64,000 nt of DNA, taken from assembly GCA_043228905.1 (NCBI GenBank), contig JBHGNT010000006.1:5952001-6016000 (forward strand), read 5' to 3'. Shown in pieces: positions 1 through 64,000 of this stretch (position 1 is its first letter; the number at the start of each line of letters is the position of its first letter). The position numbers were made by a program, and so were the translations under genes. The DNA is from Azolla caroliniana. Lineage: Eukaryota; Plantae; Polypodiophyta. The notes beneath the pieces were generated by a model. That model did not search any database. It had not been told where the DNA came from and saw nothing but the letters and a program-made list of their open reading frames with translations.

Positions 1-552
1 TTGTGGTGCCACAGTTAGAGGTAATACATCTTATTATGTTCCAACGCTACAATATTTTGCTTTCCATCTATTTTATTTGCTTATTGGAGTAATCCTATAC
101 ATAAAAGGAATGCCATGAGTTGAAATGACCACCTCGAAGAGCATGTCTCATGTTTTATAGGTCGTCAAGGACACCAAGTATGGTTTTTGAAGTATGGAAC
201 CATCATCTTGGTATCTGGGTTGAGGGATGTGAAGGTTGTCACAGCAGGGTGAGTCCAATTGCTCGGTAAGGGTTTCAGTTGACTCGATTCGTACGTTAAG
301 GTTCAGGCGCATGTCATCAATGTCTGGGTTTTTACCCAAATCGTCCAAAGTGGGCCAGAAATGGACAGAAAAACGCCATTCCTCATTGCAACAAATAACA
401 GGTTCAAGGCAAATGGCACGTCCAATGTGTGTGAATGACAGTAACATAATAATGTCATGTGGAGACTGTGAAGGCCTCACTAAAATCACTGCTACGAGCT
501 AAACCACCACTCTTCCCCGCAGGCAGGAGACACAGAGAAGAAAACAGTGGCG

Positions 553-904
553 ATGGAGGATCAGACGAAGGCGAAGCACAAGGTAGCCTCCAGAGGTGAA
601 GCTTCCCTCAAACAAAGTAAGCTCTCTCCCTCCCTCCCTCTCTCTTCTCTGTATTCATATCATCACCATGGATATTCGGAGGAAACCTAGAGCTTTTATG
701 TTTCTTTCGTGTCATTATGATAAATAGCTGTAAAACCATCTAAGTAATCGATACCAATTCTTAAGACACCTCGTGCATTAAGACTGTTATCATTACATAT
801 CTGTAGGGAATTTAGAAAATCAAAAGAGAACGTGAACGTAATAGAAAAAAGCATAAAGAAAAGGAAATAGTAGAAAAAATAAAAAAAGGAAACAATAGAC
901 AGAG

Positions 905-958
<54 letters not shown>

Positions 959-1507
959 ATGTCTTTTAAGAAGCCAAAATGGCCTATAAGACCAAACAAG
1001 AGATTATATCTTAAGTGTTGTCTTGTCTTTGAGAGCAACAAATCAAAATAAAATAAATATTACTCCGTAAATATAAAAGTAAATAAGATAAAAAAAGACA
1101 AGGGAAACTGGTTTTCGGCACATGTGAGATTCTCTAGCTAGATGTATTGTAACTTTTGTCTTCGAAAGATCTCTAGCATAGGTCGATCCAGAATGGAAAG
1201 GTCTCTGAAGCGAGGGAAGCACCTGCGATGGTGGGATAATGGCCTTTATTTGTCGATGACAAGGGTGTTGAGGTCGTGATCCATGGGGCCGGGGCATACG
1301 TGCACAACAAATTGCTATTGCCCAATCAATTGTAACCACTTTGTTATGTCCTGGTCGGGAGCCCATTTGTGTATCCCTTGATTGACTTGTAGCATTAGTA
1401 GGAGCGATGGGGGTAAAGGAGGTTGTGATTGTTCTTTGTGGATGAGCTTGTGTGGCTGTATTCTTCAACAACTTTTCCCGATGTCTCTTGAGCTCTAGCA
1501 AGAAAAG

Positions 1508-1547
<40 letters not shown>

Positions 1548-4500
1548 CATATACTTGATGCCAAAAATGGCCATGGAGATCACAAACATGGGTAAATTCA
1601 AGTAATGCATGTTCTTCTGATTCTTTTCCCTTTCCTTCTTCAAGCCGGAGATGCGTGCATACATTAATATATCTTTGCAGTTCTTAATCCTAAACTATAT
1701 AATTTCTCGAGACCTCAGAATTGCTTGTTGTTGATATTGTGAACTTTATGTATGTATTTGTTATCATGTCACGTTGTGGTTCTTGTTCCTAAATGCAACA
1801 TTTTTCTTAAATGTGAAACTTTGTTTCTGATTCATGCTTATTTGATGTTAATCAAACTAAAAATATGAAATGTGTAATTGCAATGATGTTTCTTAACCTA
1901 GTGACTTAAGTATGAATTTGGTAATGGAATCAGATTTTCGTAATCGAGAGGCAATTATAAAAATTGGTGATGCAATTGATGAACTTTGTTGTTGATACTT
2001 GCATGCTTAATATTAGCCTAGCTTTCAGTCTGAAACTTGTAATGCAAATGGTGTTTTACAAGAAGTCAATATTCATCTGTCTATTTTGCAGAATCACCAG
2101 CAGAGTTTTTCTCTGAGAACAAAAACATAGCAGGCTTTGATAATGTAAGCTATTCTATGGTTTGATTGTGAACAAGGTATAATGAAATAAAATGTCATAT
2201 CAACATCAATTAAATATCAAATGATCTATGAGTCCAAAATTATAACAATGTATTTGGCATATGATACTAATGTCAGGTTAAAGTCTAAATTATTATATAG
2301 AGAAGATTATCTCTTTTTGGTGGAGGCTTGGAGTCTTAAGAAAGACAAGTTATTGATAATTATTTGGAATGAAGGACATGGTCATGTCCATATTGCCACT
2401 CTAGCATAGCACACTCTACATTATTGAGTATTTAGGTTGGAAAGGCAGGCATAGATATTATATCACACAAACCCAGAAATATCGCAAGTCAACTACTCGA
2501 CACAGTTTTGGACTTGCATAGGAAATCCCTTGACTTATCTTGCATAAAAATTCCCTTTAATTGTCTTGTATATTTCTTGTAGACGCTAACTCATGCAAGT
2601 GAAAGCATCTCGATTAAGGATCGACCATAGTTTGACATGCTAACGATGTCCCTTAGATGTATATATTGCATCTTGCCTCGATAATGTATGTAGCTTTTGA
2701 TCTCGTAGGTCATGTTGGCCTTTTCAAGATGTTTATGTTGCATTTCATTTCATTTGTTTTATTTTATCTCTTTTAAGAAAGAAAATGTATTATTTTTTGG
2801 GTTCCATGGGGCATGAATGTGTATATATATGTGTCAATGCATCTATCTAACTTTCAGTTCAATTCACTCGCTCACTTGCATACACTTAATTTCTAGGCTG
2901 AAAAGATGTTTGTATTGGAATTTGGGATTCTAAATGACTTATTTTATTACAGCCAGGTAAGAGTCTGTATACAACTGTAAGAGAACTTGTGGAAAATGCC
3001 CTTGATTCAGCCGAGTCTATTGCAGAACTCCCCGTGATTGAAGTAACAATGTGAGATTTCTCATTGACATTACTCATGCATTTGATTGTAATTGTTTGTG
3101 ACACTGAAAAGTTGGCCAACTGACTTTTATGGGCAGTGAGGAGATCAGCAAATCTAAATTCAATACTTTAATTGGCCTCATAGATCGGGAAAGAATTGAT
3201 GCAGAATTGTATGATGATTATGAGACTCAGAAAGCACGAGATGTGAGTGAACTGTAATTAGTCTTGATAATATGTTGCAGTATCTCACAAATCGTAAATA
3301 CAAAAACTTGGAATGTTTGTGCAGAAACGCCTAGCTAAGGAGGCTAAGGAACAAGAGAAGCAAGCTAAAATCGTAGCATCTGGTAAAAAGGTAAAAGAAA
3401 CCGTTGCAAAAAAAACTCTGAAATCACGAGGAGAATCTTCCTTTTTCAAAGTGACTTGCAAGGTACAATTTTTCAAAACAAGATTTTGCTGGTTGGAAAG
3501 TTCATGGTCTCTGAAATGATATTTATAAATGTTTTTGTACTTTGTATTATCCAACTCTAGGACAATGGGAAAGGAATGCCTCATGATGACATTCCCAATA
3601 TGCTTGGTAGAGGTATTTCTCTTTTTCTCGTATTATCATCATCCCCTTCTGACACAAAAGAAATTAAGAGCTGGGCAGCAATTATAAAGTGTTTGCGTTC
3701 TTTGCACTTAAGTGATCTTAGTTCTCTTACATCCCCCCAAACATTGTCCTTACAGAATGATTCAATACTCTTATGCATATTGTTGTCTAATAATGTGTTT
3801 CTTAATGTTCATTACAATTGATTTGTTTTGTGAACCTACTAAATTCCTAGCTTTGACATTCCAATTCATGCATGAAAGAAAGATACATTGACATCTTTTA
3901 AGATGTGAAAATGGCCTATAAGTCCAATTAAGAGATTGCATCTTAAGTGTTACTAAGACAAAAAAAGAGATAAAAAGAGATAAAAAGAGACTAAAGAATC
4001 TTGTTATTGGTACATGTAAAATTCTCAAGTCAGAATCTTCGAAAGATCTCTAACATAAGTTGATCCAAAATGGAGAGGTCTCTGAAGCGTGGGAAGCAAA
4101 TGTGATGGTGGGAAATAATAGCCTTTATTTGTTGAGGACATGGATGGTAAAACCATGGTCCACGAGGCTGGGGCATACGTGCACAACAAATTGCTATTGC
4201 CCAATCTATTGTAACCCCCTCGTTATGTCCTGGTTGGGAGCCCATTTTTGTAGCCCTTGATTGACTTGTAGCATGTAGGAGTGATAGGCTAAAGTAAGTT
4301 GTGATTATTCTTTGTTGATGAGTTTGTTCATCATGATTTCGTGTTAGTTAACCTCACAAAGCATATTTGCTTTTACGACAACATAGTAATGATAATAGAT
4401 TCTGTAATTAACAAGGCTTTATCTTCTAAACCTCATTTTTCAAAATAAATTCTCGATGCTTGAACGAATCATTTGAGATCTAAACAAATTTGAGAATTCA

Positions 4501-7500
4501 AAATTAAGTGGTTTGATCAACTGGCATGATACCACTTGGGAGAAAGAGCACGTTCTAGAATCTAAATTCCTTGATTTTGGTTTGTCATTGCTAAGAATGC
4601 AATGAGTACATCAAAGGCATAACCTTAAGGTTCAATTCCAAAGCCAATTTTAATGGTTCAATTCTTGGATGTGGGACAAACCCATAAGGACCTATGACAT
4701 GTGTAAACACGTGGTGGTTGGGAACTTTAGGTGTTGGGCTGTATGAAGGGGGCTGGCTATACCCCCTTCATTATGACATCTTGAGATGTTGTTTAGACTC
4801 TACTGGTGAGGGTAAGCTTTCTTCTTTGGATTGGTTAATCAATTACCAAGGTATAACATAAGGTAACATTTGGTGGTATGGAATACCAATGGTATTTCAT
4901 GTTTCTCATGTCTATCATTCAAGGGATGTACATGTGGTTAAGCACCTTTAATCCATTTTTTTCCCTTAATGTCTTACTGTAATGCTCATCATTAGTACAA
5001 TTTGTAACAGTTTTGACTTTCAAACCAAATTGTTGAGCACGTGGAGATGTGTATCCATCCTCCCATGTAAAACGAGGGTGGATGAAAGAAAGAAAGATAT
5101 ATCAACAAGAAATTACATCTTCAAATGGCCTATAAAACCAAAAAAATAAATTACATCTTAAATGTTGTCTCCTCTTTGAGAACAACACACAAAAACAAAT
5201 GTAACTAAGTATAAAGCAAAAGTGACTAAAGAAACCTGTTATGTATGAATTTAAGATTTTCAAATTAGGTAGATTTTAACTTTTGTCTTCGAAAGATCTC
5301 TAGCATTCCAGAATGGAGAGATCTTTGAATTGAGGGAAGCATCTGTGATGGTGAGATATAATGGCCTTTATTTGTTGATGAAAGGGTGATAAGAACATGG
5401 GCGATGAATCTGGCGCCTATCTGTATGAAATTTTTTTATAGCCCAATTTATTAATACATAACCCCTTTGTAATGTTGTATTCGGTAGCACAAGTAGTAAT
5501 GATGGGGCTACAGAAAGTTGTAATTATTCTTTGTTGATGAGATCGTGTGGTTGTATAGGCTCTTCTAATTCTTCTTGTGTTTCTTGAGTTCTAGCAAGAA
5601 TAAACGCCAGCACCTTGGTTCTCGTATACCAGTACCTTGCATAGTAGGCTTTGCTTAAAGAGGCAATGGTATCTCCCTCTTATTTCTTAAAAAAACTGTA
5701 AAGTGGGAAACAGAGTATTTTTCAGATCCATTCCTCAATAACACAATTGGCAGATCCTTTCCTCCAGATGTGTGAGTGCATATTTGTCTACCTCAATTTC
5801 TAACTAATGTGAAGAGGTTTTTTGCTGCCCTCTCACACTACGTAGTGCATGGGATAGATGTATGTCCATATAAGAGGGCCTGATGATAAATCCATCCTCG
5901 GAGGTGTGTAAAAAGTATGTCTTGTAGTGAGGAATCTTCCTAGCAAGAGATGTGTCACTGGTTCATATTCATTCGTTATCCAATTAGATCATATCAGTTT
6001 GAATCATTCTATTCTTTTCCATTTAGTCATGGGTTGATGGGGACAATCCAAGCTATATTGGAATGGCGTAACACATTTATGCTTATGCTTAGTGACTCGA
6101 ACCATTGTTATGTGTCAGCATAACAACAATGATTATTGCCGTGTTCAACAACTTGTTGTGATGACATAACTGCCACCATAAGTACCTTCATTCTGGGAGC
6201 TCCTAAAGCTGTTGGATACTGGTCATTAATTGAAATAAGGCCTCGATTATTATTGGGGCTGCTCTCATCTGTGTTCAAATTATAAAATGGGGCACTGATG
6301 CTTTGGTCCTTATAATGGGCAATCATTGAGACTGCATGTCTCCCAAATCTTTCAGTTATTTGACTTGTAAATACTTAGTGCTAGTGTAAGGGTAACCTCC
6401 TATAAGGATACCCAAGGCCTATGAATGTTACTTTTAATTTTCCTCTCCCAAGAAGAATTCTGGTTCTGATATTGGTACCCATGCTTAGTGGTGTTAAACT
6501 CCATTACTTGAGTTTTTCTAGGTTTACTGAAAAATCTTTATCTGTACAAAATGATTTTTCAAGGCATTTAATGTCTTTGTAGTCCCGTGGGAGAGTCTGA
6601 GATGAGCACGACGTCATGAGCATATAGTAATGTTGGTGATAGTTGGCATTTTTATTTTACTCCAATTGTACTAGCTATAGCCTCTGACAACCCATTGGGA
6701 GATGGGCCTTTTCCTAACATGGATTCATAGTGCATAGATTGCCCATTGCATACATATGGAGACATCAAGGGCATCTAGCAGCCACATGAATCAAGTGCAC
6801 AGATCATGCTGATGGCTTTTTAGAGATCCACTAAATAGCAATAAATTCTCGTTTGATGGGCTTTTCATCCTCATTAAGGGCATGGAGGGTCAATACATGA
6901 TGCAAAGTATATTTTCCTATCCAATACCTGTGTGTCTATCCTCTTTGCCTACACAATTCTGACTCTTGGGTTGAGCCATATAGTTTAGTGTAGTAATGTT
7001 ATAGCTGCATTTGTGGAGTAAAAAATGTGGATTCACATAGATGTGAGCCATATAGGTGGGGGAGCAAGAGCTGCCTAGGGATACCGTATAGTACATTTGC
7101 ATATTCATGCCACACTTGAATGAGTCAATTACGATGCTATGCATTACATAGTTATTGAGGAAAGGTTAATGAAACCACTAAAAAGAAGTGGGAAGATGCT
7201 AAAAAGACAAATTTAAAGTATTACATTGCAAACATCAACCCTGAATGTTGGGTTCTGTTGGGATAACTGGTCCCTCTGGATGGGATGAGTTGTAGAGCTG
7301 AATCGGATGAAGGTCGGCATAGACCTGAATGCCGACTAGGCCGTAGCTGATTAGAGGCTACATTTGTAAATAGCCCATACTTGTGTATACGTATAAATAC
7401 ACGAAGGGAAAATCATTATGTTAAGATGTACAAAGTTGTTACGTGTGTGTGTATTGTGAGTGAGCAAAGTGCAGAGAGAGTGAGTGTTGTTGTAACTGTA

Positions 7501-10500
7501 AGATGAAGACGAGCTTGAGGTTGTTGCCTTGAGTCTCTTGTATACTCATCCACTTAGTCATTCTGTTTGGAGGTTGTGGGCTCCTGTGGTTTTTCCAATT
7601 CAGGGTTTCCATGTTAATATCTTGTGTCTCTGTGTCCACGCATTCTTTGTCTTCAGGGGTTTCGGTTATTGTTTTCTCATTGTACTTGTGAACCGCTTGT
7701 GGCCGATCACATATTCTCTTCAGGTTCAATATAAGGCAAGAATGCCTATCGATCGTATTCAACCTTATATCATTACCATTTTACCAACATGAGTATTAAC
7801 TCTCATAGAGCTCTCACACTCCTTTGCACTCAATAACACAAGGTAGGTATTGAAGTTGCATTATGGCATCAAAATGCTTCAAATATAAAGGCATATAAGG
7901 TATGGCATTAAAGGCTTATTCACACATATTCACTTTGTGCTTCGAAATATGAATATCCCTTCTTAAAAAGGAAACTTGTGTACTCAGGTTCCATCACTTA
8001 GTCCTCGTCTCTTTATGGATGATAATAAAAGCATATTATCTGATCCATTATGACAAACCATTATATATCACAAATCCATGTGCACTTCCCAAGGCTAGAA
8101 ATTGTTTGCCATATTCTGTTACTTCACTCATAGATTCTCCATACATGACCTCACTTGTGTCAAACATAGTTGGTTCGTCTCCTAATAGTATTATATCCCC
8201 TAGAAATCTCATCATATCATTGGATCATGGTAAATATGGTGATTCTTTAAGAGGTGCAAACCTCGCTCGAATATAAAGGTGGAAAGTAGCAATCGCAATG
8301 TATAGCTCTCTAAGATCTCTGTTGATTTTTGTTTACGTATAACACACTTCTGCTTCCTTATGGACAACATGCACTGTCATGGAGATCCTTTTTGTACAGT
8401 ACAAGCATTCCTCCAATGCCTCTAGTGCATATTGGTATCCTTTGTTTAAGAGCGACATGCTGACTTCCATCCATATCCTTGTGCATTGGGAAATGTACTA
8501 GCAATGCATCTCCACAATGCAAAATGTTTGGCTTCCATTGTCGTTTACTTACAAATAAGCATGCCAATGTCCTGTGCATGTCATATTGTTATTTCTATTG
8601 ATAAATATTTTGCGCTTCTTTTTGAAGATAAATTGTCCGTTGAATAGATTTCATTGCCATTTCGTAGAAAAAGGGTTTCAGAATGTCACAATGATCTATA
8701 TGTAAGAATTTCTTGTGCTCTTGTGATGGGATGCAGTTCTCTCTGGTACAAAGTATGGCCTCAGGCAGACACGAGGGAAATTTGGATTAGGAGCTAAGAT
8801 GGTAATAATAGACTCGAACGTAAACCAATCTTGATTTTAGCCATTTTCATGTTGTTACCCACCACACTTACTGTAGTTTTACCAGTATATTCACTCCTTT
8901 GCTGAGTAGATCCAAAATTCTATTTTGCAGGCATTGATTTGGGCAAAAATGAGTACAGGATTACCTATTGATGTAATAGCTTCAATGAAGGGGCAGAATT
9001 TTGTCTCTCACTGCATCCTGGATATAGATATTCACAAGTATGTTTCATGATTGAATGCATATAATTATGCTGGCATGTAGACATTTATAGGTTTAAATTT
9101 TGAGATATCTTTTGGTGTGACTGAATGTACTTAGCCTCATATTTCTCTGAGAAAGTTTTCTAATTGCATCAGGAACATCCCACATATACACTTACATGAG
9201 AAGAAAGAGAATACATCAAAATGGCATGGTGCAGAACTTTCAGTTACTATCGAGGGAAACTGGACAACTTATCGTGTAGTTCTTTGTTCCACTCTTCTCT
9301 GTGGCCTTTTTCTCATACTCATCTGGCTAAATATGACTGATGCTTCTTCTTTTTCTGCATGTATTCTTAGTCTAAAATTATCAACTATATGCGCCAAATG
9401 GCAGTGATTACACCCTATTCTGAGTTCCTTTTCAGATACATCACAGAAACATCAGAGTAAGGATTGTTTTTTTAATAGTATTTACAGATTATTTTGTTTA
9501 TCTTTGTTTGGTGACAGGGGCTGCAGATATCGTGCTAACCTGTTTGAAAATATTCCCGTTAATTTTTGTATTGGTGCTAACATTTTTTAGAATTCTGATT
9601 GTCGATATGCTTATGGACAGCAAAAATATGACCATTCGGTTTACACGACGGACAGATGTTATGCCTCCTGCACCGGTGGAGACCAAGTTTCACCCATCTG
9701 CGGTTGATCTCCTTCTTATAAAACGCCTAATCACTGAAACAACAAAATTGAACCTCATCCAGTTTCTTCAGCATGAATTTACTAACATTGGCAAGGCATA
9801 TGCTGAACGCCTTATCGGTATGATGGAATCAAGAGAATCGGGAAGTGAAGTGGATGCCCATACACGTCATTTTCATTTACTAGCTGTCATATATTTTTCC
9901 AGGAGAGATGGGTCCTGACTTTTCACCAAAGATGCCTGTGAAATCCTTGACAGGCCAGCAAATTGTTCGTATCCATCAACTCTTTCGACAAGCAAAATTT
10001 GATGAACCAAGTGGAGAGGTATAGTAGATTACACTGTCCCCCATAAAGGGAAATTTTTCTTCACGGCCATTTTGTAATCATCTCATTGTATCTCCTTGAT
10101 TTATCAATTTTACTTGCATCAGATGTGCATGATAAAATTGATGACCTTGCACTTTTTAGCTTGTCTTCATATTTCTATTTTTTGCATTCCCTTTCTACTT
10201 TTGAGGGGTTCTTTTTATCTTGGGAAATGTCCATCTACATCTTTATAAGTTATTGTATATGTAGATCTTATACTGAAGATGCCAATCATGATATATTGCA
10301 ATCTGTAAAGAAGTTCACAATCAAGATGCATTACTAAATGAATGTTGCTTGTCAGTGCCTCAGCCCAGCAGGGGAATATAACCTGAGACTTGGTATATTA
10401 AAGGAGTTGCATCCAGATATGGTTGCTACTCATCAAGGCAGGTAAAAATCTCAAGATCTCTCAACGATAGCTCATATTTATTCTCAGGACCGTGTTCTCT

Positions 10501-11829
10501 TCTTAGGATGCTTTTAGAATCAGAAATGCATTTTTTTCTTACGTCATTCCTGTTGCCTTATTTCTTGCATATCCATCAGTCCGCAGGTATTTGAAGGACA
10601 TCCATTTATTGTTGAAGCTGGTGTTAGTATAGGAGGCAGGGATGTGAAACCGGTAATAAATATGTTGTTTGATAAAAAAACCTTACGTAACAGTTGTTTA
10701 CTGTCAGTAATGTTTCATACAGGGCCTGAATATATTTAGATTTGCAAATAGGATACCTTTGCTGTTTGAGCAGGGAGGTGATGTTGTAACACGGACAGCA
10801 ATGAAGCGCATAAAGTATGTCTCCTAGATTATTGGAGTGATTAAGTGCAAAAGCTTGTGTTGTTGGTAGATCTTTTATTGGGCATGCAATCACTACTTGA
10901 AAATAATGTCGCAGCTGGAGCAATTATAAGATCAAAGAGAACCAGGATAAGGTTGGAGTTTTTGTAAGCATTGTAAGTACAAAGATACCTTTCAAAGGAA
11001 CTGGTAAAGAATACATTGGAGATGATGTGGAAGAAATCGCTTCTGCTGTGAAGGTTAAAAAGCTGAAATCTTAGCTGTCTCACAAATTAAATTTGAAGAT
11101 CTAAGGCGTCCTAGCTATTCTATGAACTTTTCATAATATGTTTCTTTCATCTATTGCAGATGGCCATTCAGCAGTGCTGCAACCAATTGAAAGCAAAAAT
11201 TACAAGACAACAAGCTGCATGGGACAAGCAAGAGAGAAAGAAGGCTTTAGTGAAGTACATGATTGAATCTGTATTTTTTGTTAGGTTTCATGCGAGCAAG
11301 TTCTGATATGGCTAATATTTGTATTATAACAGGTACATTCCTGGTGTTTCTCGGGCTATATATGATACTTTGCTGACAATGTCAGAGCATCACAAGTCCA
11401 AGAGACAGAAATATGACGAAGAAGATAAGGAGCTCCTTGAGAAGGTTGCTTCGCGTGATGTCACAGAAGGTTTAATTAAACAGAAGTTGAGTCAACATGT
11501 GGATCAGGTACACCTATTTCTTTCGACTTTTTTTATCTTTGTAGAATTGTCTAGATTTCAAGTTACTTTCAAAATTACCTGTGCATGCATGGTCAGAGAT
11601 GAAGGTTAATAAGCTATAATGGTTCGTATACATACTAATAGCTTGAAAGCACTTTTTATGGTTCCAGATGGACATAGAAATGGCATTGGAGTATGCAACT
11701 CAAAGTGGGATGGTGGGAGCAGCTAGGGAATCCATCTTTTTGCATTGCTTAGAAGAGAAGCAAACCTTTCTAACTGATTTGCATAGTCCTGTTGGTGTCC
11801 TCAGACTGTTTTCTGGATGCGGAATATAA
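553..11829 (+). CDS. TOP6B: DNA topoisomerase VI subunit B (TOP6B/BIN3), 19 exons, ~668 aa
   Basis: Exons: 553-616, 2092-2144, 2953-3050, 3137-3242, 3325-3462, 3561-3612, 8737-8801, 8931-9037, 9173-9275, 9371-9456, 9621-9817, 9903-10018, 10356-10441, 10580-10652, 10723-10814, 10915-11053, 11160-11254, 11333-11507, 11668-11829. All introns are GT-AG and the total of 2007 nt is in frame. GHKL and Top6B motifs: SPAEFFSENKNIAGFDN, TTVRELVENALD, DNGKGMP, LSGTKYGLRQTRGKFGLGAKM, RFANRIPLLF, STKIPFKGTGKEYIG. Confidence 0.96.
956..1513 (-). mobile_element. 5'-truncated 3' end of a LINE family (copy 1), in TOP6B intron 1
   Basis: Similar by eye to 3870-4330 and 5080-5610 (shared aaaatggcctataa, cttcgaaagatctctagcat, gggaagca..tgatggt). 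Bounded by (GA)n tracts at ~909-955 and 1514-1543. Confidence 0.65.
3870..4330 (-). mobile_element. 5'-truncated 3' end of the same LINE family (copy 2), in TOP6B intron 6
   Basis: Shares GSxPGHN..VTIDWAIAICCARMP..QIKAII with copy 1 (ORFs 4030-4245 and 1043-1564). Short (CTTT)n-type tail on the minus strand at ~3872. Confidence 0.65.
4615..4820. repeat. Short dispersed repeat family, copy A
   Basis: Shares cataacc..aatt..aattttaatgg, gggacaaacccataaggacctatgaca and ttcatta..atcttgaga with 18304-18610 and 25200-26395. Confidence 0.6.
5080..8580 (-). mobile_element. Degenerate LINE (APE endonuclease + RT; RTE/L2-like), interrupted by a solo LTR
   Basis: Minus-strand remnants: APE-like 'LYIA..YFPP' (~8310-8278) and 'GDIILLGD' (~8200-8175); RT 'ASTIGVK' and 'PTLLYAHDVVLISDSPTGLQRH' (YADD motif, ~6636-6570); 'SVNLEK'. 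The 3' end matches copies 1 and 2 and has a short-repeat tail. Many stops and frameshifts. Confidence 0.7.
7256..7722 (+). mobile_element. Solo LTR with 5-bp TSD GGTTC
   Basis: TG...CA termini; GGTTC at 7251-7255 and 7723-7727; TATA-like tataaata at ~7392; collinear similarity to 19279-19803. Confidence 0.85.
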
Positions 11830-12020
11830 ATAAAATCTCTTTTGATAGAAATACATGCAGGCAGTTGACAGCTCAATATAGCACATACTTGAGGAGTAAT
11901 TTAATTTTCCAATGGCTTGGATGCGGAATATAAATAGAATCTCTGTTTGATAGAAACCCAGCAAGCAGTTGACAACTAAATAGCACACATATTTGAGGAA
12001 TAGTTTAATTTTCCAATGAG
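11815..12020 (+). repeat. ~104-bp diverged tandem duplication spanning the TOP6B stop codon
   Basis: ggatgcggaatataaata...gcagttgaca...ttaattttccaatg occurs at ~11815-11914 and ~11919-12018. Confidence 0.8.
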
Positions 12021-12837
12021 CATCTAATTGTTTATAAATGTAGTTGGTATTGAAGTTCCACATGTATCATCAACATCAAAATGTTATATTAACTCACACC
12101 AATTAATGGTCTGTTCTGAAATGTAATTTTTGTAATGTAATGATCAAGTGATACCAAACTTTGGCATTGATGGACAATTTATAGAGTATGATATTGTCAG
12201 ATATGTTTTTTGAAATAGAATGATCAAGTGATACCAAATGAAATAGATTGGAGAGTTAATAAGATCCAAGTGATACTCTACTTGGTCATATAATAATGTG
12301 TTAATAACGAAATTTGAAACAAAATTCGACAATCCATTACTTTATCAGAACTGATAGTTAACCTTTAAAGGAATAAAAAATGTAATCTTGAACCTTTAAA
12401 AAATAAAAAAATGTCATTTTTCTTACTCCCAAGCATTATTTCACCAATTATTTGTATAATACTAACATCGCCTATAACTTCTAATTTTCACTAGTCACTA
12501 TTCCTCAAGTGTTCTTGTTTTAAACACTGAAACAGAAATCAGACACTAGTTTCTATTCCTGAAATGCTGTTTGAAGCCGGTTCTGTATAACTACTGCAGC
12601 AACATTAAATTTCTTTGTCGTAAAAAATCAATCTGCCCTTCACTTTACAATTCCCAGCTCAGTTGCCATCTCCAGAGCTTTCAAATGCCTGCATATTTTC
12701 CAAGCCTGCCATATAACTAATCTTCGAACTACCAGCAGTATTTTGGAAATTTCCACATGAAGAATTTGACACTATTGACTCTCAAGGTCAACAATATGTG
12801 GGTGTTGAGTCACTAAATCATGCTATTAATTGAATTT

Positions 12838-15800
12838 TTATATTTCTGTCAGGATCAAGAGATAAAGAGCTACTGCATAAGCAAGAAATAGAGAGACAGC
12901 TATTTGTATCAACAATCTTGGGTTATCACGGAAGTTTGGAGCTGCTACAGACCTGTAGAAAAACATGTATTTATTGATTGTGGCTGCCAATGAGTTAGTT
13001 TGAGACAGTTTCATAAACGATTATAAAAATTTATAACTGGGTTATTTACCGCGCTATTTTATTGGCTAGACGATGCAATGGTAAACTCTGAATGAAGACC
13101 ACTCCAGGTCCAGTAAGATGTGCTGCATGTACACCGCCCTAAGGAAGGAATAAATGAATAAGAAAGGGCAAAATATAGATCTAACAGAATAGAAGTATAT
13201 ATTAAAACATGAGACTATGCCATTAAAAAGTCATTGAGACAAACCCCAAAAATGGACCGCCCCACACTGCCTGTATATTTAACTTGCATATCAACTAATC
13301 TTGTCATGGCAACTACACAGCCTGCATCAACTACAATTGTCTCCCCTTCAGTCAGGTTCTTTTGCACAACTGTACGACGTACAAAGGAAATAATGATAAC
13401 AGGTTAGAAACCTTCCATCACTGTACGACATGCAAAGATAGTAAGCATAACAAAGTAGAAACCTGAGTTAACCATTACAAACATATCAGAAGAATCTAAA
13501 AAGAACAGTCCAGAAAATCACAGCCTTACAAATTGTATTCCCTCTTCATGAGCAATAATGGACCTCTATTTTTTTTCTTTCATAAATAGTAATGTAAAGA
13601 AAATACAATTAATTAGCATGGTTCTTGAGGCCGCACCTTTAGACAAAACATTTGAGTCTTAGCACAGCCCATAATACGTTAGGTTGCATGATAGGTAGTA
13701 TGTACAAGGAACCATTACGAATTTACGTAGCATGTTCGCGTTCATGGTCACAAATGAATCTCTTTTTATTTTTCTTTCAGAAAGAATATCGTATATATTA
13801 TAAAAGAATATGGTTAATTACCAAGAGTACTTCAAGCTACATCTTGAGATATAAACAATCAAGTGTAAGCTCAACCCAAGATATGTTAGTAGGCAACGCC
13901 ATGCCATGATGCTTGGTGTGTACAGGAATCACTTAGGTTATAATGCTGTTTCGTAGTATCAACAAGATGTCCTTCTGCAGACAAGGAAAATGGCAGATGC
14001 CTCTCTGAAGTGCAGTGTCAAGAAACTCTGATCAAGTGGCATCAAATCCATGTAATTAAAACTGTGAGGCGAGGGTGTCCCTAATTCCCCCGTGTATGAT
14101 ATTTGCTTCAATTCCAATTTGGTAATGCTGCATAAATTGGCAAATGGTGTTCAAATGGTTGGTTTAACACTGCCTTATCAGAGCCAACTTGTTGAACAAG
14201 CCTTTACAGATAATTCATTTACTTTTCCCCACTCTAGAAGGAGATTATCAGTGTGGGGTTTTGGGATTTAATAGCATTGTTCTCTGGGCTGAGAAATTTA
14301 ACATGCATAAATTGGTCCTCATCATCTGTGCAGAATGACACTCAGCCAACTTATTGAACAAGCCTTTACAGATAATTCATTTACTTTTCCCCACTCTAGG
14401 AGATTATCAGTTTGGGTTTGGGATTTAATAGCATTGTTCTCTGGGCTGAGAAATTTAACATGCATAAATTGGTCCACATCATCTGTGCAGAATGACACTC
14501 AGCAGATCATGGTTAGCAGACTGGTTATCTATGGAGACAGTATGTAGGCATCTTGGGTATCCATTATTAGAGCTTTGGCAGTGCTCAGCAGAGCCACCAC
14601 ATGCAGTGGAGCTGTAGTACAGCCTGAGTAGTTCGCCTTACTGATTAGCACAATTGTTATTAGCTTAGGAAAGATTGATGAATGTTCCTACCCATGTCAT
14701 AACATAGGGTAGACAAGGATCCAGTCCCAAAGCTTCGGTGAGGAGGCATAACTCTGGCCATGATTAAGATGTAAACTGTGTTACTCACTGATAGCCAACT
14801 CACGGATCCTATTCACAACACCCATTTGGCATGAGATGTTCTATTTGTCAGTTTACTGACTGCATTTCAAAAAAAAATAAACAACTTCATATGCATTTTA
14901 TATACATCTTGTTGGAGTGGTGTTACATGCAAGCACCAACTTATGTATATTAATTATAATAGTTTATTATTACTTTGTAGTATCCTAAAATATTGGGATG
15001 AAACCACTATGCTATTTGTGTCCTCTACAATGATTAAAAGTTTTATTTGTAAGTTATTTTATTATAGAGTTTCTGCTTTCATCTTCATCTTAATCTTCAT
15101 GGTCTTTTTCACAATCTCGGCACTGAACAGAGATTAAAGATTTGTATATATTGATTTCATTAATCATAATTAAATTCCAACCCATTTTACAGTGTCTATG
15201 ATCCCAGTGATCTCACGTTTTCATCCCTTATTGCACTCTATTCAGAATGCATTAGATCGGGAACCTCGCATTTGGATTAAAGAGTGCACCCCAGGCATGA
15301 TTGGGTGTCATAGAATCATGGCTGCAATCCTAAAGAATGGGCGTTTCTACCTTTTGGAGACTACTGAACATGTGGCAATAAGTTTTCACTGCTACAAACT
15401 ACGTCAAACAACTCAATAGTGGACTGAACTCTGGCTTTTTACTTTAAAAAAAAGGATTTCACATGTCATAACTATAGTTTTCGCAGCCTGGATCTGTTGT
15501 GATGCATGTGATGGTCATTTCATGAAAACATATGTGAATCTTGCCAAATGGCATCCTATAGTTCACCGAATGCATAATAATCCTTGCAAATAACGGTTTT
15601 TGCAATTCAATTTGTTCAATAGGCGCAATAATTGGTGGACACAAAACACGTTCCTTTTTTTGTGCAACATGGAATAATGGAAACATAGCAATTGAAAGGC
15701 CTTTTTCTTTGGCAGTTCGTATCACGGCAATTTTACGGGTATGTGCCACCTGAGCAGAGAGGTTTTCGTATACAATCTGAGTAACTGAATGAGTGAGAGA

Positions 15801-18800
15801 CTACTGACTACTGACTTATTCAAGTGGAATATCCAGGAGGCAGGTCCTATGGCTTCAGCCTCAATGGTGGACTCCAGCCTTAGAGAGAATGGAGATATTT
15901 ACTCAGAACATTCAGTGCCTGAGGATCCATTAGAGGATTGAAGCATCACAATTCACATGTGGAATCGAGGATGTTTCGTCTAATATCTTACTATGAAAGG
16001 AAACCCATGTTATATTTCTTCCAGATTGTTTTAACTTGCAACACTTACTTTCTTATACTTCTCATAGCGCTTATATGATTGCAGACAAACACGTACTCTA
16101 ATTATTAGTTGGGTATTACCACTCCTGATCCTAGTTACTACTTCTATTTCTCAAGGTTGACCATTGATATTTCTTACCTTACTTAAGTGCAGGTACAGTC
16201 TTGTTCAACCTTCTATTTAGAAATTCAATTATCATCTGGATGCTACTAGTCGACATGGGTTACATTGGGACATATAACAGGCACATAAAGCTGAAAAATG
16301 GCTGATACATTACCCTTCTCTCTTGCTCTCAACTTTAGGCTGTATTGATACCCTTTGGTTTGGATGGAGATATATAAGATCAGATTGGTGAAACATATAC
16401 TCAGACTCTAACTAGAAAGGTCACAGTAAGGCATGAACAAACTCAAGTCGTGCACTAACTGTAACAGCATGTATAACTTTTTCTACTTAATACACACTTT
16501 TGCTTTAGTTTGGATTTGACATGATCTACATAAACAATTGATTTATAAGGAATTCTAGAGAATAAAGTAGATAAGAGGATAATGTAAGAGCTTTCTTTCT
16601 AATTTTCAAGAAACACATTTCTGGTGACTTAAAAAATTATATTAATATATAGATGAACACAGTGAGTTCTCACACCCAACACATTTATTTTCTTATATTT
16701 TTCATTTATGGATTTAAAAACATAAATAAGTCAATCAACATAAACATGATTAGGAACGGTGAAAGCCTACTAGATCCGCCAACAGTTATGAATGCAAGAC
16801 CTTGTCCAGTTAGCTTGTGCATGAGAAATCCCTACAATTGTTTGACAGAGTAGATACTTATGATGAAAGTCAATGAAGTCAATGCATAGGCAAAGGAAGA
16901 AAATATAATGAAAGACATACTTCACCACTAAACAGTCCCGCCCGAGCTCTTCGCATGATTGTAGGCAATATGGTTACATCATTGATAGAACACAAGTAGA
17001 CATCTGGCTGAGACACCAAACAGATCTCATTGAATCCCTTAATACACAGGAGGAACAAGATGCACATTAAAAGAAGGTTAATATGATTTTTACCTGGCAA
17101 ATAATCTCCCCTCCAAACCTAGCCAAGTCAATCTGTTAACCAAAGATATGATATAATTTTCACGATCATGTAGATAAATAAAACAATAGAATCAGTTCAT
17201 TAATGAACAAATTCAAATTGTACATTGTGAAACCTAGTTCATGTTATAAGATTTGAAACAAACCGGCAATATTCTAGAGAGGGATGGTGCTGCAATGCCA
17301 ACATAACCATCTTGGTTACCCACGTTGGTGTACCTGCCAGTTCCATAGGTCATTCCCTCATAGAATCACATAGGCAATTATTCATATATATGAAACCAAA
17401 GTAGGAATATACGATGTGGTGCTGGGACTGTTCCCGAAAAGCAACTGCAAAACATTTACACCCCCAATCTCTGGAGGCAAGATATTCTCCATGTGTACTG
17501 ATGCTGACATGTAGCACATTGATCCTACAGAGATTTTAAAAAACATTATCTAAGTATAATATACCACTTGCCCTTAAAATTACATATGCAGCAGACTGCA
17601 CACCTGGTTTTGCAAGAATTTTTTCTTGAGGCTTCAGCATTATCTGCAAATAAAAATACAAAAATGAATTACCGCTACACAAAGTGAAAAAGACAGCTTA
17701 TATCCAAGAAAAATAGAAATTCTTTTAATGTTGGACGACATCATTATACATCAGATTTTTCCTCTTTATAGACAAGCAACAAATATGTTCACCCTAAGTG
17801 TAACCAGAAAAGTTACAGAAACTTATTCTGTCCCAATAATATTTTTGGTGATAATTAAGAAAAACGCAGTTCATAGAGATGTCAAATTATGCGTATGTCA
17901 AATTTTCATAGAGATGTGATTTACAATCATTTGAGAAATTTCATTATTGAAAAAAGCATAAATTATAACTTTTAGGTTGTCAATCACACTAACTTTTATT
18001 TAAGAAAAATGCAGTTCATAGAGATGTCAAATTATGTGTATGTCAAATTTTCATAGAGATGTGATCTACAATCATTTGAGAAATTTCATTACTCAAAACA
18101 GCATAAATTCTAACTTTTCGCTCATTAAAAAAAAAAATCTACAATCATTTTGAGAAATTTCATTACTCAAAACAGCATAAATTCTAACTTTTAGCTTGTT
18201 AAAAAATATCTACAATCATTTTGAGAAGTTTCCTTATTCAAAAAAGCATAATTTCTAAATTTTAGGTTGTTAAAAGCACTGGAAATTGGTCAAGTGTTAC
18301 CAGCATAACCTTGACCAATTCTACGGCTAATTTTGATGGGTTAAGGGTAGGATATTCGACAACAAGTTCTCGAATATCCTACCCTTAACCCATAAGGACC
18401 TATGACACATGGGACCAATGGGTTAAGGGTAGGATATTTTAGAAACTAGTTCTTAGGTACTGGGACAAACCCATTAGAACCTATGACACGTGGGAACATG
18501 TGGACGTCTAGGGCCCTTAGGAGTTGGGCTAGATAACGGGGACTAGCTATCCCCTTCATTAGGGTATCTTGAGACGTCAAGACTCTGTTAGTGAGTCTAA
18601 GATCCCTTCTAGTATCTTTTGAAGAATCTGCCATCAAGGTATTGTTAGCATTCTCTCATCTTCTTTTTGATTATTCACTCTAGCAAATGCGGGGAGAATT
18701 TTTTTGTTCATTCATAATAGCTGTTGCAGCCGCCAAAGCTCCATTGGAGCGGGAACTATTACCAATCCATGTAACTGATAGTATGGTACATCACAAACTG

Positions 18801-21800
18801 AGAGAATTTGCACCTACTCAAAATTTCTGCAGACATGCTAAAAGTGATAACCTCGGAGTTGATCAAAAAGATCAGATTTTAATTCAATGAAGCTAAGCAT
18901 GTTAACCTCATGAAGACAAATAAGAGCACTAACAACTGTGTTCATTAAACGTTTGCAATAAAGAATGGAAAAATCAAAGTCTTCATGAGATTTGCCCATC
19001 AACCTTTACAACCAACAAGATCATGTTGATCACAAAATATTTCAGAGACCGGAGGTATGTTGTGACCACAATACGATTTACATACCGATAATGTCTCCAA
19101 GTTTTAAGTGCATAAATTATTGCAAAAGTTCTTTTTCTTTAATTAAATATAAAAAATGAGTAAAATCAAGTTTTCTGCTCTCCAAAACAATAAGATTTCT
19201 GTCTTGGTAAAAAACGCTGCCAATTGCATAATAACTAGCATCAGTTTCAACCTCGAAATGTTTGGAAGAGCCTTGCAATGTTAGGAAACAGGTCCCTCCA
19301 GATGGGAAGAGTACAAATCGAATTGGAGTTCGAAGAACAAGAACCGGATTGGAAGAGTGCTGGAACCGGATGAAGATCCAGACGAGAGATTGGATCCGGA
19401 GATGTATCCGGAAGAGGCCATATTTGTAAATAGCACATAGTATGTATTAGTATAAATACATCTAGGGCAAATCATTATGTGTAATTTTGTGTAGCATTTG
19501 TTGTAACTAGTGTATTAGTGAGTGTTACTTGTGTGTAGGAGGGTGAGAGTGAGAGTTGTAACTCTGTAACCATCTATGGACGAAGAAGAATTCAAGGTTG
19601 TTGCCTTGGAGTTTCTTATTGTATATCCCTCCTACCATAGTGACTTGTTTAGAGTTTGTGGACTCCTGTGGTTTTTCCCTTTCAGGGTTTTCCACGTTAA
19701 AAGATCTTGTGTCTCTATACTTTCTTGTGTATTGTTGTCTTGATCTCTGCATCTCTCATATGCACATGTTGACCGATTGTGGTCGGTTTCATATTTCCCT
19801 ACATGCAATGTAAGAGTAGGAGCAAAGCATACACGTTCAATGAAAATGGTAAAACATTCTTGTAAAGGGTCATTCCAAGGGATTGGTTTCGTAGATTTAC
19901 ATTTTTTACCTTTTAAATTATCAGTAAACAGTGCTGTTAGGATTGGCTGTAGAATTGGTTTGTAAGGTTATGCCTATAACATGAAGGCAGGAAACCCATA
20001 TTTGTATAATACAAGGCCAAGCTTTAACATGATATTAAAATAATGGGAAGACTAGTCATTGTATTAATAAATTGGCAAATGATCTTTAATTGTTTGTACA
20101 TTGAGACTACAATGTGTCATGTTGCAATCAGATACTGCATTTTGAACAGTTGGAAGTCATAATGCAACTTGTGAACTAAGTTGGATTGGAATATCTATGA
20201 ATTCTATATGGATGGTTTGAAAGTTTGATTCTTACTTGAATACATTGATGAGCTATCATCTACAGGTTCTGAAAATGAGACACTTCAAGATCTTCCTAAA
20301 ATAGTGGAAATATCTTGTTGAAGTCTTCTCGAAAAATTCCCAGCCATTCTATATCTAAGTGCTTAGGATAACTCCTACCTTATGCAATGATAGCGTAAAA
20401 GAAATCTTTTGTAACAAGGAAAACATGATGATCCTCCACTTGTGTTTGTGCTACAGCACTGAATGCAGTTGATTAATTGGCTCCACAGATGCCCATCAAA
20501 ATGAAATGTGTTTCAAACAAGTTTCAGAAATGCTCTTACTGTTTTGGCTGTTAAAAAGACAAGTTCTAGACGTTTGGATGAAAAATAACATTGGGAAAGA
20601 AAGCATATGCATGTGCAAGTGATGACAATTTTGAAATACAAATTTGAGGATTATGAAATTACCTGGACAATTTGTGCTTCACCTCCAAGTATTTGGAAAG
20701 GAATACATACTGCTTGTGGACTCTGTAACACAATTGAACTTCTGAATGAATTAATGGGAATAAAAAACCTATAGTACAAAAGCCAATGAAGATGGAGATA
20801 TTTTTGCCAAAAAGATTCTTCGTATCATTGCAAGGAGAGAAATAGCATTATTTTTTCAATTTGGAGCTCGTTTGCTAAACCTTTCAGTTTTAAAACGCTT
20901 TCTATTTCATAAATAACTAGTATTTTGTCCTTCCATGCATCCTATTTCGATCAATCAATTTTGTCATTTGTAGGATTAATGTTCCAGCATGCGCTTTGGA
21001 GTAGTTTGAATATCGAACAAGTTTTGGATGTGGGAATATTTTTATTTTCAGCTCTCTAGAATCGTCGGATTCATGTGTTCTATGGATGTTTTCAGATGCA
21101 AAGGTGAAGGAGTTACACAAAGTGATTATGAGTCGAATGTTGGTTATTGTATGTGGAGAACCTTTTTCGCGTTGATCAGTCTTCCTTTTTATAGGTCTTC
21201 ATTTTATGAGAATAATGTGTGGAAATATGTGAGTTGCATGTTTCCACTCTTGCTAGGATAATGTATATGTATGAGGCCTTTACAAAGAATTGGATGAGGA
21301 TTAAACATCACTTCATATGGGATCCATGGAGCTTCATTTTGATCTCCAGCAGCCCCTGGTTCATTGTTTTCGATTAGAAAATGGCAAAAATGGACTTCAC
21401 AACCTCCACAACTGCATTTTTTTAGAGGTTCTGTGTTTTCTTTTGGATGGTGGGTTTCTAACTGTGCACATCTTTTGAGATGGATGGCTGCATGGAGTAT
21501 AAGTATTGTACACCAGATCTTTAAAGAGACACTGAGTAATTATTAAAATAATTGTGAGGAGAATTTGTGACTTGGAGTGTCATTGGGATCAATGTTTGAG
21601 ATTGCCAATAATTTCCAGAGGTGATCTCATGGGATGAACTGCTTTATCACGAGAGTTTTGCCTATGTTCTCAGATTTCATGTGTATGATATATAATTGCC
21701 TCTCCTATCTCTGCATTCTCTATTTCTCAGATTAACTGATGGTGGGAGTGTTAATTTAATACATCACTGAACCCTGAAGATGGTTCCTTATTGTGCAGCT

Positions 21801-23999
21801 ACCAGTCACCCCAGGGGAGATTGTACTCCACAAAGAAGAGGATGTCATCAATAAAGGTAGTTGTAATATGCTTAATTAATCTTTCTTCCCTAGCTGGTTC
21901 CATCACAGTGGAACAAGTTTCCCATCAGGACACCACACAATAGCCTATGACAGACACTTTGCATCACTTACATATTTTCTCTGAGTACTGAACTTCACCT
22001 TTACACACTCAAACTTCCAGGAACTTTTCATGCAATAAATCAATATAAAGGAACTTTTCAGAATTCCATCAATCCAGGCTCAATTGATCTTGGATCTTGC
22101 TCAATAGATCATATCTTTGGTATCTCACTCAATCCTCCCTAGATGAGTTTGGGGTTCTTAGCACTAGTCCCACCAATATAAAAGCAAAGAAGCCAGTTCA
22201 AGAATGTTTCACCAATTTGTAAATTTCTAGAAACCAGAACTTACTTTCCAAATTTCTATTTTAGTATACTTATACCCTCATTTAGACTCAGTTATACTAC
22301 TATATCATATGCCCTGTGTAAATTGAGTAAACGGATTACTTACATTCTCTTATGGGTGAAGGAAAAAACTAAAAAAGTGTCTTATTTACTAGAGGCTGAA
22401 TTAGCCAGCGAGATCAAACTGATTAACAAGGTTCAAGTCTACAGCACTATGAAAAAATATAGAAAAGGTTGGATTGAAAAGCAGAATGCAAAGATTTCAC
22501 AATATGAAATATAAGGGAACAACAACTAAATATAATTAGATGGAAAACCAAGAACTTAAGTGCAAGAAAAGCAAAGGACCTCAAATCCGTGAATCAGGAA
22601 CAACAAGAAAGAAAACAAGCAATCCATCATGAAGCAGGTAACAGAAGGTTGATAACTAGAAATACAATGTCTACTGCGACTACATTCATATTTCATGGCA
22701 CGATTGATCTGCATTGCGAGATTGGAGTTCCGAGATTATAATTTCGCACTTGTTAAAGGGATATAAAACCAAAACAATATAAAAGTGCTCACTGTTTGCT
22801 ACAAAACTCTGAAAATTGATCAAAATTACAGACAATTTGGTTGTGAAATGTCATGAAATTGGAGTTCTTGTGATAATAGAGGGATACCGGGATACCAATA
22901 GTACTATGAATCAGTCATGAAAAGTTATCTGTCGTGAGAAGACTGATACGTAGATATTATGAATACAACCTGGTCTTGAAAGTACAATTGTATTTCTTGG
23001 CAAGAATTTTAGTTTTCGGAATTGTGTTTGAGGTTCTTCAAAGGCATCTAAGGAATCCAAGGAAATAACTTCAAACTTAAATAAATGGAGGAAAATATAC
23101 CAAATCAAAATATGAAAGTGATCATCATTTGCAATAGTAGCAAAACAAACATGAATGACCTTAAAAAAAGTTGAAACGTTTGGCACTTTGGCTCCCAAAC
23201 GTGATCAATCAATGGTGATGAAACAGATAGTAAATCACTAAACTGTGAAAATATTCATGTGTGGCAAAAGTTCTGGCTTCTGATACCATATCTGTTGGCA
23301 AGAAGTGTTGTTCGCATTGCACCTTTGAGATTCTTGGAAGAAACTAATATATTTGAAAAAATAACATTTTACTCAATGTAAGGCAAAGTAGAATATGAAA
23401 TTATCATCACCATTTGCTATAAAGTACAGTGACGCAGAAACGTTGATTATTTTTGCTCCCAGATACCATGAATCAGGGATAATGATAATAACAATGCCGA
23501 AATTAAGCAATGATTCAGGAATCGGGGATCCAGAACTTATCTCTGTCGAGAAAACACAATGTGGATGTTGAAACTTTACGTTTTATATTTCATATTAAAA
23601 GTATTGCGGAAGAATCAGAAGTGGAACGTGAGGTTGTCGTCATTTGCTACAGAACTGTGCAAAATTGCGGAAATTTTTCATTATTTTCTCTCCGAGATCT
23701 CATGAATCAGGAAAACGAGAAATTATCTATGTCTCGAAAACACAAAACACAATCTGGATGTGGGGAGGCAGCGCTATATTTTCAATGAAAGAAGGGATGA
23801 AAGACTGAGCATTTTCAATGACTGTTTCTCTTAGGCCAATTTGAGAGGTAGATCCAGAACTTAAAATTTTGTCTGTTTCGATACACATCGTTGGATCTAA
23901 AGAAGAACTAAAGATTCTGAAAAGTTTGTATGGAATTTGTGAGATCCTTACCTGGTAAACATAAGGCTGAAACGGCGTGGTAAGAGCAGGAGCTGCCAT
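12838..23999 (-). CDS. AIM24: AIM24-domain (TRAP-like fold) protein with a C-terminal hydrophobic segment, 11 exons, ~281 aa
   Basis: Exons (-): 23999-23952, 20722-20663, 17643-17604, 17524-17413, 17333-17264, 17132-17094, 17007-16921, 16831-16771, 13369-13245, 13138-13050, 12952-12838; 846 nt in frame. Protein [56 protein letters not shown]...GYVGIAAP...[15 protein letters not shown]...LTGQGLAF...[13 protein letters not shown] matches the plant AIM24 family as I recall it. Confidence 0.93.
13950..14800 (+). mobile_element. L1-like RT remnant with an internal ~162-bp tandem duplication
   Basis: Degenerate motifs VRRGCP (QGCPLSP), QAFTDNS (FADD), FSGL..INW and HLGYPL. Segment 14182-14343 is repeated at 14344-14502. 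Confidence 0.6.
17856..18270. repeat. Intronic tandem repeats (~143-bp and ~70-bp units)
   Basis: gcagttcatagagatgtcaaattatg occurs twice; tacaatcattt(t)gagaa occurs four times. Confidence 0.8.
18304..18610. repeat. Short dispersed repeat family, copy B, containing a perfect 24-bp hairpin
   Basis: Related to 4615-4820 and 25200-26395. Arms 18336-18359 and 18370-18393 are exact reverse complements. Confidence 0.7.
19279..19803 (+). mobile_element. Solo LTR with 5-bp TSD TGCAA
   Basis: TG...CA termini; TGCAA at 19274-19278 and 19804-19808; tataaata at ~19451; related to 7256-7722. Confidence 0.88.
19850..22250 (-). mobile_element. Highly degraded L1-like LINE fragments on both sides of AIM24 exon 2
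   Basis: Weak minus-strand motifs only: 'QSPLG.TG' (KSPGxDG-like, ~21820), 'VLYKYGFPA' (~20010), 'FILVG' (~22180). Boundaries are approximate. Confidence 0.4.
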
Positions 24000-24028
24000 G
24001 AGAACAGAATCAAGCTTCTTCGCCTTTG

Positions 24029-24032
<4 letters not shown>

Positions 24033-24083
<51 letters not shown>
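24033..24083 (-). promoter_or_regulatory. (GA)n tract just upstream of the AIM24 ATG; candidate BBR/BPC site
   Basis: About 25 CT units 35-85 nt upstream of the ATG. BPC proteins are known to bind GA repeats; binding here is inferred. Confidence 0.4.
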
Positions 24084-24089
<6 letters not shown>

Positions 24090-24129
24090 GAGCAGAAAAC
24101 TATGATGAATTTAAGTTTGAGTTTACGAC

Positions 24130-24445
24130 TAATGATCAATCAAATTAATTGATTAATTACTGATAGTTTAGTGATTACTTGCTTCTTGTTGATCAATGAT
24201 TACTTTATATTCAACCAGCTAAATACATGTGAAATTAATTTAGTGATTACCAGTTTGTTGTTCATTACTTTATATTCAAAGAGCTAATTACATGTGTAAT
24301 TAATTTGTTAGTGATTAGTAGTTTGTCATTCATTACTTTACATTCAATGAGCTAACTGTGTGTGTAATTAATTTGCTAGTGATTACTAGTTTGTTGTCAT
24401 TGCTTTATCTCAATTGCACTCGTTAATGTGTGATTAATTTACTTT
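24130..24445. repeat. AT-rich ~70-bp degenerate tandem repeat upstream of AIM24
   Basis: tagtgatta..agtttgt..cattacttta..ttcaa..agctaa..tgtgtaattaattt recurs about four times. Confidence 0.65.
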
Positions 24446-25364
24446 AGGGAATGAAATGTAAGTCTAAGAGATTCACGATCATACAAAAAAACCATGGTTA
24501 AGCACAAACTAAAATTTTGGACATGCATACAATCTACACATGCTACTTTTTGTCTACGAATTGGCATATTGGCTTTGAAATTGTAGCTTGTGGATAATCA
24601 TAAGTCCACTAATGTATATGGATTATGTAGAAAGTTTTGACTTTGTCAATGGTTGATCCAACCTATGGTTATATGCTTTGGTAATTAAACTTATCAAGAG
24701 ATCATTAACATGGTTTGAGGCATGTTAATTGGATCCCAAAAAGTGTACAATGCATATGATGGTTTGCCTTGTTGATGGTTGTTTCACCTAAAATTATTCA
24801 ATGGTTAAGAGATCATTGATGTACCTCATTTGAGGCATCTCAATTAATCAAACCATCTACATGTAAAGCATTGTTGTCCATGAAACCACGTGTGATATGT
24901 GGGTGGTGTTGTGAATAAGAACCATAAATCCTCAAACATATATAGATATTTTGTTTTTAAATGATACTTAAATTATTAGCGGGAAACATTAATGCGAAGC
25001 GAAATGAACAAAGTATCAAGTAGACACCAAAGTGCTTAGAAGCACTTGAAGCAAAGGATGTGGTTTTGAATGGGGTGTCTTATGTTACGGAGAATCAAAT
25101 AGGACATTGTTTGAGGGATTGGTCGAGGAAGCTAACATCCTATAGTCGAGTTTTGACAAAAGATGTTACGATTGCATGCCACTTGTTATACCGTATACGC
25201 ATAACCATGGACCAATTCTATAGCCAAATTTAATGGGTTATGGGTCAGATAATCGAGAAATTAGTTATCTTAAGATTTGGGACAAGTTTGTATAGACCTA
25301 TAACAAGTGGGAACAAGTAATGGTCAAGAGCCTTAGATGTTACGGTATATAAAGGACTAGCCAC

Positions 25365-26344
25365 TAGGGATCGGCAACGGCTCGGCTCAAGCCTAAACCG
25401 TTTGGCTTAGCCGGCTTGAAAACGGCTTAGCGGCTTAGCGGCTCGGCTCGGTTCGGTTTAGGCTTGAACTTGCCTTAACGGTTTGAGCTCGGCTCGGCTT
25501 GGCTTGAGCCTCGCCAAACCGGCTCAAGCCGGCTAAGCCGGATAAACCGTTTAAGCCGTTTATAAACTTTAGAGAGGGGGAGAGAGACAACAGACAAGGG
25601 GAAAGAGAGAGAGAGAGAGTAAGGGAGGGAGAACTACATAGACGAGGAGAGAGAGAGAGAGAGGGAGGGAGACAACATATAAGGAGAGAGAGAGAGAGAG
25701 GGAGGGAGACAACATATAAGGAGAGAGAGAGAGAGAGAGGAACTACATAGAGGGGAGAGACAGAGAGACTACACAGAGGGGAGAGAGAGAGAGAGAGAGA
25801 GGAACTACATAGAGGGGAGAGACAAAGAGACTACACAGAGGGGAGAGAGAGAGAGAGAGAGAGAGAGAGGAACTACATAGAGGGGAGAGAGAGAGAGACT
25901 ACACAGAGGGGAGAGACAAAGAGACTACACAGAGGGGAGAGACAAAGAGACTACACAGAGGGGAGAGAGAGAGAGAGAGAGGAACTACATAGAGGGGAGA
26001 GAGAGAGAGACTACACAGAGGGGAGAGAGAGAGAGAGATGAACTACATAGAGGGGAGAGAGAGAGAGAGAGAGGAACTACATAGAGGGGAGAGAGAGGGA
26101 GAGGGAGAGAGAGTCGAGACCACAGACGTGAGAGAGAGTGGGAGGGATCATCTGGGAGAGAGAGAGAGAGAGAGAGAGAGACGGAGGTTTCTAAACCGGT
26201 TTCCAAACCGACTAAACCGGTTTGTGAACCGGCTCGGCTCGGCTCGGCTCAGGTTTGAGATCCTGTAAACGGTTTAGGCTTAGCCGGTTTGGCTTGGATC
26301 AGGCCAAACCGGCTAAGCCTAAACCGAACCGTTGCCGATCCCTA
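25365..26344. mobile_element. Non-autonomous hAT element (MITE) with 8-bp TSD
   Basis: Perfect TIRs TAGGGATCGGCAACGG / CCGTTGCCGATCCCTA; TSD CTAGCCAC at 25357-25364 and 26345-26352; subterminal GGCTC/AAACCG arrays. Inserted into copy C of the dispersed repeat (25200-26395). Confidence 0.92.
25570..26180 (+). repeat. Purine-rich compound minisatellite (actaca[ct]agagggga(ga)n) inside the hAT MITE
   Basis: More than 12 units are directly visible. Confidence 0.9.
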
Positions 26345-27577
26345 CTAGCCACCTCATTCATTACAAAATATCGAGATGTTGTCAAGACTCAAGACAAGCT
26401 CAATGAAGCATTACAGAAGATGGGAATAGAACAAAATTCCTTTCAAAGTTATTGGTCAAAAGGCCACCCCAATGTGAAAGGGGCCAAACCTTATTCTAAA
26501 TAACTATAAAAGTTACTTTTGGCAACTTTTGTAGCTCTTATTCCCTTTCGAGTTTTCTCACCTCTTACAACCTAAGCTCAAACTATTTCTTCCTACTTTG
26601 TTAATCTTTCACTTGAGTGAGTAAAGTGATTAAGGTTAAACACTAGTTAGCTACATCTTAATCACTCCATCTTTTGTATGTGTTTCATATTAATTCAAAC
26701 GGTTCGACATTAACTCATATGTTGTTTGTCTTGACTAATTGCCTTGCAAGCCTATATCTTTTATGAAACTCCTGGGATGAATTGTGGAACTTGTTTGTTT
26801 GTTTGATTACTCAATGAAACATTTCATAAAGAAGTAGTTATAAACTTTTGCATGACATTAATAATGATTTAACCCAATAATGTGAGTTGTAAATTGATTT
26901 TATAATGAGGTTGCAAGGTTGTTTTCAACTATTGGTAAGGTACATTGTTACATTTGTCCACATTGGTAACAAGCTCAAATCCCTTAGTTGAGTGCAAAAT
27001 CAACATGTTTTTGGAATTTATATTGTTTACCGGTTGAGAACCATAATGTATCATGCTTATTATCTCGTGACCAATGAGTCATCGACATGTGAGCACGATG
27101 CACTTTTCCAAGCATCGTGTAAATCCATTTTTAGAATGCATAGTTTCAAACTAAAGCGTCATCGACATATTGATTAAGAACAACATCATACCCATTTCCT
27201 ACAAAATCTTAACTATTGGCTCATACAAAATCACCTATTTTCGACAACTCATATTGATTTGTAAGTGAAGTTGCTATTGTAAGGGACTTATTGATGATTT
27301 AATGATGTTATTGTAAATGGCAACGTCACTTAACAATCAATAGAATTTGTTAATATGAATCAAGAGTTGATTGAAAATGTCACACTTGCTAGGCGATTGA
27401 TTTTTGCAAGGGTTTGATCCAACTTAACACATTCCTCTTGCTTCATCATCGAAGATATATTGATCCCACATCCAACATGCTAGAGAGATACAAGCCACTT
27501 TTTCGTATGGCCAATGATTTCTCATCATCTCAACGTTGGTTGATGTGGTGCAAGCGATGTGTTTTGCACTGCATCGT

Positions 27578-28013
27578 GAGCTATGGGCCCGGTTTTGGCT
27601 CAAACCAAACTGAATTGTTAAGCCATGGTTTAACGGATATTGGCTCCAAAAAATTTAATGGGTATTTTATTGATTTAATTAATTAAACTTAAATGCTTAT
27701 TTAATTGAATGGTTTAACAAATGTTTTTTTCATTGATTTAATAAATTTAACTTAAATGTTTAATTTAATGTATTTGTGTTTATTTAGATTTTTAATTAAT
27801 TTGACTTAAATAGTTTAATTTTTTTATTAAATGGTAGATTTGGTTTCAACTTTTCCCTAAACCGTTTGGTTTACCTTTTCGTAAATGTTTTGGTTTAAAC
27901 GGCTTAAGAGTTCATAAGCGGTTTGGTTTTTGTTTTATATACATAAATGGTTCGGCTGAGTTCGGTTCGGTTCTCAGTTTCAAGGCAAAGAAACCGAACC
28001 AGGCCCATTGCTA
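27578..28013. mobile_element. Older hAT-like MITE
   Basis: Imperfect TIRs gagctatgggcccggtt / aaccaggcccattgcta; degenerate 8-bp flanks tgcatcgt and tgcattgc; subterminal aaacc/ggttcgg motifs; AT-rich core. Confidence 0.55.
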
Positions 28014-28550
28014 TGCATTGCATCAAACAACTTATCTCTATCAACACAGTTAGTTTGATCGAACTATGATGTAAGAAGAATACAATGTTCATGAAAAATT
28101 CTGATGCATATTGAAGGTGTGGAAAGGGAAATGAAATGTGGAGGGATCGATCAAACATCTATTCCTCATGCTTATTGATTGGATTTGCTTCTCGATTTGG
28201 AAGGGTCGATCAAAATAAGATGATCTAATCATCTATTCCTCTAATGCCTAGTTGATTGGATTTGCTTCTGGATTGGTTCGATTTGATCTATGCATCTGGC
28301 ATTCGCACGAGTTCTTTTTTCGATAGGTAAAAAACAAAGAGAAAAATCGTTGGTAATAAAACCCTTTTTTTTGGCACCTATTACGAGATTTCCTTAAAAA
28401 AAGTTTTTACTCAACGACAGAAACCAACCGCCCCAGAAACATAAAACCCAAAAAGAAATAACAAAAGTTCCACCATTTGATTCGATTTTATTCTTCTTTC
28501 TCTCTTTCTCTGTTTCTCTGTCTCTCTCCCACATTTCCATTCCTTCAGCG

Positions 28551-31500
28551 ATGGCGATGCAACAGAAGCAGCAGAAGATCGCTCTGAAGCAGAAAACGAA
28601 GACCGAGCTCTACAACGCCGTTCCTGCTCCTCCTTTCCTGTACGCTGACTCCCCGTCCATGTCTCGCTCCCACTCCAGGAGTACGGCTGAATTAACCCGA
28701 AGTACAGCCAGCCCTACCCCCTCTCTACCTTACCTCAGCGACGCAGATTCTGACAAGAAACCCCGCCGCCGACGCAGCTCTCTCCGATCTTCTCAGGAAC
28801 TTTCTTCAGAAGCATCCTCTTCTCCTTACGGTATGTGTACTTTTACGTACTTCTTTATAATCTCCCATTTGATCATAATATGCGTTAAACGCTCTCTCTT
28901 TTCTTGGAGTCTTACTGCGAACTCGGTGCATAAATTAAAGTATGCAGACCCGAGAATGTACTTTGCGCTACATATGCCTGTTACATCCTCTGAATCACCG
29001 TTAATGTGTTTTCGCTCATTGTTAAACCGTTCAGATATCTTTGAAAGTAGTTGGAAACGCGATATCCTATTATATGCTGCATATGCACTCAATGATAGAA
29101 TATGCAGATCTGAGATGACAAATGCCCGTTATGTCTTCTGATTTTGCTGTTGAAGCAATTGTTTACTTGGTTTTATTCATTGATAAACAGTACAGATTGA
29201 CGTGTAGTTTGTGATGCCATACGCCTGTTAATTTACTGAATTTGAACTGAATACTAGACTATGTAGATCTGTGAATGTAGTTTGTGATGGCATATGCCTA
29301 TTTTCTCTTCTGATTTTTGCTGATTGCAAAGCTACAACGATCTGTAAATATAGTTTGTGATGCCGTATGCATTGTTTTTTGTCTGTTTGAGTAAAGCAAT
29401 TATCTGTTTGCATTTTTTGGCATTTCCATGACTTGCTGGCGAACAAAGATATCAAGTTAGATATGTCATGCAAAACTCTTTATTTTGGACTGATATCTAA
29501 CCCCAACTAGAAATCAAGGCATTGAGTTGGATATTTTGCACACAATTTCGGTTCTACTTCTTCGTAATGCAAGCCATAACAATTCAGATTTGTGAACATA
29601 GCTCAAAATTTTGAAAGCCTGTCTGCTATTCTGTTCAAGTACCTCAAAACCTGTGTGGTGTTTTGCATGATTGTTTTCTGATGAAGGTGAATATGCAGCC
29701 TACTAAAGAATGTCCTGGATGGTGCGTTATACCTTATACCTCAGTTCATGTTATTTTCTTGCTAGTTTCTGGATTGTCAAGCAGTCCTAAATCTGTCTGC
29801 CAATTTACATGGTTGCCTTCTTGAATCTGCATGATTTATATCAGAATTATATAATTTTAAGCACTTTGAAACATGAGTGATCATTTACACTAGCTGATGG
29901 TGTTTTCTGTAGCAATGTACTGTATGTGGACCTCTATCCTAGTTGTAGAGTTGAGCATCATGATACTTGAAATTCTGCCGTGATTACTTTCTGATGAAAG
30001 AACATTCATTAGTTTATTTAATTTATATCCAAGTTTTGTTCATATTTTCAGCGATGGCTAGCATAGGAACAGGGGTCTGCCTTTTCAACTTTGGAACCAG
30101 TCCCATTATATTTTGTCATTCCCTTGTTTAGATGTCATTCCCTTTCTTCTGGGATTTATATCCCAGTGTCTGTCATTTCTAGTTCTATTAAGCACTTCTA
30201 AATTTGTGTTTATACATCATTAACTTTTGGCAAAGGTAACACAGGACTGGCCCCAGTCCCAATCTCTTTTTGCCGTCCCTTGTTTGAGGGTTATTCAATA
30301 AAAAATTGATGTAATTTATATCCTAGTTTCAAAGTTTGTAAAGCACTTGTAAGCTTTAAATTTTCGTGTTGTTTTACATGACTATTTTCTGATGAAGCTG
30401 CACTGTGCATTCTATTCTCTTTTTCCTATTGCCTCATGATTTATATCCTAGGTTTAAAGTTTGATAAGCACATCTAAGCTCTAAATCTTCACTTTGATTT
30501 ACATTACGACCTCCTGCTGAATCTGCAGTCTGTACTCTTTTCCACATAGGGGATGAAAAATATTCAGCATCACCCTGCTGCTCCCTTTACCTGTCTCACA
30601 ACGTATCCTATGTTGCTTTGTAAGTTATCAGTTCTTATATAGAAGCATGCTTATATTATAGTACACTTGTTTGTTTCAGGGGCTAAGGAGTTAGTGGTTT
30701 CCAAGCAAGAATCTACATCTTGTTTAAGGAGTCCAAGCCCAAGCTGCATGCCCAGTCCTTGTTTTAATAGTAAAGATTGTGATACTTCAAAAGTGTCAAT
30801 TTCTGGCGCATGTTCTGCACAGAATGCTTCTCTCTCAATGACAGGATTTGGTGTTAATGGCTTCACTAAATTGGCTTCCAGCACTCCTAACAAGACTAGA
30901 GCTAGAGATACTCCAGCAATTCCCTTACCAAAGACAAAGTGGAACAATAAAACAATGGCAGTCCCTACAGGGATGGATTCTCCAAATGTTAAGCATGAGA
31001 AGCTGAAGTACAGTCCGAAAGTTAAGGCAGAGAGTTATGTGTCAAGGATTATTCAGAACTCTACCTCTGCTGAAGATGGATATGTGGGCTCAACTCCTTC
31101 ACTTGAGGAGACCAGCACAAGCAACTCATTTAGTGATTCAAAGCTGTCTGTGGCCAACTGTGGTTCTGGAAATTCTTGTCTGGGAAGGTTCCCTGTAGCA
31201 CGGTTCTGCTCACCTAATGCTCACAAACAAAAGAACGAACTGGGCACACATGATAGAACCTTCTTTCCTATGCATTGGCCATCTGGACAAGTGGAATCTG
31301 CTATTAAGGTTAGTACACATCTTTTATATGCATGCCTTGGTTAAAGGTTTCCTTATGTACTATGCATTTTAAATTCTGATCATTGACACCAAATTTTTTT
31401 CTGCAGGATGGCAAGGTTTTCCGCTGTAAATTAAGAATTAATGTACATTGTAGGAATGAGGTAATCCCAGTTTATCAAATCCTATTGATATGCACATATC

Positions 31501-34500
31501 TCAGAGAATCCTGTCTATGCTTTATTCACCATACACATCTGTGATGCATGCTTTTGTTTCATATTCTGAATTAGCGTTAAATAAAGCATTCTCACTGCCC
31601 CATCCTCCATAAGGATGGAAAATGTGATCAGCCCAATTTAACTGATGCTAGAATCATTTCTTCTTGATTTATTTAATATGTCATTTTCTCTGTTTCTGTT
31701 TGTAGAGGTTTCTTACCTTCAGTTCCTTGTTTTAAGAACTCCAGCTGAATAGTTGTAAATTATTAGTAGTTGAATATCTGAATGTTTGTGATAATTCTAG
31801 TTGAATGTTTGGTTTTTCTGATAGTACACAATTCAGTATTTGTTATATTATTAAAATAATTTCTCTACCTCTTTTTCAGGCATATGCAACCATAGATGGT
31901 GTTGCAGTCGATGTACTTATTGAAGGTGCCCAAGCCCAAAATAGAGCAGTGAGTCCTTTGAACCTGTAAATGTGGACAATATTTAACAGTCCTGCATTAT
32001 GCTCCTATTCTAAGGTATGTCAATTACTTTTTGCAGATTGACGGTGATGTTGTTGCGATTGTCATCAATCCTGTTCCTTATTGGACCAAGTTGAAAGGAT
32101 CAGTTGCCAATCAGAACAGTAATGATCTTAGTTCTGGAGTGACTGATATCGTTGCTTGCAACCATGGGAGTCAGCTTATAGATGAGGAGGGCCAATGTGA
32201 CGATTTAGAACTGACATCCGTTACTGATATAAAAGGTAGCAGAGAAGATGCAGATGCTTTGTCAGATATTGAATCCACAATGGAAGTAAAGGACAGTGAA
32301 GTAAATTATCAGCTGCTAGATGACTTGATGTCAAATATTTCATTAAAAAATGACAAGGGTCAGAAGCAGCATGACCTTCAGTCGGAGGTGACAGATACTC
32401 CTCTATTGAGCAGTGCAACCAAAACTTTACGGGATCTTGTGGCATCATATCCTGACAAGCGACCTACTGGTGACGTGGTAGCAATTTTAGAGAAGTCAGA
32501 TCGCCGTGAAACAGTTGTGGGATTTCTGGAAATTGATCATAAGGCTGGCAATAAGTATATCGTGAAAGAACCATCCAAAGCGTCTATATCAAACGCCTCT
32601 TTATTGCTTGTACCATCTGATGCCAGGTTTCCAAAAATGATTGTTTTTGTCAATGATCTACCTACTGACCTCAAACAGAAATATCTGGTGGGTGACCCAA
32701 AGCTTTGCAGTGAACTTGTGGCAGCTTCTGTTGTGGAATGGAAAGAGGATAGATTTTCTCCCCATGCAGTTGTTACTCACAGTCTTGGCCAAGGTGGGGC
32801 ATTAGATGCCCATTTGGCGGCCATATTATTTGAGCATGCTGTTCACAGTGCAGAATTTCCCTTGTCAGTGTTAAAATGTCTACCTGAGATACCTTGGGGT
32901 ATACCATCTGAGGAGTTCAAGAGAAGAAGAAACCTTACAAGTTCTAGAATATTCACAATTGACCCAGCTACAGCTAGAGACTTGGATGATGCATTGTCAA
33001 TTGAGAGTTTGGAAAATGGGCTGCTAAGAATTGGTGTACACATTGCAGATGTTTCATACTTTGTTCATCCAGATACTGAACTGGATAAGGAAGCACAGAA
33101 TCGTTCGACCAGTGTTTATCTCATTCAACAAGTGCTTCCTATGTTGCCTCGTGTACTTTGTGAAGAGTTATGCTCTCTTAACCCTGGGGTTGATCGCCTT
33201 GCCTTCTCTATTATGTGGGATATTGATAACTCAGGGCAGATTGTTGACCAGTGGATTGGGCGCACTATAATAAAATCTTGTTGTAAACTGTCATATTCGC
33301 AAGTACAGGATATTATTGACGGGAGAGTCACAGTAAATGAAAATGATGAGGTAGAGAATTGTACAGAAGATTCAGGTTGGCCTCAATTACATGGGGGGTT
33401 TAAATGGGTTGAAATTTTTGATGATGTAAAGGTTCTTCACCTTATAGCAAAACATAGGCGTGTTGCAAGGTTTGAAGGTGGTGCTCTCAGTCTCCAAAAT
33501 TCAAGACTTGTGTTTGACTTAGATGAGGATGGAACACCTAATGACAGTAGCCTCTATGAGCATCAGGACTCTAATTTTTTGGTGGAGGAATTCATGCTTT
33601 TGGCCAATATGACTGTTGCTAAAGTAATAGCTGGTGCATTTCCTGACTGTGCACTGTTGAGACGCCATCCTGAACCTAACCTCCGCAAATTAAAAGAGCT
33701 GGAGGAATTCTGTAGCAAGAATGGGCTCGAATTGGATGCTTCTTCATCTGGTGCATTACATGAGTCTTTGAGTAAGCTCTGTGAAGCTCACAAGGAGGAT
33801 TCTGCCTTTTGTAGCATTTTGATGCTTTATGCAACTAAACCGATGCAACTAGCTAAATATTTTTCTACTGGAGAGCTGAAAAATGAAGAAGAATGGGCTC
33901 ATTATGCATTGGCAACGCCACTCTATACCCATTTTACTTCCCCAATTCGCAGATATCCTGACATTGTTGTTCATAGAACTCTGGCGGCAGCTTTAGAGGC
34001 TGAAGGTCTACTTTCAGGAGCGAGTTACAGTGGAACTTCTTCTATAATTAACAGATACATTACTGGTCCCTTGTTGGACAAGCAGAAGGTTGAATCTCCC
34101 GAAGGCCAACAAGCTTTGGCTACTGCTGCAAATAACCATAAAGTTCCATCTTGTCAAGAGTTGTCTTTACTAGCTGAGCATTGCAATAGGCGAAAGCTAG
34201 CAAGTAGGAATGTGAGAGATGCCAGCGACAAGGTGTACCTCTGGGCTATGCTTAGGAAGAAAGAGGTAAGCAATAATAGGGACAAAACACCCAAATACTC
34301 CTGTGTGGTTTTCTAATTTTCGAAATGCCCTTGGTCGACCCCAGAAATGGAGAAGGGAACTAATTGACCACATAGTTACTCAAATGGTACATAAAAAAAC
34401 TTAGAAGCAGATGAATTTTCCATATAATTGCTCAAATAGCTTGTGTTATTTTTCTTATCGGAAGTTACCCAAGGGCATTAGGGGAACTAAATTACAGTAG

Positions 34501-35232
34501 GGGCACTTTAGGGAACAAAGAAGAGCTCAGGGTTATCTTGAGGTTTCCTCAAAATAATTATACTATATTCTTTGTATATGAATGAAGGACTTAATGACAT
34601 TCTTCAAGTTTTAACAAAATTTCAATCCTTTGTGCACATGCAGTGGATTTTCTCAGAAGCACGGGTACTAGCTGTTGGTCCAAAGTTTGTCTCACTCTAC
34701 GTATATGCCATTGCTGTAAGACAAAATGCTTGTTGTGTTTCAAATGTTTGAGAGTATGGGGAGACATCTTGTTAATGTTTCATATATTTACGATTTTGTT
34801 TGTTACAACGACATATCCTTCTAGTTGCTGATTTGATGTCTATGGTTTTGTTTGCAGATGGAGCGGCGCATTACTTATGAAGATACAGAAGGATTATCAG
34901 TAGAGTGGTTCAGCATGACATGCACAGCGATTTTAGACATGGTAACACAGAGAAGCTCGAAGAAAGGAAAACAAAGTCGAGCAAGAGTATTAACTGATGT
35001 AGCTTATGTAGTGAATCCAGCAAATAGTTCCGACATGAGTGATGAAGCAGTGGTTGAACCAAATGAAATAAATGAAGATAATACTGCTGCTGGCAAGAAA
35101 CCAGAACCTGCTGTGTTGCCATTAACACTTCGTCTTTTAGCTTCAGTTCCAGTACAGGTTTTTGCTATTGGGGGTGATAGTAGACCTCTTGATATAGCTG
35201 TTCGATTGTACTTAAGTTCATATCTACAGTGA
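28551..35232 (+). CDS. DIS3L2: DIS3-like exonuclease 2 (DIS3L2/SOV), RNase II/RNB family, 7 exons, ~1235 aa
   Basis: Exons: 28551-28830, 30680-31308, 31407-31460, 31880-31948, 32037-34265, 34644-34715, 34858-35232 (3708 nt in frame). Cold-shock-domain motifs (EAY.TIDG..DVLI, NRAIDGDVV); catalytic FTIDPATARDLDDALS; GVHIADVSYFV; VEEFMLLAN; YTHFTSPIRRYPD. No PIN domain, so DIS3L2 rather than RRP44. Confidence 0.95.
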
Positions 35233-35974
35233 TTTGCTATTTTCAGATGCAGAGATTTGCTCACAAATTTCCTATAACACACTCTTCATCGCAAGAGATG
35301 CAGATCTTGTATAGCTCTGTAGACAAATCCATTGAGTTTATACCCTAGTTTTTTGAAGGGATATATGTCTCACTTTGTTACCTGGGTGGTTAGGGTTTTG
35401 TTTATACTTGTAGCATATCTATTCATAGCAGTGGTGACTCTTTTAACCATCTTTGCGGCTCAAGATGGTTTCCGGAACTTCGAGTTTAAACATTTGCTAT
35501 GTTGGCTCTCTGGTGACATCCGAGTCATGCAAGTATACACAAGAAAATGCTGATGAAGCTTTCCATGGCTGGACGAATCTTTGGATATATAACTACATCT
35601 AATCTAATCTGCAGCTTCTTCGCATCAGTCAGATATTTCACTGCTTTTTAACGTGATCTCTGTTGCTTTGGAGCTACATATTCAAATAAGTTACTGGGAG
35701 AGACCACCTTTTTTTATTGGGCTGTCTTCACAGTAGTCTTGTAATTTTCTCTTTTTTCACGCCAGACACTCTTATCATTGTTTGTGTACATTTTGAAACT
35801 CAGATTTTTGCATTATTTTAATTAACACTAACAGTTTTTGAACCAGATCCAGGAGTTCTAATTCTGTCTTGTTTAGTGCTTATTGTGACCAATTTAAAGA
35901 ATTATTGCCCTAAATAACAGCAGAAAATAATGTCATTATAAAACATTCAAAATATTCACGTAGTTTGTGCTATC

Positions 35975-36186
35975 AACAAATTCTCTCTTTATCCATTACT
36001 GCCTTGAGATCTTTGTTTTCAAGGCTAGGTAGGTTAGCCCTTTTCTTTGCAGGCCTAATGCTTCACATAGGCAAGAGGTTTGTCCTATAAACAAATTCTC
36101 TCTTTATCCATTAATGACTTGAGATCTATTGTTTTCAAGGCAAGGGTAGCCCTTTTCTTTGTAGGCCTAATGCTTCACATAGGCAT
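35975..36186. repeat. ~115-bp tandem duplication
   Basis: aacaaattctctctttatccatta...ggcctaatgcttcacataggca occurs twice. Confidence 0.8.
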
Positions 36187-38499
36187 GAGCTATTGCTAGG
36201 CCTAATAGAGCTAAATATATGTGTCTGCCATCCATGGTCCACTTTATGCTCATTGTAAGGACACATTGTTGCAGTTGGAATCGTCATAGAAGTAAATGAG
36301 ATGGTTGGGGGAAAGAGCATGATTATATGAAATAGACGTTAATAGTGAGGATAAAGTGAAATTGAATGCTTTTATTACTTGAATATATCAATTTACATCA
36401 CTTATATGTGAACTACTTTAATTGTCACGAGAATGTAAAATGACTTAACTTACACCTCTCATGTCTGTGTAGGGAGATAGCTATGAACTCTTGCTCACTG
36501 CTTAATGGCAGAAAGCTTTTGTAATAGGCTATTCCCCTTTCTCTTGCCTCTTTGTCACCCTTCTCTTTTTTGCTCACCATGGGCAACTCTTCCTTTTCTC
36601 TATCTTATTCTCTTTGATCACTATCTTCGTCTTCTTCGTCTTCTGCTTCACTTCAAGTTCTTGCTCAACAATATCGTTTGTTTCTTCACTTTATTCCTTG
36701 ATTGATTGCTTCCTTTGTTAATTTCTTTTTGGATTCCCCCCCCCCCCCCCTCCCTAAGTGGCTTTGATAGGCTACTCATAACCTCATTAGCCTTCTCGAG
36801 AAGTTTCTAGAAACATGTTTAATAATTATAAAATGGCCATGTTTTTAGAACCTTCCTTAGAATTACACATATGGCCTTAAATATGTAGGCCTAAATTAAT
36901 TTATGATTATGAAAATGGTATTCCTTATATTTTAGATCAATCCTTTCTTGATTTTACAAACATGGCCCATATATGAAAATGGTATTTCTACACCAATGGC
37001 TAGGCGTCAATATAAGGGACTCATTAAAGTGAATTAGACATTCAAAGACAAAGTTGTGGCCTCTAATAAGGATTAGGGAGATAGAGAAAGAGCTTTAATA
37101 TGCTAATGGGAAGAGAACTCTCAAGAATGAGAAAGCTTAAAAGTCACCAAAAGGTGGGTTTTATAGCTTTCTACGAAGTATCTCTTTTTCACACTAGAGT
37201 GTCGATTGGGCTACATTGGTCCTTTGGTTTGTTCTATCCTGCCATTTTCCTATGCTTGGTTGCACTTGGTGACTTTCGTTGGTGTCGCGATCTTCATAAC
37301 CGGTGTACTAGTGCCGGATACTTAACTCTATGACGATGAACACTTTGGTAGTAAAGACCAAGTGTATTATACTAGAATCCATGATGATGAATACATTGGT
37401 AATTAGGCCCTAGTGTATATTACACTTGAATCTATGATATGAAATTGTAAGATCTTTATATAGTTGATATGTCTGACCATTGATGAATAAGGTGACAAAT
37501 GATGATTGGAAGTGCAATTTATATCGTGGTCAATTCAAACCCTTCACATTTGGGGAAATAAAAAAGTTATCTTTACAATTTATGATAGTAATATGAAATA
37601 ACATAAAGAATGTACATAATGTTATTATAACGTCCTCAAAATGCCACAAACATGACTGTAATCAGACCCAAAATAAGGAGTGTTGCAACACAAAGATTAC
37701 CCTAGTTGCTAATCTTAAGGTGTAGTCCCTATGTGGATATTATGTTGCCTTATGTAGAGAAAGAGGAGAGAATATGTACATGGAATGAGTTATGACCTAA
37801 AGAGAGATAAGCTAATATACCAGATGCAAAACCAATCGAAACATATGTGAATGAGGGGAGGATATGTAACCCAAACTAAGTTACAATTCCCTTGGCTAGT
37901 TCACACATCTGAATAGTTCAAAAGAACACTTGGAGAGAGCTATGTCTAATCTAGAGACTTTGACGAACTTATTTTATTTTTAGAATTATACTACCCATAT
38001 AGTAGCATTACCTTTACAATTAATGGCACCTAAAAGGCTTTTTACTACTCACACAAACTTTTGTAATTTGTTATGGGAAACCCTAAATGAAGCATGATTA
38101 TCAAATGAAGCACAAACTTGTTATTTGATGAGGCAAAACCTAATAATAATAATTAACCTTGTTGCCAGAAAAGACTTGAGTTTAAATCCTGAAAGTGTTG
38201 CAAGAAAAGGTCGTCAAAAATCTAATTGACAAGCACACACAATGATATGAAATTGTTTTCTTTTTCCCTTAACTTCCGTTGATTAGAAATTGGGAATAAG
38301 AAAAAGGGACCCTATTCCATTTAGGGCATACTAGTCTTACAAAAAGATTGACAATGTCAAGATCCAGAATTTCATCATCATCATTGTGGAATCACCAATT
38401 TAACCATCAAATTTACAATAAACTTGGTTCCAAGTGCAAAACATTTTCACCGTACACATGGAAGCAAAAAGAAATTAACATTGGTGGATGTCTCCTTTT

Positions 38500-38766
38500 T
38501 GTTACCCCGTACGAGATGTACGGAGAGTCAAGTGTGATGAGCGAGGGTCGAATGTTATCATGATGTTGTGTATGTGTAGGGGGCATAAATGTAATTGTGA
38601 GTCTATACGTATGTGAACACATGCACACGTGTGTGCATGTAGATGGATACGAGGAGGTGTGAGTGAGTGTCCAATATGAATGCTCGAGGGGGCTTATACC
38701 CCTATGTATCTACCCCCTCTTGTACTATTTAACCCCTTATGGGGAATGAATGAAACATGAATAACC

Positions 38767-38827
<61 letters not shown>

Positions 38828-40649
38828 GCGGCTGAAGAGCAACCGGGCAACAGTCTGCGCGGTTGGAGAGCGGTCGGAAGGGTCGGAAACTGGTCGGAAT
38901 AACCGGATGCAGACAGGCGACCAGGACGACGGACCAGACGCACGACCGGAAGACAACAGACAAATGGCTGGGACAATAGCTGAACAACAACAGGAGTGGC
39001 GGCAAATAATCAGCGGTGGTAGCGAAAAATTGGCGACGAAGATGGTCGGACAACAAACGGCCGAGTAAAAGCGGTCAGACGAATGACGATGCCAAACAAT
39101 GGCAGAACTGGCTGGACGAACCGGACAGACGAGCGGACGGGATGGACAAGCATTAGATAGCCGACGACCGGACAGACGGCGGGAGGAGGACTGGAATCGA
39201 CGGACACGCCGGACAAAGCGACGGACGATGGCCGGAATAGCAAACATCGAATGGTTGTAGAGGCGGCCGAAAAGACACGACCAGAAGGGCCGAAGACAGA
39301 GACGGCAACCAACTGACAACCGATAGACAACAACGGCTAGACACAGCCGAACCGCGGCCAGAACGGAGGCCGCAAGAACGGCCGGATAGATGGCCAAATA
39401 TTGACGAGTGAATAGAGTGGTCATGCGACGAATCTCGGCCAAAACAGGTAGCCGACTGGAGACTGGCCGAACAGGCCTAGCGACGACGAGAAAGGGAGAT
39501 GGTGATGATCGACACAGAGATGAAAGACGCCGAGACGATGAATAGCAACGGCCACAGAAGCGACAACAATGAATATAGACGGACGGAAACGACGACGGCA
39601 ACACAAAGAAGGAGATGACGTGCAAGCAAAGGGAGAGTGAAGGTTGCGTTTCCTCCCTACCCCGAAACGCAAAAACAGAACAAGAACGAAGTGGAAGAAA
39701 CAGAGGTAGAAGAAGAAAGAGAGAGGAGGAGAATGGAACACAAGAAGGAACGAAAGCAGAAAGAAGTAGAAAGAGATGAGGGATACACACAAGAGAGAGT
39801 GTAATAACGGACCACAACAATAACCTAGAGATAAAGACGAAGTCGGAGCATTACAAAAACAAGAAGACAGGAATGGATAAAGACGAAATTGAAGCAGAAG
39901 ATAGGACGGGAAGAAAAATAGAGAAAGGGCAAGAGAGAATGATAGGGGTATGGAACATAATTTTAAAACATGAGGGTATTTGATAATATTTCAAAAACAA
40001 AGGGTAGCAACCTAAAATTTCATAAACTTGAGGGCACCGACGAAATTGTAAAAACTCATCCACCTAGAGAAATGGATGTGATCAACAACGACAACTCACA
40101 CAAAATTAAAGGAAGAACACACATACACACAACGTGTTTTTGGACCCATGATGAAGTTCGTTAGCCGACAGAACGAGAATGTTTGTGTCGCGGACGATTT
40201 GCTGACCGACAAAGATGTTCGAGTCAAGCATTCCGATCGAGGGAGTCGATCGTTGAAAGGACCGATGGAAGTTCCGGTCGAAGAAATATCATCATCAAGG
40301 CATGTGGGATCGACGTGCAAGGCACTTTCCCACGAGCGTGCCATATTATGTTACCCCGTACGAGATGTACGGAGAGTCAAGTGTGATGACCGAGGGTCGA
40401 ATGTTATCATGATGTTGTGTATGTGTAGGGGGCATAAATGTAATTGTGAGTCTATACGTATGTGAACACATACACACGTGTGTGCATGTGGATGGATACG
40501 AGGAGGTGTGAGTGAGTGTCCAATATGAATGCTCGAGGGGGCTTATACCCCTATGTATCTACCCCCTCTTGTACTATTTAACCCCTTATGGGGAATGAAT
40601 GAAACATGAATAACCATTTCTCTCTCTCTCTCTCTCTCTCTCTTTGACA
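38500..40649 (-). mobile_element. Non-coding LTR element (TRIM/LARD-like) with an Arg-type PBS
   Basis: Direct repeats 38500-~38827 and 40349-40649 (about 3 substitutions in ~270 bp, plus a (CT)n length difference). Minus-strand PBS TGGCACGCTCGTGGGA at 40343-40328. No recognisable gag/pol. TSD imperfect (ctttt vs tcttt). Confidence 0.75.
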
Positions 40650-41421
40650 TCTTTCTCTCTCTCCCCCCTTAACGTTGAACCCCCTTGGGAGGGGGGTGGA
40701 GCCATTCTAGGCACCACCCCCCACCCCGCAATGCTTCTCAATGCTTGTCTTGCATCTTCATGATCTCTCACCATCATACCATTCATCATCTCCACCATTA
40801 CACAATGTCTATCTTCATCATCAATCATCATCATCATCATTCTCATTAACCCTAACCCTAAAAACCTACCACACTTTTGATTACATCATAATCAAACCAC
40901 CCTCAATATCTTTTGTTTGTTGTCCTACTACCTTGACGTAGCACTAAGAAGAAGCTAGGAATCAAAACACCCTCAATATCTTTGGTTTTTTGTCTCGCTT
41001 CTAGCCTAACATAGGAATCTCAGGCCTCGTCCATCATAGCAAAAGACGTTGTACCAAAGTTTAGGAGCATGTTTCAGATTGTACAAGCTCTTTGTTGAGC
41101 GGCAAGCTCAACCGGAGCTGGATCGGCTGAATAAGCCGGAGCCGGTAAGCGAGACGGATCGGGCGAAACGGATCGGTATGACGGTGAGCAACCGAACCGG
41201 CAAGCAGTGGAGGCCGGGTACAACCAGAAGTCCAATCGGAAGCCTAGTATAGGATAGCCTACTAGGTAGCTATAGTCTCGTAGTAAGTGTCAGATGCTCA
41301 TGTGAGCATTGAAGTACATGGTACTTCTGTCAGTCCCAAGAGGACTTGTATAAATAATGCTACTTAGCATAGTGTGTGTACAGAGTCTTGATATAATTTT
41401 GAAATTGTGTTCTACTCTCTT

Positions 41422-41480
<59 letters not shown>

Positions 41481-41944
41481 TGTTCTCTGTTTTACGCTGT
41501 CGCGAAGATTCGCGCGTGCGTGTGCTACTCGAGCGACCACCGGGGTCTTGGACTGGGGAGGATGTTCGCGGAATTATCGAAGAGATGACGATCAATGTAA
41601 GATTAGACGGAATTTGTTCACTTGAGAAGAAGAAAGCTTGTACACTTGAGAAGTAGAAAATAATGAAGAAGATAAAGACAAATATTATATTGATGATAAT
41701 GGTGTTGGTGATATCACATATTGAGCCCCCCTTACACAAGCCCAACTAGAGGCTTTTATAGGTCTTTCCATGCTCGTGACATGCACAAAACTATGGGCTA
41801 AAACCATGGTTTTGTGCACACGGTTTTGCTTATGTCATGCACAAACCATGGGTTTAAAACCATGGTTTTGTGCACATGGTTTTCTATGGTTGTTTTGTCT
41901 ATAATTTGTATATGAAAAGGAAATACATATAATCTACACTATAT

Positions 41945-42015
41945 GATAGTTGTCCTAGTGGTAAGGCAATTATCTTGTATCTTAGAGGTGCAAGGTTCAA
42001 TCCTTGCTTGCACCC
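41945..42015 (+). promoter_or_regulatory. tRNA-like Pol III type-2 promoter (A box + B box) in the 3' LTR
   Basis: A box TGTCCTAGTGG at 41951-41961; B box GGTTCAATCC at 41994-42003; tRNA-like spacing; T-arm hairpin GCAAGG-TTCAAT-CCTTGC. Confidence 0.65.
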
Positions 42016-42226
42016 CTCTGTATGAACTCAAGTGCCATTAGGCTAGGTTTATTTGCTAAGTGCATGTGCAATGTTGCACATCCTTGGTTTATTCGTCTCA
42101 CTCGGTTTCACACCGTAGCCGAAAATCGTCACGACATCCACCCCCACCAAACCCGCACATCCTCCGGTATGTGCCGAGAAAGGTGAAGAGGTGAGATCTT
42201 TGGCAACGGTGATCAACCGAGTTCCT

Positions 42227-44325
42227 CTACACGCTCGTCGACTTCGTCTTCCACTTCGAGTATGCGCAATCTTTCCAACCGAACCACCGTAGCCACCCGA
42301 TCCACCATATCCGGCGCTCACACCTTCTTCCCCGATCGGTTGTAGTAGATCTACCGAACGATGTCGTCGATACGACCGCTCTTCCTTCGTCCACCGCGCG
42401 TGTCCTTCGATTGGACTCCTGGCCACTCCTCACGCTCACCGTCTTCAACTGGGTATTGTAGATCGTTCGTGTCGATCTCCGATTAGGCCGGGTTTGCCCT
42501 TGTCCGGATCGGTCTCCACCGATCGCTTCTTGGCTTGGTTGGCCTTCGTCTGCATTCACATTTCCCCGAGTCGGGCTCGACCGATTGATTCTGGCTGGGT
42601 CGGCCCCCTTCTGGATCGGAATCGTCTGATCGATTTTCGCCGAATCAGGTTTCGGCCGGGTCGGCCCCGGTCGATCGGCTCCCATGTGGATCTTCCTTCG
42701 TTCGGGTCGGAATCCCGGCCGGATCGTCTTCCGGTTCAACCGGTTCTCGACTCTTCCTTCCTTCCCGCATGCAACCTCTCCATCGAACTCAACCGCAGCT
42801 TCATCCTTGGCCTCCACGTCGGCCATATCCTTCCCTCCATGTATGCTCGCCTCGAGCCATATTGTCTCCTCTTCGCCACCTCCTTTATCTTCGGTCTTAT
42901 GTCGACACACGGTCTCGACTGCCGAAGTCTGCGGAACCAGTGTGAAGGAATCCCTTCGCTCATGCACATTTTTACCTTGTCTTCTTCATCGCCCTTCCGG
43001 TCGTCCTCTTTTTTGTCCACACATTCCGTCTCTCCGGTCTCACGTTGGCGCACGTGCACAACCGCCGAAGTCTCTAGAATAGGTGTGGGGATATCCTTTC
43101 TTCCTTGATCTTCTTCCTCTTTGTGTTGGGCCTTTGTCTTCCCGTCACCACCTTCCGTCTCTCCGGTCTCACGTTGGCACATGGGTGCAACCGCCGAAGT
43201 CTCTGGAACAATCGTGGAGAAAGTCTTGACATGGCTATCCGTTGTCGACTCGTCCATAGCCACCTCCGACTCGATGTCGTTTGTCATGGCTACCTCCTCA
43301 ATCTCTTCAGACTCAAACACTTTTCCTCCCTCGATCATGCAAGCTTTTCTCATGCTTGCGTCGTCATCACCCGATGTTTCGTACACAATGCGTGTTCCGA
43401 AACATTTATCCTCCCTCGAAGTGGCGTTCGCCGTCCTCGAGTCATCGGCCTCCTCCTTCGCCGTCGTTTCTTTGTAAGACAAGAAGGTGACTTGTTTCAC
43501 ACCTTCTCTCTCGGTACCGTCATACCGAACTAGAGCCTTTGTATCGGCCACTTCATTAACCCGCATTTGTTGGGAGGTCTCTTCTTCCTCGATCACCATT
43601 CGCCTCGGTTTTGTCTCCCTTCTAAGCTTCATTTCTTTTGTTGGTGGTGCGTTGTTGCATCTCGTCCCTCTTCGATCGTCCCTCATGGGCCGTCTTGTTG
43701 TCGTCGATATTCTCGCTTGCCCCTTATCGTGTAGTCGGCATACACTTTCCACTTTGCTCCAATCCTCGATGAGTCCATTTGCACCGTCATCTTCTTCGAG
43801 TTTGAGGCCGATCGCCATCCTTTCCATTCGATCGATTGACTTCACGAACATAAGGACCTTATCGACCCCCACCAATCTTTGTTCCCGCTCCGACAATTGA
43901 GAAAAATGATGCTCGAAGTCTACGAATGCTTGTGTCGCACCTTGGTAGGTCTTCGCTGATGTCACCCATTGGTCGAAGTTGCGTCGATCTTGTCCCTTTA
44001 GTCTCTCATAGTCATATTCCTCCAATAGAGCCTTCTCGAAAGTCGCCCACGAATCATGAGCTTCTAGAAGCTCTTCTACATCTTTGAAGATCGGTTGAGA
44101 CACCACCCGACAAAAGTACTCTAGCCTCATAGCTTTGTCCACACCTCTTGAATCCATCTCCGCATTGTAGACTTTTAGGAAACTTTGGACATCGGCGCCG
44201 TTGAAATAGCTCATTCGTTCGACTACTTTGTCGACGGCTTGTTGGGCTTCATTTCTTCTTTTCTCTTCTCTCAGAAACTCCATCATCCTTCTTGCCATTG
44301 CCTCCATGAGATATTCGCCATCCAT
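42227..44325 (-). CDS. Gag-like protein with a long acidic, repetitive tail (ORF 44325-42736, probably continued in the -1 frame by 42967-42227)
   Basis: N-terminus FNGADVQSFLKVYNAEM..SWATFEKALLEEY resembles a retrotransposon capsid. No PR/RT/RH/IN motifs. A (P/L)(E/Q)TSAV..(C/R).(R/H).T repeat occurs twice in ORF1 and once in the overlapping ORF2. Confidence 0.7.
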
Positions 44326-44816
44326 CTTCGTCCTCCCCTGCTGCTCTTCACGTCGGGTTCACCAAATGATGTCGCGAAGATTCGCGCGTGCGTGTGCTAC
44401 TCGAGCGACCACCGGGGTCTTGGACTGGGGAGGATGTTCGCGGAATTATCGAAGAGATGACGATCAATGTAAGATTAGACGGAATTTGTTCACTTGAGAA
44501 GAAGAAAGCTTGTACACTTGAGAAGTAGAAAATAATGAAGAAGATAAAGACAAATATTATATTGATGATAATGGTGTTGGTGATATCACATATTGAGCCC
44601 CCCTTACACAAGCCCAACTAGAGGCTTTTATAGGTCTTTCCATGCTCGTGACATGCACAAAACTATGGGCTAAAACCATGGTTTTGTGCACACGGTTTTG
44701 CTTATGTCATGCACAAACCATGGGTTTAAAACCATGGTTTTGTGCACATGGTTTTCTATGGTTGTTTCGTCTATAATTTGTATATGAAAAGGAAATACAT
44801 ATAATCTACACTATAT

Positions 44817-44887
44817 GATAGTTGTCCTAGTGGTAAGGCAATTATCTTGTATCTTAGAGGTGCAAGGTTCAATCCTTGCTTGCACCC
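44817..44887 (+). promoter_or_regulatory. tRNA-like Pol III type-2 promoter (A box + B box) in the 5' LTR
   Basis: Identical copy of 41945-42015; A box at 44823. Confidence 0.65.
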
Positions 44888-45129
44888 CTCTGTATGAACT
44901 CAAGTGCCATTAGGCTAGGTTTATTTGCTAAGTGCATGTGCAATGTTGCACATCCTTGGTTTATTCGTCTCACTCGGTTTCACACCGTAGCCGAAAATCG
45001 TCACGACAACGCTTCCGCAAACACTTACGTTTACATGGTATCAGAGCGCGAGGGTTGAGAACCTCTGCTGCAGACATTTACTCTTGAGAAGAAAACCCTA
45101 ACAGGTCGAAAACAGACACAGTAGAAGAC

Positions 45130-48100
45130 ATGGATAGAGGCATGACTACGTCGCTCCCGGTGGAGAAGCTCGACAGGAGCAACTACGCATCTTGGTCTTA
45201 CAAGATGCACCAATACCTGCTTGGACACGGGTACTAGAGTTATGTCGAAGGAGCGAATGATGCGGCGCCAGACTCGGCACACAAGGACTTCCCGGTATGG
45301 GAACAAGCGGCAAGCAGGGTGATGTACTGCTTCGCGTCCAGTGTCGGCGATTAGCTGCTCAGCCACATCTGTGACGCCAAGACACCGAAGGATGCTTGGG
45401 GGAACCTGAAAAAGGTTTTCGCCGCAACCACCACTGCTCGGAAGCTGCAACTCAGACAGGAGTTGAGCAATGTTCGACAGAAGAACATGTCCGTGGCAGA
45501 CTACACGGGCCGGATAAAGGAGATCTGCGACTCGCTCGCCTCTATCAATGTTACCGTAGAGGAAGACGAGATGGTGCAGGTATGTCTCGGAGGCCTGGCA
45601 TCCAAGTTCGGAGCGTTCCGAACTACGGTGTGTACAAGGGAGAATACCCCCTCATTCTTCGACTTATAGTCGATGCTCCTTGTAGAGGAGAACCACGCCG
45701 GTGCATCTAACAGTGCATCCCCGGACAGCCGAATGTTGTACACGGGAACGGATCGGCTCCGTGGGCGTGGTGGAAGAGGTGGGTCGGCACGCAATGGAGG
45801 CGGCCGACAAGAACAGGAACGGAGGCACTATGAGCGTGCCGACAGCAGTTCCAGGACTTCCACAATTAGGGGGAGTCAAGGCGGTGCCGAAGACCGGCAA
45901 GACAAATCCGCTACGGAATGCTGGTACTATGGCAAAAAAGGCCACAGGGAAAGCGAGTGCTGGAGAAAGCGTGCCGATTTGGACAAATCCGGATCCGCCA
46001 AGACCGGTAAGGATGGCCGGCAAAACTCGCACTACGCAAACGGATCAGGAGGATCCGGAAACGGAAAGGCCGGTAAGGGGCCAGCCTTGGTGATGAATCA
46101 CAAGGCAAACTCAATGAAGAAGACCACTTCCAAAACGGAGGAAGTGTGGTATGTTGATTCCGGCGCGTCGAACCACATGACGAGCCACAAAGAGTGGTTC
46201 TCCTTTTTGGAGAAACCGGATCAACCATGAGTAGTCGAAACCGGAGACGACACTCCTCACCGAATCGTGCACGTCGGAGAAGTTCCTCTAAGCCACGTCG
46301 GACAGAAAGGGAAGCTGATGAACTTATTACACGTTCCGACAATCACAAAGAACCTGGTGTCCGTCGGTCAGATTGTCGACTAGGGGATGCTGGTGCGGTT
46401 TACGCACCTCGGGTGCTTCATTGAGGATGAGGGCGAAGTTATTGCGCAAGGGCGCAGAGACGGGAGGATGTTTATCCTCAACACCAATGACTTTGGCACC
46501 GCTCTGTTCGCGAAACGACAGAAGGTCGAGTCGGACATCAACCTGTGGCACAAGCGGATAGGCCACGTCAACTACCGGAGGCTTCAAGACCTGCAAACGA
46601 AACAAGTCGTTTTCGGTTTGCCGAAGTTCAGCGGCCGGAGAGCCGAAATTTGTGAAGCCTGCCAACTTGGGAAGTAACACCGGCTTCCATTCCCCACCGA
46701 ACGGAACCGGATCTATAACAAGCTCGATCTCATCCATTCGGATGTGTGGGGACCGGCACAAAGTGTAAGCCTTGGCGGGAGCCGATACTTCGTCTCCTTC
46801 ATCGACAACTGTACTCGACATACTTGGATCAACCTCATTGAGCGGAAGAGCGAAGTCTTCGACTGTTTCCGGAGCCTCTAGAAGATGGTGGAACGGGAAT
46901 CGGAGAGGAAGATCAAATGCCTTTGGTCGGATGGCGGAAAGGAATATTTTCCTGGCCAATTCACTAGTTATCTGCAGCAGAAGGGAATTCGGCGAGAGTT
47001 CAGCTGCAGATACACACCGGAGCAAAATGGTGTGGCCGAAAGGAAGAATCGGACACTCGTCGAAGCGGCAAGGGCAATGTTGGAGGAGAAGAGCATGCCC
47101 CGGTTCTACTAGGCGGAGGCGGTCCAGACGGTCGTCTACATACAAAACCGCATTGGTGACAAGGTGTCAGCTCATGAGCTGTATTTCGGGCGCAAGCCGA
47201 ACTTAAGACACGTTCGGATATTCGGCAACATAGCGTATGTGCATGTGCCGGATCAGAAGCGGAGAAAGCTGGATGCAAAATCGGAAAAATGCATCCTAGT
47301 CGGCTATGCTCAAGAGCAAAAGGGGTATAAGTGCTATAACCCCCGGACGAAGGAAGTCCGAGTTAGCCGGTATGTCGAGTTCGATGAATCGGCATCCTGG
47401 TACTCCGTACCGACTCTGACTTCCGATGCCGACCCAATGCCGGAAGATCAGGCGAGTGAGCCTGAATCAGCCCTGGCAGAGGATGATGAAGCCGGGACTC
47501 AAGATGAGAGTCCGGAATCGTTTCGGTTGAGTGGACCGAAGGAGCGACTGAGTCGGTTGGACCGGTCGGATGAAGAGATGGCAAGTGTGGAGACTCTGCC
47601 GTGCTCTCCCCGCGCAAGGAACCGAGGAAACGGTTCACGCGCAAAGAGAAGGGGAAGAGGAAGATGCCAGAATTCGAAACCGGCAAAGATGAGTCGGATC
47701 GGTGCGTATCCGACTCCGGAAAGGAGAAAGGCAGATCTTCGGCAACAAAGACCGAACTGGCCAAGAAGGGCCTCAAATCAGGTGACGGTGCGTTGCGCCG
47801 ATCAACCCGTCAGAAGGATCCCGTCGTGCGGTACGGGTACAATGAATACATGGCGCATCATTATGTGTACATGACTAAGGTGACAGAAGTGCGTGAGCCG
47901 GAGAGCTACGCAGAAGCGGCAAAGGACACAAATTGGCGTGCCGCTATGGACGAAGAAATGCGGGCACTCGATGCCAACGAAACTTGGGACCTAGTTGATC
48001 CTCCCTGTCACTGTAAACCGATCGGATGCAAGTGGGTGTACAAGGTCAAGTACAACGCCGACGGTTCTGTTAACCGGTACAAAGCCCGGTTAGTGGCGAA

Positions 48101-50177
48101 GGGATATGCGCAGACCCACGGAATCGACTACGACAAGACCTTCGCTCCTGTGACGAAGATGACGACGGTTCGTATGGTACTGGCGGTTGCTGTGGCAAGG
48201 GGGTGGCATCTTCACCAGATGGATGTGAAGAACGCCTTCCTTCAAGGAGAGCTTGAAGAAGAAGCCTTTATGACTCAGCCCCCCGGATTTCAATCGGAGA
48301 TGAACAAATCGGCGGTATGCCGACGGAAGAAGTCACTTTACGGCTTGAAGCAAGCCCCCCAAGCTTGGAACGCGAAGATCATGCACCGGTTGCATCAGCT
48401 AGGGTTTGCTGTCTCTAAGTCGGACTCTTCGTTGTTCATCCGGCAAGGCTCTGACGGTCCGGTATGTATACTCTTGTATGTGGATGATTTAGTCATCACC
48501 GGACCGGGTCTTCCCGAAATCAATCGCGTCAAGTCCCAGTTGTTGGACGCATTCGAAATGAAGGACTTGGGGGACCTTCATTATTTTCTTGGGATTGAAG
48601 TGATCTGGACCCCCGACGGCATATTGCTCTCACAACGACATTACGTGTTGAATATGCTGTATAAGTTCGGCATGACGGATTGCCGACCTGTCTCCACACC
48701 CCTGGACCGGAACCAGAAGCTCCGTCCCAACTCTGAACCGGCCTGCAATGAGAAACGGTTCCGACAGGTTGTCGGAAGCCTGATCTACTTAACCATCACC
48801 CGACCCGACATCAGCTAATATGCGGTCGGCATGATAAGCCAGTTCATGCAGAAGCCGACCGTGGAGCACCTTCAGTGCGCGCAACGAATATTACGGTATG
48901 TCAGCGGCACTAAGGACCGGGGACTGCTATACCGGCGAGGTATACCCGAAGAGCTTGTCGGTTACACAGATGCTGACTGGGCCGACGATGCGTCTGATCA
49001 CCGCTCCACTTTCTGATACATGTTCTCCATAGGTAGCGCGGCCGTTGCGTGGAGCAGCAAGAAGCAACCCACAGTGGTTTTGTCAAGCATTGAGGCTGAG
49101 TACCGGGCCGCTACCGTTGCCACTTGTGAAGCCATCTGGCTTCGGCGACTGCTGCGAGACTTGCGGATCGAGGTACCGACCCCGATCCCGATTTACTGTG
49201 ATAACATGAGCAGCCTACAGCTCGCCAGGAACCCTGTGTTCCATGCTCGCACAAAGCACATCGAGGTGCACTACCACTTCGTGCGTGAGCGGGTCCTGAG
49301 CGGTGAAGTTGACCTAGTACGGTATGTTCATACAGATCGGCAAGTTGCCGACATCTTCACCAAGCCGCTCGGATCGGACAAGTTGCAGCACTTTACCGAC
49401 ATGCTTGGTATTCAGCATCTCGACGTGCCGCACTTGAGGGGGAGAAGCAAGGGCAAAGTCTTTATCGAAACGGGCAAAGGCCAAAAAACTGTTGCACCCG
49501 TCGGTAAGAGGAGAGCCGGAAGAAGAGGAGACAAGAAGATGAAGGAAGCCGAGTCAACGAAGGAAGTCGACACATCCGAACAGGTCGGAGCAAGCGGCTG
49601 TGAAGAAGAATTGTGCACTCAGGAAGAGAAGTGCATGCTGTGCGGAGGTCATCACGACGGTACTGACCATGATGCGGAGTCGAATGAAGAATTCGATTTC
49701 AGTTCACCGGCTGAAGAAGCCGAGGGAAGCATGGAGAAGGCCAAGAGTCGGAAGTGGTCCGATGTGGTGAGAGGCCTGAAGCCGGAAGTCGAATCGGAGT
49801 GTACCGATTCAGACAAGAGCTGGAACGAGTCGGAGACAGCTGACTCGGATCAACAGATGGATCCGGATGAGTTGGATCGACTGAAGACCAAGGGGACACG
49901 GACACAGCGGAAGTCGATGCCATCGTGGGAGAACCGATGGATCGGCAAGCGCCGGAGTCATAGCAACGTGAGTGCTGAGATGGGCCTATTGAGCAGACAT
50001 GCCGACCGAGAGGGTCGAGGCGCGCAGAACCAAAGGGGTCGCGGCAAACGGGACCGGACCGGACGAGGAGCGCGAGCAAGGCGGAGTGACGCCAGGAGAA
50101 GTCGGTTGGAAGAACCGACTGCCACAGAGGTCGACACTACGACCCCACCTCAGGTTGAGCTTGAGGGGGACTGTTGA
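45130..50177 (+). pseudogene. Copia gag-pol pseudogene (gag, PR, IN, RT, RNase H, plus C-terminal extension)
   Basis: Zinc knuckle CWYYGKKGHRESEC; protease WYVDSGASNHMT; LWHKRIGH..CEAC; integrase SDGGKEY and QNGVAERKNR; RT QMDVKNAFLQG and LYVDD; RNase H YTDADWA and ADIFTKPL. In-frame stops (e.g. 45235, 45667, 46381, 47110) and frameshifts (~47600, ~48820, ~49015). Confidence 0.93.
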
Positions 50178-53100
50178 GCGGCAAGCTCAACCGGAGCCGG
50201 ATCGGCTGAATAAGCCGGAGCCGGTAAGCGAGACGGATCGGTATGACGGTGAGCAACCGAACCGGCAAGCAGTGGAGGCCGGGTGCAATCCGTAACCGGA
50301 AGTCCAATCGGAAGCCTAGTATAGGATAGACTACTAGGTAGCTATAGTCTCGTAGTAAGTGTCAGATGCTCGTGTGAGCATTGAAGTACATGGTACTTCT
50401 GTCAGTCCCAAGAGGACTTGTATAAATAGTGCTACTTAGCACAGTGTGTGTACAGAGTCTTGATATAATTTTGAAATTGTGTTTTGCTCTCTCTGTCTCT
50501 CTCGCTCTCTGTCTCTCTGTCTCTCTCTCTCTCTTTGTCTCTCTCTGTGTGTTGTTCTCTGTTTTACGCTTCCGCAAACACTTACGTTTACACTCTTCTA
50601 ATTAACCTACAAATGAGGTTTTCTTACCTTTGATTCCAAAGCCCTCAAGAAGTTCTTCCAAATCACCATGAAGGAAGGCGATCTCTACGTCAAGTTGTTC
50701 AATTTCTAAATTGAGATTGGATGCAATCCCAAGTAAATTTTGATTGAAGACATCTTAAACATTGGTGGAAAAATCTCCTCAAAATCAACACCCTTTTTTT
50801 AAATTGAAGCCCTTCACAACCAATCTTGCCTTGTATCTTGGTTGTGAGCAATGTTCCTTAATCTTGAGCTTGTAAACCCATGTGTTTTTCAACACTCTCT
50901 TGCCCTTTATCAAAGAGAAAGTGGTAAGACAACAATACGGAAAAAACAAAAGCAGGTAATAATGAGAAAATAGCAAAGAGAGAGGAGATGAGCATCCAGA
51001 GGACATTGATACTTGATATATGGGACAAGATTGAGGTCATGTGAGACCGATACAGTTAATGAATTGAGGGTTGTGCCAATGGGAAGACTTGGGGCAAGTC
51101 AAAGGTATGATTATCTTACAAGGAATTCATCTCATTAGTTATGGCCTCAAAACATTTCCTTTTTTGATCATGTGCCATTGCTTCTCTAGAGCTTCCTGGC
51201 TCTACCCCATCTGTGAGCATCACATATTCATGTGGACTACGTCTAGTAGAAGCTTGTCTTTGTCTCATAGACTTTCTAACCTCTTCCTCTTATGGTGGAA
51301 CTACTGTCCAATGCTATCAACACGGTCAATTGGAATACGATGATCATGATTTTGCTCATCATCATCAACTACATCATTATACTCCTCTACATCTCCCGTG
51401 TGACCCTAAATATCTAGGGTGATTGTTGAATGTGCGGTGATTAAAAAATCAGGAGAAATCTGGTAATTCTTTTTTTTCAAGAACAAATACTACATTAGTA
51501 TTAAGAAACACCCTAAGGTTATACATAAAAGATGTGCCTTTCAGTAATGGGTTCATTTTCTAAATTCTAACCGCCAACATGTCTTTCTTTAGTCACATTT
51601 TGAAATACCTTAAAATATCGAGCCGTCTAAATATACCAAATTGTGATATTAGTTACAAATTGCCGGTTTATCATTCTCTATTTGCGGATTTAATGGTATT
51701 TTGAAATCCGGTATTTCACCCAGCTTTGGATCTTGTAAAGTCTGATCCTCAAGCAATACTACATCCCTACTTCTAGTAAGCGTTTTATTCACTGGGTCAT
51801 ATAAGTCCTATGGCCAAGTGTGAACACAAGCTTGTCATCAAGCTTGGATCTTATATCATTGTAGTCCGCATTGCTTCACCCTTGAAAGGTTTAGGCAATT
51901 TTGAATGAGACAAAATACACCTTATCATTCATTTCAGCGACACCATTGTGTTTAGGTGTTTTTAGAATACTGTCTCAAGCGTAATAGCGTGATCACGATA
52001 ATATTGCTCAAATTGACCCTGATATTCACCATCGTTATCTGCACAAATAATTTTAGCTTCCTTCTAATTTCTCTTTCAAAACTTGCAAGGAAACTCTTAA
52101 AAATCCCAAATACCTGATCTTTACATTTCAATGCAAAGCACCACATTTTCTTTGAGAAATCATCAATGAATGCAGCACCAAGCGTTCTATCTATCATATA
52201 ACACAAACCAGTATGCACCAATTCCAAAGGAAGAGATTTTCTTTTGGGGCTAAATGTTGAAAGGCAACTCTATGTTGTTTACTAATCAAACAATCGACAC
52301 AAGTTTCTGAATGCATACATGTTATTTCAGGCAAAATATTCTTCCTTGCAAAAACCTCTAGTCCTTTTGGACTCATGTGCCCATAGCTAAATAGAGACAT
52401 CCTTTCTAGCTACATTTACCTTCCACTAGATAACATAACATGCGTAAGGTATAGAGAATTCATTTTTTGACATTTTGCAATGATGAGAGAGCCTTTGGTG
52501 AACTTCCATCTTCCTTCACCAAAGTAATTTGAATGGCCCTCATTATCAAGCTTGCCTACAGAAATGATAAATCTCAATTGAACATCCAGAAATTGTCTAA
52601 CATCCTTCAATACAAGTTCTGAACCTATGTCTATCACCAAATTGACATTCTCTATGCCAACAACCTCTGTCACATCCTTGTTGGACATTTTGACTCTACC
52701 AAAATTACCACCAACATATGTTGTAAACATCTGCCGATATGGGCTAATATCATACGAGGCTCTTTAGTGAATAATTCAATTAGTTTGTTAGCATGATAAA
52801 CCGACACAAACATCATTACGAATAATGATAATTTCACCATCGCATGTGGCTGTTGTAAGGTCATGTTTCTTATTGTTTCATTCTTTTGGTCTCGCTTCTT
52901 TCCACAATTTCTTTCATAGGGATTTGATTGATCAACCCTTGAAATACATTTAGGTGCTCTGCCATACTAGAGTCATCGTGATATCTTAATCTTATTATAT
53001 TTTTGAATACAAATACTTTGTTTAATGCATTCTTAGTTTTAAACATACCCCCAAATTTCTTCCACAAAACATCAACTTTGGTTTCATCATCAAAGCTATT

Positions 53101-54026
53101 ATATAAACTCATATCAATTAAACATCATATATGTGTTATTGTTTTTAAATGCACGACTTCCGAAGTCCCTATACCTATACCTTTTGGTTTTGTCGTACCA
53201 CATTGTACCGACAACAACAAATCCTTGCATAATAACAAATCCATTGTTTTAGACTTCCTTATTGAATAATTGGGTGCAATTAACTTAAGCATCCCACCAA
53301 AGGATTCATCCATATTCTAATCTTACGAAACATATTAGCCTCGGCTCTTGGTACCATTTGTTGGGAAAATGGGGCATCAAAAATACAATTCACACCCACG
53401 CACAACTACTCCATTCTTGACATCCAATTATGGCACTCCTTATTGGCATTTTCAGCCGCCGAAATGGTTGTTTCCCCCGCCAACCACATAGAGGTTTAAA
53501 ATCTTGTAAATTGTTTATACTAATGACATAATGACAGGATATCTTTAAAAAACAAAAAATAATAATAATAAAATTTCACACCCACGCACAACGACGAGAT
53601 GAAATTGTTTTCTTTTTCCTTAAAGTTTAGCTAATTAAAAATATGGGAATGAAAATACAAAAAATACCCTATTACATTTTCTAACGTATTTTTCTAACGC
53701 TTGTTGTGTTCACTCTCTTTTCTGATTTGCCGCCCTTTTGATTTTGTTTTCTTTTTCAGTTTTTCTTACAGTACCCCTATGTAGTGGTACCCCTATGTAA
53801 TGGCATAAAACATAATAAGTAAAAGTACTGCAAACGGAATGCTAGAAAAGAGCCCCGTTCTAGTGTGGTACTTATAATCTTGATTGGTTTGGTTGGTAAA
53901 CTACAGTAACCATTATGCCAATCATGCATCAATAATATTTGGGTATGAAGTGTTACATAGAATCCATTGATTCAACAAGGTTTGAGAAGAACGACCGAGG
54001 GGATACATGGGAGCTGCTAAATCATC

Positions 54027-54066
<40 letters not shown>

Positions 54067-54612
54067 CATTCCATGTGCATAATGAATGCATAAATGTATA
54101 GTGTACGATATATAAATGTCATTATTTGGTCGGATTGGCCAATACTTCACCTGTAGTCTGTGGTATGGATGCATTTACATAATCGATTTTGACAGGCATG
54201 CAATAAAAGCCAAATTATAGCGAAACAGAGCCATGTAGAATAATAGTTAGTATATATTAGAAGAAGCACTAAGAGCATACAACAAGAGGATTTACCTAAA
54301 AGCGTAGTTCAGCTTTAATTACTAGTAGTACAAGCGCTGTGAAGCAACTTGAGTGTGAGTGGGGGTGAGTGATCATACATTCATTAAGATTCTAACTAAT
54401 TGAAGGTCTCAGTTACTACCGATCTAATTAATTTGTAAGTTTTAAAAGATAGAAGCTAGACTAATTCATGGCAATTACATGGATGCTAAGGCTCTAAGGG
54501 CCAATTGCATTTTCCACTTCTTCTAATTTAGCAGAGTACATGCTAGGCACAACATGGAGATGGATTTGAATTACAACTAAAAAGGTGTATTACACAACAA
54601 GGGGATCATAAT

Positions 54613-57600
54613 TTAGAAGAAGCCAATGGAGCATTTGTTGCAGAGGAATCGTAGGGGTATCGCGTCGGAATCGGCGATCCCCCCGCACCTCGTGTGTTGC
54701 CAGACCTCACACACATCACATGCTATCATCCGCTCCCCGTCATCATCCTGCGCGCCACACGGGCAGTCCACAACCCAGCTATCACTACCGCCTTCGAACC
54801 GAAACTCGTTCATCATCATCACAACATGCTTCTTGACGCGAACCATATCCAAGGCATTAGGGATGGCACCATTGGTACCACTCGAGGTGGTACAGCTCTC
54901 TAGGATCTCATGTTCTAGGCTCGAGGTGCCTCGGATGACAATGTGAGAGCCCGATTCGATGTTCCCGAACAGGAGGTCGTCATCGTCGACACCCGGTAGA
55001 GAAGGGATGGACTCGATCTTGAAGCCACGCATTGCAAAGTAGGTGTCTCGGAATGCCCACTCCGCCTCCCTCTTCAGCTCTCCGACGGTCGCGTGGGGAG
55101 GGAGAACCACCAATTCCGGGGGCGGGTTCGGACGTCTCCTCTTCGTCTTCATTACGGTCCTACTACCCATACCCATACCGTTAACGCTAATGTCATGATC
55201 ACCATCGATATGATTAGGTTTGTAATCTCTGCTATTTATCATTCCTGCACTGCCACTACTTGTAGTAGTCACTCCATTCATATTACCAATCCCAATATTG
55301 TTGGTGATTACTCTTTGGTTAGTAGTATTCATGCTAGACTTGCTCATATTTGATCCACTCATATTGCTTCCACGATGATGATGATGATGATGATCATCAT
55401 CATCATCCACATTCTCCTTGCTCATTCTATCATTGACGCTATTATTGGTTCCGTTTATATTTAGAACCTCATCAATCTCATTACCATCGCCCAGCAGTAC
55501 CTCTAAAACCTCATCAAATAACCCTGCTTCACCATCGCCACCATCACCATCACCATCACCATCACAAGTCCCCATAATTTCTGCTCGATCAGCAGTCGAA
55601 GATCCATTGATCTGAATCAAACCCATCAAATCGGCCGGATCCATCGGATCGCAAACCTCTTCCAATTCCGCATACTCAGCTAACTCCGCGTCTTCTCTCA
55701 ATTCCACAGTGCACATAACTCTCAGCATTTCATCATCATCATCCATACCCCAATCTAGTGTACTGTTACTGTAACTACATTTCCTTGAAACTTCACCCCT
55801 GTAATCCTTCATCATCTGTTTAGTGTCTAGGATAATCCTTGAAGCTGTGGGTATGGCTTTGAGAGCATGAGAGACCTTGGTGGATCTTTTAGCAGGTTTA
55901 TAGCTTTCCAATACATGCCTGTACAGATAACATATATCCTTCTGCACATCCGTTCTTCCGATTTGATACTCCAAGCTTAATAATTCTGTACTCATGTCTG
56001 GCGATCCTTTCGAAGTCCCGTTCTTCTGATGATCTTTCACTTCAGAGAAGTCACAGTTCGTCGACGTGTTGGAACTATTCGACAGTAATATCCCACCTGT
56101 ACTATCGGAGCTTCTAGCCATGGTAGAGCTTAAGTTAGTGTCTTCGAGGCTGTATTCAAGCACTTTGGTGAGAGGATTCACTGCTCTGCGGACTGTATAA
56201 TTCCCCACAGTTCGATTTCCCAACGATTTGAGAACAAAATCGAGAAGACCTGTGTCGCCAATATAAACCCTTGCAGCGTCTCGGACGTCTTGTCTTGGCA
56301 TCCATTTCTTCTCACAATTCTTCAAAGCTTCAACGATCACCTGCGTTGCGAGCTCTAATCGCTTCGTAGACCATCTACAGCTAGGCATGTTAATGTTATC
56401 CAGATATCCTGTAGATGAATTCGAACTGGAAGAATTCGAAGAAGAAGAATTGGAAGAATTCCAAGAAGAAGAAGAATTTAAAGAAGAAGACGAATTCAAC
56501 GAAGAAGAGGAAGAGGCAGACCCAGTAACGTTGTTTTCTTTGCCAGCTCCGTTATTGAATCTACCTGTGGTACTGTTATTACTTCTGCGAAGTTGTTGAT
56601 CTGCAGCATGCCTTGGTTGCAGACGATGGTCTGATTGAGGTCGATTGCCATTAAAGCTGCACTCAAGCTTGGGTAATTTGGCTTTGGTTTCGATCATAAA
56701 ACGGATGAGGTCACCGACAGTCTGCAACGAAGAAGAAGAAGAAGAAGGAGGAGGTGGAGACGAAGAAGACGTGGAAGTGATGAGAGCGAGGCGCTGGTAA
56801 CGAGAGACGATAGTGGCTATGGTGTCTTGATCCGAACCCAAGCCATGGAAGTGCTGAAGCATGACGCTGAGAGGCATGCCTCGGATCGCTTCGATGGCCT
56901 TCCCATATACCTGCTCCGTGATCCCGAAGCTACCATGGCCGAACCTGTATCCCCACCTGCCAAACCACGACTGCCCATAAGCCACACAATGCAGCAGCCG
57001 AAGCTCCAACTCTTTCTTCTTCGTCACGTCCTCCACGCTCACCTTCCTGCCATCCAACGATTCAATTCAATTCCATTCTATTCCATTCAATTGCAAATCC
57101 AAGCCAGTTCAATCAGTTTTTAACCATACTTTTTTAATCCACTCCATTAATATCCCTTCCAATCCAACTCCAGCTTATTTTTTAAATCCATCCCTTTCAA
57201 CTCCGATTCTCTTTATATTCTATCAAATCATTTCTGATCCATCCAACCATTATCTAGCGAAATGCAATATTTGTTGGGTAATACTGATGTTACAGTGTTG
57301 TCGATACAGGACGCCCCCCCCCCTCAACAAACGAGTACTTGTTTGGTAATATGAAAAAGGGTCCTGTCCTTATTTTAGCGGAAGGCTTTGATTCGGCTCC
57401 TCTGGACATTATTCAGATATTCATAACCGCTAAATTATATGATCAGGAAACCGTTTCAGATTAGTGTCACCGATGAAACTATTATTCAAGATTATCTTTT
57501 TATGGATAATTATTTCACAGGATTAAAGGGCCCATTCTTAAGTACTCCAGAACGTCATTAGATATATTTCCTGCAACTGGCAGATGCAAATTACAGTCCT

Positions 57601-58707
57601 CAAGAAAATAATGTATGTCTGAGTTATCTATCATAAGGTATAAATGATTAAATAATCCAGCAGTACGCAGTTCGCTAGCCCATTCTGTCGTAAGGTCTGT
57701 AAGATTTTAGTTTATTAACTAATTAGCACAGTAATTACAGATACATAAATACACGTCTGACTGTACCTTGCACGAAGCATGGCGCATATACGATCCCACA
57801 GGTCCACAATTTCTCTTCCTGATACGTATTCTGATCCATTCTCCCGCCCATTTACACAGAGAAGATGGCCGAAGCCATTGCAATGGAGAACTCCATGGAG
57901 AAGATGAGTCTTGAGGTCGAGTATGCTCTCCGATACAGCTTCCACTGTGCACGATGAACAGCAAGAAGCAGAAGGATGGACGGGTTCATGGCAGATTGGG
58001 CAAACCCTGCCACTGACCTCTGATGCAGATATGGATCCCAGAGGTCTGTCTCCTATCTGTGGCGACGGTATGATGAAATGATATCGCCGATTTGATATCA
58101 GATGGTGGCTCCACCCTGCAGGTTTCACATGGAATTACGTACAAATTACAAACCGTTGCTTTGGCATGACAGGAAGATCAAAACGATAATGAGTCTAAAA
58201 AGACTCTTTAGGGTTTTGCATTAGTGATCCATCGATGACTTCATTTAGAACAAAACTACAATCTTGACAACTTTCAGGGATTCAAACACTCACTGTAGCT
58301 GAATTCAGAATCAGCTATGGAAGGCTGATGACACAGAGAGAGAAAGAGACGGTTAATTGAATCTTACCAATGCAACGGCAGTGGTCGCAGTGTGGATGAA
58401 GAGAATTCTGAATGTCTTCCTCCACGACGAATAGCGGGATATGAACGTCAGGAGCAGAATTCCTGTGTTTCTTCTCTTGCGAATTGGTCTGCAGAAGGAC
58501 ACGCCAGGCGGGTCGACCTTCCACGTCCATGGCTTCCCTCTCCGCCACATCGCTGAGAAAACCTCGTATATTCTCACGGAAGGGGCCATCGCTGTTCCCA
58601 CTGATATGGCATGATCCAATCTCTCCGAAGGTATGGAAACTGAAGAATCGCTCGTGGCTACTGCGTCGACGCTTGCGAGAAGAAGGAACACTTATGATGG
58701 TCTCCAT
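54613..58707 (-). CDS. MMD1: MMD1/DUET - MALE STERILITY 1 family PHD-finger protein, 3 exons, ~1040 aa
   Basis: Exons (-): 58707-58368, 58115-57767, 57046-54613 (3123 nt in frame). Motifs: RKRRR, CDHCRCIGWSHH, LHGVLHCNGFGHLLCVNG, WFGRWGYRFG, RQDVRDAARVYIGDTGLLDFVLK (SWI1/AM1-like), PPPELVVLP, and C-terminal PHD CPCGAQDDDGERMIACDVCEVWQHTRC..FLCNKC. The MMD1 vs MS1 subclade call is tentative. Confidence 0.92.
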
Positions 58708-58806
58708 CAATGGAATAAGTTCAGACGGAATGCTGCAGAGATGGGGGGGTCCTGGCAATGGAGATAGCGATCCTACAGAGTGGCTATGGAGATAAGATAT
58801 TGCAGA

Positions 58807-58811
<5 letters not shown>

Positions 58812-58868
<57 letters not shown>
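58812..58868 (-). repeat. (CT)n microsatellite in the probable 5' UTR of the PHD gene
   Basis: About 28 units, ~105-160 nt upstream of the ATG. Confidence 0.8.
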
Positions 58869-58871
<3 letters not shown>

Positions 58872-59549
58872 GAGTTCGGCTATGGCGGAACCTCAGCTGC
58901 CGTGCCTCGCTCCTCAGACGAAGAGGAAGAAGATACAAAATACATAAATATATTTATATATATAGAAAATGAATTAAATTTTTAAGAAAAACATTTCTAT
59001 TTTTAAAAACTCCTTTTTGCATGAATTTGTTTTCTCTTTAAAATTATTTTTCGAAAAAAAGTGGTTTTTATTTAAGAGTAGTAGTATGATTATTATTATT
59101 ATTCTTCTTCTTCTTCTTGTTTATTAACTGGTTTTATGTGTTTTGTTTTGTTTTAAAAAGAGCTGGGATTTTAAACATTCGAAAATGAAAATGAAAATAA
59201 AACAAATAATTAAGCGATTCGGATTAAAATTAAAAGAGAAGAAAGAGAAAAGGATATGAAGTTGGTGATTAATTATTATCCTCTCCTGCCTCCTCTCGTT
59301 TATTTATTTATTACTATGGTAATGGTGGGTCATTAATATTTTAATTTTAATTTTAATTAATTAATATTAATAATAATGTTATTGTTACCAAGCATCAGAG
59401 CGGCGAAGATGGGCCGGTCTTGTTTTTTAAGCGCGAAATTGATAAAAACAAAAACAAAAACAAAATTCATATTTTTTTAATAATAATATAGGCTCCACAA
59501 ACTGCCTCGTTATTTATCGTTATAATATGTAATGGAATGGCTTGCAGGC

Positions 59550-59830
59550 ATGCATGCATACATACATATGCACATACATAAAGCATCCACACTCCTGATT
59601 ATGTCTATCAGATCCATTATCCTCCAAGCCATACACATACATGATGCTTTCACATACATATGTATAGGCATTCATACACATACATGATGCTTTCACATAT
59701 ATATAGGCATTCATACACATACATCATACATGATGTCTTTACATATGTATAGGCATCCATCCACTCTTTTGGATGTGTGCTTAAATGTCCGTATGTATCC
59801 ATGAAAAAGATCCATGCCTCCATGTATGAC
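59550..59830. repeat. ~40-bp tandem repeat (catacacatacatgatgctttcacata..ataggcat)
   Basis: Three to four degenerate units visible. Confidence 0.75.
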
Positions 59831-60102
59831 CCTAGGGCTTTCATGTATGGATGTCGTGCATACACACATACGTAACATCCAACGTATGGAATGAATAGCC
59901 ATCATCATTATCATCATCCTATGATGTGCTCGAAGCTTGACACGTGGCATGCAAAAACGGTTTTAGTTGTGAACTAACCTCGGCCGTCAACTGCTTCCCC
60001 TACTCGACGCTCTCTACCCTCTCTCTCTACTCTCTCACTACACTCCCTCACTCTCGTTCATCTGCCCTTTGTATTTTTTTCCTCACTCGCTCTTTCACAC
60101 AC

Positions 60103-60136
<34 letters not shown>

Positions 60137-61549
60137 CCCCCCCCCCCCCCCCCCCAGATTATTCTCTAGAAAACTGAACATAAACGTAACTTCTATAGGT
60201 TGTGTGCGTGTAGAGACTCCTCATCTCACCAATCCGTTTCACACACACACACACATGAGCACCACTCATGAAGGGGGGTGGGGAGCTTGAACATTGGGTG
60301 TGAGGTTTTTCTGATTGGGTTACCAATGTCTCATGGTTGTTCATTCGCTTCTTCATAGTCCAATTGTGTCTTGTTGTATGTTCCCGTGGGATTGCTCACT
60401 TCATGCAATAAATGCTTATGTGGTTTCGTGCACACACACGATTGTTGATCAAGCAGAAATTTACCATCAAAATAATTGTATCCATGCATTTTGAGATTAG
60501 TCCAGCTTCGTGACCGTGTATTTTGGTGTAAAGGAATCAAGAAGCCAATAGAATGTTCTTTAACATGATTACATATAACTAGTTGCCTTAGGCCAAAAGC
60601 AAATGAGAGACAACCACAATATTTCACATTCATGTACTAAATTCCATTCCCAAAAGGCAAGGAAACAACCATAAAGTTTTCTTTTAATTCCCCTAATGTT
60701 ATGCCACATGTGCGCGTGTATATTGTAGTCCGCCATACATGTTATAGCACATTCCCTTGTCCATGATCAACATCGTTTTTTCCATACAAGTTACCTCACA
60801 TTTTCAACAATGTATGACTAGTTGCAGCGTGGAGGCACCAGCAAGGGTTGTGAATATTTGTTTGGATAATATTTGTAAATCTTACAATCATACATACTCT
60901 ATTCCACACTCTCCGCCTTCAAACAAATTTAAAATGATTTGGCAACATCATTAAAAAATAAATCTCCGCCAAATTCCAAAATATGGCCACAAAATTAAGC
61001 AAGGTGGATAGATATGGCCAAATATGATTGAACCCACAAGATATATTGATTGTATCCACAAGGTATATGCCAAGGTAATTGAAGAAAGTCACGGTGATGT
61101 GGTTGGAAGGTTAGTAACAAATTGATTAGGGGGTGACATGCATTATGCATAAACTTAACTTATTACAAGGTTTACATCTTAAAAAAGGCAACGAAGCAAG
61201 CTTCTCTATCCATGAATGAGCTAAAAGCTACTGTATGTGTTTGCATGTTAAATGGACATGCATAGAGTTGCAAGTCGGTGTCAACATAGTACATTCTTTT
61301 CGTTTAGCATGTCACATCCATCACATTTGGCAATAACTTCATCAAGTTGGTCTTAAACATGGTTACAATTGGGGGGGGACGGGGGTGCACTCCCCATGGA
61401 GCTATAAAGACCAAGTTGGTGCTAGTATGTAAGATGGACATGCACAAAGTTGCACTTCAACATCATGGTAGTACCATTTTTTTCATTTACCAAGTCACAT
61501 TGATCGCATTTGGCAATAAGCTCATCAAATTGATGCAATAAAGCCTCAG

Positions 61550-61666
61550 GTTATCCCTCAAGTTAATTGCGGAGTAACAATAAAGTTCTAGAATTGGGAG
61601 TAATAAAACAATGGTATTGCACTACTATAGCTTTATTGTCGCTCCAAAATTAACTTGAGGGATAAC
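61550..61666. repeat. Inverted repeat / small foldback element
   Basis: Perfect 19-bp arms gttatccctcaagttaatt / aattaacttgagggataac, extended inward imperfectly by about 20 bp. Confidence 0.75.
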
Positions 61667-62489
61667 GTAAGGGTTTTAGCTTCTAGCTTCCCAAGAGCAC
61701 GCAACTCATAGGTATACCGTATGATTCGTTGCCCTTCAAAAACAATAGTCTAAAGATTAAGATCAATATAATGTAGAAAACATACAATATTAACAAATTA
61801 AATTTCAACAAGAATATACTATCGGAATTCTGAAGCAATCCCCTCTATATGTGGTGACATTACAATGCTTTAGGGGAGTTGCTCCAAGAAACTATCCCAC
61901 TCCTTTTTCTTCAAAATTATAAGCATGCATTTTCTTCCCGTATTTGCTCATGACATAACCTTATTTTCCAATTCAAAATAATTTGAAATGCAAGGTATGT
62001 TTATGAGTAACACATTAGTTAGCTACTAGTAAAAGACACTCTATGTACTAAAGTATGATTAAAATCCTATGACCAAACATGTAAACAATTGTCAACGTCA
62101 AAGCAACACTTACATGTACTTACATCCGGAATTAATCCACCAAGTAGAGAATGCAACAAGCATAATATCTTTTTTTACATTCTCATGATCGGCTCTACTC
62201 AATTTCTTCTACCATGACTATAAAATTCAATAGGTGGTGTATTCCATTGTACGTTGTTGGTTGGTTGAGTTTCACCAAACCTTCAATCAAGTGGTAGTAG
62301 TTCGGAAATTTACTCAATACAATTGTAACCAACACTAGACAAAAGTTTCTTCCTCACGATTAGTGCACATTTCGAAAACCAAGGAAAAATGTTTTCATTT
62401 ATAATATAACTCACTGTGGCTTAACAATAGCTTAGAAGGCAGTTCAAATAATGTCTTTGCTCTTTGAGAAAATTCATGAATAGCTTAGA

Positions 62490-63090
62490 AAGCCTTGTTT
62501 TCCTACCTCTACCGGAGTGAAAATATGGCATTGAACTCAACTCCTACAAATATGGGAAGATTGTTACAATTAGTGTGATCAATTGTTAATTTAATGTGAC
62601 ATTCTTATATTTAACTTTTGTGTTATTGTTGAGCTCAAATCCTTGTTCTCTTACCACTATTGGAGTGAAAATATGGCATTGAACTCAACTCCAATAAAAT
62701 GGCAAGATTGTTACCAATAGTGTAATCAACTATTGATTTAATATGATGTTCTTATATGTAATGTGCATGTTATTTTGATGTGGACTTCACGAAGCAATTT
62801 GGAGGTTTTTGACAAGGATGAGTGATGATGGTGTGGGGGGCGAAGCATAAGCTCATGAGGAGAGGAGAAAATTGACTTAATGTGTTGTTGTATGACAGGA
62901 AGTTGGTGGTAATCGACGAGATGGTTGATGTGGAAAGAGGAAGCATATTGGTTGAGTTGACAATATAATGTATTGGATCACCTTCCAATTTGTGATGTAT
63001 AGGAAGTTGGTAGTAACTAGCGAGATTGTTGATGTGGAAAGAGGAAGCATATTTGTTGAGTTGACAATATAATGTATTAGATCACCTTCA
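62490..63090. repeat. Two adjacent tandem duplications (~148 bp and ~105 bp)
   Basis: ggagtgaaaatatggcattgaactcaactcc occurs twice; gatgtggaaagaggaagcatatt..gttgagttgacaatataatgtatt occurs twice. Confidence 0.8.
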
Positions 63091-64000
63091 AATCTGCAAT
63101 AGACAGGCATGGGATACATTGTTATCTACCTTGAAAGTTTCTAGTAGCATTGGGGGTTTTTTTGGATAAAGATTATGTTGTACAGGAGCAAGTTGAAGAA
63201 GTATTGAAAGGTTCATAACTATGACATGCGAGGGCTTGTTTCTGAATATAAGTACTTTGGTTGTTGTCTATGGATATGATACCTTGCATTGTGTCTAAGG
63301 AATAGCTTACAATTAATGGATTATTTTCTCTATTTTGGATTTGTTTCTTCAACCATTGTCTTTCATAAGACGGGCTTGGGGGAAAAAACTTTGTATGTTG
63401 TAGCTGTTATGACCCTTTTTATACAACTAATGGAAGGATATTTGTTTTGGAAAAAATTTGCATGTTATTACCAAGCTCGAATTTACAATGATGTATTCAA
63501 ATTATTGAATGGTGTTTTGCAATGTGGTAGTTGAAATCTATGAATTTAACCACTAGCGTTCTAGTTTAGCAATTTGGGATTACAACTATCTTGATTATTT
63601 TCTTTAATAATGCCCAATTATGTTCATATTCAACACACTTTTACTTGCATCATTTTACCTTGCCAATCACAACAACTAAACTTGAAAAAAAAACTATGAG
63701 TTTTGATGTAATTAGCAAAATGTTGCACTCTTACTCTATTAAACAAAGGTGTATAGTCAGCTTTACTACTTAACACATGTTGCCTTTAAAAGAACGTTGT
63801 ATCAATTAAACCCTTTAGTTCACAATATTATAACCTAACCTTTGATATTATTCCTTCAAACATTAACCAATATCATTGTACCCTTTTTATGTTTTGAATG
63901 GTGCTAACGCATTCCTAACACCGCGTAAAAGAGTATGGGTACGGTGAGGAAGGTTGTTTTAAGGTGTGTTTATGCCAAGATATAAGAGGTCATATTCTTA

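What the first reader, a model, noticed from the sequence alone, without database searches (positions are those of the whole stretch)
41945..42015. tRNA-like Pol III module in both LTRs of a young Gag-only retrotransposon (a possible tRNA analogue of Cassandra)
Seen: each LTR contains GATAGT-TGTCCTAGTGG-TAAGGC...AGAGGT-GCAAGGTTCAATCCTTGC. The A box is one mismatch from TGGCNNAGTGG and starts 43 nt before a B box that sits in a T-arm hairpin, which is tRNA geometry. The acceptor and anticodon arms do not pair. The module lies upstream of and antisense to the LTR's own TATA (~41760, minus), with no T4 terminator before the LTR end. Known: Cassandra TRIMs carry 5S Pol III promoters in their LTRs, and TFIIIC-bound B boxes can act as chromatin barriers in other eukaryotes. 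Inference: the family may have fixed a tRNA/SINE-derived promoter, used either as an insulator against silencing or to make antisense or outward Pol III transcripts. The 5'-LTR copy points straight at the host Copia PBS and gag.
Basis: partly seen in the sequence, partly recalled or inferred. Interest (0 to 1): 0.8.

Follow-up and report, generated by a model that had tools for sequence, protein, structure and literature searches.

The report
Backward tRNA promoter in Gag-only retrotransposon
The end repeats of a young plant jumping gene, and of several related families, carry a worn-down tRNA copy that faces backwards, so it cannot make the element's copying RNA as in known tRNA-bearing elements and likely serves instead as a protein-binding site beside the element's ordinary promoter.

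Summary
The motif is real. It matches 24 of 26 conserved tRNA positions at tRNA spacing, the best score in the window, but no cloverleaf forms. It lies in distal U3 of a 3.5-kb Gag-only Gypsy element with Phygy hallmarks: a 4-bp NCGN target duplication and a Trp-type primer site. It is no recent SINE insertion. Of 19 related LTRs, 11 carry it, in three otherwise dissimilar U3 lineages (10 antisense, 1 sense); 8 lack it. Its T-arm half is constrained: 2 of 32 positions vary, against 12 of 22 in the spacer. The whole module is not more conserved than neighbouring promoter DNA. The 'tRNA analogue of Cassandra' is already published (Helenus, PMC10886601), and this scan met it before in other genomes. 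This element fails Helenus's tests: it is antisense, coding, long, and keeps a TATA box. Best reading: a captured tRNA/SINE head, likely kept as a TFIIIC-type DNA site upstream of the Pol II promoter. A neutral relic remains a strong rival. No expression or binding data were available.

The parts
41498..45008 (-). Whole Gag-only LTR retrotransposon (TR-GAG structure, Phygy-like Gypsy), 3511 bp, TG...CA ends
44370..45008 (-). 5' LTR, 639 bp
   Evidence: 1 difference from the other LTR
41498..42136 (-). 3' LTR, 639 bp
41494..41497 (.). Target-site duplication ACGC, left copy (NCGN type)
45009..45012 (.). Target-site duplication ACGC, right copy
44347..44364 (-). Primer-binding site, 5 nt after the 5' LTR; tRNA-Trp type (isotype recalled, not from a call)
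   Evidence: the same site (<=2 mismatches) in 25 of 57 related loci
42137..42150 (-). Polypurine tract abutting the 3' LTR
42736..44325 (-). gag ORF, 529 aa; residues ~1-200 fold as a Ty3/Arc-type capsid; frameshifted near 42970, with the homologous C-terminal part continuing in another frame to about 42263
41944..42016 (+). tRNA-derived module in the 3' LTR (antisense to the element, distal U3)
44816..44888 (+). The same module in the 5' LTR
41951..41961 (+). A box (1 mismatch); copy at 44823-44833
41994..42004 (+). B box; copy at 44866-44876
41987..42014 (+). 8-bp hairpin enclosing the B box; most conserved part of the module
41754..41760 (-). TATA box of the LTR's Pol II promoter (copy 44626-44632); function inferred
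   Evidence: region 41726-41775 is 0.81 identical over 5 LTR lineages
41771..41883 (.). Two 56-nt palindromic U3 repeats between the module and the TATA box; likely enhancer
   Evidence: (family D10)
42020..42087 (+). Possible second, more decayed copy of the module (inconclusive)
   Evidence: best tile of 2130 for the L042 module, score 46 against 33 for the best non-LTR tile; not found by profile search
41222..41497 (+). Host Copia 5' LTR, part left of the insertion (start not fixed); continues at 45013-45034
   Evidence: (family D8, 94% to 50294-50578)
45037..45048 (+). Host Copia primer-binding site; its gag from 45130 has in-frame stops

Best explanation
The module is a decayed tRNA-type copy that faces backwards in the distal U3 part of the LTRs of Gag-only, Phygy-like Gypsy elements, and it is likely kept as a DNA binding site for the Pol III factor TFIIIC that would help hold the neighbouring Pol II promoter open. 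Shown: tRNA geometry without a cloverleaf; position upstream of the palindromic repeats and the TATA box; antisense direction; presence in three U3 lineages; constraint on the T-arm half. Inferred: capture from a tRNA gene or SINE head long ago, then copying into both LTRs at each reverse transcription and shuffling between families as an optional U3 block. Also inferred: TFIIIC binding at the B box, a barrier or enhancer-like effect, and at most a short outward Pol III RNA (about 90-230 nt in sister families, about 600-690 nt here). The element's own RNA would be made by Pol II from the TATA box and copied in trans by an autonomous Phygy-type partner, which I did not find.
For: 24 of 26 tRNA positions; 2 such sites in 40 shuffles. 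Module in 11 of 19 LTRs scored: 7 of lineage A (68-89% identical to each other), 3 of lineage B and 1 of lineage C, where it is inverted; B and C do not align with A across U3. A profile built from B and C only finds the window's module as best outside hit in about 212 kb (E 6.8e-4). One inverted copy fits a DNA site that works either way. In contigs of 3 runs (three coded organisms), variants at >=2% fall at 12 of 22 spacer positions (41963-41984) but at 2 of 32 positions of 41985-42016, both degenerate B-box positions (Fisher p 1e-4). The B-box bin is a local depth peak in 4 of 4 runs, and diverged contigs rejoin the LTR at the module after skipping unlike sequence. 7 of 11 modules have a perfect B box. 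In the 8 lineage-A rows, B-box changes fall on positions 57, 59, 60 and 62, except one C56T. TFIIIC and tRNA genes act as barriers in yeast and animals (PMC9540200, passages).
Against: No binding or expression data at all. Over 5 LTR lineages the module is 0.786 identical, against 0.74 for the AT-rich stretch upstream and 0.81 for the TATA-proximal region; it ranks 21 of 566 73-nt windows. 28% of 11-mers equal or beat the B box and 32% the A box. The best-conserved bases (41985-41997) include 9 nt outside the B box. No lineage-A copy has a perfect A box. 4 of 11 B boxes are decayed, and 8 of 19 LTRs do without the module. The 19 LTRs are not independent, come from collapsed metagenome contigs, and may be chimeric. 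The read-laying test favours sequences like the query and clips mismatches near ends, so it says nothing on the 5' half of the A box. The passages I saw of the plant barrier review give no plant example of a TFIIIC barrier.
Confidence: 0.42

Rival explanations
1. Neutral relic: an old tRNA/SINE head fell into U3 of an ancestral LTR and has been carried along; its conservation only reflects the conserved U3 block it sits in.
For: Module identity is close to that of adjacent U3; 8 of 19 LTRs lack it and 4 of 11 B boxes are decayed; imperfect A boxes in lineage A. [quoted passage not shown]
Against: Uneven constraint inside the module (2 of 32 against 12 of 22); survival in three U3 lineages whose flanks no longer align; identity drops to 0.49 right after it.
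Confidence: 0.28
2. Small-RNA cassette: Pol III makes a short two-hairpin RNA antisense to U3, as foamy viruses do from A/B-box units in their LTRs; it would tune the element's own RNA or host silencing.
For: The window's module folds as two hairpins, z -3.2. That fold pairs 86% of cells over 7 LTRs, with 2 pairs changed on both sides. T4 follows closely in 10 of 10 relatives. Precedent: PMC3993851 (passages).
Against: Covariation is borderline (26 and 35 of 500 shuffles reach the observed values). Only 5 of 11 modules fold with z <= -2.5, and lineages B and C fold differently. The stems are short for miRNA precursors. The window's family has no near terminator. T4 is common in AT-rich DNA.
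Confidence: 0.13
3. The conserved feature is the 8-11 bp hairpin or palindrome itself, acting on the element's genomic RNA or cDNA, or as one more palindromic factor site; the B box is incidental.
For: The hairpin also forms on the element's own strand (z -4.0; the only helix kept). Stem bases are as conserved as the box. This U3 is rich in palindromes (TGCACA 8 times against 0.6 expected).
Against: No pair of that stem changes on both sides. It does not explain the kept A-box core and fixed 43-44 nt spacing, nor the canonical A boxes of lineages B and C.
Confidence: 0.13
4. Helenus/Cassandra mechanism: the module is the Pol III promoter that makes the RNA template for retrotransposition.
For: tRNA-like A and B boxes lie in both LTRs, as in Helenus; one relative (L042) has them in sense direction.
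Against: Antisense in 10 of 11 cases, so the transcript leaves the element or runs against the primer site. The Helenus LTRs seen in the supplement passage, Helenus-1_SMo among them, are in sense direction. The element is 3.5 kb, coding, and keeps a conserved TATA box. In L042 a T4 lies 51 nt after the B box.
Confidence: 0.04

Closest known systems
Helenus / TRIMp3 (Kojima 2024, PMC10886601; read parts 1-5 of 6 of the text and one supplement passage)
   Same: Non-autonomous LTR element with a non-functional tRNA-like sequence and A/B boxes in both LTRs; primer site and purine tract present; proposed origin by SINE insertion into an LTR.
   Different: Helenus families are non-coding TRIMs of 311-1263 bp, with the tRNA part in sense direction in the sequences I saw, and are proposed to use it to make the template RNA; the only plant family is in Selaginella (5-bp TSD). 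Here the module is antisense, in a 3.5-kb Gag-coding element with a TATA box and 4-bp TSD.
Cassandra (5S-bearing TRIM; as described in PMC10886601 and bioRxiv 10.1101/2023.07.14.548913, passages)
   Same: Small-RNA-gene-derived Pol III boxes inside plant LTRs.
   Different: 5S type, non-coding, Met primer, Pol III promoter replaces the Pol II promoter. Here: tRNA type, added beside a retained Pol II promoter, facing away.
TR-GAG elements (Chaparro et al. 2015, PMC4350172; passages)
   Same: Under 4 kb, two LTRs, primer site, purine tract, a single Gag ORF, no pol.
   Different: Described with 5-bp TSDs, mostly from flowering plants; the passages read mention no tRNA-like LTR module.
Phygy lineage of Ty3/gypsy (Neumann et al. 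2019, PMC6317226; passages and one supplement row)
   Same: 4-bp NCGN TSD (100%) and tRNA-Trp primer (81%) in the supplement. Here the TSD is ACGC; 8 of 13 LTR flanks are NCGN and 4 more are CpG-decayed forms.
   Different: Phygy is defined on polyprotein phylogeny in Physcomitrella and averages 8.6 kb; this element has no pol, so the defining test cannot be run.
Foamy-virus LTR Pol III miRNA cassettes (Kincaid et al. 2014, PMC3993851; passages)
   Same: A/B-box Pol III units inside the LTR of a Pol II-driven, protein-coding retroelement, some of dumbbell shape.
   Different: Those are shown to be transcribed and processed to miRNAs. Here no RNA is shown, the fold is not kept across lineages, and the unit retains full tRNA spacing.

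Membership tests
Helenus (TRIMp3) | tRNA-derived sequence with A and B boxes in both LTRs | tested here: met
Helenus (TRIMp3) | TRIM: short (screen limit 1000 bp, longest 1263 bp) and non-coding | tested here: not met
   3511 bp with a Gag ORF
Helenus (TRIMp3) | Boxes oriented so that Pol III could transcribe through the primer site to the 3' LTR | tested here: not met
   antisense here and in 10 of 11 module-bearing LTRs; sense in the Helenus LTRs seen
Helenus (TRIMp3) | Pol III transcription | not testable with these tools
   no raw RNA reads available
Cassandra | 5S rRNA-derived LTR segment | tested here: not met
   no 5S match at E<=10; geometry is tRNA-type
Functional tRNA gene | Cloverleaf with paired acceptor and anticodon stems | tested here: not met
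   41% of cells paired, no better than slid controls; anticodon-equivalent triplet differs among families
TR-GAG | Under 4 kb, LTRs, primer site, purine tract | tested here: met
TR-GAG | Gag as the only coding domain | tested here: met
   capsid fold: best VIA match dArc1, Z 10.9, rmsd 9.7, 141 aligned, top 10 all retroelement capsids; Foldseek E 0.049 only; atlas hits of a homologue are Retrotrans_gag; no Pfam hit; internal region 2233 bp
Phygy | 4-bp NCGN target duplication | tested here: met
Phygy | tRNA-Trp primer site | tested here: inconclusive
   site conserved in 25 of 57 loci; its Trp identity is recalled, no host tRNA-Trp was retrieved
Phygy | RT/RH/INT phylogeny | not testable with these tools
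   no pol in the element; no longer relative found
Recent SINE insertion | Own target duplication, tail, free copies, absence from most family members | tested here: inconclusive
   present in all 7 lineage-A LTRs; no clear copy outside LTRs in about 212 kb (best two: a decayed one upstream of the L001 primer site, E 1e-3, and L016, E 0.055); no genome was available for a full search

The most novel reading that the evidence does not exclude
Pol II-driven, Gag-coding plant Gypsy elements have repeatedly recruited a tRNA-derived Pol III unit into distal U3 as a portable TFIIIC barrier or antisense small-RNA source, spreading very many such sites through the genome. This would be a second use of captured tRNA promoters, distinct from Cassandra and Helenus, and a natural test case for tRNA-type chromatin barriers in plants.
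Probability: 0.3. Interest if true: 0.72.

Novelty: new variant of a known kind. Interest (0 to 1): 0.42.

Why it matters
tRNA- or 5S-derived LTR promoters are known from tiny non-coding elements, where they are thought to make the copying template. Here the same kind of module sits backwards beside an intact Pol II promoter and still shows constraint, so any function must be a different one. Sister LTRs with and without the module, and one with it inverted, are ready-made controls for asking whether TFIIIC sites shield plant promoters from silencing. If it is only a relic, it is an ordinary example of LTR mosaic evolution.

Tried and rejected
No genome is held for this window, so copies could not be collected genome-wide and free SINE copies could not be searched. 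ARAGORN and Rfam found no tRNA at the module; the tRNA-Ser call at 54852 lies inside a PHD-finger ORF and was set aside. BLAST of the module against phages gave 8 chance hits, none on a tRNA. The only host tRNA in hand (iMet, L020) does not align with the modules above shuffle level, so the donor tRNA is unidentified. No RNA holder was listed among 23 runs; this is no evidence on expression. Run X21 (another coded organism) laid nothing on the module; no proof of absence. No Gag relative in viral contigs or among longer proteins; weak evidence on the autonomous partner. A Gag tree of 21 rows needs 4 gains or losses of the module, but 7 of 16 inner branches are open, one origin is not excluded, L033 was dropped (50 residues), and the LTR-gag link of L045 is doubtful. 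Cloverleaf rejected. A conserved dumbbell RNA is not established. A perfect A box on the element's own strand at 42045, 42 nt before a B-like reading of the same hairpin, is not kept in sister families. 'Aimed at the host Copia' rejected: the host gag has stops. Literature searches that found no description of an antisense tRNA module in coding plant LTRs: (0 papers); the library lacks most subscription papers and Repbase entries. Supplements of the bioRxiv Cassandra paper were not seen, and of the Helenus supplement only one passage, so antisense Helenus families cannot be excluded.

Full report
The element. Positions 41498-45008 hold a minus-strand LTR retrotransposon with 639-bp LTRs that differ at 1 position, a 4-bp target duplication ACGC, a primer site 5 nt after the 5' LTR, and a purine tract at the 3' LTR. 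It sits in the 5' LTR of an older Copia whose LTRs are 94% alike and whose gag has stops. The single ORF has no Pfam hit. Its first 200 residues model well and match Arc/Ty3-type capsids: best Z 10.9, rmsd 9.7, 141 aligned, with the top 10 rows all retroelement capsids. Foldseek alone is weak (E 0.049), and a homologue's atlas neighbours are Retrotrans_gag. The ORF is frameshifted near 42970 against a 98%-identical relative. The structure is that of TR-GAG elements (PMC4350172, passages). The 4-bp NCGN duplication and the Trp-type primer (isotype recalled) match the Phygy lineage (PMC6317226 supplement row); 8 of 13 LTR flanks are NCGN and 4 more are CpG-decayed forms. I did not determine the host; earlier notes on this genome say fern or moss.

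The observation. The A box (41951) and B box (41994) are as described. On 26 conserved tRNA positions at fixed spacing the module scores 24, above anything else in the window; 40 shuffles gave 2 such sites, and real iMet genes score 22-23. It is not a tRNA: ARAGORN and Rfam miss it, and a cloverleaf pairs 41% of cells, no better than slid controls. It folds instead as two hairpins (z -3.2).

Distribution. A Gag alignment retrieved 57 loci. I scored the 19 LTRs, the window's included, whose distal U3 was mostly present; I left out identical copies (L006, L007a), a chimeric one (L008b) and those too short or of unclear extent (among them L001, L012, L016, L017, L031, L037). The module is present in 11: seven of lineage A, three of lineage B and one of lineage C. 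It is antisense in 10 and sense in L042; it is absent from 8 LTRs of four other types, some of which share the LTR 5' end with the window. L047 scores only 20 and is counted by homology to L033. A profile from lineages B and C finds the window's module first among outside hits (E 6.8e-4). The family is high-copy in 4 of 4 runs from four coded organisms; the B-box bin is a local peak in each, and some contigs rejoin the LTR at the module after unlike sequence. So the module is an old, optional U3 block, not a fresh SINE insertion. A Gag tree suggests several gains or losses but is poorly resolved.

Constraint. For: in contigs of 3 runs, variants at >=2% occur at 12 of 22 spacer positions but at 2 of 32 positions from 41985 to 42016, both degenerate B-box positions (p 1e-4); 41985-41997 is invariant in 5 lineages; 7 of 11 B boxes are perfect. 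Against: the whole module (0.786) is about as conserved as the upstream AT-rich stretch (0.74) and the TATA region (0.81); 28% of 11-mers match or beat the B box; lineage-A A boxes are all imperfect; 4 of 11 B boxes are decayed; the laying method favours query-like contigs and clips ends. The two-hairpin fold pairs 86% of cells but its covariation is borderline, and it is not kept in lineages B and C.

How it could work. Pol III from this module would run away from the element's TATA box. In 10 of 10 relatives it would meet T4 within 22-163 nt of the B box; in this family it would run about 600 nt into the host Copia or 690 nt antisense into gag. No such RNA can be the replication template, because it does not pass the primer site in the right sense. 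A conserved TATA box and palindromic repeats point to ordinary Pol II transcription (inference). What is left is a DNA-level role, a small antisense RNA, a hairpin role, or none. I favour a TFIIIC-type site (0.42), because the B-box half is what is constrained and one lineage carries it inverted. A neutral relic (0.28) is the main rival. TFIIIC barriers are known from yeast and animals; the passages I saw of a plant review cite no plant case (PMC9540200).

Comparison. The tRNA analogue of Cassandra is published as Helenus (PMC10886601), which also states that a fair number of Repbase LTRs contain tRNA-like parts. The Helenus LTRs I saw are in sense direction, and Helenus elements are non-coding and at most 1263 bp. 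This element fails those tests and is not filed there. The closest working analogue of a Pol III unit in the LTR of a coding retroelement is the foamy-virus miRNA cassette (PMC3993851, passages). Searches found no description of this arrangement. Earlier notes of this scan hold Helenus-type elements in other genomes but no look-alike of this LTR or Gag. Other papers seen: PMC6911290, PMC13570524 and bioRxiv 10.1101/2023.07.14.548913, passages only.

Verdict. A real, old, partly constrained tRNA-derived module in an arrangement I did not find described; function untested. New variant of a known kind; interest 0.42.

Noticed in passing
L020 33-735, 744-815, 1046-1117, 1342-2040: Two related LTRs (93% alike; one a solo LTR with ACGG on both sides) sit at the same position of different units of a ~300-bp tandem array of tRNA-iMet genes, about 8 nt behind the tRNA 3' end. 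Either targeting to tRNA genes or amplification of one insertion; living beside tRNA genes could also be a route for capturing tRNA sequence.
   Followed up: partly
window 42020-42087: Possible second, more decayed tRNA-like copy directly behind the module; it overlaps a palindrome shared with module-free LTR types.
   Followed up: partly
window 42280-42330 (minus) and alignment A1: The Gag-like ORFs of this lineage end in a conserved tryptophan-rich motif after a long acidic, disordered linker; role unknown.
   Followed up: no
window 41771-41883: U3 repeats carry CATGCA (resembles the RY element bound by B3-domain factors; recalled) 3 times per LTR against 0.8 expected, and TGCACA 8 times against 0.6.
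   Followed up: partly
L005, L007, L008: Gag-only units of two families alternate with shared LTRs, suggesting tandem arrays or recombinant LTRs, or assembly collapse.
   Followed up: no
window 38497-38794 and 40346-40643: Another pair of ~300-bp direct repeats, 99% alike and 1849 bp apart, likely a second small young LTR element.
   Followed up: no
window 32280-34316 and 54613-56877: Host genes: an RNB-domain (Dis3-like) ORF and a PHD-finger ORF of At1g33420 type; the ARAGORN tRNA-Ser call at 54852-54932 falls inside the latter and looks spurious.
   Followed up: no
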